The position numbers and the translations under genes were made by a program. A DNA stretch of 63,287 nucleotides, the filler included, from an uncultured Methanosarcinales archaeon (GTDB taxonomy: Archaea; Nanobdellota; Nanobdellia; Woesearchaeales; JAGLXL01), in the NCBI GenBank assembly GCA_964472345.1. It is 6 parts of 6 records of this genome, joined end to end, with 100 filler letters (N's around TTAATTAATTAA, not from the genome) between each part and the next. Parts side by side here need not be neighbours in the genome. Positions count along the whole stretch, not along the records: positions 35,661 to 46,698 come from CAYYLB010000044.1; 5 more parts are not named here. One strand, written 5' to 3'. Positions 1 to 63,287 of the stretch are shown here, one piece after another. The notes below the pieces were generated by a model that searched no databases, was not told the origin of the DNA, and saw only the letters and a list, made by a program, of their open reading frames with translations. The stretch's first letter is position 1; each line of letters starts with the position of its first letter.

Positions 1-61
1 TGCACCGCGCATTCCGCACAGCCACCCCGGGGTCCGACCCCAATTAGAACCGTTTGGTCCG

Positions 62-1480
62 TCATTGGTGCTTCTTCTGCAGATAGTGCACAACCACAAG
101 CGCTGCGAACACAAGTGCTGTAAGGGTGACAAAGAGCAGCCAGCGGGAATCCGTAGCCCCTTCTGCGCTTGTAGGTTGTTTCTCCGGTTCAGAGGTAGGG
201 GAATGTGGTTGTGGCTCCGCGACGGCAGCGTTCTCAACGCCGATGGCAAAATAACTCAGCCCGGGGCTCACGGACTCGTAGAGATGGATCCCTTCTCCCG
301 CGCCGATGTGAGTGGTCGGCAGCTTGTCCCATCCCAACCGATAGCGGTACAGAGCCACGGCCGATGGTGATGCCGCGTGCTCGCTGACCCAGCGCTCAGG
401 TACTGCAAACTTAACCGTTGCCTGCGCGATGTCCGAATCTGCTGCATTCTCCTTCTTCAGCTCAAGGTACTGGTAAACGATTCCTTGAACATTGGGGATT
501 GCTACTGGCTTCTGCACGAGACTGGCTATTGTCACCTTCAGCCCGCGCAAAGCGTTCCTCGCAGTCACGGAAACTTTTGTTATCGCAATGCCTGGATCAA
601 TGACAGAGATGATCCCTATGCTTCCTGCAGCAATCTCCTCAATCACGCGCGAAACAGAGGAAGATATGATTACCTCTCCGCCCGAGCCGCCGCCACCGCC
701 CGCACCGCCGCCGCCTCCCCCGCCGCCACCGCCTCCCCCGCCGCCACAGTTGGTACAACTGATAGACCCGCTGTCGGTGTCGGTCTTGCTCGCCGTCCCG
801 GTGGGGTTGCTCGTTGCCTCAGCAGATACGGAATACTGGCAGGTGGCGCTTCCCATACTCACGGTCCAAGTGTTGGAGGTCGTTTGTCCATCGGTAAGGC
901 CTTCCGTGCTCTTTGTGGCAGCTTGGTTGCCGATGCTGCAGCCGCCGCTGGTGACAGAGAATGTAAGTGTGATATCAACGCTGCCACCGGCGGTCGCCTG
1001 TCCCGTGACGCTAACCGATGCGCTGGATGCTGCACTGCTCGTCGAGCTGCTTTCGGTGACCACAATATCGATCACGTTCACGGTAACACCGTTATCAGCG
1101 ACAAACGTGTCCGTCACCTGGTCGAGCAGGATGCGCGCAAAGCCATTGACTCCTGCTTTCTTCCCTTTTAGCCCGGTGAATGTAACATCAGACGAAGTGC
1201 CGGAATCGATGTTCGTCGAAACCGTCTTTGCGTAGCTTGAGTCTTCAGTCCAGCTCGCAGCGTCGGGGTACAGCGTGGCGGTGTTCAGCGTTCCCGCAGC
1301 ATCACCGGTGTTCTGCACTGTTGCCGTACAGGAGAACTGCTCGCCGATCTTCACCTCATCCGGGCTGCAGGTGAACGCAGTCACTTCCATGTTGGCTGCT
1401 GCAATTGCCGCGATCCCAAACAGAGGAATGAGAAATACGCCGAACAGAAAAGAAGCCATAATTCTCAGGAAAGCATTCAT
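62..1480 (-). CDS. PGF-pre-PGF domain surface protein (signal peptide, Ig-like domains, poly-Gly linker, C-terminal TM anchor)
   Basis: N-terminal signal MNAFLRIMASFLFGVFLIPLFG; C-terminal domain VYQYLEL...FAVPERWV...VALYRY..GWDKLPTT...SPGLSYFAIG typical of PGF-pre-PGF; TM plus KKHQ tail. Start set at ATG 1480, which overlaps the upstream stop (ATGA) and follows GGGGTG. Confidence 0.8.
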   Translation of the reverse strand: MNAFLRIMASFLFGVFLIPLFGIAAIAAANMEVTAFTCSPDEVKIGEQFSCTATVQNTGDAAGTLNTATLYPDAASWTEDSSYAKTVSTNIDSGTSSDVTFTGLKGKKAGVNGFARILLDQVTDTFVADNGVTVNVIDIVVTESSSTSSAASSASVSVTGQATAGGSVDITLTFSVTSGGCSIGNQAATKSTEGLTDGQTTSNTWTVSMGSATCQYSVSAEATSNPTGTASKTDTDSGSISCTNCGGGGGGGGGGGGGGAGGGGGSGGEVIISSSVSRVIEEIAAGSIGIISVIDPGIAITKVSVTARNALRGLKVTIASLVQKPVAIPNVQGIVYQYLELKKENAADSDIAQATVKFAVPERWVSEHAASPSAVALYRYRLGWDKLPTTHIGAGEGIHLYESVSPGLSYFAIGVENAAVAEPQPHSPTSEPEKQPTSAEGATDSRWLLFVTLTALVFAALVVVHYLQKKHQ

Positions 1481-4400
1481 AAGTAGCCACCCCAAAAGCT
1501 ACGGAGAACGGCGCCACGGGCAGTAAGTGTACTTGGAGGAGTAAGCCGGTCTTCACTGCCTGCTTTAGGGAAAGGCGCCTCTGGAATCAGAGGAAGAAAG
1601 CCGCTTGGCCCGACCCCGCTGCTGGCATTCGCCTGTAACGTGCGGTTGCTGTCGCCCCAGTCATTGTTGCTCACATTATTTGCCTGTGTGCAATAGACAT
1701 TCCAGAGATAGGTGGTGTTCTGGAGGGTGATGGTGAAGTTATGCGTTCCATTTGCAATCAGCGCACTCGTCTTGTTGAGCGCCCAAGTGTTGCTGAAATT
1801 ACCGTAGAGGCTGCAGTTGGCGGTGCTTGGCCCCGCAACTGAGTAATTGAAGTGGACAGAGCTGGTCGTCCGGTTGGCAAGGTTTGCAGGCGCAAGCAGC
1901 GTCACGTTGGTCTGGTTGGAGGTAGAGGTAGAGGAAGTATTCGACACCGTAACGTTGACAAGGATGGTCGTGAAGTTCACCGCATTGTTCCAGTCGACAT
2001 CATAGCAGGTAACTTCGACCGCATAGTGCTGCACGCTCAGGTTGCTGGTGCTGACGATGTAAGAATGGCTGACGCCTCCGGTGACAAGGCCTGTGGAGCC
2101 GAAGCCCCAGGAATAACTTGCGCCTTCAGTCCGGCTCCGGTAGTTCGCATCAACGACTTCAAGGTAATAGCCGGGGCCGCCGAAGAGGGTATTGTTGCAG
2201 GCACCCGGGTTCACGACAGTCGCATTCATACAGCGCGAAGCGTTGAAGGTGTTATAGTTCATCATCTGGAGGCGGCAGTTCGAGGCCTCGGTAGTCGTCC
2301 AGTTCGCGTCGAAGGTGCTCGAATTGGCCGTCGCGTTCAGCTGCGGAGCGAGGATCGTAATCTTCGGTGGTGTCGTGTCCCGGATGGTGACGACACCACC
2401 GGTGATGGTTGCCGTACCGTTCACTCCGCTCACCGTCGCCCGGAGGTACATCGTGCCACGCGTCCAGTTGCCGGTGGGTGGCTGGATGGTAAAGATAGCG
2501 CTTCCGGTGAGCTGCAGAGCTGACGTGTTAATGAGCGAATAGGTGCTGGAAGTATATTGCCTGCAGCTGTCGCTCCAGCAGTTATTCGATGAGAGGGCAT
2601 ACTCTACACCAGTCACATTCACTGTGGTGGTCGTGCTGCTGTTCGTGTCCCGCACATTCAGCCGGATGGTTATGTTTTCGTCGAGGGCAAACGCTGATTT
2701 GAAGCTCCCGCTGGTGTTGACATTATCCCACCAGCCAGTGTAGACTGCAATGCCATTGAAGTTGAAGCCGCTCCAGTCGGTGATGCGTGTCGCGGCGCTG
2801 CTCGGCGAGCTCCATTCGCTCTGGAGATAGTTGTACCCCACTTTCCAGCCGCTGGGTGGGGTGTAGATGGTGAGATTCTGCGTACCATTGACCGTACAGC
2901 TGCGGACGCCGGAGGTGCGTGTATCACATCCCCCGACGGAGAAATTATACTCCTCGAGGATGCTACGCCATGAGTCAAACCTCCACTGGTAGACCTTGCT
3001 GAGGTTGCCCGTAGTTGCGGCACCACTCGTTGCTTTCGTCACGTTCGCTGGCAGGATCACGTTCACAGATGTGAGCACATTGCTCCCTCCGATGATGCCC
3101 CCCCACTTTATTTGGAAGGGTATGGTTTGGAATGATAGCCAGCCATCATCGGAGTTCCCAACCGAATCGCGGACCTGGACAGCCAGATAGTGATAGTTCC
3201 CCCAGCTTCCGACCGGCCACGTGCTGCCTGAGGGGCAGATGGTGACGCTTGTGTTCCCTAAGAAAGTGCCCGAAGGAGTGAAGTTAGTGTACGTGCGCAG
3301 GGTGCTGCCGCTGCTGCTGTAGACGCGCTCCGTGACGCCCGAGATGTTGTAGGTGCCATTCAGCACAGTGTTAACCCGCCAGTCAGGCTCGTAGATGCTC
3401 AGGGTGCCATTGACGCAAGCATCGTCATCGATGGTATATTGGCGTATCTGGATATCGACACGGAACGGTCGGACCTGGAACCACAGCCAGGCGGTTGCCG
3501 TTTCGTTCTGCAGGTTCCCGAGAGTGAGCTCGCCCCAGTAATAGCCGCTGCTCCAGCTCCCGTTCGGCGTGAGGTTGATGGTTCGCGTGCCGTTGATCAC
3601 GCTCCCTCCGCCGAGGATGGTGAGGTTATAGTCGGTAGGATGCCGGAGCTCGACCGTGCGCTGTGTCACCGGGTCCCACCGGCGCAGGACAGAGCTGTCA
3701 ACGGTCACATTCAGGTAATCGGACGTGTTATAGCCTGACGCAAAGTAACCCCCTTTCTGTGTCTTGGTAGCGGTGACATAAAAGTACATGGACTCGTTGT
3801 TCTTGATGCTGTATTTCCAGTTGGTCCCGTTGATGTCGGTCGGGCGCGCTTCAACGTAGAAGGCGACAGTGTTAAACCACCCGCGCCCCGTTTCACTCCC
3901 GTTGACATCGAGGAGGACCTGCCAGTAGCCGGTGTTCCAGCTCGTCGTTCCGGGAGTGAGATTAATGTTCAGCAGATAGGAGGTGTTGGCGCCGCTCCAG
4001 TACCAGCCACTCGATCGCACAACAGTAATGCTTGTAGCATTGTACTTAGAGGCGTTGTAGTCTGAGCACGGCCACTTGCTACAGTCCTGGACTTTCTTCA
4101 CGCTGATAGTCACATTGCTGCCAAGATCCTGCCCAGTCTGACCCCACTGGCCCGCGTTGTTGATAGTGACATAAAGGGTGATGTTGTTCTTCGCGTTGAT
4201 GTTGTAGGTCGAGGAGCACGAGGTCCCGATGCACTCGACGGGCGAGGCGTAGACCTCCCACCGCTTCACGCCGAACCACGCATAGCCATAGTCGACATTA
4301 CCACCATTGTCAATCCCCTTGAGCACTGCTCGATAGTAGCCGGTATCCCAGACGCCGCCAGGCGCATTGGCAGCTGGTAAGGAGATCGTCCCTCTGCCAT

Positions 4401-6866
4401 TGGTAACCTGAGAGGTATTGACAAGGGAAACATTGTATGGATACGCAATCGGGGGCCATATCCACTCGCCATCGCGCCCCTGATACTCGATTTTCTCGAC
4501 GCTGACCGTGCCCGACAGGCCCCCGCTGCCGATACTCCCCCACCAGTTGTTCCCAGCCTCGTACATATATATAGTAAGTGTGATGTTGGTGGTCGGCCTG
4601 TTCTGGTAGGTGGTGCTGTAGGCATAGAGATAAAATGAGCGCGCCTCAAATGCCGTGTGAGCCAGATCCGATGTCTGGCCATCAGCGCTGACCACCCCCA
4701 ATGTCACGCCATAGCCGCCACCATCCCAGTTGCCGACCGGCGTGATAGTGCAGGTATATCCCCCATTGTTGTCATCGACCTGGCAGAATGTTTCACTGCT
4801 GTTCAGCGTGAAGACCTTACCGGTCAGNNNNNNNNNNTAGTGATTGTCGCGTTGTTCACCACCTGCTGTGTTTGGGTGTCAACCGAGCAGGCAGAGCGCA
4901 GCCCGTACTGCGAGGTTGCATTTGATTCCGTCGTGTTGAATGAGGCTGCCCTCCCAAGGGGATTGTCAGCCTGTGTGACTTTCAATTCGAGGTAAATGAC
5001 ATCGCTCGTCTTGAACTGGAAGATGTAGTAGGACTGCCCGCTGGTGACCTGCCCGGCAGTGCTCTTTGGGACAACACAGACATCATAAGGATTGATGATA
5101 AAGCGCGTTGAGGTTGCTGCCGTCCCGTTCTGCCCGGTGAGGTGGACAGTGTAAACGCCGCCGGCCTTCGGTGTATCGAGCTTGATGCGCTGCAGCGTGC
5201 TGTTCCAGGCCCATTCCAGCGCGCTATTCGATGTGTTGACTAGCTCGAATGTTGCCTGCTCAGTGTAGTTGGACTCTGTTCCGTTCATAAAAACAACGGA
5301 GACGACGCCAGCGCTGCTGAGATTGATGGTGTCAGTCGCGTTTTTCGCGCTGAGGCTGAGGTAGACAAACTCATTGGTTCCGAAGAGCTCCTTCAGCGAG
5401 CCATCTTTATCGGTCGACTGCGCGAACATCGAGGCAGTGACAACACGTACCCTTCTCCGAAAATGCTGGGCATCATTGTTATGCGAAACGATGACCGAAA
5501 CTGAGTAGTCGCCGGCAGTCATCGGCAGGGTAAGATTAAACTGGTAGCAGCCGCTGCGGCATGTCGCATTGAACGTCGCGTTCGCCACGCTAAGCTGATT
5601 ATTGAACGAGTCAGTAAGGGAGATATTGATCGAGCTTATATTGATGTCCCGCGCCGCCGAGCCATTTGCGCGCCACATGGGGAGGATGTCGTACCAGGTT
5701 AGGCTCCCCGGATATGCACTGTATTCGTACGCAAAACCGGAGCCGGTTGCGCGCTTTTCAAAGTAGAGATTCCAGCTCCGGACCTGGAAGGAGGTGGTCG
5801 ACCGCACGATGCCGCCGGCGCTCCTAGTGACATTGACGTAAACCGCATAGGTCCCTGCGGGGAAATGTACACCATCGAGCGTCGTGGTGAAGCGGTTCGT
5901 GAATGAGTTGCTGGAGTTGAGCGTCGTAGAGGTGATATTCAGCACCACTGTGTTGACGCTGTTCCTCACCACACCGTCGAACGTGTAAACATCGCTCTGG
6001 TTGCTCGTAACGGCTCCTACCTCGATCGACGCCTGCTCTCCCTCATCGAAGATGTGCTTGATAGCGGTGCCGAACTCGTCCTTCATCTCAAGGTTTATGG
6101 TGAACGGAACGACCTCAAAAGTGCTGAACGCTTTGAAGTTTTCCAGCTCGAGATAGTAGGAGCCAACGCTACTTGGTGCAGTCGTTGCCACCGTGCACTT
6201 GCCTGTACTGCCGGTCGTGCAGTTGAACGAGCTCAGGATTGTCTTGTCCACATCGCGGATCGTGCCATTGGAAGAGATGTTCTCAACATAGACTATGCGG
6301 TCGCCCACGTCACGGAGGGCTTCAATAAGGATGATGAGCGGTGCTCCTGCGTTGTAGACCAGCTTGTCCGAGCTGAGGAACAGGCGATCGACTGTCTGGT
6401 TGACAACGTGGACCTCGACCTGCGTGAACCAGGTGACATTCGCCGGGTCAGTATAGTTTGCACGTAGGTAATAATCGCCAACTGTTGCAGGAGCGGAGAT
6501 CAGCGGCGCGGTGGAGAAAAAGTCGCTCCGCGAATAGAACTGCCCAGTTGAGGAGGTGTTCAGCGCATTTGAAGATGCAAGATTTCCGGTTGTTTTGTTG
6601 ATAAGAGAGATGTTGACCGTTGCGTTAAAGACAGGAGTGCGGTTTGTGATAATGCTCCCATTGCTGCTGTAATTCGAAAGGGTGAGCGTGCCCTGCAGCT
6701 CGATCCGTTCGTTGGTGGTATAAATTGTCTGGGAAGTGACGAAGCTCAGATCTGCGACGTAGGTTTCCGCAAGCGCCACAGCGGTGAGGACGATACTGGC
6801 CAGCAGGCCGAGGCTAATGAGGATACCCCCTCGCCGTTCCAGCCAACTACGAACCCCATCTGCCAT
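1477..6866 (-). CDS. Giant (~1800 aa) secreted glycoprotein with tandem macroglobulin-like/Ig-like domains, interrupted by a 10-N scaffold gap at 4828-4837
   Basis: ORFs 4824..6866 and 1477..4707 are both open up to the gap (LTGKVFTLNSSETFCQVDD... continues upstream of 4707). N-terminal hydrophobic signal, MG2-like motif LFLSSDKLVYNAGAPLII and many N-x-S/T sequons. Confidence 0.7.
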
Positions 6867-6931
6867 AGACTAGCCAAGATTTTATGACCGTTGATACTTT
6901 TCTCTCGCACTATGCGGATGAGATAGAGGTC

Positions 6932-9900
6932 TCAGCGCCGTCGTGATCGGACACGTTTCCGCTCAATGTGGATGATATAGAGCACGATTGCGAGGATGGC
7001 GACAGCGACGATAACCCAGGTGAATGTTGTGCGATCTGCTTCCGCAGGCAGGAAGAGCTCATCAGTGAGTGGGGGTGTTGCCTCGGGCGATGGTGACGCA
7101 GCCCCGGGCGCCTCGTCGGAAACAGGAGCTGCCTCAGCCGCAGGTTTTGGGGGAGCTTTTGCAGCGACCGCAAACGCGCTGAACCCAGGCGTGCGGGCGG
7201 AATAAATGACATCGAACACGCCGGACCGGACTTTTGTCGTGGGAAGCTCCTGCCAGGCGCCGCTCGTCCAGCGCAGCAGCACGACGGCGTCTTCCGAAAC
7301 GCTGTTGGTGGAGAACCACCTCTGCGGAACAGCAAACTGGATATTGATGTTGGAGACGTCTGCATCGACGAGCTTGCTCTTGGCGATGGAAAGGTGCTTG
7401 TACACCGCCGCATATTGATCCTTCGTGAGTGCAGCAGTCCCCTCTGGCTGCTTGGTGAGCGATGAGACAGTGATTGAGGGCTGCGTAAGCTCACGGAGCG
7501 CCGTGAAACTGATCTGCGTGACAGGGATGAGCGAATTGGTGATGGGATAGCTCGATGCGCCGGGCGGGAGGACATTCCAGGTGTTCGTCGCGCTGGCCTG
7601 AACCGTATCGGCGCCGCCGCTTGCTGCGGTGCCGCCTCCGCCGCCGCCTCCGCTGCCCCCTCCTCCACCAGACGGCGGACTATCTGAGGTCGTCGAAACG
7701 GATTTGTAGGTCGAGAACCCGAGCCCGACAGAGATGGGGATGGTGCAGGTTGTTGTCGTCGAGGTGAACGTGCAGCTTGCGATGCCGGTGACATTCTGGC
7801 AGTTCGTGCCATCATCGTTGCAGTGCTGTACCTGATCGCCTTGGGAGGATGAGGGGATGGTGACGATGACCATGTCGACGCCCGCGCGCTGCAGGAAGCT
7901 CTGGAAGAGGTTTGAATCCATCCCGACGAGGCTCGAGCCGACGACAAAGAGGGAGAGGTTGAGCGTTTGTGCCTCAAAGATGCTGACACCGACGAACATG
8001 ATTGCGGCGGTGCTGTTGGTGGAATTCATGGTGATATTGATGTTGTGGAGCCGGTCGCTCGACGCCCGCAGCGCATAGCTGCTGTTGTAATTGGTGAGGT
8101 TGATTGAGGGGATATCGACAGCCCAGCCGCTCGGGATGTCGAGCCGGAAGGTGATGTTCGAAGCGGAGAGCGAGGTCGTCGCATTGCTGCACGAGCTCAG
8201 GCCGCAGTTGCCGCTCGGATCGCAGACATTGAGCTTGTAGAAGTAAGTCGTATTCCTCACGAGCCCGGTGACATCGACCTCATGGTGGACACGATAGTTG
8301 GTGGATAAGAGGCCGTCGGTGAGCGCTTTGTCTTTGAAGGTCGCATTCAGGCTTGAGCAGGTCGTGTCGTTGTTGTAGAACCTCGCCGTGCCGTTCGACG
8401 GCTCATTCGTGTCGAAGATGATGGTCAGCTCGGTGGGGATCTTCTTGTTGATCTTCGTCCAGACGATGGTGGGGGCGGTGGTGTCGCCTTCGACCGCGCT
8501 GAAGCTGCCAGAGCAGAAGTAGGGGTCATACTTGCAGTCGAAGTCGTTGCAGTCGGTCAGCCCGTCAGCGTCATTGTCCTTGCCGTCTCCGCACGCGGGG
8601 CCGAACTCGCCCGGGAAGAATCCGAACTGGGTGAATGTCGAGCATGAGGAGCTGCTGGAGCCTGAGGTGCTCGTGCAGTCGACCAGTTGCATGTCAATGC
8701 CCTGGAAGTTCGCGGTTCCTGGTCCGATGCGATCAGAGACATTGGAGGCGTTCCCCTGTGCCGAGGCGCTCGTCGCATACGCCCGCCAGGAAGCGCTCGT
8801 GTTGACGTTGGGTTTGCTCGAAAAGCCCTCCTTCCCGATCGCAAACATGGGCCCGTCGACAAAGCTGCAGCTGATGGTCCGATCGACCCGGAAACTGACG
8901 CTCGATGAGACCCACTGTCCGTTCGTGCACTGCTGCGTCAAAAGTGTCTCCGCAAACCTGTTGTCGCTGCTGATCTCCGCAACGTACTTGAACAGGTATT
9001 CGAAGCCGGAGAGGGATGAGTTGTCGAGCGGTGAGCAGCCGCCGGTTGTCGAGCCGTTCGTATCAAGATAGAGATAGTACCGCGAAAGGTTGTTGCCGGC
9101 GCCGATCGACTGCCCTTCATGGAGGGGGACGCCGCCGCACACTGCGGAATAGTTCATGCCCACCGTGGGCATCCCGTACGCAAACGCCTCCGGCGTCTTC
9201 TTCATGCCAAGACCGATGAAATCTAGGTAATCGGCGCCTGACGGCGTCACGTCGCCGCTCGCATCGGCGGCAACGGGGAGCGGCTCATCATGATCGATGC
9301 CTTGGAAGAACGACTGTGAGAATGTGTCATCGCAGAAGCCTGGCGCGGTCAGGACGCGCGTGGCATTTGTCCCGTCGTTGGCGGTCGCGTTTTCCGGAAT
9401 CTGCTCGCTGAGGTTGCCGTTCACGACGACGGTCGAGGTGTTGGTCACGTTCGTGACATTCGCGTTGCCCTCAATGGTGTCAGACCAAGGAGCTATCGGA
9501 AAAGGTACTTCCCAGAGCGCCTCGATGGCCTTTGTCTTGTTGCTGAGATAGTAATGCACGGTCGCCCCGTCGCACGTCGTCGTGTTATAGACATTGCAGC
9601 CCCCCACAGTGCAGGAATCATTCTGGTTTGTTGCAGACCAATTGTACTGGACACGCAGGGTGGTGTTGCAGTAGAGCCGGGTGACATTGAACGCGCGCAC
9701 GGGGGTATTCTCGGTGCCTTTCGCCTGCACAAGCTCAAGGAACGCCCCCGTGCTCCTGTTGAGGAGATAGGAGGACTCATTCTTCGCACCGACGCCAAGG
9801 CCGGTGGGGTGCTGCAGCCCGATCGCAACCCACGTTGCCTGCGGGAAGCGCATATCGCTGAAGCTCACCGAGCCATTGGGATGGTGGAGCGGTCCGTTGA

Positions 9901-11982
9901 AGTCAGTAGACCACCGGCAGTTGCTGTTCGCGCGGCACGCGCTGATGTCCCCGTCGTTCTGGATGCAGCCTCCGATGAAGTTCTTCGATTCGCAGTGCCC
10001 CTCAAACCACACGCAGGTCTGATTGTAGAATGGCGTTGCGTTCCTCGTCGCGTTGTTGCACTGGGTTTGGGCGGTGATGTCGCGGTCGATGCAGGGGCTC
10101 ACGCAATTGTCGGCCCCGAAACCTTCAAAGCCGAAGCCGAACTGGTTGCCCTGCCACCGGCACCCCTCGGCGACGCCCCCGCTCTGGTTGAACTGCAGTG
10201 TCTCGTTGTCTTCGCAGACGACAATGCTCTGCACGTCGCAGAAGCCGAATGGCGACCACTTGCACCCCGCGATGCCATTGCAGTCAGTCGCATTCCTTTT
10301 GGCCCCGCAGTCGCCGAAGAGCGTTTCGTTCTCATGGCAGGTGCCCTCGGCGACATAGGCGCAGACGTTGCCGCCGCCGACGTTCGCGCAGCCCGCAGGA
10401 TCGTTGAAAAGGCTCTCATTGATCCAGCAGAGCTCTGACAGCGGCGCGCAGTAGGAGAAATTGAACACTTCCGTGATCCACGTGCAGCCCGTCGCATTCG
10501 TGCAGTTCCCCTGCGCCTGCGGGATGCCGCCGTAGGTGAACTCATCGTACTGGAAGCAGTTGTTCGTGTCGAAGCCGCCGAAGCCGCCGCAGAACGGATC
10601 CGCCCCGCACTTGAAATCGTCACAGTCGGTATCGCCATTGTTGTCATTGTCGACGCCGTCGAAGCAGATTTCAAACTTCCCCGACTTGGGTTTGCAGAGG
10701 TAAAGGTCGCTGTCCCAGGTGCAGCCGCCCGACGCAGGTGAAGCTGAGCAGCTCGAATTGTCATCGCACTGGAAGCAGTCCTGCTGGCACGTCTTCGCGC
10801 CCGAGCCGAAACAGGAGCGCGTCACATTGTCCCATCGGCAGTCCGCGGTCGAGTTAAGGCAGGACGATTGGGGATTTGGTAGGAGGTTGCAGTCGCCGCA
10901 GAAGCTGTCGCAGCTGAAGCCTCCGCCTCCGAACGTCGACTTACACCACCCGAACCCGTTGAATGCGTTGGTGTCATTTTGGTAAAAGCAGCCCGCGGGG
11001 GAGTTCTCGCACTGCTGCCGGAAAATGGTTGAGTTCGGCCATCTCCCGCCCGTTGAGTTGAACTCGCACGCAAAGCAGTTGCGGCTGCAGTCGCTTAAGC
11101 TGCCGGTGCTGCCGCGGAAATCGCCGCCGCCTCCTCCGACTTCGGAGAACGTCCTGATGGGGCCGCCGAACTCACACCAGCTCTGGGTGCTGAGCGAGTT
11201 CGAAAGCGGGTCAAACGCCGTCTCAGAGCGCCAGATGCCTCCCATGACCTGGCAGGTTGACTCGCTGCTGATGTCCTCAAAATCCTCAAACTGCCCAAAA
11301 TCAAATGCGCCGGCGGAGCAGCGCCCCGTGCTTTCATTCCACGTGCAGGGCATGAAGAACTGCTGGATGAGGATGTTGCAGTTGCTCTGATTGGTGACAT
11401 AGCCTGGCGCTTCACAGCTGAAAACCGGAGGCAAGGCGACATTGCCAGAGGTCTTCGACCTGTTGATGAGGCAGACGGCATTGCTGCTGTTCCATGTGCA
11501 GAGCCCCGTTTTCTGGGTGGATGACTGGTTGGTGCAGAACGAATGGTTCAGGATGGCGCTGCAGTTGAATCCGTCCTGATGGTTGAGGAGCGGCCCAGGG
11601 GTGCAGAGTCCTTGAGCGCCCTGCGACACGTTCCAGGTGCAGTAGCTGCTGTTGAGCAGATCGCACGCATAGCGCGGCAGCAGCTCGCAGTCCGCAGGCG
11701 GAAAATCGGAGTTGTACTCACCCTCATCCTCCTCGATGCAGAGGCCTGATTCACTCCAATGGCACCTGTTCTCGTAATCCTGGACACAGGCAGAGAGATT
11801 GGTGTTGTTCGCGCAGGCGCCGAGCGCCCCGAAGGTGTTGTTGCCGTGCAGGTGACCGACAGACTGGTTGTTGAAGAAGAAAGCGAACGTCGCATTAGGC
11901 GTCGTGTTGCTGCTGAGGAAGACGGAGCGGACAAAAACAGCCCCATAGAACACGTGGCCGCTCCCGTTCAGGAAGCGCACGC
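6932..11982 (-). CDS. Large Cys-rich surface protein with Asp-rich metal-binding motifs, an FN3-like domain, PGF-pre-PGF and a TM anchor (5' truncated by contig end)
   Basis: Repeated C..C.W...C modules; EICFDGVDNDNNGDTDCDDFKC and CGDGKDNDADGLTDCNDFDC; HHEVDVTGLVRNTTYFYKLNVCDPSGN (FN3-like); TPGFSAFAV; TM plus RKRVRSRRR. Confidence 0.8.
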
Positions 11983-12082
11983 NNNNNNNNNNNNNNNNNN
12001 NNNNNNNNNNNNNNNNNNNNNNNNNNTTAATTAATTAANNNNNNNNNNNNNNNNNNNNNNNNNNNNNNNNNNNNNNNNNNNN
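11983..12082. other. Artificial contig linker (N44-TTAATTAATTAA-N44)
   Basis: Six-frame stop spacer flanked by Ns; identical linkers at 23860-23959, 35561-35660, 46699-46798 and 57067-57166. Confidence 0.97.
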
Positions 12083-13172
12083 GAGCACCCTGCTGGTCGC
12101 GCACCTGCCCGGTGAGCGTCGCCTGCGGAAGGGAGGCGAGAGTGAGCGTGAGCACCTGGATGGGAGCGCTCGTGTCGATGCGGACGGAGCGCGTCGCTGT
12201 CTCGAACCCGGGCTTGTCTGCCTGCACGAGGTAATTGCCGAATGGCACTCGGTCCGCCTGGCAGGCCCCCTGCGCGGCCGGCAGCGACTGTGCGAGGGTC
12301 TGGCCACTGATGGTGATGCGGGCGCCTGCAACCTGCTGGCCGCTGCCGGAGAGGACCGTTCCCCTGAGCGTCCCGGTGGCTGCGGGTATGAGCGCAAGAT
12401 TGACTGTCTTCTGCTCGTCGGCAGCGAGCGTGAGCTGCGCCTGCGCCGCTTCGAAACCGTCTTTTGCCGCCAGAAGCGTGAGCGTCCCAACGGGAAGGTT
12501 GTTGAGCAGGTAGGAGCCTGCGGCATCGGTGAGGTTAGCGACTCCGAGAGCGCTGATGGTGACACCTGCGAGCGGTTCGCCGCCTGACGTGACCTGCCCC
12601 CCCACCGAGCCCCGCAATGAGGTGAACGTGCTGCAGAGATTGGTGCACTGCGTGCTGCTGATGGTTGTGTCGAACAGGCCGACGCGGTAGCCGATGAGCC
12701 GGCTGCAGCTTGCGGAGCATTCCTGCTGGTTGACGCCGGCTTCACAGACATTGTCCGCAGCACTTGCGGGATCCTTGTCGCAGATGCAGCAGCCGGGCTG
12801 GCACTGCGAGGGGGTTGCGGTCTGGTTGAGCCAGGCGGCGCGGCTGGAGCACTGCGCCTGCATGTCAACCCGCTGGCAGGTGTCGCCGCACCACGTTCCC
12901 GGGCTGAAGGCACAGATGGAAACGGCAGCGCAGGAAACACCCTCGAGGAAATAGGTCGCGAGGCATGCCTGCGGGTTTGCGGTGGCGCTGCAGAACGATT
13001 CTGCGCTCGCCTTGTCAATGGATGTGCAAATGGAGGGGAAGCTCGGCTCGGTGAAGCAGCCGGTCGCTGCGCTCACGGGCTGCACGCTGCCGAGCAGGCT
13101 ACTAAGCAGAACAAGCGTACCAAGCAGCGCCCTGCGTGCGGCCAGCCCTCTTTTTTCCATATTCCATTTCAT
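12083..13172 (-). CDS. Secreted protein with a Cys-rich N-terminus and carboxypeptidase-regulatory-like (prealbumin-fold) repeats, 3' truncated
   Basis: Signal peptide; GSVGGQVTSGGEPLAGVTI...TDAAGSYLLNNLPVGTLTLLAAKDGFE repeats. Confidence 0.75.
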
Positions 13173-13255
13173 GGAGCGTTGCTGACTATTTAAATATGTG
13201 GGGTGGGAGTTTGAGCTTCATTTTCAATCTATTTTTCATTCTCTATGACCTGCCA

Positions 13256-15475
13256 TTACCCAAACACATCAGTACAGCTTGCGATCCCGAGGGTGCTCTG
13301 GCAGACGCCGTCGAACGTGTTATCGGAGGCCTCGTCGCACGCGAAGCCCGTGCTGCCGCTGCAGCCGCAGGCATCTCCCTGATCGGCGATGCCGTTCCTG
13401 TTGAGATCGACGACGGGCAGGCCGCGCGGGCAGAAGCTCGCGCAGCCTTCGGCACCATAGCACCATCCCTGGGCGGGCCGCAGCCCGTAGGGAATGAATC
13501 CCTCGCATTCCGCAGCAATGGGAGCGCACTGGTACTGGGGGTCGTTGAAGCCGCAGGTGCTGGTGATGATCCAATCGGAATAGTGAACGTTGCTTGCGTC
13601 CGGCAACTCGCGGCAGGTGTTGCCACGGATGCCGTCGCAGCTGACTGTCTTCTGCTGGCGCTGCAGGAGGCGTGTCCCTTCGCAGCTGAGCTTCGCATTT
13701 GGCTGCGCGTCGCAGGCGAGCTCGTTCTTCTGCGCAAGGCGCCAGGTTGCAGGATCCTGTGCAGGGTCGCCGATGCAGCAGGTGTGATCCGCGAGGTAGG
13801 GAGCCTCGTCGGTGCCGGGTGGCGGAAGCGCACTGCTGCTGCGATGCGGAAGGCATGGTGCGACGAGCACGTCCTGCGCTGAAGAGGAAGACTGCGCGCG
13901 GCCGTTGTAGGACAGCGCAACGTCGAGCTGGAGCGCCGCGACGCGGATCAGCGGCCAGGCATTCTGGTCCCTTATCGTCGCGATGGCAGGCAATGGCTCT
14001 TCACAGCGCGCATAGCCGGGAAGGACGACGCATGCGCCATCCACCTGCACGAGGTCGCCGAAGGCGCTCCACTGGAATGTGTAGTCCGCAAATGGGTCGA
14101 GCGTCGTGTTGGCCGCCCGCGCATCAAGGATGATGGGGTCTTCGGGCGAGATGACATTGTCAGGGATGTCGCCGTACAGGTTTGCCGTGCGGAAGCCTGC
14201 GCTGAGCTGCGGCTCGATGAGGATGCGGACGTCCTGCCAGTCCTGCAGGCTGCCGTCGGTCGCCGTGGCCGTTTGCCGGTAATAGCCAGGTGCCATGCCT
14301 GCGGTCGCTGACGTGAATTCGCTTCCCTGGCTCGCGCCGAAGTCGCCCGAGGTTGCGAAGCGCACGCTGTCTTCGTCGGGGTCACTCGCATTCAGCGTGA
14401 GAGCAAGCTGCTCGCCGCGGATGAGAAGCGCATCGTAGCGATCGTGCAGTGACGGGTACTGCGCGACGTAGCCGAGCACCGGCGGGCGGTTTCTGCGGGC
14501 GAGCCAGAATACGTAGCTCTCATTGCCGAGCCGAGACGCGGTGTCGTTGATGACGAACATGTCGTCGGCTGCGAGCGCGATGCGCCGGAGCGCCAACTGG
14601 GGAGCGAGCAGCGCGAGCTGCGTCCCGGTTTCTGCGAGCGCTGCACTTTCCGCGGGGAACTCGACGTCGCTCACTTCGCGCATGAGGAAGTCAGTTAGTG
14701 CCTGATGCAGGCGCCTGAAGCGCACCGGAACGTCGGCGGAAAAGAGCAGCACCTCGGTGACAGGATCTCCTGCCGCACCCGTGATGGTGAAAGGGTATTC
14801 CAGCCGCGTGCTGACCTGCGCTGCGCCGAACTGGACGGTGGCATGCGGCTCACCTGCGAGAAATGTGGTGTTTCCCAGGCCGATCTCGCGCGCGATGCCC
14901 TCAAGCTGAACACAGGAGCGGACATACCTGATGATGTAGCGCTCGAGCTGGCTCCTGATGGAGAAAGGGCCATCCTCGAGCACGGGAAGCCTGCTCTCTC
15001 CAAAGCGCACGACACCATCATACTGCGGATAGCGGCAGAACGCCGGCGCCATCTCGCGGAAACCCTCGGAGCATGGGTAGCGCGGCGCTTCATCATGCGG
15101 GCGCGGGACGATGAGCAATGCGATTTTCCGCCCACGCGCGCCTTCGTCAAGCGTGAGGTATGCGGGAGCGTACTGCGCGCTATACTGCTCTACGTAAGGA
15201 TCCTGGAAGAGGTAACCGCCCTGCTCGCCGAGCAGCTTCATGCCGGATGCCAGGGCGTCCTCGACGCAGACGGAGATGAAGTGCTGCAAGGCCTCGGTCT
15301 GCGTCGCGCTCTGGACGGCGCGCTGCCGCTGCTCTTCGAGGCTGCGCCCGGAAAACTGGCTGAGGATGCTGAACAGGAGCACGACAACGAGCACGAGCAC
15401 CACTCCAAGAATCATGAAGAGCGTGACCTGTCCCCGTTCCATCGTCCATCCCTTCCATTTACCCCTTTCCATCAA
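13256..15475 (-). CDS. Large protein with a class III (type IV pilin-like) signal peptide and a Cys-rich C-terminus
   Basis: ERG|QVTLFMILGVVLVLVVVLL prepilin-type motif (likely start 15442); Ig/PKD-like RRNRPPVL...ASDPDED; Cys-rich tail. Confidence 0.7.
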   Translation of the reverse strand: MMERGKWKGWTMERGQVTLFMILGVVLVLVVVLLFSILSQFSGRSLEEQRQRAVQSATQTEALQHFISVCVEDALASGMKLLGEQGGYLFQDPYVEQYSAQYAPAYLTLDEGARGRKIALLIVPRPHDEAPRYPCSEGFREMAPAFCRYPQYDGVVRFGESRLPVLEDGPFSIRSQLERYIIRYVRSCVQLEGIAREIGLGNTTFLAGEPHATVQFGAAQVSTRLEYPFTITGAAGDPVTEVLLFSADVPVRFRRLHQALTDFLMREVSDVEFPAESAALAETGTQLALLAPQLALRRIALAADDMFVINDTASRLGNESYVFWLARRNRPPVLGYVAQYPSLHDRYDALLIRGEQLALTLNASDPDEDSVRFATSGDFGASQGSEFTSATAGMAPGYYRQTATATDGSLQDWQDVRILIEPQLSAGFRTANLYGDIPDNVISPEDPIILDARAANTTLDPFADYTFQWSAFGDLVQVDGACVVLPGYARCEEPLPAIATIRDQNAWPLIRVAALQLDVALSYNGRAQSSSSAQDVLVAPCLPHRSSSALPPPGTDEAPYLADHTCCIGDPAQDPATWRLAQKNELACDAQPNAKLSCEGTRLLQRQQKTVSCDGIRGNTCRELPDASNVHYSDWIITSTCGFNDPQYQCAPIAAECEGFIPYGLRPAQGWCYGAEGCASFCPRGLPVVDLNRNGIADQGDACGCSGSTGFACDEASDNTFDGVCQSTLGIASCTDVFG

Positions 15476-18216
15476 GAGAGGCGCAGCCGCGCGGTGAGCT
15501 CGGGCCAGAGCTGAAGGGCATTGCGGTCGCCGGTGAAGACACTGTACGTGCTGCCGTCCGCGCTGCAGACCAGATCAACTTTCGTGACATCCTGGTTTAT
15601 CCCTTTGACGAGCGCCTTGTTGTTCACGTAGGTGCAGAGGTCTGCGGCGAAGCCTTCGTAGCGCGCGGCGATGAAGCTTTTTTGCCCGACGTCTTCCTGC
15701 ACGGCGTAGATATGCCTGCCCGCGGCCGCGCTGACATAGAGCTTGCCGAACTGCGCGGCCTGCTGCACGAAGCTGTAGTCGGGCTGGATCTGGCTCGGCG
15801 GCTGGTAGCCCGTAATCCAGTTAAGGACAGAGCGGATGGGAGATTCAAACCACTCGGTGAAGCGCTGCACGGCCGATGGGCCGTCGAGGCTGAGCGCGTC
15901 GTTGCTGAAGACCATGGCATTGATCGACGGGTTGAACCAGATGCGCGCGTCGCCGCTGCAGCGCTGGAATGTCATATCGTCCCCGCTGCCGGAGCGCGTG
16001 CTGCAGTAGGTGGCAGGCCTGTCCAGCGCGAGGAGGAAGCTGCGCTGGGGATCGCTGATGGGGACGTTCAATGAGACGGCTGCGACGTGCTTTCGCTTGC
16101 CTGCGAAGCGGTCGCGGTACTCGAGGACGCAGAAGTTGTTCACGCAGTGCTCGCCACGGGCAGGGGTGCAGGGCGTGCGGAAGGCGCCCTGCCGCGGGCC
16201 CTGCAGGACGTCGAGGACGCTGCCGTACCCCGTGTCGACGAGGCTGCTGTTAAAAGCGTCGCAGATGAGCGAGTAGCGCTCGCGCGTATCGGCCGTCTGG
16301 TTCATGAGATCGAGCAAGGCGAGCGCGAGCAGCTTGGTGCGGGTTGTCCAGGTCTTCTGGGAGCAGTAGTGATCGAGGATGAACTGGCCTGAGCTGATGC
16401 ACTGCGGCGTCCTGCCGAGAAGCCATTGATCGGGCTGGCTGCTGAGGGAAGGGTCGCCTTGCAGGTCAACCAGGCACTGGCTCAGCGTCGGGCAGAAGCC
16501 GCTTTCCGCGCGGTCCCACGTGAAGGCGATCGGCGAGAAGACCCATTCACCATTCACGCAGCGGTGGTCGTTGACGGGCGGGAGCGTCGGGTCGCTGGCC
16601 ATGTTCGCGACGCAGCGCGCGCCGTCCCAGCAGGCATCGGAAGGGCAGCAGGAAAGGGTGTTACTGCCGACAAGCTGCGCGCTCTTCACAGTGGTGCGCT
16701 GGCCTGCAGCGAATGGGCCGCTGCTTTCGCCTGACCATGCAGTCTGGTCAGCGCGGCAGAAGAGGCCTTCGCGGATGGTGCATGCAGAGGCATCGGCTGC
16801 GGTGAAGCCGGCAAGTGTCTCTGCCGTTCCGCAGCGCGCGAGGGTGCCATCAGGATAATAGAGGGACGTCTTGGCAACGTTTTGAACCGGGGCCTGGCTT
16901 CCTGCGGGCTGGATGACTGTCGTTACCGTCGGGCGGCGTGTGTAGGTGACGGTGAGCCTGGGGCGCCTGCCGGAATCGCTGTAGTCGGATGAATAGTGGG
17001 CATAGACGCTGGCGCTTCCGCTGTCACCAATCATAATGATTCCATTATTTGTTCCCGAGAGCCATTTTTGCACGAGGGAGGGGTCGAGCTGCATGCTGGC
17101 AAGTGCACCGACGGCCGGCCGCACAGGAGCTAATGAAACGGGTGCTGCTGAGCGGTCAGTCGGGCCATCCGCATGCTCCCGCTCCCAGAGGTTCGTGCCA
17201 TCGTAGACATATCTCTTCGCGCCGTCTTCAGTCCACGGCTTGAGCACCTCATAGGCTGAGAATGCCACCGGCGTGCCACTGTCGGAATGCCAGAAAAAGA
17301 GATCGAGCTTTGCATTGTGAATGAGCGCGTCCGCTGGCAGGCGTGAAAGGTCAAACTTCAGGAGGCTGCGATATTTGATGTCATCACGGGGGTGAGTTCC
17401 AATTTCATTAAAGTACTTGTTACTGTAGTCTGGAGTTGAGGACGCTGCCGCTCCTGCGAGGATGGTCGTGTCTATTCCTTCGCCCCCAGGCTGCAGCGCC
17501 ACCGCCGTCTTTGGGCCCTGAGTGTAGGTTAGGGTGAGCTTTGGGCGCAGCGTGGGGTCGGGGTTGTTGGAGGAGTAGAACTGGTTCAGCACGTTCTGCT
17601 CGCGCGCATCGATGAGAATCAGGCCGGTGTTTGCTGCAGGGTTCGCAAGCCACCGCTCGATCAGCTCCGGGCTGAGGCTCCAGCTCACGAACCTGTTCAG
17701 CGTGCCTGAGCTGATGGCTGCGCGTGCGATGGGGGTCTGCGCCCGGTCCTGGATACCATTGGCAAGAGGGGACTGCCACTCGTTGAGGCCATCGTAGACG
17801 TCGGCAAATGCGCCGGATTCCTGCCAAGCCTGCAGGACTTCGAAAATGGCAACATCGGCAGGCCCTGAGCCGAGGGTGCTGCGGTGGAAGAGCTCAAGCC
17901 TGGCGCTCTGCACCACCGCATTGGGTGGGATGCTTGAGAGGTCAAAATGGAGGAGGGGGCGGAACTTCTGATCCTGCGTTGGATGCTCGCCAACCATCAG
18001 CATATCAAGAACCGCATAGGGGCTTTGGGTATAGGCCGTACCTTTCGTGACGCTTCCCACGATCGTGGTGTCCCGTGCGGTGGGGGTTGAGAGCTGGGCG
18101 GAGACAAACGGAAGGAGGCTGATGGCTCCAAGGAGGACGAGCACACGAAGCGCTGCCGCAGCGGGAGATGGCTTTACTGGACCGTTTTGAACTCTTTTTT
18201 TTGGCACGTCCATCAA
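15472..18216 (-). CDS. Secreted protein with two DNRLRE-like domains and a Cys-rich C-terminal region
   Basis: Two repeats of DTTI...R(P/S)LL(H/K)FDLS.(I/L)P....V.SARL.LF...N(T/N)G.I....SS....RP(K/R)LT(L/V)TY; N-terminal signal. Confidence 0.75.
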   Translation of the reverse strand: MMDVPKKRVQNGPVKPSPAAAALRVLVLLGAISLLPFVSAQLSTPTARDTTIVGSVTKGTAYTQSPYAVLDMLMVGEHPTQDQKFRPLLHFDLSSIPPNAVVQSARLELFHRSTLGSGPADVAIFEVLQAWQESGAFADVYDGLNEWQSPLANGIQDRAQTPIARAAISSGTLNRFVSWSLSPELIERWLANPAANTGLILIDAREQNVLNQFYSSNNPDPTLRPKLTLTYTQGPKTAVALQPGGEGIDTTILAGAAASSTPDYSNKYFNEIGTHPRDDIKYRSLLKFDLSRLPADALIHNAKLDLFFWHSDSGTPVAFSAYEVLKPWTEDGAKRYVYDGTNLWEREHADGPTDRSAAPVSLAPVRPAVGALASMQLDPSLVQKWLSGTNNGIIMIGDSGSASVYAHYSSDYSDSGRRPRLTVTYTRRPTVTTVIQPAGSQAPVQNVAKTSLYYPDGTLARCGTAETLAGFTAADASACTIREGLFCRADQTAWSGESSGPFAAGQRTTVKSAQLVGSNTLSCCPSDACWDGARCVANMASDPTLPPVNDHRCVNGEWVFSPIAFTWDRAESGFCPTLSQCLVDLQGDPSLSSQPDQWLLGRTPQCISSGQFILDHYCSQKTWTTRTKLLALALLDLMNQTADTRERYSLICDAFNSSLVDTGYGSVLDVLQGPRQGAFRTPCTPARGEHCVNNFCVLEYRDRFAGKRKHVAAVSLNVPISDPQRSFLLALDRPATYCSTRSGSGDDMTFQRCSGDARIWFNPSINAMVFSNDALSLDGPSAVQRFTEWFESPIRSVLNWITGYQPPSQIQPDYSFVQQAAQFGKLYVSAAAGRHIYAVQEDVGQKSFIAARYEGFAADLCTYVNNKALVKGINQDVTKVDLVCSADGSTYSVFTGDRNALQLWPELTARLRLS

Positions 18217-18240
18217 TGGTTCACCGTCGTTCGGTAATTT

Positions 18241-21200
18241 TTAAATGTTGTTGCCATTCTTCCTCTTTGTTTTTGCCCTGCCCCTCTGGTGCGGCCTGTG
18301 CGTGAATTGCAGCCGCCGAATCCCCTTCAAGCCGCCGTAGGGCACTTCACGGCCGGAAGCCTGCTGGGAGCGAGGCGGCCTGATATGCGCCTGATAGTAA
18401 CGCCACAGGCCGATTGATGCGAGCACGACCGCAAGCGCAATGATGATAAGGATAAAGAGCCTTCCGCGCTTCTGGGACGCTTCCGGCTGCAGGGGCTGCT
18501 CTGCGGATGGCCCGCAGCGGCCTTCCTCGCAGGCTGCGCCGAGCGTGCAGTCACGGTCGTCGAGACATTCGAGCCCCCCGGCAAAGCAGGTGTCGCGCAG
18601 GCAGTTGCCGCTCTCGCAATCAGCGCCGACGCTGCAGGATGAGCCGATGCCGCAGGGCAGGCAGCTCCCGCCGCAGTCGATGCCTGACTCGTCACCGTTG
18701 AGCAGGCGGTCGCGGCAGGAAGGCGTGTAGGTGGAAGTGCAGGAGCGGGTTTCATCGGGCTTGGGAAGGCGGGAGATGACATTCAGCGTCGTGCGGATGA
18801 CGCGCCGTTCGAGGCAGCTGCTGCTGTCGGTGCAGGTGCGGCGCTGCAGCCCATCGGAGCAGGCGCTCCAGGAAGTGCAGCCCCATTTCTGCTCGCAGAA
18901 GCTCTCGCCGCTGCCGCTGCGGCCGCCGCCCCCGCCGCCGCCAGTTGCCGGCTGCTGCTCCTGAGAAGGCTCCTGCGGCGAGCCGGGCTCCCCCGCGGCG
19001 CAGACGCCGCAGTCTGACGGGCAGGTCGCGCAGCTCTCGAAGGCCTGGCAGGTGGCAGCGACGTCGCCGCACTGGTTGTAGACCTGCGAGAGGTTCTTGG
19101 GGCACGTGTAGGTAAGGCCGTTGAAGACCACCGAGCCGCTGACGCAGACGCCGTCGGTCACGTTGGCATCAATGAGCGTCATGTTGGTGATAGTCGAGTT
19201 CAGCACGACGGAATTGTTGAGGAGCGAGCCGTTCACGGCCGCACCGGTGCAGGTCGCGTTGCGCTCGACGCTGTCCACGAGGGTGCAGCGGACGTTGAAC
19301 GATCCGATGACGGTCGCGTTGGTCAGGTTGCTCTGGAGCTTCGTCGAATTGATGATGGTGGATGCGCTTGCGGTCGAATTGACGAGCGTTGAGTTCGTCA
19401 CGGTGCTGCCGGTGACGGTGCTCCCTTCCACGACGCTCTGGTTGAGCGTGCTTCCGCTGAGGGTGGAGCCGTTCACGACCGAGCGACTGATGGTGCCGCC
19501 GGTCACCGTCGAATCTGTCTCGTTGCTGCCGATGAGCGTGCCCCCGATGTCCACGGAGTTGATGACCAGCGCGTCGATCTTCGTGGCGTCGGTCAGGGTG
19601 CTGTTGATGAGCGTGCTGTTGATAACCATGCTGCTGGTGACGGTCGAGTCGTTGACCTCGCTGTTGTTGACGGTCGAGTTCGTGATGGTGCTCGGATCGA
19701 GGAAGCTCTCCTGGACGAACGAGCCGATGATGAGCGTGTCGAACGCGACCGTGTCTTCAAGCGTCGCTTGCCCGACGGTGACGTTGTCCAGAGTGACATT
19801 CGTGACGATGCTCTCGTTCAGCAGGCTGTCGGTGATGTTCGAGCTGTTGACGCTGCTGTTGATGGCGAAGCTGTTCTGGACGAACGAGTCGAGGGCGACG
19901 TACACCGAGCGCTCGCCCGGCGGGTTTGCGAGGTTGGCGTTCGATGCCGCGTCAATGGCGGTCGCACGGAGGCGGTGGCTGCCGCTGCCCGCAGGGCTCC
20001 AGACGGACTGCCACGAAGCCGTGCCGGTGATGGGCTGCGGCTCGTCGCGGATGGCAAGCAGCGTCTGCGCAACGCGGATGGCGTCGGCGGCGATGCCCCG
20101 GACGGTGAATGGGAAGTGGTTGAAGCCGAGAAGCTCATGCTGACGCGGCGCGAGGAACTGGGAAGCGGGAGGCTCGCGATCGACCTGGAAGGCGAGCGCC
20201 GTCGTTGCCGTGGAGCCTGCCGCGTCGGACGCGTACTTGACGAGCGAATAAACACCGTCAGGGAGGGGGGAGATATCCACCTCGCTGGTCCAGAGGGAGG
20301 GAGTGGCGGCGGAGCGCGCGAAGCTGAGCCTGCTCCTGCTCGCATCGTAGTAGCTGATGAAGGCAGCCGTTGCGTCGCGCACCGCGATGGACGAGGTGAG
20401 GCCGACGACGCCGCGCACGTCAACGGGTGAGATGCTCCACGTCAGGCCTCCGTCGCGGGTGAATGCGCTCTTCAGGTTCTCGCCGGACGCATCGTAGTAG
20501 CTGATGAATGCTGTCTGCGCATCGGATGCGTGAATCGCGGTGGCGAGGCCTACGTTGCCCATCGTGTCGGGCGTCTTGACTGTCCATGCGGCGCCGCTGT
20601 CGTGCGAAACCGCGACTTTCAGGTCGCCGCTGGTAGCATCGTAATAGCTGATGAAAAGGTCGCCTGCGGACGGCGCTGCGATCGCAACGTGCATGCCGGC
20701 ATTGCCCTGCGCGTCTATGACAGAGCGCTGCCAGGTGATGCCTCCGTCGGCGGACTTCGCGAACCTGAGGTTTCCGTTCGTCGCGTCGTAATAGCTGAGG
20801 TAGAGCGTGGCTGCGGCAGGAGCGGCGAGCGCCGTGTACCGGCCGACGTCACCAACCGCATCGACGCGCTGGACGCTCCACTGGCCGCCTGCGTCGCCTG
20901 AGGAAGCGAGCTTCAGGTCGCCGCTGGTAGCATCGTAATAGCTGATGAAGAGATCCGTTTGCGTCGGGGCGGCGATCGACGGGGAGAAGCCGACGGCGCC
21001 GTCGCTGTCGATGGTCTTTCTGGACCAAGTGATGCCGCCGTCATGCGAGGCAGCGAACCGGAGCATCGTGTCTGCAGGGAATGTGGCATCGCGGTAGCTG
21101 ACATAAAGGTCATCTGCTGATGGCGCCGCGATGGAGGGGGAGAGGCCGGTCTTGCCTGCTGCATCGATGAGCACTGAGGGGGACCAGGTGATGCCGCTGT

Positions 21201-23859
21201 CGGAGGAGCGCGCGAACCTGAGGGACTTGGTGAGGGAGTCATGGTAGGCGACTACGAGCGGGCCGCCGGCTGACTGCGCAAGCGAGGAGTAGGAGCCGAC
21301 GCTCGGGCCATCGTCGATGACGCTGAGCACCCAGCGGAGCAGCGATGAGGACTGTGGGGTGCGGGGGATGACCGGCTCACCGCTCCCGTCAATGACCTCA
21401 TAGGAGATGCCTGCGATCTCCGCATCGAGCACTTCCTCGACCGCCCCGAAGTTGGTGTTGAGGATCGCATCGCGCTCCGGGTAGAGGAAGGTGATGGTGG
21501 GGGCGGTGTTGTCGACGGTGATGGAGAGCGCTGCAGAACGGATAATGTTCCCTGCGCGGTCGGCTGCCTGCGCCACGATGCTGTGGGTTCCGTCGGAAAA
21601 CTGCAGGGTGTCCCATGTCGCGGCGCAGGCGCTCTGGAGCTGCGCGGCAGCGGGGGTGCAGGTGCCCAGCACGGCGTTGTCGATGAGGATTTGGATAGTG
21701 CGGATGCCGCTGTGCGCGTCGGCTGCGAGGGCGACGATGCTTTGGGCGTTGGCGACTGACCGGCCGGGCTGCGGCGTGGGGCTGCTGAATGAGAGCAATG
21801 GCGGAAGCGTATCAATGAGAAAATCCGCAGTTGCGAGCGACTCCTGACCCTGCGCTGAGACTGCTTTCTTCACTAAGGTATAATTGCCCGGGGCAAGGGC
21901 GCCTGTGCCTACGGTGGCGAACCAGATCGTCGGCGTGAGGTTCGTCTGGTTGAGCCAGGGAGTCACGTTCCCGGAGGCGTTCGCCAGCCGGAAGATGACA
22001 TAGTTGAGCTCAGCGCCGGCGATGATGTCGGTGATGTTCAGCTCCGTGGTGATGATGCTGCCGTTCGCCGGTTCGGTGAGCGTTATGACCGCCTCACGCA
22101 AGGGAGGAAGCGGGGGCACCGGCAACTCAGGGGGAGGCGGCAGCTCGGGGGGAGGCGGGACGGGAAGCAGCTCCTCCTGTGGCGCGGTGGGGCTCTGGTT
22201 CACGATGAATGTGAGCGATGCGGTGCTGGTATCTCCATCGGCGCCTGTCGCGTTCTTGATGAGGGTGTAGTTCCCATCGGCAAGCCCGCTGATGTTGATG
22301 AAGCTGGTCCAGTTGGAAGGGGACTGGTTGGTCTGGTTGAGCCATGGCGTAAGCTCGCCGGACTGGTTGGAGAGCTGGTAGAGCACATAATCAATGTCCC
22401 CGGTGATGTTCTCGGTGATGTTGAAGCTTTCGCTGACGACGGAGCCGTTCTGGGGGTCGGTGATCGTGATGGTTACCGCCGGGGACGGTTCCGGCAGCGG
22501 CGAGGGGTCGCAGGCGTCGCCGATCCCGTCCGCGTCGCTGTCAAGCTGATCGGTGTTGGCGTTTCGCGGGCAGTTGTCAGCGGCGTCGGGCACGCCGTCA
22601 TTGTCATCGTCGGGGTCGCAGGCGTCTCCCTGGGCGTCACCATCCAGGTTCGCCTGGTCTGTGTTGCCGATTAACGGGCAGTTGTCATTCGCATCGGGAA
22701 TGCCGTCGCCGTCGGAATCAACGGGCGGCGGCGGGGGCGGGGGAGCGGCTGCGTATTCGATAACAAGCCGCGGGCGCCTGCTGGCGTCGCTGTAATCAGA
22801 TGTGTAAATCGAGTAAAGGGCGTTGTTCTCGCGCCCGTCGATGAGGAGCAGGCCATTGTTTGCATTTGGATCCGTGAGCCAGCGCTGGACAAGCTCCGGG
22901 GCGATGCTCCAGCTGTTGCGCTGCCCGAGCTGCGGAGTGATGGCGCTCAGCGGCTGGGCGGCATGATCCTGAAGGCCGCTGGCGAGCTGCTGCTGCCAGA
23001 GGTTGCCGGGGCCGGCGTAGGTGTCCTCGTAGGCGCCGAACTCCGTCCAGGGCTTCAGCGCCTCATAGATGCCGAGCTGGCTGATTCCGCTTCCTGATGT
23101 GGCGATAGGATAGGTGCCGCCGGGGCCCGCGGGGTTCCCGTTGCCGTGCATCTCCGGGATAAAAAGCTCGAGCGTGGCGCGCTGCACGGCGATGCCCTGC
23201 GGGACGGTGGAGAGATCGAACCTGAGCAGGCCACGATACTTATAGGGAGCGTTCGGATGCTCTCCGACGTCCATGAACCCGTGCGAGCCGTAAGGGGTGC
23301 AGCAATTCCGGTTATTGTAGCGGATGTCGGTGCGGATGGAGGTGTCGATGCCGCTTGCGGAGCCGGGCTGGAGCGTGATGGAAGGGATGGTGATAATCAG
23401 CTGCGGGCGGAGCGTTGCGGGGTCGCCGGTTCCGATGTTGCTGTCGCTCGAAACGAAGCACTTCGCGTCCGGTGCGAGCGTTCCGGTTTCCGTACTGTCG
23501 ATGAACGCAAGGCCGAGATTCTGCCGCGTGCCGGCTTTCCACTCACGGTAAACGCCGGTGATGTCAAGCCGCTCGACCTCTCCGGTGGCCTGCACGTCGG
23601 CGCTTGCGATGATTGTCGGCTCAGTTGTTGGCTGCGTGCTCCAAGTTGTGCTTTCGCTCCATGCCGAGGTGACGGGGCGAATGGTGACGGTGCGGGTGGT
23701 CGCGGTGGTCGTGGCGAAACCTGAAACGAGCCTCAGCTCCACTTTCTCGACGCTGGAAGGCAATGATGCGACATCAAACTTCAGGAAGGAGCGGTGCGGC
23801 TTGGTTGCCGTGGCGAGGCCATAGCAGAGGCCGCCGGTGGGGAAGGCGCCGAACTGGTT
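18241..23859 (-). CDS. Giant mosaic surface protein: DNRLRE x2, TSP type-3 repeats, Ig-like domains, BNR/Asp-box propeller, S/T/N-rich beta-helix, Cys-rich domains, TM anchor (5' truncated)
   Basis: Frame open to the gap ([14 protein letters not shown]); [15 protein letters not shown]...[15 protein letters not shown] (TSP3); repeated [18 protein letters not shown] (Asp-box); [17 protein letters not shown] pentapeptides; C-terminal TM. Confidence 0.8.
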
Positions 23860-23959
23860 NNNNNNNNNNNNNNNNNNNNNNNNNNNNNNNNNNNNNNNNN
23901 NNNTTAATTAATTAANNNNNNNNNNNNNNNNNNNNNNNNNNNNNNNNNNNNNNNNNNNN

Positions 23960-26434
23960 GGGGGCACGACGAAACGCTCCCTTCGGTCGAACATTAGAAT
24001 AATAACCTAAATCTTCTCTCTTAGTAAAATCTTTGATTTCAGTAATAAACTTACTTTCCGAGCATTTTTGAGAATACATAATTACTTCTTCTTTTGCCCT
24101 CATAACCGCAACGTAAAATAATCTTCTCTCCTCTTGTTCTCTCAATCCATCATTATTTTTTATTGCTGGTTGGAAAATATCCGGATTTTCTAATTCACAT
24201 GGAAAACCGTATAAGTCTTTATCAACATTCAATATCAGAACAATTCTAGCTTGTAACCCTTTACTTTTGTGAACTGACATAATATGGACGCAATTAGGTT
24301 TATCCGCTTCTTCAGAAATAGGAATTCCTTGTTTTTGAGCGTACTCACTAATAAAATTTCTTAGTTTAGGTTTATTTGCAATTCTAAGAAGAATCATAAA
24401 TTCGTCATAGTGATAATTCTTTGTTGTATGATACCCTTTTATGGTGTCAAGACAATGTTTTGCAATTTGCTCGTAATATTGACTAAAGAACTTCTTTTGG
24501 TGTTTTGAAGAATAAACAAGAATAGGTTTTGATTCTTCAGAATTGGAAACCGTTTTCTTTTTAATTTGACCATCTTTATTGTTTTTTATTATACAAGCTC
24601 CAACTTCTACAATAGATTTTATGCTTCTATAATTTTTTGTTAAATCTGTTCTTGCTGGATTGGAGAAATACTTATCAAAATTTATGAAAAAATCAAGATT
24701 AGAACCCGCAAAACCCATGATGCTTTGCCAGTCATCTCCAACACAGAAAAGTTTACAATTTTTATTCTTACTCATCAATTCTTTGATTAATTCATATCTT
24801 TGTGTGCTAATATCCTGATATTCATCTATAAGAATATGATCGTATACGTCTTTGTAAAACTCTCTATTATCTTTTAGATAATCAACAGCAAGATTAATCA
24901 TATCAGAAAAATCAATATGATTATCTTTCTCTAACCCTTTTTGATATTTAACATAGATTACATTGGCAATTTTGGCAAAAGAGGTTTGTTTAGGAGACCA
25001 TTTTTCTTTATTTAGTCTGTTTTCTATATCGGGTGGGTACAACCTGTAAGTTTTTGCGATAACAATAAATTTGGAAATATTAATCGAGATTGTTTTTACA
25101 AACTCTTTACATTCTTCCCAAACACGCTCTACTAACTCAGTATAGGAAATTATATTCAAATTAAATTTCTCATTTGGTTGTTTCTCTTTTAGAACTTTAA
25201 TGAATCTTTCCTCTAATACTTTATATAAAACATTTCTTTCAAAATCAGCTTGTGAGGTTTCAAATAGTGATTTACTGTTTGACTTATACTTTTCTTTCTT
25301 AATATTCATAGTTTTTATGTATTCTTTAGTGGGATTATCCCCAGAAAACCACTTTGGAACTTGCCCATTTTTACCTATTGCCCAATGTTCTAAATATAAG
25401 TCAAAATCAGGGAAATAAAAATCAGGTTTTGGGGTATATTCTTTTCTATCACTATCTTTATATTTCATCCATTCCGCTGGATTCTCATAGATTACATTTA
25501 TTTTTTTCCCATTCAAGTTGTGCATTAAAAAGAAATTCAAAATCTCTCTTTCGGATTCACTTTTAACCTTTGTACCGTCTAAAGCAGTATAATTTAGACT
25601 TCTTTGATAATTATAGAACTCTTCTTTTTTCTCAAAATCAGCTTCTTCTTTGACGAGTTGGTCATCTCCATAACGCTTCATAAAATTAATGATTTCATTT
25701 TGCAACTCTTTATTATCAGCAATCTCTTTGTCGAATATTTTTTGAATATATCTTTGATATTTCCAATCTTCTGAACATTCTGGTTTCAGTTTCGGTGCTT
25801 CTCCACTTTTAACTTTATGAACATCTTCAATAATTTTTTTACCTAATGAGTGGAATGTTCTGATTTCTACATCAGCATTATATCTCTTTTGCAGACGTTC
25901 TTTCATTTCATTAGCTGCTTTGTTTTGAAAAGCTAGAGCTAAGATTCTAATTGGTTTAATGGTGTCCGATTTTCTTTTAATAAGATAAGCTATTCTTGTA
26001 ATCAAGACTTCTGTTTTTCCAGAACCTGCTCCAGCTACAACTAAATTGTGTTTATCATCAGTAATAATTGCGGTTTGTTGGTCATCATCTAAAACGAGTT
26101 TTTCTCGTTTAAACAAGTTTTTATACTCTTTTTTCTTTTTATTTACAAATTCAGGATTATAATTTGTTATATTTTCATCGAACTTTTCTAGTTTATTAAG
26201 ATTATTTTGTAAGTTAGACTTTAATCCAAAATCCCAAAATAAATACCATGGAATCTTTATTTGCGTGTTGCCTTCTTTTATCAGATTTAACAAATTTGCT
26301 TTAAAATCGTATATCAAGTAAGTATCTTTTTTGATAAATGAACCCCATTCTTTTTCTAATCTATTAACTGCCATATTAGAATGTCTAATAATTTCCTCTT
26401 CTTTCTTATTTATGAAATTTCTAATAAGTCCCAT
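23960..26434 (-). CDS. UvrD-family superfamily 1 helicase (helicase IV-like), AT-rich, stop lost at contig end
   Basis: GAGSGKT, DEYQD, VGDDWQSI, NYRS, HKSKGLQ and EERRLFYVAVMRAK motifs. Confidence 0.9.
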
Positions 26435-26609
26435 TATGATATGATATTCACAATCTATTTAATAAATCTTGTTCTTGATAGCTCACTTTGTTCGCTGGAT
26501 TGAAACGACTGCCACTAAAATTTAACTCTTCGGTTTTCGGCTTCGCCGACCGTTGCACTAAACCTCGTTCCTTTGGAAGCGTATAACAAGAATTCTATAA
26601 GTTGTCGGT

Positions 26610-26692
26610 ATTTGGTTAGCACCTTCGAAATTCCTTCGACACCCCTGATGATTGGCATTGAAGGAATGTCGACCTAGGGGTGCTGAACAAAT
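26610..26692. mobile_element. Short MITE-like inverted-repeat element, type A (short copy)
   Basis: ATTTGGTTAGCACC...GGTGCTGAACAAAT ends and internal TTCGAAATT / GAAGGAATGTCGA shared with 31494-31806. Confidence 0.6.
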
Positions 26693-26742
26693 GCGAAGCG
26701 TTTATATACATCCCCCTCCTGAACGACGGGGAGTGAAAAACC

Positions 26743-26916
26743 ATGCTCATCGTCAAGGCGCAGATCAAAGAAACGGTCAAGGCCTGCGGCCACAACCTTG
26801 ATGTTTCCGCCGATTTCGCAGAAAAGCTCAACCAGAAGGCCGTCGAACTCGTCAAGGACGCATGCGTGCGTGCCACTCAAAACGGCAGAAAAACGGTCAT
26901 GGCGAAGGATCTCTGA
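26743..26916 (+). CDS. Small histone-fold protein (57 aa, short-alpha3 type)
   Basis: Manual translation MLIVKAQIKETVKACGHNLDVSADFAEKLNQKAVELVKDACVRATQNGRKTVMAKDL; RKTVxxxD histone motif; TTTATATA at 26701 and GGAGTGA SD upstream. Below the ORF-track cutoff. Confidence 0.85.
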   Translation: MLIVKAQIKETVKACGHNLDVSADFAEKLNQKAVELVKDACVRATQNGRKTVMAKDL

Positions 26917-27861
26917 TCATCGTCTCACGCGGAAAAGCCGCTTCAGGAAACTGCCCAGCGGATGCTCCTGCTCTGGCCTGTTCATCCCGGGAGGCGGCGG
27001 AATCTCCGGCAGCGGCGGGGACGGATCCTCCTGCGGCCGCCCTGCCGGCGAAGCGGACACGGGCTTCTCCTTGAACAGAGGGAACTCCACAGGCCCTTTC
27101 GTTTGCTGCATCGGCGGGGGAAACAGCATCCGATGCTGCTCCGAAGAAGGAAGCGCAGCTGGCGGCGGAAGCGGCGTGCCAGGAAATGCAGCGCTTTCTT
27201 CAGCTTCAGGTTTTTGCTTTTCCGCTGCGGGCACCGCACTCCCGCCGCGCTTTCCCGCGAGCGCGAGCTTCTTCGCAAACAGCCTCTGCCGCAGCTCGTC
27301 AAGCCGCTGGTCGATTGTCCGCAGGTAGTTCTGATCGACATCGCGCTCCTGCCGCAGCTCGCCAGCGCGCTTCTCAAGCGCTGCGATGCTCTTCTCCACT
27401 GCAAGAATCTCCTGGAAATTCCGGTCAATATTGCTCTTGATCCTCTGCTCAAGCTCCTCGACGCGCCGGTCGTGGCGCTCCTTCATGCTCACATAGGTAT
27501 CGACGCGCGCCCCGAGCTCGCCGATGAGAAATTCAATGCGGCCGAGGCGCCTTCGCAGCTCATCAGAGCCGGATAACGCAAGCTGCTCCCGGAGCTCATG
27601 GATCTGCCTCTGCAGGGAAACCGTGTCAATGCGCTCCTTGCGCAGCAGGGTCTGCTCAAGCCGCAGGATCCTCGTAAGCTGCTGCTCAAGCATGGTGCAG
27701 GCCTCATTCAGCTCAGGGTGCTGCGCACGGGCGGACAGCGCTTTCATCCGCTGCACGTGCTCAAGAATCTGCTGGTGCTGCATCGTGCTTTCACGCCGCG
27801 GATCACGCGCATCCGCTGCCTGCGCAAGGTGCCGGGCCAGATGGAGCGCACGGGAAGCCAT
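26917..27861 (-). CDS. Coiled-coil hypothetical protein with Pro-rich C-terminus
   Basis: 314-aa ORF with heptad-like Leu/Glu/Arg pattern, directly downstream of 27864..28421. Confidence 0.65.
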   Translation of the reverse strand: MASRALHLARHLAQAADARDPRRESTMQHQQILEHVQRMKALSARAQHPELNEACTMLEQQLTRILRLEQTLLRKERIDTVSLQRQIHELREQLALSGSDELRRRLGRIEFLIGELGARVDTYVSMKERHDRRVEELEQRIKSNIDRNFQEILAVEKSIAALEKRAGELRQERDVDQNYLRTIDQRLDELRQRLFAKKLALAGKRGGSAVPAAEKQKPEAEESAAFPGTPLPPPAALPSSEQHRMLFPPPMQQTKGPVEFPLFKEKPVSASPAGRPQEDPSPPLPEIPPPPGMNRPEQEHPLGSFLKRLFRVRR

Positions 27862-27863
27862 CG

Positions 27864-28421
27864 TTATTTTTTGAACAGCCCCCCGAAGAGGCGTTTTTTC
27901 TCTGGGGGCGGCGGCAGATCAGGGCCTCGCCGCGGCGGCAGGGGCATGCGTGACGGCATGCGCGGAGCCTGCTGCTGCAGATCCTCGGGAAATGGCGGCT
28001 CGTCAATGGCAGGCAGCGGCTGCGGGAACGGAGGGCTCCGCGGCGGAGACATCATGCGCTGCGGCGGCGCCGGGCGGGGCACGCTCATCTTGCGGTTCAT
28101 CTCCTCGACCATGTCCGCGATCGCCACGATGGCTTTCGCGATCTGCGTGTTTTGCCCGCTCACCTCGATGAGCCTTGCGAGAATATCCTGATGGGCCTTG
28201 CCCTCATGGGCGCTGTCCTCTTCGGTCTTCATCTCCTGCAGCGCGCCCTGAAAAACGCCCTGGAGCTGCGCAATCGACTTCTGCAGCCCTGCGATGGAGG
28301 CAAGAAGCTCCTTTTGCGGCTCTTCAGGCTTGCTCAGCTTATCTTTCAGCGCCTGCACCTCATCGCGCAAGTCAGCAAGAATCTTGTGGGGGATAATCTC
28401 CCAATTCTCGTCATCAGGCAT
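27864..28421 (-). CDS. Coiled-coil hypothetical protein with Pro-rich C-terminus
   Basis: 185-aa ORF (WEIIPHKILADLRDEVQALK...KKRLFGGLFKK); GGTGA SD; TTTATAAA upstream. Confidence 0.7.
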   Translation of the reverse strand: MPDDENWEIIPHKILADLRDEVQALKDKLSKPEEPQKELLASIAGLQKSIAQLQGVFQGALQEMKTEEDSAHEGKAHQDILARLIEVSGQNTQIAKAIVAIADMVEEMNRKMSVPRPAPPQRMMSPPRSPPFPQPLPAIDEPPFPEDLQQQAPRMPSRMPLPPRRGPDLPPPPEKKRLFGGLFKK

Positions 28422-28827
28422 GGAAGCTCACCATCTTTCTGTCGTCAAGAGTGCTGTTATGTTTATAAATGTTATGGAAGTTGAGCGGAGGGTGTTTTGG
28501 GGGTTTCACGAGCACATGCAGCGGTTATTTCCGGCGAGCTGGTGCGCAGCCGATGCCCGGACGTCACGGGCGGACAGGGGTTTGCAGCGGGGCAGGCCAG
28601 GCGCTGTTGGTGGGAACAAGAAATGATCGTCAAAGCCATGGCAGGAGAATGCCGCGGGCGCACGGGCGAGAGCGTGCCGCGAGCCTCAACAACGAGCCAG
28701 AGACGGCTTCACCGTTATCGCACCGGGGGGCTGAGCTACCAACTGCCCTACTGACCGGCGGTTTTTGACATATTCCTAATCTACAGTTACCATTACTTAA
28801 TCACCTCCATTAACCACCATTCTTAAA

Positions 28828-30258
28828 TTATGCATTATCGAATAGGCCGGATAGTTGTTCAAGGTCTATCAATATGATTCTCTTTTCTTTAGCATACTTG
28901 GCAAAATCAGGCAGGAATCCGCTTCGGGAAACTACAAACATTATGATCTGGCCGCTATATGGCAAATTCTTGATCCTGCTTTGAAAAACATTGAATTCTG
29001 TAAAGCCGTATCCCTCTCGGGTATATTTGACATCAGCGACATAAGTAGTTCTAGATTTCTCGTGACGAGACACAACGTCGATATCGCCAGTGTCTGTGCT
29101 ACCGCCTTTACTTGGCCACCAGCTGCCAATCTCATCAAAAAGCATGGGCACGCCGAGTATATCCCGTCCTTGATAGAGCCTAAAAAGTTCGCGAACTATG
29201 TTCTCAAAGATGCGGCCAGTGAATGAATGTAGTTGATCTTGAATGAGGTTATGGATATCTTTTGTATTGCCCATCTCAATAGAACTTCTGTGAGGAAATA
29301 CAAATTTAAACCAGAACCTAAAAAAATTGTCGCTAACTTCATATCGGGCATTCTTTTTCTTGCCGCCCATAGGATCTGCGGGTTCAATCAAATCCAGTCT
29401 TTCATGCAACTTGTGCAGGTAGTTTGGTAGTTGCTCTATTTGGATTCCAGTTGCATGAGCAATGTCCGGGAGTTTGAGGTCACCTTGGGCTATTACCTTC
29501 AGGATTGATACATATCTAGCCGGCTCCCTGATTCCTTCAATGTCAAATAACTCATCAGCTTCTTTTGCTAGGGTAGATTGCGGTTTAACTATAAGCTCCA
29601 TTATTGCCTCATCAAGTTTTTTACCTTCCAGATAATCTATCCTGATATAATGGGGGGTTCCACCAAATACTGCATAATGCTCGATAATATCCTGTTCGGG
29701 ATCACCCTTGAATACTTCACGGAAGTCCACGTATCTGAATGGAGAGAGCTTTATATCATGAGTTATTCTTCCGTAAAGCGGCCCGTTCTGGTTGGTCATG
29801 CGGTCCATCATCCCTATCGAGGACCCCACAATTATTATCATAATTTTTGAATTCTCTAATTTGGGGTCTGTCCCCCATGCATGCTGTAGCCGCGTGAGGA
29901 ATATCGACTTTGCGTCCATGAAACGTGGCGCTTCATCGATAACAAGAACAAACCTATCTTGGGATTTCGTTGCTATATAATCAAAGAAATCATCCCAGCG
30001 GTTAATTGCTACTTTATCACCAAGTTGCCGCTCTATTGCATCTGAGAGCGTTTGATAATATATTTTATCTTCCGTTTTGTCAACGTAATAATAGAGATAA
30101 GTTCCTTGAGGAAGATCTTTAAGAAATCTAAGAATTAACCCAGTTTTACCAACTCTTCTTCTTCCGTAGACTTTAATAAAAGCGGCATTCTTCGTTTTGT
30201 GAATGGTTTTTAGATTCTCGAGCTCTTTCTTCCGATCCCAAAATGATTCTTTTAGCAT
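28828..30258 (-). CDS. Archaeal AAA ATPase (ATPase_2 plus DUF234/nuclease-like C-terminus), AT-rich
   Basis: FWDRKKEL, VYGRRRVGKT, LVIDEAP, GGTPHY, DNFFRFWFKFVFP, GRIFENIV, GSWW and DIDVV motifs. Confidence 0.88.
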   Translation of the reverse strand: MLKESFWDRKKELENLKTIHKTKNAAFIKVYGRRRVGKTGLILRFLKDLPQGTYLYYYVDKTEDKIYYQTLSDAIERQLGDKVAINRWDDFFDYIATKSQDRFVLVIDEAPRFMDAKSIFLTRLQHAWGTDPKLENSKIMIIIVGSSIGMMDRMTNQNGPLYGRITHDIKLSPFRYVDFREVFKGDPEQDIIEHYAVFGGTPHYIRIDYLEGKKLDEAIMELIVKPQSTLAKEADELFDIEGIREPARYVSILKVIAQGDLKLPDIAHATGIQIEQLPNYLHKLHERLDLIEPADPMGGKKKNARYEVSDNFFRFWFKFVFPHRSSIEMGNTKDIHNLIQDQLHSFTGRIFENIVRELFRLYQGRDILGVPMLFDEIGSWWPSKGGSTDTGDIDVVSRHEKSRTTYVADVKYTREGYGFTEFNVFQSRIKNLPYSGQIIMFVVSRSGFLPDFAKYAKEKRIILIDLEQLSGLFDNA

Positions 30259-30361
30259 TTATATTCACAATATTAGATATATAATATTTAGTATATAAAT
30301 GTTTCGCTAATACAGGATATATAATATCAAAAAAATATATAAATAACATCAAGATATTATA

Positions 30362-30716
30362 TCATCTTTCTTTCCTCAAGCAGTCATTTCCTGATGGGCT
30401 TATCTTTCTGTTTACCCAAGTACGCAAGTGTGCACCCGGCAAGAGCGAAATCACGCGATCCATCGAATCGAACGTCATGCCGGTTTCAAACGTGATACCG
30501 TCGATAGCGGCTTCCTCTTTGATGACGCGGAAGCGGTCATCGTACCTGTATTTGAATGTGTAGTTTGCGCCGGTGATGTTTGATAAGGTGCCGAAGAACT
30601 GCTGGTCGTAGCCGAATGAGATATTCAAAGAGGATGAACTTTTGTTTGCAACTCGGTTTAAAGAGTCATACACCGGAGTGATGACGCTGCCGCGGCTGTC
30701 GTTTTGCTTGATTAGC
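30362..30716 (-). pseudogene. RHS/YD-repeat gene remnant
   Basis: LIKQNDSRGSVITPVYDSLNRV...YDQQFFGTLSNI...YRYDDRFRVIKEE...FDSMDRV YD-repeat periodicity; about 100 aa, no RHS core end or toxin. Confidence 0.65.
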
Positions 30717-30754
30717 TTGATTAATAACCAGAGGTAGATAAAAAAAAGAAAATC

Positions 30755-31066
30755 TCAAGAAATCTCATTGACGAGCTTCTTGAGGACGGAATCCACCCCC
30801 ACAAAGACGTTGTGCTCAATCGCGCCTGCCGGATAGACCGTGCCGTCGTCGAGCACCTGGCCGTGCAGCTCGAACTTCTTCGCCAGCTCACCGGTCTGAT
30901 GCAGCGGCTTCAGGCGCAGCTTCAGGCCGCTGAAGTTCCTGCACATGCCTTCCATGCGGCGGACGTAGTTGCCGACAATCTTCTTGACGACGACCATCTC
31001 GCCGCCGTCGAGCACATTAAACCCCGCAAGCTCGATGTTGCCCCCGAGCCGGATCGAGTCTTCCAT
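30755..31066 (-). CDS. Standalone HPF/RaiA-like (ribosome hibernation fold) protein
   Basis: MEDSIRLGGNIELAGF...KKIVGNYVRRM...LKLRLK...KFELHGQV...HNVFVGVDSVLKKLVNEI fits the beta-alpha-beta-beta-beta-alpha HPF pattern; GGTGA SD before ATG 31066. Confidence 0.5.
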   Translation of the reverse strand: MEDSIRLGGNIELAGFNVLDGGEMVVVKKIVGNYVRRMEGMCRNFSGLKLRLKPLHQTGELAKKFELHGQVLDDGTVYPAGAIEHNVFVGVDSVLKKLVNEIS

Positions 31067-31262
31067 GCCCTCACCCCGCAGGAGGACAGCTGCTTCAAGA
31101 ATGAAAACGCCAACCAACCCCCGTTCCTGCTCTTTATGCAAGGGTATGCAAATTTATAAGGTTTTGCCATTTTGGTGAAGATGTTTTGTATACTAAGGTC
31201 TTTTTCACGCAAAAGGGTATATGGGTTTGGGCGCTTTTAACCGCGGCCCGGGATTTGGCGGA

Positions 31263-31415
31263 GGTGAAAAAGTCGGGCGCCAAGAATCTCTGAGCGAGCG
31301 GGCGGAACTCGTAAGAGGCGTGAGTGACGCTTTTCCAACAGGAGAAGAGAGCAAGCAGCAAGCTTTGGGAAACCTCCAGAAAAGCGCGAGCGAAGAGGCG
31401 CCGGACTTTTTCATC
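31263..31415. mobile_element. MITE-like element, type B (copy 1)
   Basis: TIR GGTGAAAAAGTCGGGCGCC / GGCGCCGGACTTTTTCATC; inverted homologous copy at 43762-43913. Confidence 0.75.
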
Positions 31416-31493
31416 GGAGTCCTGGGTGGCGTCCACGAAGTGCCCTTCTGCCGCGTTTGCCGCATCATGGCTTCAGCAAAAAGAAGAAAAAAG

Positions 31494-31806
31494 GTATTTG
31501 TTTAGCACCTTCGAAATTCTGGCCGATCTCATCGACGGGGCTGTAAGGTCACTCCGCTTCGCTGCGTTCCTGAGTTCCTGCAAGCCGGAACCGTCCCCGT
31601 ATGGGGTGCTGAGCAATCCGCGATTGCTGGCACACCGCTCGCTCCGCTCAGGTGCATCCCCCCGCGACGCCCTCGATAATCTGCGCCGAAGGAATGTCGA
31701 AAACCGCAGGTCAACTGACCGGCGGTTTTTGAGCACACCGGGATTCCACCGGCGTGTTCACCGGTGGAATACCCAGTGTTTCGACCTTAGGGTGCTAAAC
31801 AAATAC
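31494..31806. mobile_element. MITE-like element, type A (long copy) with a nested hairpin module
   Basis: Perfect 16-bp TIR GTATTTGTTTAGCACC / GGTGCTAAACAAATAC; internal module flanked by TCGA (31697-31700 and 31781-31784). Confidence 0.7.
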
Positions 31807-31824
31807 GAAAAAAGAGAAAAGAAT

Positions 31825-32094
31825 CTAGCAGTGGTGCCCGTGCGCCGGACAGCTCATGCTCTTCCACTTGCAGAGCTTTCCTACCCACAGCACGAGGAAC
31901 GCGACCGCATACCACACAAGCACGGCAAGCCAGTTTGCGTTTCCTGAACCGCTGCTCCACTGGGCCTGAAGGCCTTCAATGAGAACCCAGAAGCCGACAG
32001 CGAATATGACGACCGCAATAAGCATCCAGGCGGCGTTCTTTGGGCCGCAGACGCACTTGGCACCCTCTTTCATGCCCATCTCTTTCTTTGCCAT
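31825..32094 (-). CDS. Small two-TM membrane protein with Cys/His-rich termini
   Basis: GAGGTGA SD before ATG 32094; two hydrophobic segments; CVC and CPAHGHHC. Confidence 0.7.
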   Translation of the reverse strand: MAKKEMGMKEGAKCVCGPKNAAWMLIAVVIFAVGFWVLIEGLQAQWSSGSGNANWLAVLVWYAVAFLVLWVGKLCKWKSMSCPAHGHHC

Positions 32095-32274
32095 GACTAT
32101 CACCTCAGGCGCGGGGAAGGTGTTGGGGTTTTTAAGGTTTTGGTTTGGGAATATTGTTTTCGATATGGAAACATAATAAGGGACTTGCGGCGATTGAGAG
32201 CAGCGCAATGTTCCGCGGGGCTGAGCAGCACGGACGGTGCACTTGGCAGGATGCAAAGATGTCCATTTCGTTAC

Positions 32275-34896
32275 TCAGCTGTCTCCCGCCTGCAGCATCT
32301 CCGCCACTTCCTTCTGCTTCATCCCGATCTTCGCCAGGACAAGCTGGTGCATGCGCTTCAGGAAGTCGTAGCGCTCTTCGATCTTGATGACATCGGAGTA
32401 GCCCTGCACGACCAGTCCGAAGGCAAACGGGCTCGGGATCTGCGTGAAGGCCTCTTCCACCGCGAGCGTGCCCGCCTCGACCTGCTCCAGGAGCTCCGCC
32501 GCGTGCGTCACATCCATCAGGTCCTCGAGCACCTCGCGGCGCGCTTCCTTCAGGATCACGAAGTTCTCGTCAATGCGCTTCACCGCGCTCATCAGGATCT
32601 TGCTGCTCACCTGCTGCCTGCCGACGCGCTTCTTCCTGCCCTTGTACTCGCGCAGGATCATCAGGCTGCGGGCCGCACAGTGCCGGAACCTGCGGCGAAG
32701 CACCTCGCTCGACTCGATCGCCGCTTCGGCAATCCTGCGCAGCGCGCTCGGCTTCAATGCCCTGAGCGCCTTCATGACATTGACCCCGCCGCCATAGGCG
32801 ATGGAAAAGCCGTTGTCGTTCACGCTGAGCTCAACATCGCGGTTCTGCTGCCTGCCGATGACGAACGCGAGTGCGCGGCTGAGGCAGTCATTCACGCGCC
32901 GGCCGAACAGGGCGTGGAAGATCACGTACGTCCGGTCAGCGTCCTTGTAATGCTCGATGAGGATGCGCCGGTCGCTCGGGACCTTCGCGAAGTGGTACTG
33001 CTCCCAGAAATAGAGGTAGATGCTCTCCGAGGCATTCCCGTCGAGGTGCAGGAAGGCGTTCAGGAACTGCAGGATCTCGTCCTTCGGATGGTGCGCGAGC
33101 TGCTCATCCATCAGCCTGCGGAACCTGCCGATCTCCATGGCCAGGTCAAAGCTGAGCGGCAGCATTTCGCTGACCCAGCTCGGCACCGTCGGCTTCCTGC
33201 TGCTCGCTGCGGTGACGGAAGCGACCATGCCGCGGCTGAAGCGGAACTCATACACCTCGCCGCCCAGCACGAAGCGGTCGCCGGGCTTCAGCCTCTCGAG
33301 GAACGCCTCGTCAATGTGGCCGACGACCTGCTCGGCGTTCATGATCTTCACCAGCACTGACGTCTCGTCGGGGATGGTGCCGATGTTGGTCATGTAAATG
33401 ACGCGCGCCAGCTTCCCCCGCCTCCCGACCATGCCCGTTTCCCGGTCCCACCAGATCTTGGCATAGACATGGCGCTCCTCGAGCGACGCGTGCTCGCCGG
33501 CGAGATACTTCAGCAGCGCCTCGAAGTCGCCCCAGGAAAGGCCGTGATAGCAGAAGCTTTGCCTGACGAGCGCAAACAGCTCCTGCACGCTCATCCGCTC
33601 AGCGATCGCCATCCCGTACACCTGCTGCGCAAGCACGTCGAGGCAGTTGGCCGGGATGTGCACGCGGTCGATCTTCTTCTCGAGCGCACTCCTGAGCAGC
33701 AGCGCGCATTCCACCAGATCGTCGCGGTCGAGCACGATGATGCGCGCCTTGACGGTGTCGTGCAGGCGGTGTCCCGCGCGGCCCGCGCGCTGCAGGAAAC
33801 GGGCGACGCTTTTGGGCGAGCTGAGGCAGATGACCAGGTCGATGTAGCCGATGTCGATGCCTAGCTCAAGGGATGTCGAGCAGACCACCACTTTCAGCTC
33901 TCCGTTGCGCAGGCGGTCCTCCAGGCTGCGCCGCAGCGCCTTGCCGAGGCTGCTGTGGTGCGCACCGATGTTGCCGGTGTAGGATGAAGGGAACCGCTGC
34001 TTGAGCGTGTGGACGACGCGCTCGGTGGCGCTGCGGGTGTTGGTGAAGATGAGCGTGGTGCGGTGCTGCTGGATCAGCCCGTGCAGCGTGTTGTAGAGCG
34101 CGTCGTGCGCCTCCTGATAGTCAATGTCAATGAGGTTGCTGAGCGGGCTTATCACGCGCAGGTCCATCTGCTTGAGGAACTGCACGTCAACGATGCCGCA
34201 GTCGCGCGGCCTGCTATTTTCATAGCCGGCAAGGAACTGGGCGATCTCCTCCAGGGGAGCGACCGTTGCGCTGAGGCCGACGCGCGCCATGAATCCGCTG
34301 AGCCTCTGCAGCCGCTCGAGCGAGAGGGAAAGGTGCGTGCCGCGCTTGTTTTCCGCCAGCGCATGCACCTCATCGACGATGCACCACTGCACTGCTTTCA
34401 GCTTCTCCACGAAGCGCGGGGAGTTGAGCAGGATGGCGAGCGACTCCGGCGTCGTGATGAGGATGTGCGGGGGATGCTTGAGCATGTGCACTTTTTCGCT
34501 CGCGGTCGTGTCGCCGGTCCGCACGCCCAGGCGGATGCCGAGCTTCTTTCCCGCAAGCCGCTCCATCTCTCTCAGCGGCGTGATGAGGTTGACGAAGATG
34601 TCCTGGTTCAGGGCTTTGAGCGGCGAGATATAGATGCAATAGGCCCTGTCTTCCAGGATGCCTTTTTCCGCGCTGTCGACCAGTTCGTTCAGGATGGAAA
34701 GGAAGCCGGTGAGCGTCTTCGTCGCGCCCGTCGGAGCGCTTATCAGCACGTTCTTCCGCGAATGGATCTGCATGACGCCAAAGAGCTGCGGCAATGAAAA
34801 CTCCTTGAAGCGGGAGAAGAACCACTGCCTGACGAGCGGGTGGAGGATCTGCATGAGCTGCTCGGGCGTCGATGGCTGCTGGATGGGCGTGGGCAC
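32275..34896 (-). CDS. lhr: Lhr-type ATP-dependent helicase (SF2)
   Basis: APTGATKT, ISPLKAL, RTGDT, ITTPESL, VDEVH, GLSAT, HHSSL, SLELGIDIG, QRAGRAGH, YMTNIGTIPDE, VPSWVSEMLPLS. Start (GTG 34896) is estimated. Confidence 0.92.
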   Translation of the reverse strand: MPTPIQQPSTPEQLMQILHPLVRQWFFSRFKEFSLPQLFGVMQIHSRKNVLISAPTGATKTLTGFLSILNELVDSAEKGILEDRAYCIYISPLKALNQDIFVNLITPLREMERLAGKKLGIRLGVRTGDTTASEKVHMLKHPPHILITTPESLAILLNSPRFVEKLKAVQWCIVDEVHALAENKRGTHLSLSLERLQRLSGFMARVGLSATVAPLEEIAQFLAGYENSRPRDCGIVDVQFLKQMDLRVISPLSNLIDIDYQEAHDALYNTLHGLIQQHRTTLIFTNTRSATERVVHTLKQRFPSSYTGNIGAHHSSLGKALRRSLEDRLRNGELKVVVCSTSLELGIDIGYIDLVICLSSPKSVARFLQRAGRAGHRLHDTVKARIIVLDRDDLVECALLLRSALEKKIDRVHIPANCLDVLAQQVYGMAIAERMSVQELFALVRQSFCYHGLSWGDFEALLKYLAGEHASLEERHVYAKIWWDRETGMVGRRGKLARVIYMTNIGTIPDETSVLVKIMNAEQVVGHIDEAFLERLKPGDRFVLGGEVYEFRFSRGMVASVTAASSRKPTVPSWVSEMLPLSFDLAMEIGRFRRLMDEQLAHHPKDEILQFLNAFLHLDGNASESIYLYFWEQYHFAKVPSDRRILIEHYKDADRTYVIFHALFGRRVNDCLSRALAFVIGRQQNRDVELSVNDNGFSIAYGGGVNVMKALRALKPSALRRIAEAAIESSEVLRRRFRHCAARSLMILREYKGRKKRVGRQQVSSKILMSAVKRIDENFVILKEARREVLEDLMDVTHAAELLEQVEAGTLAVEEAFTQIPSPFAFGLVVQGYSDVIKIEERYDFLKRMHQLVLAKIGMKQKEVAEMLQAGDS

Positions 34897-35035
34897 GGGC
34901 GTTCCGCGGGTTTGCTGGTTTAAAAACACTGCGTTTTCCTTGGGCAAAGGTGAGCACGTGAGCGCCAGGAACCTCTGGGCGATCGCGTGAGCCGCGTAAG
35001 GAAGAACCCTCGCGAGAAAAGAATAAGAAAGAACG

Positions 35036-35485
35036 CTAAACCTCTTTCTTCCACAGCGCCTTCTCGAGCACCAGCTTGCTTCCCGCGCCGCTGAAGAGCA
35101 GTGAGATAAGCAGGAGCAGAAGCAGGAGCACGAACTCGTAGCCTCCGTTGGCAAGGGAATAGCCCTTGGGCCAGTGGACCAGCGCCAGCGCCACGATCAT
35201 GTCAATCGCGAGCGCGGCAGCGGCGTAGCGCGTCAGCAGGCCAACAAGAATGAACAGGCCGCCGAACGTCTCGACGATCGCGACAAGCCAGGCGAAGAAG
35301 CCGGCGGCAGGGATGCCGATATTGGCGAAGAAGCCAGCCGTTCCGGCGATGCCGACCGCATAGGGGCCTATGCTCAGCAGTTTTCCGGCGCCGTGGACAA
35401 GAAACACGATCCCGACGCCCAAGCGCGCGAAGAGCGCCGCCCACGCGGAACTTTTCTGAAACAGGGCTGCAAGCACGCAAACCAC
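35036..35485 (-). CDS. DoxX family membrane protein
   Basis: RLGVGIVFLVHGAGKL, ETFGGLFILVGLLTRYAA, GGYEFVLLL, GAGS motifs. Confidence 0.85.
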   Translation of the reverse strand: MVCVLAALFQKSSAWAALFARLGVGIVFLVHGAGKLLSIGPYAVGIAGTAGFFANIGIPAAGFFAWLVAIVETFGGLFILVGLLTRYAAAALAIDMIVALALVHWPKGYSLANGGYEFVLLLLLLLISLLFSGAGSKLVLEKALWKKEV

Positions 35486-35660
35486 CTCCGTGACGCGGGA
35501 AGGCGATGCTCATTTTTAAATATTGCGGCGGTTTGTGCGGCGATCCCTTTTTGATGTGGGNNNNNNNNNNNNNNNNNNNNNNNNNNNNNNNNNNNNNNNN
35601 NNNNTTAATTAATTAANNNNNNNNNNNNNNNNNNNNNNNNNNNNNNNNNNNNNNNNNNNN

Positions 35661-36096
35661 GACCATAACATTCAGCAGCAGGCATATCATTAGTGTTACC
35701 AATTGTTAATCCTGCGACATTTGATCCAGCAGAAGAACCCATATATGGCGTACCACCATTTACTGCTTCTCTTATAGCATCTGGTAATCGTTTATCTTTC
35801 AAATCCATTAGAAGTCGCCACGTATTTCCACCGCCAATAAAAATTGCTTCAGCAGCTCTTACACTTTCTTTTGGATTATTTGCATCAAGAAGTTGAAGAT
35901 CATATCCCATCTCTTGAAAAGTTGGTTGTAATGCTGTAACATATGCTTCATGTCCCATTCCTGATGGATTTGCATATGGAACAAATCTTACAACTTTTCT
36001 TCCTCCAAACAAGTCTTTAATCTCCTCTCTTGCATGAGCCAGTAATTCTCCACCAGCAACTTTAGTATTGCTAATTAACAATAAATCTTTTGTCAT
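35661..36096 (-). CDS. pepE: Dipeptidase E (peptidase S51), 3' truncated, AT-rich
   Basis: FVPYA, AEAIFIGGGNT, YMGSSAGSNVA, TNDMP. Confidence 0.88.
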
Positions 36097-36166
36097 AAGT
36101 AAAGAAAATACTTGGGTGTTTAAATACTTTTCTACTGCATAGTGGTAATTTTGCGTCCAACACTTA

Positions 36167-36247
36167 GAGCCTATCCCGGTTGGCAGACGCGCCCGTTGGC
36201 GCTCCGTCTGGGTCTGCCGTGCTGGAAACGCCTATTGGGATAGGTTC
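36167..36247. mobile_element. 81-bp MITE-like element (type D) with TTA target duplication
   Basis: TTA-GAGCCTATCCC...GGGATAGGTTC-TTA; internal hairpin. Confidence 0.55.
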
Positions 36248-36318
36248 TTAGGATTACTGTCGGATATCTTAAGCGGTAAAGAGCAACGCGCGCCTCTCCC
36301 ATCCTTTCGGCATATGAG

Positions 36319-36606
36319 CTATCCAATCAGCCCCATCCCCTGCGCGCTCGCGCTCTCGATCTCGTCAAACTTCTGGAGGACGGCATTCTTGTCCTTGGCC
36401 TTTGCTGCCATCCCGCTGAGCAGCGTTTCTGCCTGCCGCAGCGCAGCATCGCTCCCGTCGATGATCAGGTACGTCGCATCGCCTTTCATGCCCAGCGAGG
36501 CAGCCGTCCGCGTGTAGATGCTCTGCCGGCTGACCAGGTCGTCTTTTCCGAGGGTTTCCTGCGCCTTTGCGGCGAACGCCGCTTTGAGCTCGTAGACTTC
36601 TCTCAT
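36319..36606 (-). CDS. Small hypothetical protein (95 aa)
   Basis: MREVYELK...DDLVSRQSIYTRTAASLG...YLIIDGSD...ASAQGMGLIG; GAGG SD; directly downstream of tRNA-Leu. Confidence 0.7.
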   Translation of the reverse strand: MREVYELKAAFAAKAQETLGKDDLVSRQSIYTRTAASLGMKGDATYLIIDGSDAALRQAETLLSGMAAKAKDKNAVLQKFDEIESASAQGMGLIG

Positions 36607-36629
36607 GGTTCCTCTGTCCTTGGAATGGA

Positions 36630-36713
36630 TGCGGACGGCAGGATTCGAACCTGCGTAGGCACTAAGCCATACGGCCCTGAACCGTACCCGTTTGGCCACT
36701 CCGGCACATCCGC
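36630..36713 (-). tRNA. tRNA-Leu(CAG), intronless
   Basis: GCGGATG acceptor stem, TACGG-TTCAGGG-CCGTA anticodon arm, long variable arm, GGTTCGAATCC; TATA about 25 nt upstream. Confidence 0.95.
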
Positions 36714-36739
36714 ACAACGGGCCGCACAGGCCCCGGGAT

Positions 36740-37801
36740 TTAAAAAGCCTCCGGCGGCACGCCCGGCACGCTGCTGCTGACCGTCCCCTTCTCCGTCTCC
36801 TGCCGCCGCCGGCAGCGATAAACAAGCCCATCGGTCGGGTGACGGCCGTTCCACGAGCGCTCGCGGAGGATCGTCGCAGCTTCCTCCGGCGGCACGCCTT
36901 CTTTTCCTGCAGCAGCCGCTTCCGCGGCATACGCCGTGGCGGGCTTTCCCCCGAGCGCAAGAAGCCTCCCTTCTGCGACGACCGCTTCCACGTACAGGGC
37001 GCGCGTCCGCCTTTCCGCGGGAATGCTGCCGACGATATCAAGCGCCTTCCGGTACTGCTCGCGTGCCCTGCCGATGAGCCGCGAGCGGCACCGGCCTTCC
37101 TCCCTTCCCGCATTGAGCAGGCAGGCGTCACCGAGCAGCGTGGAGGCGGCGGGAAAGCCGTTTCGTGCGCGCCTGGCCTTCTGGAAGTCGCTCATGGCGT
37201 CGCTGATCCTGCATTGATCAAGGTACGCCATGCCCCGGCCAACATACGCGTGCGCCATCTCCCATCTCACGCCTCGGGCATGCCGCGGCTCATACGGCCG
37301 GAGAGCATCGCACAGGGACTGGTACTGCTGCAGCGCTGCCGAAAAATCGTTCCCGGCTTCGCCGTGGCGCCCCAGGCCGAGATGCGCCAGCCCGCGGTCC
37401 ACCAGAAGGCGCGCGTGCTCCCGCTGCGCCGTCCCGTAATAGGTCCCGCTCCCCCTGCTGAACATGTTCTCCCACGCCAGGGCATTCCGGGAGTCAGCAA
37501 GGAGCCGGATCGCTTGGGAATACGCCTCGCATGCTTCGGTAAAACGAAGCGCCCGGTGCGCGTCCAATCCGTCTCCGATGAGAGTGTTGATGGAATCGGT
37601 GACGCGGCCGTCAGCGCCCATTGCCGTGAGCGTCGCCAGGGGACCCTCATTGGTGAGATCAGCTTCCGGATGCGCCGGCGCCGCGCCAGGATGGGGCTTT
37701 CCGGCAGAGCCTTCTCCAGCGTTTCCCGGTGGACTTGCCAGCGAAGCGTCAGAGACAACGATGGATTCGATGCCGCCGCCTGCCGCGTCGATGGTCGCCA
37801 T
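36740..37801 (-). CDS. TPR-repeat protein
   Basis: LLVDRGLAHLGLGRHGEAGNDFSAAL and AYVGRGMAYLDQCRISDAMSDFQKA TPR-like units. Confidence 0.65.
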   Translation of the reverse strand: MATIDAAGGGIESIVVSDASLASPPGNAGEGSAGKPHPGAAPAHPEADLTNEGPLATLTAMGADGRVTDSINTLIGDGLDAHRALRFTEACEAYSQAIRLLADSRNALAWENMFSRGSGTYYGTAQREHARLLVDRGLAHLGLGRHGEAGNDFSAALQQYQSLCDALRPYEPRHARGVRWEMAHAYVGRGMAYLDQCRISDAMSDFQKARRARNGFPAASTLLGDACLLNAGREEGRCRSRLIGRAREQYRKALDIVGSIPAERRTRALYVEAVVAEGRLLALGGKPATAYAAEAAAAGKEGVPPEEAATILRERSWNGRHPTDGLVYRCRRRQETEKGTVSSSVPGVPPEAF

Positions 37802-37861
37802 GGAGGGGCCCTCTCATCCGCTGGAGATTATAAGCGTTTGGTATGCCTGCCGCAGGAGCTT

Positions 37862-38335
37862 TCACTCCACTTCCCGGAACCCGCAGTCCCGCAGCACCTG
37901 CCTCACGTACGGATGCCAGTCCGGCTCTATGGCCGAGAACCACTGCGCCCCGGAATGGTTCTTGTCAAACTGCAGCGGTGCGGTGTCTTCGACGTCCATC
38001 AGCGCCGCGACGTTCACCGAATGCACGCCGCTGGTGATGCCGAAGGGCGCTTCCTTGAAGAATGTCTCGTAGGGGCCGGTAATCTTCACAATAGTTCCGG
38101 TGAGGTTGGCTTCCTCCTTCAGCTTGCGGTTCGCCGCCTGCACGAATGTCTCGCCCTTGAAGATGCGCCCGCCGGGCAGCCACCACTTGCCCTTTTCCGG
38201 CTCTTTGATGCGCCTGATGAGCAGGAACTTGCCCCGGTGGCGTGCGACGACGTCAAGGCACGGGATGGCAACAAGCTCAAGGATTTCCCGGTACTTTTCT
38301 GGGGAGATGAAGCCGCCCATAGGGACTGATTGCAT
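37862..38335 (-). CDS. NUDIX hydrolase (GDP-mannose mannosyl hydrolase-like)
   Basis: LLIRRIKEPEKGKWWLPGGRIFKGETFVQAANRKLKEEANL; DKNHSGAQWF. Confidence 0.85.
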   Translation of the reverse strand: MQSVPMGGFISPEKYREILELVAIPCLDVVARHRGKFLLIRRIKEPEKGKWWLPGGRIFKGETFVQAANRKLKEEANLTGTIVKITGPYETFFKEAPFGITSGVHSVNVAALMDVEDTAPLQFDKNHSGAQWFSAIEPDWHPYVRQVLRDCGFREVE

Positions 38336-39059
38336 CGCTGGTGCTTTTTAATCTTTTCTCACCTTCAGGCTTGGAAGGCATTTTGTCCCCTTCTACCTGC
38401 GGTGTCGTGAGAATGGAGCCAGCATACGTCTCGGGGCCTGCTGGTCGTCCGTTCGGCTGCCCGTTCTGTTCCGTTGAGGATCGAACCAAGCTTCCCTGGT
38501 TGCTTGGCGCGTAACGGTACGAGTTGTTGAGGCCGTAGTTTTGGTACGCAAAGAAGTCAAGGAGCAAAACATTGATTGCCGCTGCAATGATGATCGCGTT
38601 GCGCCTGCCTTTCCCGCCCCATCTGCGGCCGACAGCCCGGTAGATAAGAAAGGGGACTACGGCGAAAACGCCTACGCCGATAAAAACACCGAGCGTAAGG
38701 TCCGGGGCACCGCCTTGCTCAGGCAGAAGCCAATGGAATACGTTCCAGATGGCAAATGCGCTGATCCAGACCAGGGGCCAGCTCAGCAGGCGGAACAGGA
38801 GCCAGCTTATCACGCCGAACAGGAGATAGAAGAGCGGGCGATGGAGAGCGTCGGTCGGGGCGAGGTCCAGTATATGGAGCTTATCAGGGCCTTCTCCGCC
38901 AAGGCCGGGACCGACGATATAGATTGGCAATGCAGTCAGCTGTTCGCCAAGAAGGAAGAACATCAGCACAAAAAACAGGATGTAGCTCGCGGGAAACGTG
39001 CGGTCGCCTCTCCAGCCCATCTTATTCCGTGGGAATTCTCCTCGTTTTTTGGCTTTCAT
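38277..39059 (-). CDS. Multi-TM membrane protein, hypothetical
   Basis: Several hydrophobic segments; 3' end overlaps the NUDIX start, so boundaries are uncertain. Confidence 0.5.
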   Translation of the reverse strand: MKAKKRGEFPRNKMGWRGDRTFPASYILFFVLMFFLLGEQLTALPIYIVGPGLGGEGPDKLHILDLAPTDALHRPLFYLLFGVISWLLFRLLSWPLVWISAFAIWNVFHWLLPEQGGAPDLTLGVFIGVGVFAVVPFLIYRAVGRRWGGKGRRNAIIIAAAINVLLLDFFAYQNYGLNNSYRYAPSNQGSLVRSSTEQNGQPNGRPAGPETYAGSILTTPQVEGDKMPSKPEGEKRLKSTSDAISPYGRLHLPRKVPGNP

Positions 39060-39080
39060 TGTAGGTGGTGGGTGTGGACA

Positions 39081-39350
39081 TCATCCAAGTTTCTCAATGG
39101 CTTTTATCACCCGCCGCATACTCGACAATTGTGTGGAAACAATCATAAAACAGATGCTTCCAGCAGCAAAAAGTATTACAATCGAAGCAAAAAGATGAGA
39201 TTTATCCGACAAACTTAATTGTCTGGTCATAAAAGCAATTACAAGACCAATAAGCACAGTAAAGAAAATAATTATTGTAGTATTGACCGTCTGGAGATGT
39301 TTCTGGTAATTTAAATCAAGGATGTTTTTCCTTCTTTGTGATTCTTCCAT
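39081..39350 (-). CDS. Small two-TM membrane protein
   Basis: 89-aa ORF KNILDLNYQKHLQ followed by two hydrophobic helices. Confidence 0.6.
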   Translation of the reverse strand: MEESQRRKNILDLNYQKHLQTVNTTIIIFFTVLIGLVIAFMTRQLSLSDKSHLFASIVILFAAGSICFMIVSTQLSSMRRVIKAIEKLG

Positions 39351-39359
39351 AACGAGAAC

Positions 39360-39530
39360 TCAATCACCCAAACCGACAGCAATGAGGATGATGCCTAAAA
39401 CCAAAAACCCCGTTGCTCCAATGGTGATACTGTATCTCCCAGAAGCAAATGCTGGAATCCCGCCCGCAAGACCAACGATAGTGCTTATTACGCCTGCAAC
39501 GATAAAAAGATTTTTTTGGCGTTGTCTCAT
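39360..39530 (-). CDS. Small two-TM membrane protein (56 aa)
   Basis: Manual translation MRQRQKNLFIVAGVISTIVGLAGGIPAFASGRYSITIGATGFLVLGIILIAVGLGD; TTTAAA upstream; tandem with 39081..39350. Confidence 0.55.
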   Translation of the reverse strand: MRQRQKNLFIVAGVISTIVGLAGGIPAFASGRYSITIGATGFLVLGIILIAVGLGD

Positions 39531-39665
39531 TTGTGTATAAGCTTAGAATCTCATCTTATTTAAAAATCTTACTTCTTTTTCCAGAACATTCCCGCCTTTG
39601 AGCTTCTGCTTCTCGGCTTGCCCTTGTGATCCAGCCTACGAAAATCTCTAGAAAATCACAAAAAA

Positions 39666-39749
39666 TACGGCAGCCGGGACTTCCGTTCGCATTTCGAACC
39701 CGGGTCTCCACCTTGGGAGGGTGGGGTCTTACCGCTGGACCACTGCCGT
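39666..39749 (-). tRNA. tRNA-Gly(CCC) with a 13-nt T-loop intron at 59/60 (intron 39680-39692)
   Basis: CCACC-CTCCCAA-GGTGG anticodon arm; CCGGG TTCG AA/A TGCGAA CGGA AG/T CCCGG forms a BHB whose splicing gives TTCGAAT; TATA 25-31 nt upstream. Confidence 0.88.
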
Positions 39750-39773
39750 ATGAAACAGTGGAAAAGGGCGCGC

Positions 39774-39780
39774 TTTAAAT
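39774..39780 (-). promoter_or_regulatory. TATA box of tRNA-Gly(CCC), representative of the tRNA promoters
   Basis: AT-rich boxes 25-32 nt upstream of each tRNA 5' end (about 36738, 39774, 39989, 41447, 41990, 42395) in a GC-rich background. Confidence 0.6.
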
Positions 39781-39804
39781 ACCTTATGAGAGGGAAAGAG
39801 AATA

Positions 39805-39964
39805 TGCCGCGGCCGGGAAAGCCACGCCGCCGCGCTGCTCGGCAGCGATTTGAACCCGGGTCGAAGCCTTTCCCTGCAGTGCACGAAAGGGCTTCATGAT
39901 TCTCCGGCGGACGCGTTCCGCGCTCACTGGCGGCACGCTCCTGTCCGGACTACACCACCGCGGC
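39805..39964 (-). tRNA. tRNA-Glu(TTC) with three introns: D-loop (39902-39942), 37/38 (39870-39883) and 59/60 (39819-39848)
   Basis: Removing 41+14+30 nt at BHB-like motifs yields a 75-nt archaeal tRNA-Glu GCCGCGGTGGTGTAGTCCGGACAATCATGAAGCCCTTTCGAGGCTTCGACCCGGGTTCAAATCCCGGCCGCGGCA. Confidence 0.88.
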
Positions 39965-40042
39965 ACGCGAGCCCCGTTTTGCGCTGGCTATAAAAACATT
40001 TCTAAAACCAACCTTTAAAAGAAACGTCCCGTTCACCTCCCC

Positions 40043-40657
40043 GTGGACGACCTGCACCTATGGCTCAATGGGCGCTATCGCGATGCGGAGAAACTTCGCC
40101 CCCGCTTCGCAACGGCAAGGCCATTTCCCCACATCGTCCTGCGCGGCTTCTTTCAGGAAGAAAAGATAAGCCCGATTGAACGCGCCCTGCGCCGGCAGTT
40201 GTTCACCCGAACCGCAGCAGACCTCTACCAGTTCTCCCGCACGCCTGACTTCCAGCGCCTCAGCGACCGCGCGCTCAGGACGTTCCATTCCTTCTTCCGC
40301 TCGCCTGCGTTCATCAACTATATCGGCACCATGACTGCTGCCTCATTAAGCGGCACGATCGACATGGCAGGCTTCCTCTACCAGGACACCGACTACCTGC
40401 TGCCGCACGACGACCGGCTGCACGGCCGCGCCGTCGCGTACATCCTCAACCTCTCGAAAGGCTTCGCAAAAAAAGACGGCGGCCAGCTGCAGCTCCTCGC
40501 GGCGAAAAACAACAGGCCGTCGCGCGCCGTCAAAACAATCGCTCCGCTGCGCAACACGCTGACGCTCTTCAAGGTCACGCCGCGCTCGTTCCACCAGGTT
40601 GCGGAAGTGCTCAGCAGAAAAAAACGCTTTTCCATCGCGGGGTGGTTCCATGGCTAA
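40043..40657 (+). CDS. 2OG-Fe(II) oxygenase, OGFOD1/Tpa1-like catalytic domain
   Basis: PFPHIV..F, DLYQF, TIDMAG, YLLPHDD (HxD), AYILNL, GGQLQL, SFHQVAEV (distal His), RFSIAGWFHG (RxS). Confidence 0.88.
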   Translation: MDDLHLWLNGRYRDAEKLRPRFATARPFPHIVLRGFFQEEKISPIERALRRQLFTRTAADLYQFSRTPDFQRLSDRALRTFHSFFRSPAFINYIGTMTAASLSGTIDMAGFLYQDTDYLLPHDDRLHGRAVAYILNLSKGFAKKDGGQLQLLAAKNNRPSRAVKTIAPLRNTLTLFKVTPRSFHQVAEVLSRKKRFSIAGWFHG

Positions 40658-41291
40658 ATGGGGGGGTATCCATCCGGCGTATCTCCAGCTGCAGACGCTG
40701 CGGCGCGCTGCATCAGCCTATCATAACAACCATCCGCACAGCATCCAGCTGACGCAGTTTCTCCTGCCACAAGCCTGCCGTGCGCTGCTTCTTGCTGCGA
40801 AGGGCGCGCGCTGGAAGCGCCACGAGCAGTACGGGCAGGCGCGCTTCGCAACCGCTGCTCTTCCCCCACCTCTCCGGCAGTTTCTTGCGGGCGAACCGCT
40901 TCAAGCGCTGCTGCATGCGATCACGGGCAGGCAGCCTGGAACTGCACGGCTCTTCGCCTTCCGCCACCGCGATTACACATTGCTCAGCGACGGTGTACGC
41001 CAGCCGGCAGGCACCCTCTTCCAGCTCGAGCTTACGCCGCGCTGGCAGGCCGCATGGGGCGGATTCACCAGCTTTGTCGCGAATGGCCGTGAGCCGCTGC
41101 GCATCACTCCCATGCCCAACAGCCTCGTGCTTGCCGAGCAGCAGGCAGGGGTGCAGCAGTTTGTGAAGTATGTGAATCATCACGCAGGCATCACTCCACG
41201 GATCATGGTGCAGGGCGCTCTCCATGGCGATCACAAGCCCCGCTTCAGGCCGGATGAGCCGGAATTTCTTGCCTCTGCAGCGGTGGAATGA
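40650..41291 (+). CDS. OGFOD1/Tpa1/Ofd1 C-terminal-domain-like protein (non-catalytic DSBH)
   Basis: IHPAYL, SIQLTQFL, DYTLLSD, WQAAWGGFTSFVA, PMPNSLVL, FVKYVNH; ATG overlaps the upstream stop (ATGGCTAA) and follows GGGGTGG. Confidence 0.75.
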   Translation: MAKWGGIHPAYLQLQTLRRAASAYHNNHPHSIQLTQFLLPQACRALLLAAKGARWKRHEQYGQARFATAALPPPLRQFLAGEPLQALLHAITGRQPGTARLFAFRHRDYTLLSDGVRQPAGTLFQLELTPRWQAAWGGFTSFVANGREPLRITPMPNSLVLAEQQAGVQQFVKYVNHHAGITPRIMVQGALHGDHKPRFRPDEPEFLASAAVE

Positions 41292-41297
41292 TAAGAA

Positions 41298-41424
41298 TGG
41301 GCCCGGGCAGACTCTCATGCGTTGGCATCCACCGCCGCTTTTGAACTGCCGACCACCTGCTGACTTCGTGCGAGGAGCGTCGCCCTATAAGACAGGCGCT
41401 CCAACCAGGCTAAGCTACGGGCCC
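41298..41424 (-). tRNA. tRNA-Ile(TAT) with two introns: 37/38 (41362-41385) and 59/60 (41312-41339)
   Basis: GGGCCCG acceptor, GCTTAGCCTGGTTGGAGC D-arm, CCTGT-CTTATA/A-GCAGG anticodon arm; mature length 75 nt; TATA upstream. Confidence 0.87.
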
Positions 41425-41870
41425 GCAATGCAGCGAAAGCCGCGCGTTATTTAAACGTTGCTTCTTTCCGGTGCAGTCAAGCGAGGTGCCAAGCGTGAGC
41501 CGCCACCGTCAGTACAAGCAGCGCCGGAGCCGCAGGCGGAGGCGCGACGGCCGCGAGCTTCGGGCCGGCGCAGGAAGCGGCTCAAGCGGCGTGAGCGCAG
41601 CCGGGGAAGGTGTATTGGTTGCGCGGGACGCGCCTTGGCATTCCACCATCCGGATCCCCGCGGAAAGCTTTAAATAGAAGCAGAGCTGAGCTTGCAGCGG
41701 AGGGGTGTTGGTACGCAGCATCTCGCATACCGCGCTCGCTCACCAGAACGGGTGGGTGTTCCACCGGGAGGGATTGGCATGAAACAACACATTCGGTATG
41801 GGGATGGCGGCGACGACGAAGATTGGGACGAGTAATCAACTCATCATTTTTCTTTTTTCTTGGCAAACGA

Positions 41871-41964
41871 TGCGGCTGCCGGGGATCGAACCCGGGTCAC
41901 AACCTTTTTTCACGGGGTTTTTCCCGCATGGCAAGGTCGTATTCTACCACTAAACCACAGCCGC
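41871..41964 (-). tRNA. tRNA-Gly(GCC) with a 23-nt canonical 37/38 intron (41906-41928)
   Basis: GCGGCTG acceptor, CGACC-TTGCCA/A-GGTTG, intron hairpin GCGGG/CCCGT, GGTTCGATCCC. Confidence 0.92.
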
Positions 41965-42010
41965 GCTCCACCAGCAGTTTTGCAGATAGTTTTTAAATAT
42001 ATCCTGCATG

Positions 42011-42145
42011 GGGCGCCATTGAAAAGTTCCCGTTCGCTACGCTCGACCTGATTGTCCTTCGGACTCGAGTCGAGCTAGAGCCTGGCAGGCATCCTGCTCA
42101 CGCCAGCGCTCACTGGCCGCCTTGGCGAACTTTTCAATAACGCCC
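42011..42145. mobile_element. MITE-like element, type C (copy 1)
   Basis: TIR GGGCGCCATTGAAAAGTTC / GAACTTTTCAATAACGCCC flanked by a TGCATG direct repeat; second copy at 56962-57066. Confidence 0.75.
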
Positions 42146-42218
42146 TGCATGGGCCCTTCGTGCCCGCAAGCTGCCTGATGAGTTTGACGCTGCAAGGTTC
42201 CGCTGCCCTTGCAGCTCA

Positions 42219-42370
42219 TGGGCCCGACCAGACTTTCACTCCCGTTCAGTCCCGTTCAGCGGAGCTGAAGAGATTCGAACTGGTGGCCTTCTCCGCTCGT
42301 CGCTGTGCGCTGCTTCTGCATCCCGCAGCAGCATGTAAGGGAGACGTCATAGCCGCTAGACCACGGGCCC
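42219..42370 (-). tRNA. tRNA-Val(TAC) with two introns: 37/38 (42296-42333) and 59/60 (42233-42273)
   Basis: GGGCCCG acceptor, TCTCC-CTTACA/C-GGAGA, ACCAG TTCG AA/T...TGAA AG/T CTGGT; mature length 73 nt; TTTATAAAA upstream. Confidence 0.86.
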
Positions 42371-42515
42371 GTGTTCTGCTCAAAACAGAAGCCGTTTATA
42401 AAAGTTATTCGCCAAACCGGGACAGAAAGGCAAAATACGTCAACCGGGGGAAATTCCAATCGGAATAAAAACACCAAAAATATATATAAAGCTACTGCGG
42501 TGTTCCGGCGCAGCG

Positions 42516-43766
42516 ATGAGATCGTCAGTGGGCGAACTGCGGCTGGAGCCGTATGAATCGGGAAGGAAAGGGAAGCCTGATCGCTTCGAGGCGGGGCTGG
42601 CTCATCTCATCGGGGCTTACCTGCTCGAGCTCGATCGAGACGCGCGGTTCAACGTCCGGGTGGAGGGAAAGTACTCAAAGAAAGATGAGAAACCGGCGCT
42701 CATCATCTCGGGGGAGGTTTCAGAGAGTTTGCTGACAGCATCGCTTCGGGAGCCTTTCACGGATATCGCCATTCGCTATTATAACCAGATCCATCAGGCA
42801 CAAGCAACCGCCGACGATTTTGTTTTTGCCTATCTCTTAAACCCGCAGGCAACGCCTCTCGCCGCCAACGGCCATGCGGGCGACTCCGGGCGTGCGATGG
42901 CGTTTGCTTTCCGCGGCGCACCGGGCTTTATGCCCTGGGAAAGGTATCTTGCAGTTGAGATCAGGCAGCTCATTGATCAGATCTACCAGAAAGGTGGAGC
43001 CGTGCCCCTGGAAATCATGATGAAGTCTGGCGTTTACCGCATTGACGGCCTGCGCGCTGACGGAAAGGTAGACGTCGGAGTCCTTTTCAATGGGCACAAG
43101 CTGCGTGCGCTCCAAGATATTACCTTATCGCTTGAGCACGAGCAGGGATTGCCGTTGGCAGAATTGCGGGAGAACGTGAGTACCGTCATCGCTGCATATA
43201 TTGGGCAGTTGTCGGAAACATACAACATCAATCTGGGGAATCCCAGGATCACGGTGAATCCCGGCGGCGCCTGGAACGACGGCGACTGGCGTGTCGATGC
43301 CGGCTCGGCTGAAGCGAAGCCGCACGAGGACTTTTTCGGCAACCGAGGCAATATGGAGGACGCGCCGTGGGGCGAGGACGGGACAAAGCCATCCGGTGTT
43401 GGGACGCTGCTCGCGTGGCATATTGCACGCTGGATCGTTGCCAATGAACTAGCGGAAACGGCAAGGGTGGTTTTGACCTACCGCATCGGCACCAGCGACG
43501 TCGGCCTGAATATCACGACAGGCGGTACAGGAAAGCACTCACAAAATAGGCTTGAGGCGCTTGTGCGAGACGCGATACCACTCAGCCTGAAAAAGGCAAC
43601 TGATGCGCTTCAGCTAAGGGATCCGAAGACCTATCAGCAGATTGCTCATGCAATGGACTGGTTCATCGACCCGGACTACCCGTGGAACATTACGCATCTT
43701 TTTCGGCGAAGCTCTTCCCGTCTTCTGCCTCGACTTGCCGACAGAGCGATCCCGCGGCTCCGGTGA
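42516..43766 (+). CDS. Divergent bacterial/eukaryote-type methionine adenosyltransferase (MetK-like)
   Basis: ESGRKGKPD, ISGEV, AGDSG, FMP, LRADGK, VNPGG, DAG, GEDGTK, YRIG and YPW align in order with MetK motifs, but several catalytic residues are substituted. Confidence 0.75.
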   Translation: MRSSVGELRLEPYESGRKGKPDRFEAGLAHLIGAYLLELDRDARFNVRVEGKYSKKDEKPALIISGEVSESLLTASLREPFTDIAIRYYNQIHQAQATADDFVFAYLLNPQATPLAANGHAGDSGRAMAFAFRGAPGFMPWERYLAVEIRQLIDQIYQKGGAVPLEIMMKSGVYRIDGLRADGKVDVGVLFNGHKLRALQDITLSLEHEQGLPLAELRENVSTVIAAYIGQLSETYNINLGNPRITVNPGGAWNDGDWRVDAGSAEAKPHEDFFGNRGNMEDAPWGEDGTKPSGVGTLLAWHIARWIVANELAETARVVLTYRIGTSDVGLNITTGGTGKHSQNRLEALVRDAIPLSLKKATDALQLRDPKTYQQIAHAMDWFIDPDYPWNITHLFRRSSSRLLPRLADRAIPRLR

Positions 43767-43913
43767 AAAAGTCCGGCGCCTCTTCGCTCGTGCTTTTCTG
43801 GACGGTTTTCATCTTGATATCTGCCCTGTTTCCTTTCGCTGGAAAAGCGGCCCTCGTGCGGCTAAAGCGTACGCCAGCTCGCTCAGACAGTTGTGGCGCC
43901 CGACTTTTTCACC
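43762..43913. mobile_element. MITE-like element, type B (copy 2)
   Basis: GGTGAAAAAGTCCGGCGCC...GGCGCCCGACTTTTTCACC; reverse-complement homolog of 31263-31415. Confidence 0.75.
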
Positions 43914-43978
43914 TTCGCCCGGCTCCGCACAACATTTATAAACTTCTCTTGCCACTCGCTCCCGCAAAGAGAGGCCCC

Positions 43979-44743
43979 ATGCAGCACCAGGAAGTCCTGA
44001 GCTTATTGCTCGAAAAAGACGACATCGGCTGGAAGCAGCTCCTCTATGACCTCGTCAAGCGCGAGCAGATGAACCCCTGGGACATCGACCTCTCGCTGCT
44101 CACCAGGCGCTACATCGAAACCATCAAAGTCATGCAGCAGCTTGATTTCCGTGTTACCGGCAAGGTCCTCCTGGCAGCGGCCATCCTGCTCAAGATCAAG
44201 TCCGCCTATTTCCTCGAGCATGAGGTGGATGAGCTCGACCGCCTCCTCGCGCGCACCGAGGAGCCGCAGATCGATCCCGAGTTCTTCTCCGAGTTCAGCG
44301 ACGAGCTGTTCCGCACCGCTGAGCAGCTCGACCAGCTCCAGCCGCGCCTGATTCCCCGCACTCCGCAGCCGCGCCAGCGCAAGATCACGATCTATGACCT
44401 CGCGGAGGCATTGCAGCAGGCGCTTGAGGTCAAGAAGCGCAAGCTCGACCGCCGCTATCCCGCGATCTCCATCGAGATTCCCAGGAAGAAGTTCGACATC
44501 ACGCAGGTCATCCGGCAGGTCTACGGCAAGATCAAGTCGTTTTTCCACCAGAACGGCGCGCAGCAGCTCACGTTCACCAAGCTGCTGCCGGAGCAGCACT
44601 CGAAGGAGGACAAGATCTACACCTTCATCCCGCTGCTGCACCTCGACACGCAGCGGAAGATCAACCTCGTGCAGAGCGAGCATTTCGGCGAGATTGGGAT
44701 CGAGATGGTGGATGGGAAGAAGGCGGCGGAAGTGGCAGAGTAA
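43979..44743 (+). CDS. scpA: Segregation and condensation protein A (kleisin)
   Basis: MNPWDIDL, DFRVTGKVLLAAAILLKIKS, RKITIYDLAEAL, TFIPLLHL...QSEHFGEI. Confidence 0.9.
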   Translation: MQHQEVLSLLLEKDDIGWKQLLYDLVKREQMNPWDIDLSLLTRRYIETIKVMQQLDFRVTGKVLLAAAILLKIKSAYFLEHEVDELDRLLARTEEPQIDPEFFSEFSDELFRTAEQLDQLQPRLIPRTPQPRQRKITIYDLAEALQQALEVKKRKLDRRYPAISIEIPRKKFDITQVIRQVYGKIKSFFHQNGAQQLTFTKLLPEQHSKEDKIYTFIPLLHLDTQRKINLVQSEHFGEIGIEMVDGKKAAEVAE

Positions 44744-44824
44744 GGGATCCTTCTCCAACTGCCCGCCGTATGAAAAACACACAAGCAGTCACCTTTAAAA
44801 ACCCATCCAACAAACTGGCGGCAA

Positions 44825-45496
44825 ATGTCCCACCTCCTCCGCCTCGCATTCCAGCAGAACCCCAACGTGGGCCTGGAGAGCTTCGCCAACGACCGCTTCT
44901 GCCTCGTGCCGCGCACCGTTTCGCCGCAGCAGGAGAAGGAAATCTCAGAAGTGCTGCGCGTGCCGCTCCACCGCACCAATCTCTGCGGCACCTCGCTCCT
45001 CGGCGTCTTCGCCGCCGGGAACAACCATATGCTCCTGCTCCCGCCGATCGTCACCGATGACGAGCTGCATCACTTCGACCAGCTCAGGATCCCGTATCAC
45101 ATCCTTGAGACCGACTATACGGCGCTCGGCAACCTTCTCGTTGCGAATGATCATGCGTGCCTCATCAGCCCCCTGCTCGAGCCGCACAAGGCAGAGATCA
45201 AGAAAGCGCTCCGCGTCAGCAGCATCAGGGCCTTTGCGCTGCCGGACATCGAGGTGAGCGGCTCGCTCGCGGTGCTCAACGACAAGGGCATCCTGCTCTC
45301 AGCGTTCGCCTCGGAGCGCGACGCGGCGCATGTGCAGGCGCTATTCGGCCTGCCGGTCGCCCGCGGCACCGTGAACCTCGGCAGCCCCTTCGTCCGGAGC
45401 GGCATCACCGTCAATGCGCACGGCTTCCTCTTCGGCAGCAGGACGGGGGGGCCGGAAGCCATCCACATCGACCAGGCGCTGGGGTTCCTGGAGTGA
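44825..45496 (+). CDS. eif6: Translation initiation factor aIF6
   Basis: NPNVG, GTSLLGVFAAGN, TALGNLLVAND, GTVNLGSPFVRSG, TGGPE. Confidence 0.92.
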   Translation: MSHLLRLAFQQNPNVGLESFANDRFCLVPRTVSPQQEKEISEVLRVPLHRTNLCGTSLLGVFAAGNNHMLLLPPIVTDDELHHFDQLRIPYHILETDYTALGNLLVANDHACLISPLLEPHKAEIKKALRVSSIRAFALPDIEVSGSLAVLNDKGILLSAFASERDAAHVQALFGLPVARGTVNLGSPFVRSGITVNAHGFLFGSRTGGPEAIHIDQALGFLE

Positions 45497-45667
45497 AGCG
45501 GTAGATGGGTACTGGAAGGGCGCCGTACATTATGTACAACAAACATACTGTTCAAGCTTTTCGGCCATCTCCTTTACAAGTGTGATAGGTGGTGCTTTTG
45601 GTAAAAATGCCAAGCGTACGCCCCTTCTTCAACAATCTTTAAATACCGACACCCCACTTCCCCCGCC

Positions 45668-46698
45668 ATGCCCACCAAGCAGGACCACCTTCGGAATGCT
45701 GTCGAGCACATCGACATCAAGAAGTTCGACGCGCGCCCGATTCTCGACTCGTACGAAAAGATGTCATTTTCTTCACGCGACCTCGCGCGCGCCGCGAAAA
45801 TCTACGACATGATGCTTGCCGAGAAGGACTGCACCGTCATCCTGACGCTCGCCGGCAGCACCTCCGCGGCCGGCTGCATGCAGCTCTATGTCGAGCTGGT
45901 CAGGAACAACATGGTGGACGCCATCGTTGCGACCGGGGCGAGCATCGTGGACATGGACTTCTTCGAGGCGCTCGGCTTCGCGCATTACCAGGGGACGCCG
46001 CACGTGGACGACAAGGAGCTCCGCAGCCTCTACATCGACCGCATCTACGATACCTACATTGATGAGGAGCAGCTCCAGGCGTGCGACAGCACCATCGCAA
46101 AGATCGCGGACAGCCTGCAGCCGCGGCCCTACTCCTCGCGCGAGTTCATCGCCGAGATGGGCCGCTACCTCCAGCAGCACGCCAGGAAGAAAGAGTCGCT
46201 CGTCCAGGCGGCATTTGAGAACGGCGTCCCCATCTTCTGCCCGGCATTTTCCGATTCAAGCGCAGGCTTCGGCCTTGTCAAGCACCAGTGGAACGCCAGG
46301 AACGGCATGGTCACCATCGACTCCGTCAAGGACTTTCTGGAACTGACGAAGATCAAGATGAAATCGCCGACGAGCGGCCTGCTCATGATCGGCGGTGGCG
46401 TCCCCAAGAACTTCGCGCAGGACACTGTGGTGTGCGCGGAAGTGCTCGACCACGAGGTGCCGGTGCACAAGTACGCGGTGCAGATCACGGTCGCTGATGT
46501 GCGCGACGGCGCCTGCTCAAGCTCGACATTGAAAGAGGCGAGCTCGTGGGGCAAGGTGGACACGACCTACGAGCAGATGGTGTTTGCGGAAGCGACCATG
46601 GCACTGCCCCTGCTTGCTTCCTATGCGTACCACAAGGGCAGCTGGAAGCAGCGCAAGGCGAAACGGTATGCTGACTATCTCAACGGGCTGAAGAATCC
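45668..46698 (+). CDS. Deoxyhypusine synthase-like protein (bacterial SpeY-like subtype); stop lost at contig end
   Basis: LAGSTSAAG, ATGASIVDMDFFEALG, IDRIYDTYIDEE, CPAFSDSSAGFG, GGGVPKNF, SSTLKEASSWGKV. Confidence 0.85.
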
Positions 46699-46982
46699 NN
46701 NNNNNNNNNNNNNNNNNNNNNNNNNNNNNNNNNNNNNNNNNNTTAATTAATTAANNNNNNNNNNNNNNNNNNNNNNNNNNNNNNNNNNNNNNNNNNNNCA
46801 GGAGGCAGGCGGAAGGCGGCCAGCATGCACCCCTCCTTGCCGCACTGTACCGCTCGGCATTTCTTGGGCTTTACGCGTGGGACAAATTCTTTGACTGGGG
46901 GTTTTTTCCCAGTCTCCGCGAGGAGTTCCTTTCTTATCGGGTTCCGCATTTCGATGCGACGGTGCTCAAAATCAGGACATCG

Positions 46983-48764
46983 ATGGCGAGCGGCGCTGCG
47001 GGAGCGTTCCTTGTCGGGCGCCTGATGGGCGAAGTCGGCGCCACTGGCATCGAGAGTGCAGCAGAACCCATTATCATTGAAGGCATCGGGCGGAACGGCG
47101 TTTCTCTTGTGCAGGGCAGGTTTCAGGGAAAAGATGCCCTCGCGGTTGTCTTCAACGAAACTGCGCTGCGCGCGCAGGGGTTTGACGGCCCTTCCATCGA
47201 AGCCCTTATCAAGCAACACCAGCTTACGTTTGCGCATCGGCCATCGCCGCAGCCTGCCGAGGAGCGCGAAACCACTGACGATTATACCATTACCCAGTTC
47301 TATCTCAGTCCTGACCGGCTTTACGCTGATGGTTCCTCAGAGGAGAAGATCGACTTTTCCAGGCTTGCCGGTCCCGGCGCCCGCCTTGCCGAGCATTGGT
47401 ACCGGCTTGCGCAGGCGCAGCGTCAATTTCCCGGACATGACGTTGCCCGCATCATTGGGCGCAACCCGCTGCGTGTGTGGCTTGCGAAAAACTCTGATGG
47501 GCTTTCAGCGTCAGAGCGCCGTGCGCCGGAAGGCTCCAAAACCGGATTACAGCGGTGCGCAGCACCGGAAAATAAAGACCCGCTTGCTCTTTTTGGGGGA
47601 GCGCATGTGGAGGAACAGGTGGGAGCAACCGTATGGCGCATCCGGGCCCAACAGAAAGGTGAGCCAGTTACCTGTTATGTCGACGTGTTTCCTTCAGCCG
47701 CCGACCGCGACCGGTCCCTGGAGCTGATCAAACACTATGAGCAGTATGGCCTTGCAGGCAGGGCTTCATCCCAGTCCTCCGAAATCGCACGGAAGCAAGT
47801 CCTCATCGCAAGCTCGCTGGGGCCTGAAACGCTCGACGAGCTGCTCACCTTCCTGCACTGGCGCCAGGGCATCGAGCAACAAGAGCGCCGGAAGCAAGAC
47901 TTGCAAGCTGCGGAATATGCTCTGCTGGCACAATTTGCACGAAAGGTCGGCTCATTCCTTGCTTATTCACCCAAAGAGCATGTTGCCTCTTCCCCTAGTT
48001 TACGAACCATCGATGACTATCTGAAAAAGTTTGAGGATCGCTTTCTCGCCTTTGTTTCTCAGGAAGGGTTCACGCTTTCTGGCGAAGAAAGAAAAATTCT
48101 GCTCTCAGCCCAACGGGAGCTTGCAAGCGTCTACACTGCTGGCCCGATTGTCATGAAAACAGACCGAACGCCGCGCAATGAAGTAGTTGATGCTAAAGGG
48201 AAGCTCCATTCAATCGACTTCAAGGATCCGTGCACCTATGTCCCCCTCGGAGCAGCAGTTGCGGATGCGTTCGGCTTCTCATGGTATATCACCAACGGGC
48301 GGACAGTGCCTTTCGACAAACTTCAGCAATACCTAGGCCCGAGTTCGAGTTCCGGCGAATCCGGCGGCGCTCTCCCCATCGAACGTGAGGGACTCATTTC
48401 ATTGAAAGACTTCTGCGTTCTCGCCTGTTTCCTGGAATACCAGTCTCACGCCCCGGAGGAACGTCGCGTTCCGTTTGAGAAGTTTACGAGACACTATTGG
48501 GCAGCAGCGCCCCAGCGTGCGTTTAATAGCACCGCAACAGCGCAAGATATTTATGCGCATCGAGGTGAGTTCACCTATGTCGCACGCTTCATAGAGCAGA
48601 CCAGGATGGAGGAAGGGATCGAAACCATGCGCATCGGCCAGCAGTTCTTCGAAGGCCGAGCTGTTCCTGCCCTTTCCGCTGCGATAGGAATACATCAAAG
48701 TATCCTCGATCAGCACATAGAGAGATATGGGAGAATACCCACAGCAGTCATACTCAACAGCTAG
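46983..48764 (+). CDS. Hypothetical protein with a possible APH/kinase-like C-terminal domain
   Basis: Long ORF; VMKTDRTPRNEVV...SIDFKD resembles the phosphotransferase HxDxxxxN...IDF motifs. Confidence 0.55.
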   Translation: MASGAAGAFLVGRLMGEVGATGIESAAEPIIIEGIGRNGVSLVQGRFQGKDALAVVFNETALRAQGFDGPSIEALIKQHQLTFAHRPSPQPAEERETTDDYTITQFYLSPDRLYADGSSEEKIDFSRLAGPGARLAEHWYRLAQAQRQFPGHDVARIIGRNPLRVWLAKNSDGLSASERRAPEGSKTGLQRCAAPENKDPLALFGGAHVEEQVGATVWRIRAQQKGEPVTCYVDVFPSAADRDRSLELIKHYEQYGLAGRASSQSSEIARKQVLIASSLGPETLDELLTFLHWRQGIEQQERRKQDLQAAEYALLAQFARKVGSFLAYSPKEHVASSPSLRTIDDYLKKFEDRFLAFVSQEGFTLSGEERKILLSAQRELASVYTAGPIVMKTDRTPRNEVVDAKGKLHSIDFKDPCTYVPLGAAVADAFGFSWYITNGRTVPFDKLQQYLGPSSSSGESGGALPIEREGLISLKDFCVLACFLEYQSHAPEERRVPFEKFTRHYWAAAPQRAFNSTATAQDIYAHRGEFTYVARFIEQTRMEEGIETMRIGQQFFEGRAVPALSAAIGIHQSILDQHIERYGRIPTAVILNS

Positions 48765-49669
48765 ATATGCAAGCCAAGAACCGAGCTGCTCAGCACCGCT
48801 GTCCGGTCTGCGATGTCCATGACAAAAGTAATGCTCAGGTTATCCTTGGTGCCCTTTTCCAGCAGCTTTGACCCACGCTCCTCAATCTCCTGATGGAGCA
48901 TGCTCAGTTGATTTAATTTTCCCTTGTCAAATGCATACACAAGGTGGTATTGGATTTCGAGTATCTTCTGGGCAAGCCGGTACAGCTCCAGCACCTCTGC
49001 CGGCAATTGTTGCCTCTTCTTTTGCAGATGGATGCTAAAGTCGCGCAGCTTATCGCTGACCTTCTCAAGCTGCCAGATAATGACATAAAGAAAACAGGTC
49101 TTCTTGTAATCGGGATAGCCCCTTTTGTTCAGGATGCGCTGGCAGAATGTCACCAACTTGTTCACCGTTGTGTCAAGGAGTGCCAGCTCACCAAGCTTTG
49201 CGAACTGCTCTTTTTCAAGCGCATCGAGGATCCCCTGCGAGAGCGATTGGACGATGAGGAATATCCTCCGAAGGATGGAATCGAACTCCCCGTCGAGCGG
49301 CCCTGCGACATTTCTCACCGTGACACTGCCTTCCTTTTGATCAACCATCTCAAATCCAAGGGTGATGGTTTGTGTGACCTCCTGCACCTGCTGGATCGCT
49401 TCAAGGGCGTCATACTCAAAGATGACCTCATCATATCCTTTCTTGTGTGCGGTTGTCACGAACCACTTGACACAGTGCGGATCGACGCCGCTCAGGTCGA
49501 TTGCTGTCGTTTCGATCCCTTCGTTCGCCATCGGACGCACCACCACCTTATCCCCTTCCTCATTCACTTCCACCTCATCACCTTTCTGGAGATGAAACCG
49601 CCGTGCCCATTTGCTCGGCAGAGAAACCGTCAGCGCGGTGCCGCCCTGGAGGACGATCTTGCGACGCAT
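48761..49669 (-). CDS. AbrB-PhoU phosphate uptake regulator
   Basis: RKIVLQGGTALTVSLPSKWARRFHLQKGDEV (AbrB); GFEMVDQ; QLEKVSD (PhoU-like). Confidence 0.85.
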   Translation of the reverse strand: MRRKIVLQGGTALTVSLPSKWARRFHLQKGDEVEVNEEGDKVVVRPMANEGIETTAIDLSGVDPHCVKWFVTTAHKKGYDEVIFEYDALEAIQQVQEVTQTITLGFEMVDQKEGSVTVRNVAGPLDGEFDSILRRIFLIVQSLSQGILDALEKEQFAKLGELALLDTTVNKLVTFCQRILNKRGYPDYKKTCFLYVIIWQLEKVSDKLRDFSIHLQKKRQQLPAEVLELYRLAQKILEIQYHLVYAFDKGKLNQLSMLHQEIEERGSKLLEKGTKDNLSITFVMDIADRTAVLSSSVLGLHI

Positions 49670-49837
49670 GCCCGATTGATTCTATAATCCTATATAAAGA
49701 CTTATGTTCTCTATATTATAATTCATTTTCTATACCTCATTTTTAATCCGGTGCATTTCAGCAGGCGTCCGTGTGCCCTGCGCGATGCCACGGCCGGCAG
49801 CTGCCTTTTTGCTGGCTCTGCATTGATGGTTCTGCGG

Positions 49838-50089
49838 GGGTTGGTGCGGAATTCAGCGCTGGCGCGACCATTACCTCGGCCGCGGGCGACGCAGGGGAAG
49901 CGAAGCGACCTGAGGACTCCGCAAAGTCCGAAGCTGAGCGGCGGAACGAGGGTTTCGCGCATGTCAGAAATCCGCAGATTTCTGATCATGTTCAGAAATG
50001 CCTGCAGCATTTCGGACAGCGCGACCGGAGTTACTCCGACGTAAGGAGGAGTTACCAGAGGCCGCAGCCTCGGCGTATCGCACCAACCC
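49838..50089. repeat. Structured inverted-repeat element (type E; MITE-like or ncRNA)
   Basis: GGGTTGGTGCG / CGCACCAACCC ends, GTTCTGCG direct repeat nearby on both sides, several internal hairpins. Confidence 0.5.
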
Positions 50090-50180
50090 AAGTTCTGCGA
50101 AAACCTCTATAACCTCTATAATCTCCGTAGAGAAGATATAAATCCAAGCTCTCCAAACTGGTATACAAAAAAGGTGGACC

Positions 50181-51026
50181 ATGGAATTCCAGTACCCGCA
50201 CAAGCCTAAAACAGCCTATGACCTGCGCTTTTACGTGCTTTCCGCGGTCATCCTGCTCCTTGTGATTGGCTTTCTTGTCTTGAGCGTGCTGTTCGTTTCA
50301 AGGCTCTCATCTGCAAACAGAGATGCGGGCGGTGCGGCCGGCTTGGCGGTGCTCGATACGGCGCTCACGGCGCGCGACGATCAGGTACATGGAGAGTCCG
50401 CACAGCCACATTCTGAACGCTCACTCCAAACGGGAAATGCACGCACATCGCGTGCGCCGGGCTCACCGGCTCCAGCATTACTGCCTGCCTCTCTGGGGCT
50501 GGAGGGCCCGATTCCCGTTTTTCTTACGCTGACGGTTGAGCGCGTGTCGCTTGCGATCCAGGCCGAACAGCTGGACATTGAAACAGGCGAGCTGCAGCTC
50601 AGCGACGCGAAAGCCAAAGAAACGATCCGTACCAAGGGCAATACGGGCACTATCCACATCGCACCATTCCAGGGGGTTGTGGAAAGCAGCAGCGACGGAA
50701 AAACCAGGCTTACCGGGGCGATGCGCTCCGTTTCAGGCGACGCGTTCGAGAAGAGCTATGGGGAAGCAGAGGAAGCGGTGCTGGCATTCATGGGCAGTGC
50801 CTCGGTCGCCCATGTCACGCTGCATGATCTTGAGCTGCTCGGCACGGGCACGGTGGAGATCGACGGCAAGACGACATCGCGCGTTGCGAACCATCCGCTG
50901 CGTTTCGGAACCTTCACCGGCAGCGTATCCATGGTGCCGCAGGACGGCAGCGTCACGCTTGTCTTTGACGGCCTGATGTCAGATCTTGCGATCCAGTACC
51001 GGGATTTCAGGGTAGGAGCCGGATAG
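50181..51026 (+). CDS. Membrane-anchored hypothetical protein
   Basis: Single N-terminal TM, beta-rich ectodomain; AGGTGG SD. Confidence 0.65.
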   Translation: MEFQYPHKPKTAYDLRFYVLSAVILLLVIGFLVLSVLFVSRLSSANRDAGGAAGLAVLDTALTARDDQVHGESAQPHSERSLQTGNARTSRAPGSPAPALLPASLGLEGPIPVFLTLTVERVSLAIQAEQLDIETGELQLSDAKAKETIRTKGNTGTIHIAPFQGVVESSSDGKTRLTGAMRSVSGDAFEKSYGEAEEAVLAFMGSASVAHVTLHDLELLGTGTVEIDGKTTSRVANHPLRFGTFTGSVSMVPQDGSVTLVFDGLMSDLAIQYRDFRVGAG

Positions 51027-51203
51027 TCCTGTTCAATGTTCTGCAGAAACCCTCCTATGCACTGCCTGCTCTGCGCGAACGAGGCTGCGCCGACGTCTCG
51101 GCACGAAGTGCGAGTAGCTCCTCGCTGCTTGCACAGAAAGGAGTTTCGCACCAACCGCCGCTGTTCCGACACCTTAATAAATATCCGCCTGTTTCCCGTG
51201 CGC

Positions 51204-51737
51204 ATGAGAACATTCATGCTGATACTGGTTCTTGCACTATTGCTCATTGCGGGCTGCAAGACTGCGATTGATGTGATTGTGGGGCCGCCGGAGGAGCAGG
51301 CGCCGCAGCCGCCCGCGGCTCCCGAGCCTGCTGCGCCGGAAACACAGCCAACGCCCCAGCCTGCGGCCCCTTCTGTCCCTGTGCAGCCTGTGCAGCCGCC
51401 GGCTCCCAACGCCACGCTGAACGCGTCAAATGCCTCCGTTCAGGAAGCTGCAGTGCAGCCCGTACCAGGTGTCCATACCATCCTCATCAAGAATGACGGC
51501 TTTGAGCCGAAGCTGCTGAAGATCAAGGCGGGCGGAATGGTCATCTGGAAAAATACGCGCACGACGGCTGTTTCCCCGCAGGCCTCGCTGATCATCGGCG
51601 CCCGCCTCTGCAGGGACATGCGCAGCCCGAAACTCGAGCCGGAGGAGAGCTTCAACCATACGTTTCCCGCGCCGCTCACCTGCGAGTATGCTGATGGCAT
51701 CTATACCCGTCAAGGCGGCGTGATCGTGGTGGAGTGA
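51204..51737 (+). CDS. Lipoprotein with Pro-rich linker and cupredoxin-like domain
   Basis: LLIAGC lipobox; HTILIKNDGFEPKLLKIKAGGMVIWKN...LEPEESFNHTF...GVIVVE. Confidence 0.7.
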   Translation: MRTFMLILVLALLLIAGCKTAIDVIVGPPEEQAPQPPAAPEPAAPETQPTPQPAAPSVPVQPVQPPAPNATLNASNASVQEAAVQPVPGVHTILIKNDGFEPKLLKIKAGGMVIWKNTRTTAVSPQASLIIGARLCRDMRSPKLEPEESFNHTFPAPLTCEYADGIYTRQGGVIVVE

Positions 51738-51741
51738 CTGC

Positions 51742-52263
51742 ATGCCTCGTGTGATTGACTACAAGGGACAGCGCGTCGGCGTCTTCATCGACGTGCAGAA
51801 CATGTACTATTCGGCGAAGAACCTCTATGGCAAGAAGGTCAACTTCGCGAACCTCCTGCGGGATGCGCGCGGCGAGCGGACGCTGATCCGGGCAATCGCG
51901 TATGTGATCCGCGCGGAAGCGACGAAGGAAGACACATTCTTCGGGGCGCTCGATGCGATCGGCTTCGAGGTACGGGCGAAGGACATCCAGATATTCGCCG
52001 GCGGCGCCAAGAAAGGCGACTGGGACATCGGCATCGCCATGGACGCGATCGAGACAGCGCCGCGGCTCGATGTCGTCGTGCTCGTGAGCGGCGACGGCGA
52101 CTTCGTCCCGCTGCTGGAGCATCTGCGGCGCGCGCTCGGCTGCAAGGTGGAAGTGATGTCGTTTGGGCCGAGCACGAGCGCAAAGCTGAAGGAAGCTGCG
52201 GACGTCTTCGTTGATCTCGACAAGGATTCCCGGCGATACGTGATTGCGAAGGAAGCGAGATAG
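51742..52263 (+). CDS. NYN/LabA (DUF88) domain protein
   Basis: VFIDVQNMYY, KGDWDIGIAMD, LVSGDGDFVP, ADVFVDL. Confidence 0.9.
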   Translation: MPRVIDYKGQRVGVFIDVQNMYYSAKNLYGKKVNFANLLRDARGERTLIRAIAYVIRAEATKEDTFFGALDAIGFEVRAKDIQIFAGGAKKGDWDIGIAMDAIETAPRLDVVVLVSGDGDFVPLLEHLRRALGCKVEVMSFGPSTSAKLKEAADVFVDLDKDSRRYVIAKEAR

Positions 52264-52425
52264 TGAAGCGCCTGTCCACAGGTCTTTTCATTCTCCGTAC
52301 CCGCGGCTGAACTGCACAAGAAAGCTTTATAAAGCGGCTGCCGCTCACGCGCCATTCCCGCGAGGACTATCAGCACACGGCAAGCCTGCCTTGCTGAGTC
52401 GTGCGTTGCAGTGATAGGAGGGGCG

Positions 52426-53064
52426 ATGGAGAAAGAACAGATCCTGAAGGCATTGTCGGAACTGAAGCAGTCGCAGCGCAAGTTTCTCCAGAACTATGAC
52501 CTTATCATCACGTTCCGCGACGTTGATTTCAAGAAAAGCCCGATTGAGACGTTTGTTGCGCTGCCGCATGCGCGAGGGAAGAAAGCGGCGGTGTGCGCGT
52601 TCGTGGGCCAGGAACTGGCGGAGAAAGCGGCCCAGGCGTGCGACGTTGTCGTGAGGGAAACCAACTTCGATTCCTACAAAGGTGATGCGAAGAAGATCAA
52701 GCAGCTCGCGCGCACGTGCACGTTCTTTCTCGCGCAGGCAAACCTGATGCCGCAGGTGGCGACCGTGTTTGGCCGTGTGCTCGGGCCGCGCAACAGGATG
52801 CCCAACCCGAAGGCAGGCTGCGTCGTGCCGCCGAATGCCGACCTGAAAGCGCTGGTCGAGCGGCTGCAGAAGACGGTGCATCTCAAGTCACGGGCGATGT
52901 CCATGGTGCAGTGCATCGTGGGAACCGAGCAGATGGCTGACGAGCAGATCGCGGACAACGTGCTCGCAGTCTACCAGCAGGTGATGAAGCTGCTTCCCAG
53001 TGAGGAGAACAACATCCGCGCAGTCCATCTCAAGAAAACCATGAGCCCTGCGGTGAAGCTCTGA
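52426..53064 (+). CDS. rpl1: 50S ribosomal protein uL1
   Basis: RKFLQNYDLII, LPHARG, FGRVLGPRNRMP, KKTMSP. Confidence 0.95.
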   Translation: MEKEQILKALSELKQSQRKFLQNYDLIITFRDVDFKKSPIETFVALPHARGKKAAVCAFVGQELAEKAAQACDVVVRETNFDSYKGDAKKIKQLARTCTFFLAQANLMPQVATVFGRVLGPRNRMPNPKAGCVVPPNADLKALVERLQKTVHLKSRAMSMVQCIVGTEQMADEQIADNVLAVYQQVMKLLPSEENNIRAVHLKKTMSPAVKL

Positions 53065-53897
53065 TGGCCAGCGACGCAAAGAAACGGGCTGTCGAAGCAT
53101 TGCGGCAGCTGATCAAAGCGTACCCGATCGTCGGCGTCGCCAACCTGCAGAACCTGCCCGCTCCCCAGCTCCAGGGCCTTCGTCGCTCGCTGCGGGGGAA
53201 AGTGGAGCTGCGCATGGCGCGCCGGCGGCTGCTGAAGCTCGCGCTCGAGCAGGAGGGCGGCGGCGTCGAGAGGCTTGTGGATCACCTGAGCGGCATGCCG
53301 GCGCTGCTTTTCACGAAGGAGAACCCATTCCAGCTCTACAAGATCACGCAGAAGAACAAGAGCAGCGCCCCTGCGAAAGCCGGACAGATCGCGCCGAATG
53401 ACATCCTGATCCCCGCCGGACCGACGCCGTTCGCCCCGGGGCCGGTGATCGGCGAGCTTGGGGCGATCGGGCTGAAAACGGGCGTCGAAGGCGGCAAGGT
53501 CGTGATCAAGGCTGACAGCGTCGTGTGCCGCAAGGGCGAGGCCGTCACACCGAAAGCCGCCGACGTGCTCAAGCGCCTCGGCATCCAGCCAATGGAAATC
53601 GGGCTGCATATCGTTGCCGTGCTTGAGGGCGGCATGGTGTTTTTGGCGGAGCAGCTTGCCATCGATGAAAGCAGGTTCATGGCGGAGCTGCTCGGCTCAG
53701 TCCAGGAAGCGCGGAATCTTGCGGTGGAAGCTGCCTATCCGGCTCACGATGTCACCGAGCTGCTCATCCAGAAGGCGTTCCGCGAAGCGAAGGCGGTAGC
53801 GCTCGAGGCAGGCGTCGTGGACAAGGAGCTCATCGAAGAGCTGCTCGGAAAAGTGGACGCCGAGGCGCGCGCTCTGCAGGGGGCTGCCCATGCCTGA
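53064..53897 (+). CDS. rpl10: 50S ribosomal protein uL10 (P0)
   Basis: LPAPQLQGLRRSLRG, ENPFQLY, AKAGQIAPNDI..PAGPTPFAPGP, LKRLGIQPMEIGL. Confidence 0.95.
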   Translation: MASDAKKRAVEALRQLIKAYPIVGVANLQNLPAPQLQGLRRSLRGKVELRMARRRLLKLALEQEGGGVERLVDHLSGMPALLFTKENPFQLYKITQKNKSSAPAKAGQIAPNDILIPAGPTPFAPGPVIGELGAIGLKTGVEGGKVVIKADSVVCRKGEAVTPKAADVLKRLGIQPMEIGLHIVAVLEGGMVFLAEQLAIDESRFMAELLGSVQEARNLAVEAAYPAHDVTELLIQKAFREAKAVALEAGVVDKELIEELLGKVDAEARALQGAAHA

Positions 53898-54285
53898 GGA
53901 GCCCTTGGAAGGCGAGCCGGCAGAGCACGAGCCCGAGGAGATCGAAGATGCTGATGCCGTGCCGGAGGACATCGTGCTGAGGCGCAAGGAGAAGGTGAAG
54001 AGCCGCGGTTCCCCGCCCCCCGGGCAGAGGCATTCCCCCATGCACGCGCTGAAGGAGGAGCTGCAGCGGATCGAAGACGCGATCGCGCCGCGGCGTGCTG
54101 CTGCCAGGGACACCGCAGGAGCGGTCCGCGAGGAGGGTGCTGTCGCACAGGCGCAGCGGGATGTTGCGCGGGTTGAGGAAGCATTGCGCACGGAAGCGCA
54201 CCGCGAGGCGGCCGAGCTGAAAGAGCGCGCCGCCAAGCTGAAGGCAACGATTGTGCGGATCGGGCAGGCAAAAAAACGAGCGTAA
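53890..54285 (+). CDS. Acidic/coiled-coil hypothetical protein between rpl10 and rpl12
   Basis: ATG overlaps the rpl10 stop (ATGCCTGA); 131 aa, acidic N-terminus and helical C-terminus. Confidence 0.6.
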
Positions 54286-54361
54286 CCGCCAGCTCTCCGA
54301 AAGGAAACTATTAAAAAAGGGTGCTGTTCACCCCCATCGAACGATCACGGAGGGATACACC

Positions 54362-54676
54362 ATGGAATATGTCTATGCTGCATTACTCTTGCATAAGGCA
54401 GGAAAGAAAGTCGAGGAAGGCAGTGTCAGGAATGTGCTCGAAGCAGCAGGCGTGCAGGCGGACGCAGCACGCGTCAAGGCGCTGATTGCTGCGCTCGACG
54501 GCGTCAACATCGATGAGGCCATCAGGAAGAGCGCGGTCGTCGCGGCACCCGAAGCTGTTGCGAGCGCGCCTGCCGCAGCCAGTGCACCGAGCAAGGAAGA
54601 CGAAAAGAAAAAGGCTGAGGAAGAGAAGAAAAAGGAGGAAGAGGCTGCTGCCGGCTTGGGCGCGCTCTTCGGCTGA
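54362..54676 (+). CDS. rpl12: 50S ribosomal stalk protein P1 (aL12)
   Basis: [14 protein letters not shown]...[13 protein letters not shown]. Confidence 0.96.
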
Positions 54677-54718
54677 TCATTCTCTTTTTTCTTCCCTTTT
54701 TCTTGGCGCAGTGTCACC

Positions 54719-55594
54719 ATGGGTACGGTCGTCAGCGGGCTTCACGGGGAGATGCAGCGGGTGAGCAGCATGCGCGCTGAGCTCAACCGGCTTGATGCAA
54801 AGCTGCGCGAGCTGCAGCAGCGGAAGCGTTCCGCGGGGGCGGCGCTGGGGGATCAGGTGCGTGCGCTCCGGCAGGCCCGTGCGGAGCGGGATGAGCTTAC
54901 CCTGCTCGTGAAGCAGCACAAGGGAGAGCGCTCACTGGCGCAGGAAGCGCTGAAGCAGCAGCTGCAGCGGCTCCGGGAGAAGAGGGAGCAGCGCCGCGCA
55001 GCGCTCGGGCGCCTCGGGCTGCGGAAAAGCCCTGCGCAGGCCGAGCAGCAGATTCGGCGCATTGAGCTGCGGATAGAGACGGAAGGGATGCCATTTGATG
55101 CTGAGCAGAAGCTGATGAAGCAGCTGAAAGTGCTCAAGAAGCAGAAAGAAGAGGCGCACGTCATCGAGCAGATCGACACGGAGATTGAAGCGCTGCGCGA
55201 GGCTGTTGCGGTGCTTCGCCGGAAAGCGGAGGAAGCGCATCAGCACGTGCAGGAAAAAGCCGCTGCCGGCCAGGAAAAGCATGAGCGGCTCACGGCGCTG
55301 GCTCACGAGCTGAATGCGCTGCGGAAGGGGGAGAAGCGCATCCGCGCGGAGATGGGGCCGCTCAAGGAGCAGGCAGCATCGGTCGAGGGGCAGCTTGAAG
55401 GTGAGCTGCTCAAGCTCCAGGCAGCCGGCAGGGAAATAGCAGCGGTGCGCTCGGCAAAGCAGCACGAGCAGCGCGCAAGGCAGAGCGAGCTCCTTGAGCA
55501 GAAGACAAAGCTTGTCGAGGAGAAGCTCAGGAAAGGGCAGAAGCTCACGACTGCCGATCTGCTCGCGTGGCAGGCGAAGGAAGGGGATGGATGA
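54719..55594 (+). CDS. Archaeal coiled-coil protein (COG1340-like)
   Basis: ERDEL, IRRIELRIETEGMPFDAEQKLMKQLK, KLRKGQKLTTADLL. Confidence 0.75.
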   Translation: MGTVVSGLHGEMQRVSSMRAELNRLDAKLRELQQRKRSAGAALGDQVRALRQARAERDELTLLVKQHKGERSLAQEALKQQLQRLREKREQRRAALGRLGLRKSPAQAEQQIRRIELRIETEGMPFDAEQKLMKQLKVLKKQKEEAHVIEQIDTEIEALREAVAVLRRKAEEAHQHVQEKAAAGQEKHERLTALAHELNALRKGEKRIRAEMGPLKEQAASVEGQLEGELLKLQAAGREIAAVRSAKQHEQRARQSELLEQKTKLVEEKLRKGQKLTTADLLAWQAKEGDG

Positions 55595-55678
55595 GCTTAA
55601 GAAATGCGTGGCTGAGGGGCGTGTAGCCTCTGTCAGAAGCTCCGGTGAAGAGCCCTATCCCGCTCGATGAATAGGCAA

Positions 55679-55846
55679 TCACGTCTTGCTCTCCACATAG
55701 CGGCACCTGCCGCACACGCGCCGGTCCTTGTGCTCAGCCAGGAAAACGCCGCTGCCGCACTTGGGGCAGCTGCGGTTCTTTGGCTTGCCGCTTTCATACA
55801 GCGACCAGCGCCCCTTGCCTGCCTTCTTCTGCTTTGCCTCAGCCAT
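55679..55846 (-). CDS. rps27ae: 30S ribosomal protein eS31 (S27ae)
   Basis: Manual translation [55 protein letters not shown]; follows rps24e. Missing from the ORF track. Confidence 0.93.
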
Positions 55847-55848
55847 GC

Positions 55849-56154
55849 TCACTTCTTCGCCTCAGGCTTCGCTTCAGCCGCTTTCTCCTCTTTTTTCTTC
55901 TTTTTCTTGATGACCTCGGCGTCCTGGAACGCCGCAGCATCGTGATAGGCGAACGCAAGCACCCGTGCGCTCGTGGCCCCATAGAAAGGGTACACATGGC
56001 GCACCACCAGCAGCTGCTCATCGCTTTTCAGCTGCTCGGCAAGCGCCTTCCGCATGTCAGTGTTCGACGGCGTTGCGCCTTCGTACTGCACCAGAGCCTC
56101 GATGCGCGTGCGCCTGAGCAGCGGGTTCTCGTGCCGGGTAAGTGTCAGCTGCAT
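55849..56154 (-). CDS. rps24e: 30S ribosomal protein eS24
   Basis: ENPLLRR, GATPS; conserved position after rpoE/spt4. Confidence 0.92.
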
Positions 56155-56155
56155 A

Positions 56156-56344
56156 TCATCTCACCTTGATCGCATATTCGCCTGCGAACGTGATGCCGAG
56201 CTTCTTTGCGATGAGGCTTTTCTTCGGGTCATTGATGTAGAGGCGGCCTTGCCAGGTGTCGCTGAACTGGTTGCCGCTGCAGCTCGGGCAGGAATCTCCC
56301 TCCACGAACAGCTTGCATTGCGTGCATGCTTTTTTCTTGCTCAT
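56156..56344 (-). CDS. spt4: Transcription elongation factor Spt4 (RpoE'')
   Basis: KKACTQCK...CPSC...WQG...SLIAKKLGITFAGEYAIKVR. Confidence 0.94.
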   Translation of the reverse strand: MSKKKACTQCKLFVEGDSCPSCSGNQFSDTWQGRLYINDPKKSLIAKKLGITFAGEYAIKVR

Positions 56345-56916
56345 GGTTCCTTCTTCCCCTTCGGCTCCTTTGGCGCCTTCGGCTCTTCGGGAGCGCTGAG
56401 CCACTCAAGGCGGCCAAGCCCTTCCTGGCGCATGGTCAGGCCGATCTTCGGGTTTGCAACGTCCTTGTACGAGACGGCGACGATGCGCGCGCGGCACTTG
56501 TCATTGACGCGCAGGGAGCGGTTGCTCTCCCGTCCGCTCAGCACCTTGTCCTTGGAAAATGAAACATAGTCATCCATCGTCTGCGAGATGTGGATCATGC
56601 CTTCCGCGGGGCCGAGGGTCATGAACGTCCCGAACTCCGCGATGTCGCGCACCTTGCTCAGGACGACTTCCTGCAGGTCCGGCCGGAAGGTGAGCAGCTC
56701 GACCGTCGAGTCATAGTAGGCAGCGCCGTCGCCGGGGATGATGACGCCCTCTCCGACACGCTCAACGCCGAGCACGTCGATGACGAAGCCCAGCTTTGCA
56801 GAGATGAAGCCTTCGTAGTCCTTCTTGGCGCGCTGCAGGACCGCCTGCTCCTTTTGGAGCCCAAACGTGTCCGGCGGGACGCGGACATGGTCACGGATCT
56901 TTACCCGGTAGAACAT
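56341..56916 (-). CDS. rpo7: DNA-directed RNA polymerase subunit E' (Rpo7)
   Basis: DHVRVPP, GVIIPGDGAAY, GMIHISQTMDD, KIGLTMRQEGLGRLEW. Confidence 0.96.
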   Translation of the reverse strand: MFYRVKIRDHVRVPPDTFGLQKEQAVLQRAKKDYEGFISAKLGFVIDVLGVERVGEGVIIPGDGAAYYDSTVELLTFRPDLQEVVLSKVRDIAEFGTFMTLGPAEGMIHISQTMDDYVSFSKDKVLSGRESNRSLRVNDKCRARIVAVSYKDVANPKIGLTMRQEGLGRLEWLSAPEEPKAPKEPKGKKEP

Positions 56917-56961
56917 GCGGGGCGTGAGGAGCCGGTTTATTTATAAACATTACGGATAGGT

Positions 56962-57066
56962 GGCGTTATTGAAAAGTTCCCGTTCGCTGCGCTCGATTCA
57001 ATGGTCCTTCGGACTGGCATCGAGCTGGAGCCTGGCAGGTGTCCCACTTACGCCGGCGCTCACTGG
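56962..57066. mobile_element. MITE-like element, type C (copy 2, cut by contig end)
   Basis: GGCGTTATTGAAAAGTTCCCGTTCGCT...GAGCCTGGCAGG...GCGCTCACTGG matches 42012-42116. Confidence 0.75.
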
Positions 57067-57166
57067 NNNNNNNNNNNNNNNNNNNNNNNNNNNNNNNNNN
57101 NNNNNNNNNNTTAATTAATTAANNNNNNNNNNNNNNNNNNNNNNNNNNNNNNNNNNNNNNNNNNNN

Positions 57167-57676
57167 GCCGAAAAAATAAGTTTACAGCATGCAAAAGAAA
57201 ACAAGCTGTTCTATTTTGTTGCCAATGTGGTTATCTACCGTGAAGAAGACGGGCGGTGCTTGATCTTGAGAAGGAGCATGAGGGAAAAAGTCCACCCGGG
57301 AAGATATGCTGTGCCCGGAGGCAAGCTTGAATGGGAACAGATGGACGTAAAAAACCCGACCAGGCTCAATGGAGATGTTTTGGATTTTGAACACGCAGTG
57401 GAGGATTTGTTACTACGAGAGGCTCAAGAGGAGGCGGGTGTCGAGATTGACACGGATTTGAGATACATCAACAGCGTAGCATTTGTCAGGCCGGATGAAA
57501 TCCCGGTAATTCTCGTGAAATTCGCGGCAAAATACAAGGGCGGGGAGGTTAAGCCTGAAGCAGGCGCATTCGACGACTATGTGTGGGTTAATGAAGAGGA
57601 AGTAAAAAACTATACATGTATCGATGGGATCCAAGAAGAGGTAGCTGCGACAATTAAATTATTTAAATCAAAGTGA
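57167..57676 (+). CDS. NUDIX hydrolase (5' truncated)
   Basis: Frame open from the contig start (AEKISLQHAKENKLFYFVANVVIY); PGGKLE...REAQEEAGV Nudix box with an insertion. Confidence 0.85.
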   Translation, partial: AEKISLQHAKENKLFYFVANVVIYREEDGRCLILRRSMREKVHPGRYAVPGGKLEWEQMDVKNPTRLNGDVLDFEHAVEDLLLREAQEEAGVEIDTDLRYINSVAFVRPDEIPVILVKFAAKYKGGEVKPEAGAFDDYVWVNEEEVKNYTCIDGIQEEVAATIKLFKSK

Positions 57677-57695
57677 AGACAAAATAACAACCACT

Positions 57696-58379
57696 ATGGT
57701 AGGCAAACTTATTGTGATTGAAGGCTCGGACAGCAGCGGGAAGGCGACGCAGGCAGAGCTGCTGATCAGGAGGCTTACGCAGCACCATGTTCCCGCGGAG
57801 AAGGCTGACTTCCCGCAGTACGGGAGCTGGTCGGCTTTTTTTATCGAAAAGTACCTGAACGGCGAATTCGGCAGCTCGGGAGAAGTGAACGCACAGCAGG
57901 CGTCACTGTTCTACGCGCTTGACCGGTTTGCCGCGAAGAAGCGCATCCTGCAATGGCTGAATGAAGGGAAGGCCGTTGTCGCGAACCGCTATGTGGGCAG
58001 CAACCAGGCGTACCAGGGGGCGAAGATACAAAATGAAGATGAGCGAAAGAAATTTCTCGCGTGGCTCGATGAGCTTGAGCACGGCATCCTCGGGCTGCCC
58101 CGTCCTGACCTGGTTATCTACCTGCGCGTTCCACTTGCGGTGAGCCTGCAGCTGCTTGAGCGAAGACGCAAGAAGGATTATATCAGCGACGGCACGAAAG
58201 ACCTCCATGAGCGCGACGAGGCGCTGCTGCAAGCGACCGGGGAGGTTTATGAGCATCTCGCACGGCGGGAGGAGCGCTGGCGCGCCATTGACTGCACCGA
58301 AGACGGGGTGCTGCTTCCGAAGGAAAAAATCCACGAAAAGGTGTGGAAGGANNNNNNNNNNAGCCGAAAAACTCATTGA
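57696..58379 (+). CDS. tmk: Thymidylate kinase (3' end interrupted by a 10-N gap)
   Basis: LIVIEGSDSSGKATQ, LFYALDR, NRYVGSNQAYQG, LPRPDLVIYL, DLHE. Confidence 0.9.
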   Translation: MVGKLIVIEGSDSSGKATQAELLIRRLTQHHVPAEKADFPQYGSWSAFFIEKYLNGEFGSSGEVNAQQASLFYALDRFAAKKRILQWLNEGKAVVANRYVGSNQAYQGAKIQNEDERKKFLAWLDELEHGILGLPRPDLVIYLRVPLAVSLQLLERRRKKDYISDGTKDLHERDEALLQATGEVYEHLARREERWRAIDCTEDGVLLPKEKIHEKVWKXXXXSRKTH

Positions 58380-58490
58380 TTAGGCCTCCTTTTTCTCCGC
58401 CTCATTCCTCTTCACTTCCTTCCCGAATGCGCTCAACCGCGCGCAGCCTTCCTGCGCCTTGTAGCTGATGCTGCTTTTCTTTCCCACCAT
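58380..58490 (-). CDS. Putative 36-aa basic peptide
   Basis: GAGGTGA SD then MVGKKSSISYKAQEGCARLSAFGKEVKRNEAEKKEA; downstream of dut. Confidence 0.35.
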   Translation of the reverse strand: MVGKKSSISYKAQEGCARLSAFGKEVKRNEAEKKEA

Positions 58491-58526
58491 TGATATCACC
58501 TCTTGAGTGTGTGCAACTCCCGCGCG

Positions 58527-58955
58527 TCATCTTCCGCTTGAACCGAAACCGCCTTCGTTCCTGGCGGTCTTTTCCAGCGAGGGCGACTCCTCGAGCTCGG
58601 CCTTCACGACCGGCTGAATCAGGAGCTGCGCGATCCTCATCCCCCTTGTGATGGCGAACTCGCGCCCACCGGCGTTCCTCAGCACCACCTGGATCTCGCC
58701 GCGGTATCCTGCGTCAACAACGCCGGCAAGCGTGTGGACTGCATCCCTTGCCGCCAGGCCGCTCCTGTCCCAGATGAGGCCGACGCAGCCTTCCGGTATG
58801 GCCATGCACAGGCCTGTTTTTACCGTTGCGGTTTCTCCCGCTTTCAGCGCTTTCTCCTCTGCGGCGTGGATGTCCAAACCAGCGTCTCCCGCGTTGGCGT
58901 AGCCCGGGAGCGGCAGATCGCGCGCATGCGGAAGCCGCTGCACCTGCACTTTCAT
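58527..58955 (-). CDS. dut: Trimeric dUTPase
   Basis: AGLD, RSGLA, GVVDAGYRGEI, RIAQL, RNEGGFGSSG. Confidence 0.95.
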   Translation of the reverse strand: MKVQVQRLPHARDLPLPGYANAGDAGLDIHAAEEKALKAGETATVKTGLCMAIPEGCVGLIWDRSGLAARDAVHTLAGVVDAGYRGEIQVVLRNAGGREFAITRGMRIAQLLIQPVVKAELEESPSLEKTARNEGGFGSSGR

Positions 58956-59137
58956 GCGTTTCCGGAACGCGCGCACCTATTTAAAGAATGTTTTTGTTGG
59001 ATATACACTCCGCGATGTGTATTCTTGAGGTGGATACCACTTCTGTGGGGTTTTCGCGGGACGAGCAGGCGCTTCCGTGACGAGAGGGATCCGTGCCATT
59101 GCTGAGCCGGCTGCCCGGAGAGGTGCCGCTCCCCCGT

Positions 59138-59629
59138 TCACTTTTGGAGGTCAAAGAATGTGCTGATGCCGTCGCTTTCGACCGCTCCCGTGGAGGCGTT
59201 CACTTTTATGTTCAGCGCAGCGAACGATGCAGTGATGAACGTGATGTTCCAGACGGCTGTTCCGAGCTGCTGGAGGATCGCAAGGCCCTTCATGGGTGGG
59301 TGCTGGGGGTATTTCTGCTGCTGGAGACCACGAGCGGCTGCGATGGCCTGGGAGAAGGCGAGCGTGACGCTGCTGAGCTGGAGCTCGCTGACGCTGTTTT
59401 CTTTCTTGAAGACCTCCTCGTCGGGGATGATGGTGGGCGGATCGTTCATGATGAATGTCGTGATGCGGTCGCTCGCCGGATCGTAGAAGCCGATGTTCCA
59501 TGCGGCTGGCTCGAGCTGCGCGCCGAGCTGCGCGAGGAAATGGACGAGGTAGGCGTTCTGGTGGGCGTCTTTCCAGACCCTGAACTGCGGGCTGTTCCTC
59601 AACTGGGAGTAGGCGGAGGAGGGATCCAT
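59138..59629 (-). CDS. Hypothetical protein (possibly PepSY-like)
   Basis: AYLVHF, WNIGFYDP..DRITTF, ILQQL..VWNITFIT...NIKVNASTG. Confidence 0.7.
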   Translation of the reverse strand: MDPSSAYSQLRNSPQFRVWKDAHQNAYLVHFLAQLGAQLEPAAWNIGFYDPASDRITTFIMNDPPTIIPDEEVFKKENSVSELQLSSVTLAFSQAIAAARGLQQQKYPQHPPMKGLAILQQLGTAVWNITFITASFAALNIKVNASTGAVESDGISTFFDLQK

Positions 59630-59645
59630 TGTGATGTGTTGGCTG

Positions 59646-60239
59646 TCAGTTTTTCAGCAGCGGGATATGTGTTGCCTGATTAAGCTCGTGGCTGGTAATG
59701 TCAGCGCACCGATTAACGAGTGTTGTTCTCCGGTTCTTTTCTATCTCAATGAGAAGCAACTCATCATACCCATAATAGAGTGAATAGAGTGGCTTGCCTT
59801 CCTCAGTATAGTACTTACTGACTGGGAGCTGAACAAAAATCCGCAGCTGCTTCTGCGCATACGGGGGGACGTCGACACCTTGGCGCTCTTCATATTTATA
59901 GGGAAAGAACATCTCTCCAAACAATGGTTGGGAAACTCTCATGAATGGTTCGCTTTCACTATAGCTGACGTCCAATTCTTCACGGTCATGGACTCCATCG
60001 TTGTCGTTCAGGCAGGCAATGATGCCGGGCAAGCCATAGCGCTTGGTAAAGAAAAAATAATTGGTGAGCGTGACCTTCTGGACTGGCACCGGAGCTCCAG
60101 CGCCAACAGGCTGCACAATGCTGATCGCCTGTTCCGTTACTTTTTCAATCCGAAATCCGACTGCCGTGCTGCTGATGATGACGAGCAGCGCAATAAGCAG
60201 CAAGGGGATAAGCACGCCAAGCAGATATTTTGCTTTCAT
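59646..60239 (-). CDS. Membrane-anchored hypothetical protein
   Basis: N-terminal TM; ATGA-coupled to the upstream gene. Confidence 0.65.
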   Translation of the reverse strand: MKAKYLLGVLIPLLLIALLVIISSTAVGFRIEKVTEQAISIVQPVGAGAPVPVQKVTLTNYFFFTKRYGLPGIIACLNDNDGVHDREELDVSYSESEPFMRVSQPLFGEMFFPYKYEERQGVDVPPYAQKQLRIFVQLPVSKYYTEEGKPLYSLYYGYDELLLIEIEKNRRTTLVNRCADITSHELNQATHIPLLKN

Positions 60240-60490
60240 TTCTTGCGGAATCTCTTGGAGAGGTACATCCCGATAGCAACCATCACTGCCGAGGAAAACG
60301 CCAGTAGGAGCAGAATCCAGTTTCTCGACAGCTCAAAAACGTCAATGACAAAGCTGATGGTAAAGATGTACAACGAAACGGAAACGAGGTACAGGATGGG
60401 ATACCACTTGCGCTTGATGGCGTACAGGATGATTGCGACGACTAGTGCAACCCAAAAAGTTCCGTAACCGACATAAGGGTACCATGTCAT
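60236..60490 (-). CDS. Small three-TM membrane protein
   Basis: 84 aa, hydrophobic, in an operon-like array. Confidence 0.65.
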   Translation of the reverse strand: MTWYPYVGYGTFWVALVVAIILYAIKRKWYPILYLVSVSLYIFTISFVIDVFELSRNWILLLLAFSSAVMVAIGMYLSKRFRKK

Positions 60491-60670
60491 TTAGATCCTC
60501 CGCTCCGCAAGTAAGTCCGCAGCGAAAAAGAACGCGATGGCCAGGCAGGCCAGGATGATGGTCTTTATGGTATCCGACAGGTCAAAGAGGTATTCGTAGG
60601 AAAAGTAGGTGACGGTCGCGAAGATAAACACGATACCGATCACGTAAAAGATGTACTCGGCTTTTACCAT
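60491..60670 (-). CDS. Small two-TM membrane protein
   Basis: MVKAEYIFYVIGIVFIFA...ADLLAERRI; abuts the next gene. Confidence 0.6.
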   Translation of the reverse strand: MVKAEYIFYVIGIVFIFATVTYFSYEYLFDLSDTIKTIILACLAIAFFFAADLLAERRI

Positions 60671-60717
60671 TTCTTCAGGCAACATAAGAGTGTTAATAAA
60701 CATTTCGTAAGGTTTAT

Positions 60718-61314
60718 ATGGTCGGCGAAGAAGCGAAAGGGTGTTTTGATACCATGAGCGCGCTCGGGCTTTGGGATAAGATCGGCCGGTTGTTCACAAG
60801 TCCGAGAGTGTTCTTTCTTTTGGTTTCAAAGGAGAAGGGCATTTGGTCGGCGTTGCTGCTCTATGCCGTGGTTCGGACGTTTACGTTTACCGTAGGGGTT
60901 TTCCCTCTGCTTTTTTATCCCATGAGCTTGTCTGGCGCCGGTGATGATAGTATAACTGTGTTTGTCACTTTGGGAATCTTCGCGTTGCTCTTTCTTTTTG
61001 GTATTGCCATGACATTCGCCTATTCCGGATTGATGCATCTTCTTATTCTGGCGTTTCGAGGGAAAGGGACGTTTGCGGATACGTACAATGTGTATACCTA
61101 CAGTATGGTTCCTTTTGGCATCCTTGCGCTGATCCCTCTCGTTGGGTTTCTTTCGATATTTTACTCGCTCGTGCTTATGGTGATCGGCGTTGCAACGCTA
61201 CACAAGGTTTCGAAAATGAAAGCAGTTATTGCATGTGCTACTCCAGCGATTCTTCTCCTTGTGTCAATGGTCGGATTGATTCTGCTGCTTGGGACGATCA
61301 CCCTAAAAGAGTAA
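60718..61314 (+). CDS. Yip1 family membrane protein
   Basis: FTSPRVFF, HLLILAFRGKGTFADTYNVYTYS, HKVSKMKAV. Confidence 0.8.
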   Translation: MVGEEAKGCFDTMSALGLWDKIGRLFTSPRVFFLLVSKEKGIWSALLLYAVVRTFTFTVGVFPLLFYPMSLSGAGDDSITVFVTLGIFALLFLFGIAMTFAYSGLMHLLILAFRGKGTFADTYNVYTYSMVPFGILALIPLVGFLSIFYSLVLMVIGVATLHKVSKMKAVIACATPAILLLVSMVGLILLLGTITLKE

Positions 61315-61404
61315 GGGGAGTGATTCTTCTATGGGTTTATAGCGTTGGTGCTTGTCCTTGTCGTACTATGAGTTGATGGCGTGGGTTGAGGTCGGCGAGT
61401 GGGT

Positions 61405-62424
61405 TCAGTCGTTCCGAATCATCCCGACGACGATCGGCTTAGCGAAGCTTGAGGCAATCGCAAGGTTCAGGTCCGAGGCGAGGCCGGCGCCAAAGGTGTT
61501 GATGCCGATGACCTCACCATCCATGTCGAGCAATGGGCCGCCGGAGTTGCCGAAGTCGATGGGCGCGTCGAGCTGGATAAGGTCAAAAACGCCAAAGGGG
61601 CCCAAATCGAAGTCCTCGCGCACTGCGCTGACGATGCCTGCGGTTGCGCTGAAGTCAAAGACGCCGAGCGGATTACCGAGCGCGATGACCGGATCTCCCT
61701 GGCGGACGTCATCGGAGTCGCCCCAGGGAAGATAGTCGAATGTCCCATCAATATGGAGGACTGCGAGATCCCTCTGTTGGTCATAGCCAACGAGCCGCGC
61801 GGTGCGCTCATCGCCGTTCCGCAGCGCGACGGTGATCGTGTCAGCGGATGCTGTTTCGCAGACGAGCTCTGTTTCATCCCACCATTCCAACCACTCGTCG
61901 CTGTCCTGAGGGGGCTCAGGCTCGCCATCGGGATGGATATATATGCAGTTCTCGATGAGGATCACATGCGCATTCGTCACGATGTAGCCGTTGCGTGTTG
62001 CGAAGAAGCCGCTGCCCTGCTGCCCGCTGAACGCGTTGGATGATTGGGATGCAATGACCCTGACAACTGCGTCGAGGGCGTTGTCTGCGAGCTTCTGGAC
62101 GTTCACCGGAAGCGGGCGGTCCGCGAGACCATCTTCAACGGCACGCACGCGCTCCGACGTCTGCCGGTTCCTGAGGGAAGCGACGTCGAGCTCGGCGAGC
62201 AGGCCTTCAGACTGCGCTGAGAGCTGCCGGGCGACCGTTTGCTGCACTACATTCAGCTGCTGCTGTTGCTGAGCATCCAATGCCTGGAGCTTTGCATCCA
62301 TGCTTTGCGCTGCGAGCTGGAACTGCCTGTTCAGCCCCAAGCGCGTCTCTTCAACGTACCAGAATGTGCCTGCAATCAGGAAGGCAACAACGACAAAATA
62401 CACCACGTGCGCTGCAATCTTCAT
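61405..62424 (-). CDS. Membrane-anchored HtrA/DegP-type trypsin-like serine protease without PDZ
   Basis: GSGF, TNAHV (His), RDLAVL (Asp), GNSGGPL (Ser); N-terminal TM plus coiled coil. Confidence 0.9.
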   Translation of the reverse strand: MKIAAHVVYFVVVAFLIAGTFWYVEETRLGLNRQFQLAAQSMDAKLQALDAQQQQQLNVVQQTVARQLSAQSEGLLAELDVASLRNRQTSERVRAVEDGLADRPLPVNVQKLADNALDAVVRVIASQSSNAFSGQQGSGFFATRNGYIVTNAHVILIENCIYIHPDGEPEPPQDSDEWLEWWDETELVCETASADTITVALRNGDERTARLVGYDQQRDLAVLHIDGTFDYLPWGDSDDVRQGDPVIALGNPLGVFDFSATAGIVSAVREDFDLGPFGVFDLIQLDAPIDFGNSGGPLLDMDGEVIGINTFGAGLASDLNLAIASSFAKPIVVGMIRND

Positions 62425-62563
62425 TGTGAATCACCATCGTTGCACCTCCTGTGGCACTCCTGAATAGTGGTTACTTATAAAGGTTTCGGTCTTCTGCGGC
62501 GACGGCCGCAACTGCCGCCGGCTGCCGAAAACATTTAAAAGCGCCGGCTGCTCCCGTTGCGCC

Positions 62564-63287
62564 ATGCTTCCCTTCCTCGGCCAGAACGTCCCGGAGCAGG
62601 AGCAGCAGGCGCAAGTGCTTACAACTGCAGAGCGGAAGCAGCTCTCGCCGCGCATGGCCGAGCAGCTCGAGAAGCAGCAGTACCGCATCGTCGGCAACCA
62701 TTCTGCGGTGAAGGTCTGCGGATGGACAAAGAACATGCTGCGCGGCCGTGGCGGCTGTTACAAGTACAAGTTCTATGGCATCCGCTCGCACCAGTGCATG
62801 CAGATGACGACCTCGATGTTCTGCGCCAACCGGTGCACCTTCTGCTGGCGCGGGGAGAAGGCGCCGGTATCAAAGAGCTGGTACGGGCCGGTTGACGCGC
62901 CGGACGACATCATCCGCGAAGCCGTGCAGAGGCATCTCAACCTGCTTGCGGGATTTAAGGGGGCCCCGAACGGCAACCGCTTCCTGATTGAGCAGATGCA
63001 GGAGGTGCGTCATGTGGCCTTGTCATTGACGGGAGAGCCGATCACCTACCCGCTCATCAATGAGATCGCCCGGCAGTTCCATGAGCGCGGCATCTCGACG
63101 TTTCTCGTGACGAACGCGCAGTTCCCCGAGGCGATCGAGAAGCTGCAGTGCGTGACGCAGCTGTACATCTCTGTTGACGCGCCGGACAAGGCATCGCTCA
63201 AGGAGATTGACCGGCCGCTGTTCAGGGACTACTATGAGCGGCTGCTTGCGTCGCTTGATGCCATGGCTGCAAAGCCGTACCGGACGG
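62564..63287 (+). CDS. taw1: 4-demethylwyosine synthase Taw1/TYW1 (radical SAM), runs off the window
   Basis: Manual translation: GNHSAVKVCGWTK...GCYKYKFYGIRSHQCMQM...CANRCTFCWR (CxxxCxxC), ALSLTGEP, TQLYISVDA. Confidence 0.95.
   Translation, partial: MLPFLGQNVPEQEQQAQVLTTAERKQLSPRMAEQLEKQQYRIVGNHSAVKVCGWTKNMLRGRGGCYKYKFYGIRSHQCMQMTTSMFCANRCTFCWRGEKAPVSKSWYGPVDAPDDIIREAVQRHLNLLAGFKGAPNGNRFLIEQMQEVRHVALSLTGEPITYPLINEIARQFHERGISTFLVTNAQFPEAIEKLQCVTQLYISVDAPDKASLKEIDRPLFRDYYERLLASLDAMAAKPYRT

Follow-up and report, generated by a model that had tools for sequence, protein, structure and literature searches.

Nine introns in five tRNA genes of one cluster

Five tRNA genes lie on the minus strand between positions 39,666 and 42,370 of the window (the whole stretch of DNA that was analysed, 63,287 nucleotides, filler included), and together they carry nine introns, the number given in the initial annotation of this sequence:

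39666..39749, minus strand: tRNA-Gly(CCC) gene with one intron; fits the cloverleaf once spliced, and ARAGORN calls the product Gly(ccc)
39680..39692, minus strand: Gly(CCC) 59/60 intron, 13 nt; bulge-helix-loop type with no inner helix, AG end before T60
39805..39964, minus strand: tRNA-Glu(UUC) gene with three introns; cloverleaf fit, and spliced product called by ARAGORN
39902..39942, minus strand: Glu(UUC) D-loop intron, 41 nt; 3' of G18G19, with CCGG of the D-loop in the central helix
39870..39883, minus strand: Glu(UUC) canonical 37/38 intron, 14 nt
39819..39848, minus strand: Glu(UUC) 59/60 intron, 30 nt; 8-bp inner hairpin, one mismatch at T54
41298..41424, minus strand: tRNA-Ile(UAU) gene with two introns; cloverleaf fit, and spliced product called by ARAGORN
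41362..41385, minus strand: Ile(UAU) canonical 37/38 intron, 24 nt; one central-helix mismatch
41312..41339, minus strand: Ile(UAU) 59/60 intron, 28 nt; central helix TTCA/TGAG 4/4, AG end before T60
41871..41964, minus strand: tRNA-Gly(GCC) gene with one intron, none in the T-loop
41906..41928, minus strand: Gly(GCC) canonical 37/38 intron, 23 nt; one central-helix mismatch
42219..42370, minus strand: tRNA-Val(UAC) gene with two introns; spliced product called by ARAGORN
42296..42333, minus strand: Val(UAC) 37/38 intron, 38 nt; poor motif, 2/4 central pairs
42233..42273, minus strand: Val(UAC) 59/60 intron, 41 nt; full bulge-helix-bulge with a 5-bp inner helix

Gly(CCC), Glu(UUC), Ile(UAU), and Val(UAC) share the 59/60 site (inserts of 13, 30, 28, and 41 nt), as had been described. 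In all four, the 5-bp T stem forms the outer helix, and the partner of T54-R57 is a tetranucleotide set two bases in from the intron 3' end. The proposal that all four use TTCR as the central helix holds in full for Gly, Ile, and Val (4/4) and in part for Glu, where 3/4 positions pair and T54 lies opposite C; for Gly(CCC), both the central helix (TTCG/CGGA, 4/4) and the T stem (5/5) are present in the RNAfold minimum-energy fold. The AG/T ends noted for three of the four introns are there, the Glu intron ending in TT, and the mismatched central helices reported for the cluster are those of the Glu 59/60 intron (one mismatch) and of the 37/38 introns of Gly(GCC) (one), Ile (one), and Val (two). 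The 59/60 intron bodies had also been described as unrelated; this stands within the cluster, no pair from which is among the 20 best intron pairs (shuffled maximum, 28), but not beyond it, as almost identical copies of the Val and Glu introns occur on other contigs (the Glu(UUC) intron matches that of Glu(CUC) on contig C6 at 29/30 positions).

Left unspliced, the tRNA-Gly(CCC) gene is missed both by Rfam and by ARAGORN run without introns, and tRNA-Val(UAC) scores 26.2 bits against the Rfam tRNA model, under the 29-bit cut-off. A search for structured RNA in the 200-nt GC-rich gap at 41462-41660 gave a z-score of 0.82 and no Rfam match.

Interrupted tRNA genes across the genome

The initial annotation had called for a genome-wide census of intron positions. 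We ran this census on the 1.26 Mb genome of this small groundwater archaeon and counted 43 tRNA genes with 72 introns; introns were located via bulge-helix-bulge geometry, so the share of inserts that bear a motif is partly circular. An intron at 59/60, 12 to 48 nt long, recurs in 27 of the 43 genes, and this site holds 27 of the 38 non-canonical introns; the sole other T-arm position found was 53/54, in His. After in-silico splicing, all 43 products were called as tRNAs with the expected anticodon by ARAGORN, covering 19 amino acids, and only 12 of the 43 unspliced genes pass the cut-off of the Rfam tRNA model. Splice sites were set by hand for Val(CAC), Val(GAC), Ser(GGA), initiator Met, Leu(CAA), and Leu(UAA), the last of which carries a 31-nt insert at about 9/10 without a convincing motif (two mismatches).

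No Tyr, Ala-UGC, or Leu-UAG tRNA was found in the census, and a relaxed-anchor scan for the missing tRNAs turned up nothing real in 1,071 of 17,146 candidates, nor did a second scan (570). Two ARAGORN calls were rejected: Ala(tgc) on contig C36 is a false positive within a coding-like region, and Phe(gaa) on C68 results from misreading the Asn(GUU) gene. A search for copies of the introns outside tRNA genes found none, save a contig-edge fragment on C88.

Anatomy of the splice motifs

The relaxed motifs noticed in the cluster turned out to be typical of the genome: only 11 of the 72 introns have a strict bulge-helix-bulge by the criteria of this analysis, 38 are without an inner helix, and 5 have poor motifs. 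The 27 introns at 59/60 divide into 5 strict ones, 8 with a single mismatch in the central helix, and 14 of the bulge-helix-loop type, which have no inner helix but keep the outer helix, central helix, and 3' bulge intact. The RNAfold minimum-energy fold includes the central helix in only 9 of these 27; in eight introns with inner hairpins of 5 to 8 bp, the fold leaves the central helix open and has an internal loop of exactly 7x7 instead, matching the motif spacing (4+3 / 3+4).

Position 57 covaries with its intron partner: G57 faces C in 26 cases and T in 7, and A57 faces C in none and T in 34. These counts pool this genome, 27 relatives' loci with Y left free, and G024, a closed genome of another family; because the genomes are related, a Fisher P value for the covariation overstates its support. 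The covariation points to selection on a helix of the precursor for which a mature tRNA would have no use. AG precedes U60 at the intron 3' end in 11/27 introns here, 13/27 relatives' loci, and 13/15 loci in G024. Insert lengths (12 to 100 nt) vary freely between orthologues, as in Asp(GUC), whose 59/60 intron is 48 nt long here and 17 to 40 nt in seven other genomes, with its position kept. Judged from sequence, the anatomy of the predicted inserts is that of archaeal bulge-helix-bulge (EndA-type) introns.

Distribution among relatives and sharing between tRNA genes

T-loop inserts were sought in relatives with a restricted IUPAC pattern, its reversal serving as the control. Of 188 genomes sampled from the same order, 97 matched the pattern, as did 5 of 63 from the class's other orders (102/251 overall; 20/31 in the relatives set), and the reversed pattern gave no match in the 31 genomes and 1 in the 251. 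This control and the ARAGORN calls on the spliced products place the pattern beyond chance. When matched loci were checked, 29 of 30 resolved to tRNAs with a 59/60 intron. G024 has this intron in 15 of 32 loci, and 29 of 30 of its spliced products were called as tRNAs, so that the 59/60 site does recur throughout the lineage, as had been surmised from the one cluster. Whether a given tRNA carries the intron differs between families, and intron bodies, the pairing tetranucleotide apart, are not conserved between genomes. Relatives identified through its EndA carry the names Woesearchaeota or Nanoarchaeota. Both the kind of intron and its position were known before; the lineage and the scale are new.

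The 59/60 introns of Val(UAC) and Met(CAU) are identical at 39 of 41 positions, while the tRNA bodies agree at only 41 of 74; for Val(UAC) and Arg(UCU), the figures are 34/41 and 48/75. The 37/38 introns of the same Val, Met, and Arg genes are unrelated (8/38 and 10/38), and this intron family occurs only in this genome among 201 genomes of the order. Introns of different amino-acid families that are more alike than the tRNAs around them are the mark of a transposed intron, and both the Val/Met and the Val/Arg pair show it. The near-identity of the Val and Met introns in such dissimilar bodies therefore indicates that introns probably spread from gene to gene, moving between unrelated tRNA genes at 59/60.

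A single alpha-type splicing endonuclease

Relaxed motifs had led to the expectation of an (alpha-beta)2 or epsilon2 endonuclease, which was not borne out: the genome has one EndA gene (contig C2, 253-786 of locus L001, minus strand), encoding a 177-aa alpha-type protein with one N and one C domain (PF01974 at 98 bits, plus PF02778), and it also encodes RtcB (PF01139 at 478 bits). The EndA is colinear with Methanocaldococcus jannaschii 1A79, its residues 7-177 aligning with 3-171 and the Y, H, and K motifs falling in register, and it aligns to just one unit of 4FZ2 at a time. By sequence it would fall in the alpha4 class (a single gene of about 180 aa, N and C domains, Tyr-His-Lys triad). The enzyme lacks the 10- to 12-residue CSL insertion of the S. 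tokodaii and P. aerophilum alpha subunits and the N. equitans/ARMAN-2 loop insertion, which in N. equitans alpha amounts to six extra residues (NEQ/L3 loop) before the catalytic His; this segment has an invariant length in 21 genomes of the order, and the catalytic region does not vary among them.

Searches with PF01974, PF02778, and Sen15 at E values up to 10 revealed no second EndA-like gene, nor did a scan of 10,506 six-frame ORFs with phmmer and a profile of 120 sequences, and no protein of epsilon2 length or bearing an ASL was found in the genome. Searching from this alpha picks up the N. equitans beta subunit at E = 1.8e-13, which means that a beta of that sort would not have been missed. 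One alpha-type EndA gene is likewise present in 29 of the 31 genomes of the relatives set (28 of the 30 others, the closed genome included); G008 has one EndA gene plus a second partial match at a contig edge.

According to the passages cited, efficient removal of relaxed motifs is confined to (alpha-beta)2 and epsilon2 enzymes (PMC6379350), and EndAs without the loops are strict or constrained (PMC5829648, PMC6379350). The initial annotation had specified that a genome with only a strict-specificity EndA, unable to cut these motifs, would speak against splicing, and by sequence architecture a strict-looking EndA is formally all that this genome has. Because the comparative evidence for insert removal is strong, we regard this as a puzzle about the enzyme and not as evidence against splicing; the substrates predicted in this genome themselves argue against strict specificity of its EndA.

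Proposed splicing route and alternatives

We consider it very probable that the inserts are genuine archaeal endonuclease-type tRNA introns between T-loop nucleotides 59 and 60, drawing on the observed anatomy, cloverleaf restoration, covariation, distribution, intron sharing, and enzyme inventory. In the precursor, the T stem would act as the outer helix, and a central helix of 4 bp would form between T54-R57 and a YGRN tetranucleotide near the intron 3' end; the last two intron bases and U60 would make up the 3' bulge, and A58, N59, and the first intron base would lie in the 5' bulge or, for short introns, in the loop. The single alpha-type EndA, presumably a homotetramer, would cut both sites, and RtcB would join the exons. 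Recurrence at this site would follow from the exon half of the motif (T stem, T-Psi-C-R, A58), which all tRNAs share, and any short stretch that ends in YGAA and two further bases should thus be spliceable from any tRNA at this position; the order has probably seen many gains and losses of 59/60 introns. Our estimate is about evenly balanced on a bolder proposal, namely that the alpha-type EndA cuts bulge-helix-loop and mismatched motifs in T-, D-, and anticodon loops without CSL/L1, ASL/L2, or NEQ/L3, and that the invariant T stem and T-Psi-C-R are a universal landing pad for short mobile introns hopping between tRNA genes.

The resemblance of the only EndA to the strict-specificity class would be accounted for if the inserts simply stayed, as tolerated T-loop expansions in mature tRNAs, or if the genes were pseudogenes or assembly artefacts. 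We regard this as extremely improbable: the interrupted gene is the sole copy for nearly every anticodon (the exception being the two CAU genes, initiator and elongator), position 57 and its partner covary, lengths drift freely between orthologues, and the same architecture is found in about 100 independently assembled genomes. The eight runs listed for this stretch are all DNA, and four, from one groundwater study, contain 78 to 88% of its sampled words. Another answer to the puzzle is that the introns are removed with help beyond the alpha EndA, a highly diverged structural subunit or an unrelated nuclease providing the broad specificity. The many introns without an inner helix, the five poor motifs, and the reputation of known loop-less enzymes (PMC5829648, PMC6379350, as cited above) would be in keeping with such a factor, but it seems quite unlikely given that profile, phmmer, and six-frame ORF searches found one EndA gene only, that a beta like that of N. 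equitans would be detectable, and that nearly all genomes of the relatives set have a single EndA gene as well.

Two further alternatives concern what keeps the introns in place. They might act in maturation, sequestering T54-A58 to time T-loop modification or folding, or encoding guide RNAs; intron-dependent modification and an intron-borne guide RNA are described for Haloferax tRNA-Trp in the part of PMC4090602 cited here, and the AG before U60 is conserved. We think this very unlikely, since intron bodies beyond the pairing tetranucleotide are not conserved between genomes, presence for a given tRNA varies between families, and Rfam found no match inside the introns. The introns might instead be kept as a shield that breaks the T-arm/3'-end sequence used as an attachment site by viral or plasmid integrases, an idea published earlier by Randau and Soll (quoted in PMC4090602). 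A 59/60 intron does leave only 14 nt of uninterrupted 3' exon in the DNA (positions 60-73), but the genome has one tyrosine recombinase gene and a search for att-like partial tRNA copies found none, yielding 8 short matches of 15 to 20 nt (E, 0.006 to 0.027); these two results leave the shield idea neither supported nor refuted. The differences between families in which tRNAs carry the intron count against it, and selfish or neutral spread would account for the near-identical intron of three unrelated tRNAs just as well as selection would; overall we judge it unlikely.

Comparison with known systems

The 59/60 introns and their presumed endonuclease have partial parallels elsewhere. Non-canonical and multiple tRNA introns, with transposition between genes, are described for Crenarchaeota, especially Thermoproteales (Sugahara 2008 and Fujishima 2010, as reported in PMC4090602). 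The same excerpt describes endonuclease-type introns away from 37/38, 59/60 among the positions listed, up to three introns per gene, and very similar introns across isoacceptor families that are read as transposition, all features that recur here; unlike in Crenarchaeota, the lineage is DPANN, 59/60 dominates, and the enzyme is a single alpha-type EndA without the crenarchaeal loop rather than (alpha-beta)2. ARMAN-2 ("Ca. Micrarchaeum") is also DPANN and has a relaxed-motif T-loop intron in pre-tRNA-Cys that needs a broad-specificity endonuclease, but its epsilon2 EndA comprises 395 residues in three units with an ASL loop whose K161 confers specificity (PMC3488258, in the part cited), compared with 177 aa here.

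In DPANN, alpha4 EndAs with an L3 loop have been linked to increased tRNA gene disruption, and incomplete predicted tRNA sets to hidden disrupted genes (Kaneta 2018; PMC5829648, in the sections cited). An alpha4-type enzyme alongside many disrupted tRNA genes is found here as well, although this one is without the six extra residues of the N. equitans alpha loop; the text of that article, figure and supplements aside, gives no intron positions for Woesearchaeota. In some Asgard archaea, a different phylum, most tRNA genes are interrupted after repeated gains, with called introns concentrated at 37/38 and the T-arm and missed ones in the D-arm; that preprint, in the portion cited, reports no general copying route between tRNA genes (bioRxiv 10.64898/2026.10.13.758758), as opposed to the near-identical Val and Met introns here.

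Implications

With T-loop introns in over half of its tRNA genes, this genome is one in which ordinary tRNA finders miss most of them, and the same holds for many of its relatives; the tools of this analysis gave between 9 and 42 tRNAs per genome for 31 genomes of the order. Metagenome-assembled genomes are often graded by their tRNA counts, which also serve to support claims of a reduced translation machinery in DPANN; for this order, conclusions of either kind drawn from tRNA counts would be wrong.

By sequence, the accepted rule that ties relaxed motifs to (alpha-beta)2, epsilon2, or loop-bearing enzymes breaks down here, and an enzyme of 177 aa that can be produced recombinantly makes the source of broad specificity directly testable. 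How endonuclease-type introns arrive is a question that the recent Asgard study left open, and one conserved exon site with many gains and losses between families and a fresh 41-nt copy in three tRNAs offers a clean system in which to address it. If the bolder proposal is true, this EndA would represent a further, unrecognised route to broad specificity, and the landing pad would explain how the T-loops of a whole order came to be filled with introns.

Introns in the tRNA cluster

The window is made up of contigs C40, C41, C42, C44, C45, and C66 of the 120-contig, 1.26-Mb assembly of the source genome, G000 (57% G+C; estimated completeness, 100%), with N spacers at 4828-4837, 11983-12082, 23860-23959, 35561-35660, 46699-46798, 57067-57166, and 58352-58361; gene neighborhood across these gaps is without meaning. 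A single groundwater study supplied the four DNA runs that contain 78-88% of the words sampled from the sequence. Without intron handling, only Leu(CAG) and Gly(GCC) tRNAs are visible in the whole window (ARAGORN without introns; Rfam at gathering score). We wrote a custom script that lists bulge-helix-bulge candidates (a 4-bp central helix with outer and inner helices), cleaves after base 2 of each 3-nt bulge, excises combinations of candidates, and fits a standard cloverleaf to the remainder. On contig C44 (C44 coordinate = window coordinate minus 35,660), the cluster genes, intron positions, and intron lengths of the initial annotation were matched exactly:

39666-39749, minus strand: tRNA-Gly(CCC), one intron (13 nt at 59/60)
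39805-39964, minus strand: tRNA-Glu(UUC), three introns (41 nt in the D loop, 14 nt at 37/38, 30 nt at 59/60)
41298-41424, minus strand: tRNA-Ile(UAU), two introns (24 nt at 37/38, 28 nt at 59/60)
41871-41964, minus strand: tRNA-Gly(GCC), one intron (23 nt at 37/38)
42219-42370, minus strand: tRNA-Val(UAC), two introns (38 nt at 37/38, 41 nt at 59/60)

The script gives the 5-bp T stem as the outer helix of the four 59/60 introns in this cluster, and the intron tetranucleotide just before the final two bases pairs with T54-R57, at 4/4 positions in three introns and at 3/4 in Glu, where T54 lies opposite C. The AG/T ending described initially was also recovered, AG preceding T60 in 3/4. An A/T-rich, TATA-like box, read from the sequence, lies ~25-35 nt upstream of each cluster tRNA gene. 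Between the Glu and Ile genes, an Ofd1/Tpa1-like 2OG-Fe(II) oxygenase is split over overlapping plus-strand ORFs at 40043-40657 (2OG-FeII_Oxy_4, 98.6 bits) and 40599-41291 (Ofd1_CTDD, 37.4 bits), which could be a genuine split or the product of a frameshift or sequencing error; a SAM synthetase gene follows the cluster, and both it and the oxygenase lie outside the finding.

Genome-wide census

A census of G000, in which T-arm anchors and acceptor pairing were searched first and splicing solutions afterwards, yielded 72 introns in 43 tRNA genes for 19 amino acids, six of the genes being curated by hand; introns are detected via their motif, and the total gives no count of motif-less inserts. 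Thirty-four introns lie at 37/38, 27 at 59/60, and 11 at other positions (nine in the D loop and single introns at ~9/10 and, in His, at 53/54), the 59/60 site thereby recurring in 27 genes, beyond the cluster in which it was noticed. Two introns interrupt 22 genes, three interrupt 5, one interrupts 13, and only 3 genes have none. All 43 spliced products were called by ARAGORN as tRNAs with the expected anticodon; unspliced, 12 genes pass the Rfam tRNA model. Genes for Tyr, Ala(UGC), and Leu(UAG) tRNAs were not found in the census. About 46 tRNA genes are expected, and since 43 were recovered, at most a few remain hidden in G000.

Two inserts at other positions are less well defined. The sole T-arm intron away from 59/60, in His(GUG) on contig C26 (reverse-strand index 10527-10638), is 24 nt long and was called at 53/54, but its exact position is ambiguous owing to a 5-nt direct repeat, GAGTT, on its flanks. 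Leu(UAA) on contig C38 (reverse-strand index 3981-4110) has a 31-nt insert between position 9 and the D stem without a convincing bulge-helix-bulge motif (2/4 central pairs) and with uncertain boundaries. Only two CAU tRNA genes were found in G000, one initiator-like and one elongator-like, and tRNA-Ile(UAU) (window 41298-41424, minus strand; also in G024, a closed genome of the same order) occurs beside Ile(GAU), so decoding of AUA may not depend on a modified CAU tRNA.

Anatomy of the introns

The 59/60 introns of G000 are 12-48 nt long (n = 27). The 3' exon starts with T60 in 27/27 and bases 58-59 are AA in 24/27; 11 introns end in AG and 7 in AA, and the pairing tetranucleotide is most commonly TGAA, TGAG, TGAC, or CGAA. 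By our own criteria, 5 of the 27 have a strict motif, 8 have one mismatch (single mismatches falling usually at T54), and 14 are without an inner helix, so that their 5' cut falls in a loop; over all G000 introns, only 11/72 motifs are strict. When the T arm is folded with its intron in RNAfold, the T stem is kept in 26/27 and the weak central helix in only 9/27, and eight introns with inner hairpins of 5-8 bp, in which the central helix is open, form exact 7x7 internal loops, the 4+3/3+4 spacing of the motif.

R57 and the base opposite it covary. When G000, 27 relatives' loci (found with a pattern open to either pyrimidine), and 15 loci of G024 were pooled, G57 faced C in 26 cases and T in 7, and A57 faced T in 34 and C in 0. 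Relatedness among the genomes, together with a filter of at most one mismatch on two of the three sets, means that the P value of 1.6e-12 overstates the support; in the unfiltered set alone, A57 faces T in 12 cases and C in 0, and G57 faces C in 11 and T in 4.

In the D-loop introns, the conserved YYGG segment around G18G19 supplies the exon side of the central helix, and this second hot spot therefore also lies on a conserved exon element. The introns of these nine genes sit immediately 3' of G18G19 (e.g., window 39902-39942), with a weak outer helix (0-2 bp) and a frequently strong inner hairpin.

Intron copying within the genome

The four 59/60 introns of the cluster are, as had been noted, unrelated in body to each other. 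The 41-nt 59/60 intron of Val(UAC), however, is identical at 39/41 positions to that of elongator Met(CAU) on contig C3 and at 34/41 to that of Arg(UCU) on contig C49; the mature tRNAs agree at 41/74 (Val/Met) and 48/75 (Val/Arg) positions, and the 37/38 introns of these genes are unrelated (8/38 and 10/38). A 35-nt 59/60 intron is common to Val(CAC) and Val(GAC) (33/35 identical) and a 30-nt one to Glu(CUC) and Glu(UUC) (29/30), while introns of Arg(GCG) and Ser(UGA) have common ends and a hairpin (27/41) with a borderline score. The intron-pair scores were 72, 63, 55, 47, and 38, against a maximum of 28 for shuffled introns. The Val/Met/Arg family was not found outside tRNA genes in G000, nor, bar one 23-nt match (E = 0.006), in any other of the 201 sampled genomes of the order, and because it is seen only in G000 tRNA genes, the copying is recent and local. 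This spread follows the same pattern as the Thermoproteales intron transposition described in PMC4090602. The first bases of contig C88 (positions 1-29) are 100% identical over 28-29 nt to the Val(CAC)/Val(GAC) intron; this truncated copy may belong to a further Val-like gene or to an assembly variant cut by the contig end.

Distribution in relatives

We searched other genomes with a pattern in which a CCSGG T stem and TTCRA are followed by an insert, then YGR with three further bases, T60, and the matching stem; it is sensitive to one T stem only (5/27 G000 introns), so match counts are lower bounds. The pattern matched 20/31 genomes of the relatives set (reversed control, 0) and 102/251 sampled genomes of the phylum at least 90% complete (reversed control, 1), namely, 97/188 from the order of G000, with that genome and its family counted, and 5/63 from other orders of the class. 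Of 30 matched loci, 29 resolve to tRNAs interrupted at 59/60 by an intron (Asp, Pro, Gly, Ala, Val, Glu, and Ser), the sole exception, L024, lying at a contig end.

A stricter version of the census was applied to G024 (1.30 Mb, 36% G+C), which belongs to another family. ARAGORN accepted 29/30 spliced products as tRNAs; removal of one call without confirmation and of a second call of Cys left 28 loci, and four more from plain ARAGORN only made 32. Introns at 59/60 occur at 15/32 loci (19-100 nt; 13/15 end in AG before T60), which, with the 97/188 order genomes, bears out the lineage-wide occurrence proposed initially. Common to G000 and G024 are those in Ile-UAU, Glu-UUC, Asp, Pro-UGG, Val-GAC, Arg-UCU, Arg-UCG, and Arg-CCU; those in Val-UAC, Lys-UUU, and Phe occur in G000 but not G024, and those in Gln-UUG, Trp, Ile-GAU, and Leu-UAA in G024 but not G000. 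Because the interrupted sets overlap only partly, the comparison points to repeated gain or loss at this site. The introns of Trp(CCA) and Arg(CCU) on G024 contig C1 reach 96-100 nt, room for a small RNA or mini-ORF.

Among 31 order genomes of similar completeness, 9 to 42 tRNAs pass the Rfam model, and low counts mostly coincide with 59/60 pattern matches; G028, with 10 Rfam tRNAs and no match, is an exception in which other kinds of disruption may dominate. Unpublished G008 is counted in the relatives-set EndA, Rfam tRNA, and pattern tallies and gives two loci to the resolved-locus and covariation sets, and unpublished G258 and G259 are counted in the 251-genome sample; dropping all three shifts each count by 1-2 and leaves the conclusions unchanged.

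Splicing enzymes

The initial annotation held that such motifs need an (alpha-beta)2 or epsilon2 splicing endonuclease (EndA), but G000 yielded a lone 177-aa protein without the crenarchaeal loop. Its gene, on contig C2, encodes both EndA domains (PF01974 and PF02778 each find it), a Sen15 profile search recovers the same gene, and no second EndA-like gene was found by phmmer or a 120-sequence profile among 10,506 six-frame ORFs of G000. Its closest relatives bear the names Candidatus Woesearchaeota or Nanoarchaeota archaeon in their sources, from which we take G000 to belong to that group of DPANN archaea. The best solved relatives are the Nanoarchaeum equitans catalytic subunit (E = 1.8e-38) and the Methanocaldococcus jannaschii alpha4 enzyme (E = 1.7e-34), residues 7-177 of the G000 protein aligning colinearly with the latter. 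A comparison with G000 EndA also detects the N. equitans beta subunit (E = 1.8e-13), so a similar beta would have been found, and at 177 aa the protein is not the epsilon2 form. Missing from it are six residues of N. equitans alpha just before the catalytic His, where the NEQ-specific or L3 loop lies (PMC3488258), and the 10-12-residue crenarchaeal loop of S. tokodaii and P. aerophilum alpha. Reviews limit efficient removal of relaxed motifs to (alpha-beta)2 and epsilon2 enzymes (PMC6379350), to which Kaneta et al. added DPANN alpha4 enzymes with an L3 loop (PMC5829648); judged by its sequence, G000 EndA matches none of these described types.

EndA was matched in 29/31 genomes of the relatives set, singly in all but G008, which has a second, partial match at a contig edge; closed G024 has one. 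The catalytic region is invariant in an indel-free alignment of 21 order EndAs, from genomes with as few as 9 and as many as 42 Rfam-passing tRNAs. The tRNA ligase RtcB is one 994-aa frame outside the window (G000:C6:6347-9169), its Pfam match split into profile 1-55 at 6347-6520 and profile 49-426 at 7997-9169, which suggests an intein of roughly 490 aa.

Proposed mechanism and significance

The exon half of the 59/60 motif (T stem, T54-R57, and A58) is near-identical in every tRNA. An insert would need nothing beyond a 3' end made of a pyrimidine-G-purine-N tetranucleotide and two further bases to place a cleavable 3' bulge between two helices. Such uniform exons and minimal needs would explain why the same site is struck repeatedly, why one intron could work in the Val, Met, and Arg genes alike, needing no more than a wobble change in its tetranucleotide, and why intron bodies drift freely. 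The lone EndA would cleave and RtcB would ligate, and DNA copies might arise by reverse splicing and reverse transcription or by T-arm recombination.

The initial annotation also suggested that these introns shield tRNAs from integrases, an existing hypothesis (PMC4090602). G000 has one tyrosine recombinase gene, and no att-like tRNA fragments were found in it, which fits protection, a lack of elements, and a fragmentary assembly equally well.

PMC4090602 and PMC6379350 already cover the 59/60 position, genes with more than one intron, relaxed motifs, transposition of introns, and the shield hypothesis; a 2018 paper (PMC5829648) predicted that DPANN archaea contain hidden disrupted tRNA genes, and heavy tRNA gene interruption concentrated in the T arm is reported for Asgard archaea in a 2026 preprint (bioRxiv 10.64898/2026.10.13.758758). 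In the literature searched, subscription journals lying outside it, no account of Woesearchaeota T-loop introns came to light. For specialists, the interest lies in the scale of the 59/60 introns, their consequences for annotation, and the mismatch between substrate and enzyme type.

Follow-up and report, generated by a model that had tools for sequence, protein, structure and literature searches.

The closest described relatives of the locus reported here are the eukaryotic 2-oxoglutarate (2OG)/Fe(II) oxygenases OGFOD1, Tpa1 and Ofd1. Human OGFOD1 (PDB 4NHX/4NHY) is the trans-3-prolyl hydroxylase of Pro62 in ribosomal protein uS12/RPS23, the one established substrate of the family (PMC4396695). 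It is a single chain with a 31-residue proline-rich linker and an acidic insert of about 60 residues in its CTD, and the minor sheets of its NTD and CTD form the packing surface between the two domains (PMC4396695). In S. cerevisiae Tpa1 (3KT1/3KT4/3MGU/4NHK), which carries out proline dihydroxylation, the linker is helical and 95 residues long and the CTD bears dimerisation elements, and the CTD of S. pombe Ofd1 (6E0T) acts in Sre1 degradation (PMC4396695). The OGFOD1 subfamily was described as "found only in eukaryotes" (PMC4396695), and protein modification by 2OG oxygenases as a common feature of eukaryotes and of many prokaryotes "but not archaea" (PMC4543633). Our literature search, which covered main texts, found no paper describing an archaeal OGFOD1/Tpa1. 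The "TPA1" of PMC10833072 is a transporter code and not the hydroxylase, and PMC8407392 mentions only 2-oxoglutarate ferredoxin oxidoreductase.

The pair of genes described here was found in a tiny groundwater archaeon. The window, i.e. the whole stretch of DNA that was analysed (63,287 nt), consists of six MAG contigs linked by N spacers, and the pair lies on contig CAYYLB010000044.1 (positions 35661–46698). The DPANN archaeal host assumed in the earlier note was supported by the presence of eIF-6, deoxyhypusine synthase and intron-bearing tRNAs on this contig; the genome has its GTDB family or order in common with records titled Candidatus Nanoarchaeia and Woesearchaeota. The two proposed ORFs were recovered on the plus strand. 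Gene 1 (40043–40657, GTG start, 204 aa) is a homologue of the catalytic N-terminal domain of OGFOD1/Tpa1, and gene 2 (40650–41291, 213 aa), which starts with the ATG at 40650 in the +1 frame, is a homologue of the non-catalytic second DSBH, Ofd1_CTDD. A TATA-box-like TTTAAAA read from the sequence (40014–40020, plus strand) lies some 26 nt ahead of the start codon of gene 1, a position that suggests a leaderless transcript. The location of the pair inside a tRNA cluster was upheld only in part: the search tools detected a tRNA-Leu (36626–36714), an intron-bearing tRNA (41871–41964) and a sub-threshold tRNA-like match (42260–42370; 26.2 bits against a cut-off of 29), but the other tRNA-like stretches were not detected.

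Gene 1 was assigned to the 2OG oxygenases by the Pfam profile 2OG-FeII_Oxy_4 (E 3e-28, 98.6 bits, cut-off 27), and the motifs LLPHDD, SFHQVAEV and RFSIAGWFHG quoted in the earlier note are all present in its translation. The HxD...H triad and the RxS motif are intact, with the metal ligands H122 (40406–40408), D124 (40412–40414) and H184 (40592–40594) and the 2OG-binding R195 (40625–40627), and these four residues are invariant in all 48 archaeal gene 1 sequences. The best PDB sequence match was human OGFOD1 (4nhx, residues 79–259, E 5.1e-29). The AF2 model (pLDDT 97.4) matched 4nhy_A with a Foldseek E of 6.5e-18, a TMq of 0.89 and 30% identity in the fold alignment, and the Tpa1 NTD had a TMq of 0.92 to the same model. 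Gene 1 encodes the catalytic DSBH (double-stranded beta-helix) domain, in which the Fe(II)/2OG site is complete.

Gene 2 encodes the second domain, a metal-free paralogue of the first. Its match to Ofd1_CTDD (E 1.9e-9, 37.8 bits) exceeded the Pfam cut-off of 27, the motifs IHPAYL, DYTLLSD, WGGFTSFVA, PNSLVL and FVKYVNH were all located in the translation, the metal triad is lacking, and no His or Asp is invariant among the 48 sequences. OGFOD1 (residues 467–540, E 6.3e-6) was its sole PDB sequence match. The fold of the AF2 model (pLDDT 91.4) matches the CTDs of OGFOD1, Ofd1 and Tpa1 (Foldseek E 8.5e-14 and TMq 0.75 to 4nhy_A; E 3.9e-12 and TMq 0.72 to the S. pombe Ofd1 CTD 6e0t). The final ~20 residues form a tail of low confidence that recurs only in a relative of 82% identity.

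OGFOD1 and Tpa1 thus lead both the sequence and the fold matches of the two halves, human OGFOD1 being the top match by either measure, and the human OGFOD1 motifs given in the earlier note were recovered when HMMER aligned the genes to 4nhx. The folds that follow, PolD, PasI, P4H and PHD2, all had E values of 1e-12 or worse. Like OGFOD1, the archaeal pair encodes a catalytic DSBH and then a metal-free DSBH; the HxD...H triad and the Arg are shared, the first domain likewise ends in GWFHG, and the architecture and fold are also those of Tpa1 and Ofd1. Unlike OGFOD1, it belongs to an archaeal host and consists of two polypeptides (204 and 213 aa) from which the linker and the insert are absent. 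The single-domain bacterial Pseudomonas P4H/PPHD (4J25/4IW3) also has the DSBH prolyl-hydroxylase fold and a substrate from the translation machinery, EF-Tu, but the matches to bacterial prolyl hydroxylases were much weaker (gene 1, E 5.7e-10; gene 2, E 1e-7), and these enzymes have no second DSBH partner.

The split is a conserved property of the archaeal enzymes. The 61 loci with matches represent 48 distinct pairs, and in every one of them the N-domain ORF lies directly upstream of a separate C-domain ORF. The one-polypeptide architecture of the OGFOD1 family was absent, and no linker residues were present in any pair. Across the genomes positive for the gene 2 family (75/401 of the window's phylum and 7/400 Asgard genomes), no fused form was found, since all frames matching the gene 2 profile were 336 aa or shorter; the same distribution shows that the family is not confined to eukaryotes. 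Of the top 150 matches to the profile, the four longer proteins (P0029, P0037, P0117 and P0157) were considered as fused prokaryotic forms and rejected, their linkers being of the eukaryote type; the source of P0117 is the fungus Basidiobolus. The 8-nt overlap and the Shine-Dalgarno-like stretch reported at the junction were both found. The overlap ATGGCTAA (40650–40657, plus strand) places the gene 2 start codon over the end of gene 1 and spans the final two sense codons of gene 1 and its TAA stop, the ATG being made from the His codon CAT and the following G. The GGGGTGG stretch (40639–40645, plus strand), 4 nt upstream of this ATG, is formed by the (A/G)GW codons that are conserved in gene 1, and at the junctions of the 48 pairs a G-rich GGNTGG likewise lies ahead of the start of gene 2. 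Overlaps of 1–14 nt were found in 43/48 pairs (8 nt in 25, 11 nt in 11, 14 nt in three, 4 nt in three and 1 nt in one); four of the remaining pairs have gaps of 1–4 nt and one has a 69-nt gap. The distances among gene 1 and among gene 2 sequences correlate (Mantel r 0.57, a value reached by 0/2000 permutations). The two genes diverge in step, are always adjacent and are joined by a stop/start overlap that arises from the conserved GWFH codons.

We consider with reasonable, though far from full, confidence that the locus encodes a two-subunit OGFOD1/Tpa1/Ofd1-type 2OG/Fe(II) prolyl hydroxylase, predicted to act on uS12 as a heterodimer; two-subunit uS12 prolyl 3-hydroxylase is the most likely predicted function. 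Both genes would be transcribed from one promoter, and gene 2 would be translated by coupling through the SD-like stretch and the ATG, both of which fall within the last part of gene 1. Its product and that of gene 1 may pack as the NTD and CTD of OGFOD1 do, and the resulting heterodimer would consume O2 and 2OG in the 3-hydroxylation of the QPNSA-loop proline in uS12. Such hydroxylation could link the chemistry of the decoding centre to the supply of oxygen, iron or 2OG in an oxygen-exposed, non-respiring DPANN archaeon. The uS12 of the genome retains EAKQPNSAMRKC, as expected from the earlier note, but the presence of this loop does not discriminate, because the loop is conserved across archaea generally.

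An enzyme of the same family that modifies, in place of uS12, some small molecule, nucleic acid or other translation factor is a rather unlikely alternative that nevertheless finds some encouragement in the surroundings of the pair. In a 361-aa frame of L025, the homologue of gene 1 is fused N-terminally to a domain of the pyrimidine-dimer DNA glycosylase type (Pyr_excise E 6.4e-22), and DNA-metabolism genes flank the pair in several loci: dCTP deaminase (L012, L019–L021), RadA (L018, L026), PCNA (L049, L067), PolX (L006) and TatD (L045). However, the fusion is known from one MAG only and may be an accident of assembly or annotation, and the neighbours are heterogeneous, none recurring across clades. 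Comparison of 89 neighbours of 47 loci revealed no conserved flanking partner. Counting against the uS12 reading, translation genes were found near the pair only sporadically (uS7 adjoins it in L017 and an eRF1-family gene lies two genes off in L022). Tpa1 was proposed to be a DNA dealkylase, which is also disputed (PMC8153317; PMC6746446), and the bacterial P4H hydroxylates EF-Tu (title of PDB entry 4iw3). Both halves, however, resemble the uS12 hydroxylases far more closely than they do any other oxygenase of known structure.

As regards origin, one possible reading, which we hold to be less likely than not, is that the archaeal two-subunit enzyme is ancestral and that eukaryotic OGFOD1/Tpa1 may have arisen from it, via a DPANN-like donor, by gene fusion and linker insertion. 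The opposite course, in which a eukaryotic single-chain gene was transferred to archaea and then split, is in our opinion fairly improbable, although several observations fit it. In paralog-rooted trees the eukaryotes form one clade, and with AU tests on a reduced 76-row sequence set, archaeal monophyly with eukaryotes as sister was not rejected (delta lnL 4.9, p-AU 0.35). The pair is patchy in archaea, as seen from the genome counts given above for the one phylum and for Asgard, and the copies from Asgard genomes fall together with a single DPANN subclade; therefore, the pair moves between archaeal lineages. On the other hand, no archaeal sequence is nested in the eukaryotic clade (support 100/99 and 100/100), and the eukaryotes fall inside archaeal diversity in the trees of both halves, with weak backbone support. 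Since the point of the split is identical in every archaeal copy, transfer followed by splitting would moreover require a single ancient fission. Eukaryotes do not have the Asgard copies as their sister, and a eukaryote+Asgard clade was rejected for the C-domain (p 0.002). A rejection of archaeal CTD monophyly (p 0.013; IQ-TREE -fast, LG+G4) was set aside since the trees were not optima: a fuller search constrained to this monophyly reached a lnL of -50989 against -51076 for the "free" fast tree. If the ancestral two-subunit form is correct, oxygen-dependent hydroxylation at the decoding centre would be older than eukaryotes, and the enzyme would have been acquired from a DPANN-like donor, not inherited vertically through the Asgard lineages sampled.

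A single eukaryote-like polypeptide, made by programmed +1 frameshifting of the ribosome where gene 1 stops, would explain why the junction is unusually regular and why 43/48 pairs have gene 2 in the +1 frame relative to gene 1. We regard it as very improbable, since the other pairs have gene 2 in the +2 frame (four) or in frame 0 after the 69-nt gap (one), and the junction carries a start codon of its own (ATG in 46/48, TTG in 2/48) preceded by the G-rich SD-like stretch. The codon before the gene 1 stop varies (GGC, GCC, GAT, GGT, GCT, GAA and others), so there is no conserved slippery site, and the archaeal proteins do not have the linker of 31–95 residues that joins the OGFOD1 and Tpa1 domains. 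A false frameshift introduced by sequencing or assembly of this MAG, or decay of the locus into a pseudogene, has a negligible probability and was ruled out: a run of seven G lies just past the junction (40660–40666), where a one-base change would fuse the frames, but the same split occurs in 48/48 distinct pairs from genomes of 22–58% GC, the catalytic residues are invariant, an 82%-identical gene 2 relative stands alone on 5 contigs, and independent contigs from two other samples (run X3, 40302–40804; run X4, 40368–41291) cross the junction without an indel, the sole difference being a G>A at 40664 that is synonymous in the gene 2 frame.

DPANN lineages are usually modelled as anaerobes, and the earlier note had called an oxygen-dependent enzyme surprising in such a lineage. 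This surprise is tempered by the distribution of Fe/Mn SOD, which was present in 72/75 pair-bearing genomes of the window's phylum and in 158/326 genomes without the pair, as raw counts cross-tabulated by hand from two tables and ignoring shared ancestry. Within the two largest families, SOD was found in 12/13 genomes with the pair vs 10/16 without it, and in 17/17 vs 19/25. The association, which is new in the present analysis, points to an oxygen-exposed lifestyle of the pair-bearing genomes. The window's genome is, however, one of the three exceptions: searches of it gave no match for COX1, cytochrome bd, Fe/Mn SOD (Sod_Fe_C), rubrerythrin or superoxide reductase (desulfoferrodoxin). AhpC-type peroxiredoxins were the only matches among the oxygen-related genes searched, so that this organism itself shows no evident sign of exposure to oxygen.

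The yeast and human enzymes hydroxylate a proline of the ribosomal decoding centre, and an archaeon encodes the active and inactive halves of such an enzyme as overlapping genes. A conserved archaeal version alters the eukaryote-only, "not archaea" view of these oxygenases, and through its association with SOD the pair flags oxygen exposure in DPANN lineages. It also offers a minimal, naturally separated NTD/CTD system for approaching the role of the enigmatic second domain, and it brings the origin of a eukaryotic ribosome modification within reach of testing.

The window is made up of six contigs (C40, C41, C42, C44, C45 and C66) from one metagenome-assembled genome, with N spacers between them; since the contigs are separate, gene order across the spacers is meaningless. 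This genome (G000) comprises 1.26 Mb in 120 contigs, and its marker genes give 100% completeness and 0.31% contamination. The gene pair is carried by contig C44 (35661-46698). Gene 1 (40043-40657, plus strand) starts with GTG and encodes 204 aa, and gene 2, on the same strand, extends from an ATG at 40650 to 41291 and encodes 213 aa in the +1 frame relative to gene 1. The two genes overlap by 8 bases, ATGGCTAA, and GGGGTGG is located 4 nt 5' of the gene 2 ATG. The motif TTTAAAA (40014-40020), about 26 nt 5' of the gene 1 GTG, would be consistent with an archaeal TATA box and leaderless transcription of gene 1. All of the motifs quoted for both genes in the earlier note were found in their translations.

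On the minus strand, 3' of the pair, we found an intron-bearing tRNA (41871-41964, 54.3 bits), a tRNA-like match with a 39-nt insert (42260-42370; 26.2 bits, under the Rfam cut-off) and a GGGCCCG/CGGGCCC acceptor-like stem stretch (41297-41424), which was seen by eye and called by no tool. The only matches of a 416-aa ORF (42516-43763) were weak ones (47 and 33 bits) to S-adenosylmethionine synthetase domains of the bacterial/eukaryotic type. The stretch holding an ORF for a UvrD/REP-type helicase of 840 aa (23912-26434) has a GC content of 29%, compared with 49-65% elsewhere in the window; this DNA may be foreign, or this part of contig C42 may have been mis-binned. Very long ORFs are present on the minus strand of C40 (6932-11980, 1682 aa) and C41 (18241-23763, 1840 aa).

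Gene 1 matched the Pfam family 2OG-FeII_Oxy_4 (E 3e-28, 98.6 bits). The reading of gene 2 as the second domain of the enzyme was borne out by its match to Ofd1_CTDD (E 1.9e-9), which at 37.8 bits is above the Pfam cut-off of 27. In sequence searches of the PDB, the best match of gene 1 was human OGFOD1 (residues 79-259, E 5.1e-29), followed by yeast Tpa1 (E 2e-10), and the single match of gene 2 was OGFOD1 residues 467-540 (E 6.3e-6). AlphaFold2 models built from 48-row alignments reached a pLDDT of 97.4 (gene 1) and 91.4 (gene 2). Foldseek against the PDB placed the gene 1 model with OGFOD1 (E 6.5e-18, TMq 0.89) and Tpa1 (TMq up to 0.92), and the gene 2 model with OGFOD1 (E 8.5e-14, TMq 0.75), the S. 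pombe Ofd1 CTD (E 3.9e-12) and then Tpa1; unrelated 2OG oxygenases ranked lower (E 5.6e-12 or worse and 2e-8 or worse, respectively). The HxD...H triad (H122, D124 and H184) and the 2OG-binding arginine (R195) are invariant across 48 aligned archaeal gene 1 homologues. No invariant His or Asp occurs in the alignment of 48 gene 2 homologues, where only G138, Y174 and N176 are invariant. On sequence comparison the N and C domains are paralogues, and their profiles detect each other with E values from 1e-7 to 1e-21.

One reaction is given as established for the OGFOD1/Tpa1/Ofd1 family, the 3-hydroxylation of the uS12 loop proline (PMC4396695, PMC4543633, PMC8153317). The loop, which the earlier note gave as conserved in archaeal uS12, is kept in the pair's own host: the single uS12 gene of G000 carries EAKQPNSAMRKC. 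The same genome has exactly one match each for PF13661 and PF10637. A two-subunit uS12 prolyl hydroxylase is therefore rated the most likely function, and the pair is probably such an enzyme. That it acts on a different substrate is a clearly less likely reading, which ranks second.

Among the 48 pairs, the genes overlap by 8 nt in 25, 11 nt in 11, 14 nt in three, 4 nt in three and 1 nt in one; gaps of 1-4 nt separate them in four pairs and a gap of 69 nt in one. Two of the pairs with a gap also have an upstream in-frame ATG that would give an overlap of 8 or 11 nt. The commonest junction reads GGN-TGG-TTY-CAT-GNN-TRA. The codons for the conserved Gly-Trp-Phe-His with which the catalytic domain ends thus provide a G-rich SD-like sequence as well as the gene 2 ATG, and gene 2 would be translated by coupling to gene 1. 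Programmed +1 frameshifting at the junction is unlikely: 43 of the 48 pairs have gene 2 in the +1 frame, but five have it in a different one, a start codon is present at each junction and the codon preceding the gene 1 stop varies. In the archaeal gene 2 proteins no more than a few residues separate the start from the W-I-x-P-x-Y-L motif, whereas in the eukaryotic proteins this motif is preceded by a linker, reported as 31 residues in OGFOD1 and 95 residues in Tpa1 (PMC4396695).

The two-gene split is real and old. The 61 fetched loci with matches (48 distinct pairs, including that of the window) all have a separate N-domain ORF directly 5' of a separate C-domain ORF. The junction is spanned without an indel by contigs from two other samples of groundwater, both taken in one study, the only difference being a G>A at 40664 that is synonymous in the gene 2 frame. 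The split proposed in the earlier note is therefore genuine. By protein search, gene 2 is present in six of 60 relatives, all six with the two-gene layout. Profile searches detected its family in 75 of 401 genomes (58 of 281 genera) of the window's phylum, each genome at least 90% complete, and in seven of 400 genomes of the phylum to which the Heimdall genome belongs, with strong matches in six; no frame matching the profile in these searches exceeded 336 aa, so the fused form was not seen. Against 1.84 billion representative proteins, the gene 2 profile gave 1899 matches at E ≤ 0.001, of which 337 reached E ≤ 1e-30; the top 150 comprised 146 stand-alone proteins (165-219 aa) and four with eukaryote-type linkers. 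A scan of named records with one conserved peptide pattern, covering one genome per prokaryotic species, returned 16 loci: ten titled Candidatus Woesearchaeota, two Nanoarchaeia/Nanoarchaeota, two 'uncultured Methanosarcinales', one Candidatus Yanofskybacteria and one Candidatus Heimdallarchaeota RS678. The pairs in the MAGs titled Yanofskybacteria, a CPR bacterium (L015), and Methanosarcinales (L019, in the ~0.9-Mb genome G063, and L021) nest among DPANN copies in the full-set tree described below, and mislabelled bins or transfers are possible.

In joint trees of the N and C domains each half roots the other. The full set, analysed by a quick search, had 154 rows and 206 columns and covered 48 archaeal pairs and 29 eukaryotes. 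It separated the two domains (SH-aLRT 100) and placed one eukaryotic clade per half (97 and 97) within the DPANN sequences, on a weakly supported backbone. The reduced set (20 DPANN, six Asgard and 12 eukaryotes chosen to span clades; 76 rows, 204 columns) left out 27 DPANN rows and 17 eukaryotes and was analysed by a careful search under a site-mixture model. Here the eukaryotes formed clades in the two halves (100/99 and 100/100) and in the N half were sister to a DPANN clade of L053, L008 and L062 (75/73); the Asgard copies joined another DPANN subclade, in the N half (80/90) as well as in the C half (98/94). Constraining the archaeal C-domains together costs 4.9 lnL (AU test, p 0.35), so an origin of the eukaryotic forms inside archaea is not established; the split form may be the ancestral one. 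A rejection of archaeal monophyly by a fast test was withdrawn, as its trees were not optima. When the eukaryotic C-domains are constrained to group with those of Asgard, the cost is 19.9 lnL (p 0.0022), in a test on the C-domain only of a grouping picked after the tree was seen. By these trees, none of the archaeal copies comes from within the eukaryotes sampled, and the Asgard copies resemble the outcome of an exchange with DPANN and not the eukaryotic stem.

The pairwise distances of gene 1 and gene 2 are correlated (Mantel r 0.57, reached in 0 of 2000 permutations), and the catalytic half is the more conserved (mean identity 41% vs 27%). The 89 nearest neighbours over 47 loci are a heterogeneous set, and the pair therefore stands as a module of its own. 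A few single loci are no more than suggestive: a Fe/Mn SOD upstream and uS7 downstream in a Woesearchaeota MAG (L017:946-1602 and 2797-3393), an eRF1-family gene close to the pair in the Heimdall locus L022 with an EAP30/Vps36 gene on the same contig, MsrA/B adjoining L055, and genes of DNA metabolism at some ten loci. In a MAG titled Woesearchaeota UBA10207, the gene 1 homologue is a single 361-aa frame (L025:1138-2220) with a pyrimidine-dimer DNA glycosylase (Pyr_excise) domain at residues 10-87 followed by the oxygenase domain, possibly a DNA repair link or an assembly accident. In four related Asgard genomes (G115-G118; L029-L032) the pair lies between HMG-CoA reductase and an aconitase-family gene, a local synteny absent from the DPANN loci examined.

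The earlier note had called the enzyme surprising in a lineage usually predicted to be anaerobic. Much of this paradox disappears, since Fe/Mn SOD, found in 230 of the 401 genomes of the phylum sample, is present in 72 of 75 pair-bearing compared with 158 of 326 pair-less genomes (odds ratio 25.5, Fisher p 1.7e-16, a test that ignores shared ancestry; the two tables were cross-tabulated by hand). The pair-less figure is 155 of 323 when the unpublished genomes G790, G678 and G823 are left out. The same trend, although weaker, was seen within the two largest families (12/13 vs 10/16 and 17/17 vs 19/25). The pair therefore hardly occurs outside lineages that are equipped to meet oxygen. The window's genome itself is an exception, being with G637 and G735 pair-bearing without SOD. 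Haem-copper oxidase, bd oxidase, rubrerythrin and superoxide reductase also gave no match in G000; AhpC-type peroxiredoxins are present.

A structural paper describes the OGFOD1 subfamily as 'found only in eukaryotes' (PMC4396695), and a 2015 review gives such protein modifications as absent from archaea (PMC4543633). A full-text literature search, covering main texts, found no description of an archaeal member. What is new from the window are the AU tests, which exclude the grouping of eukaryotic and Asgard C-domains and are compatible with more than one ancestry, the junction statistics over 48 pairs and the association of the pair with SOD.
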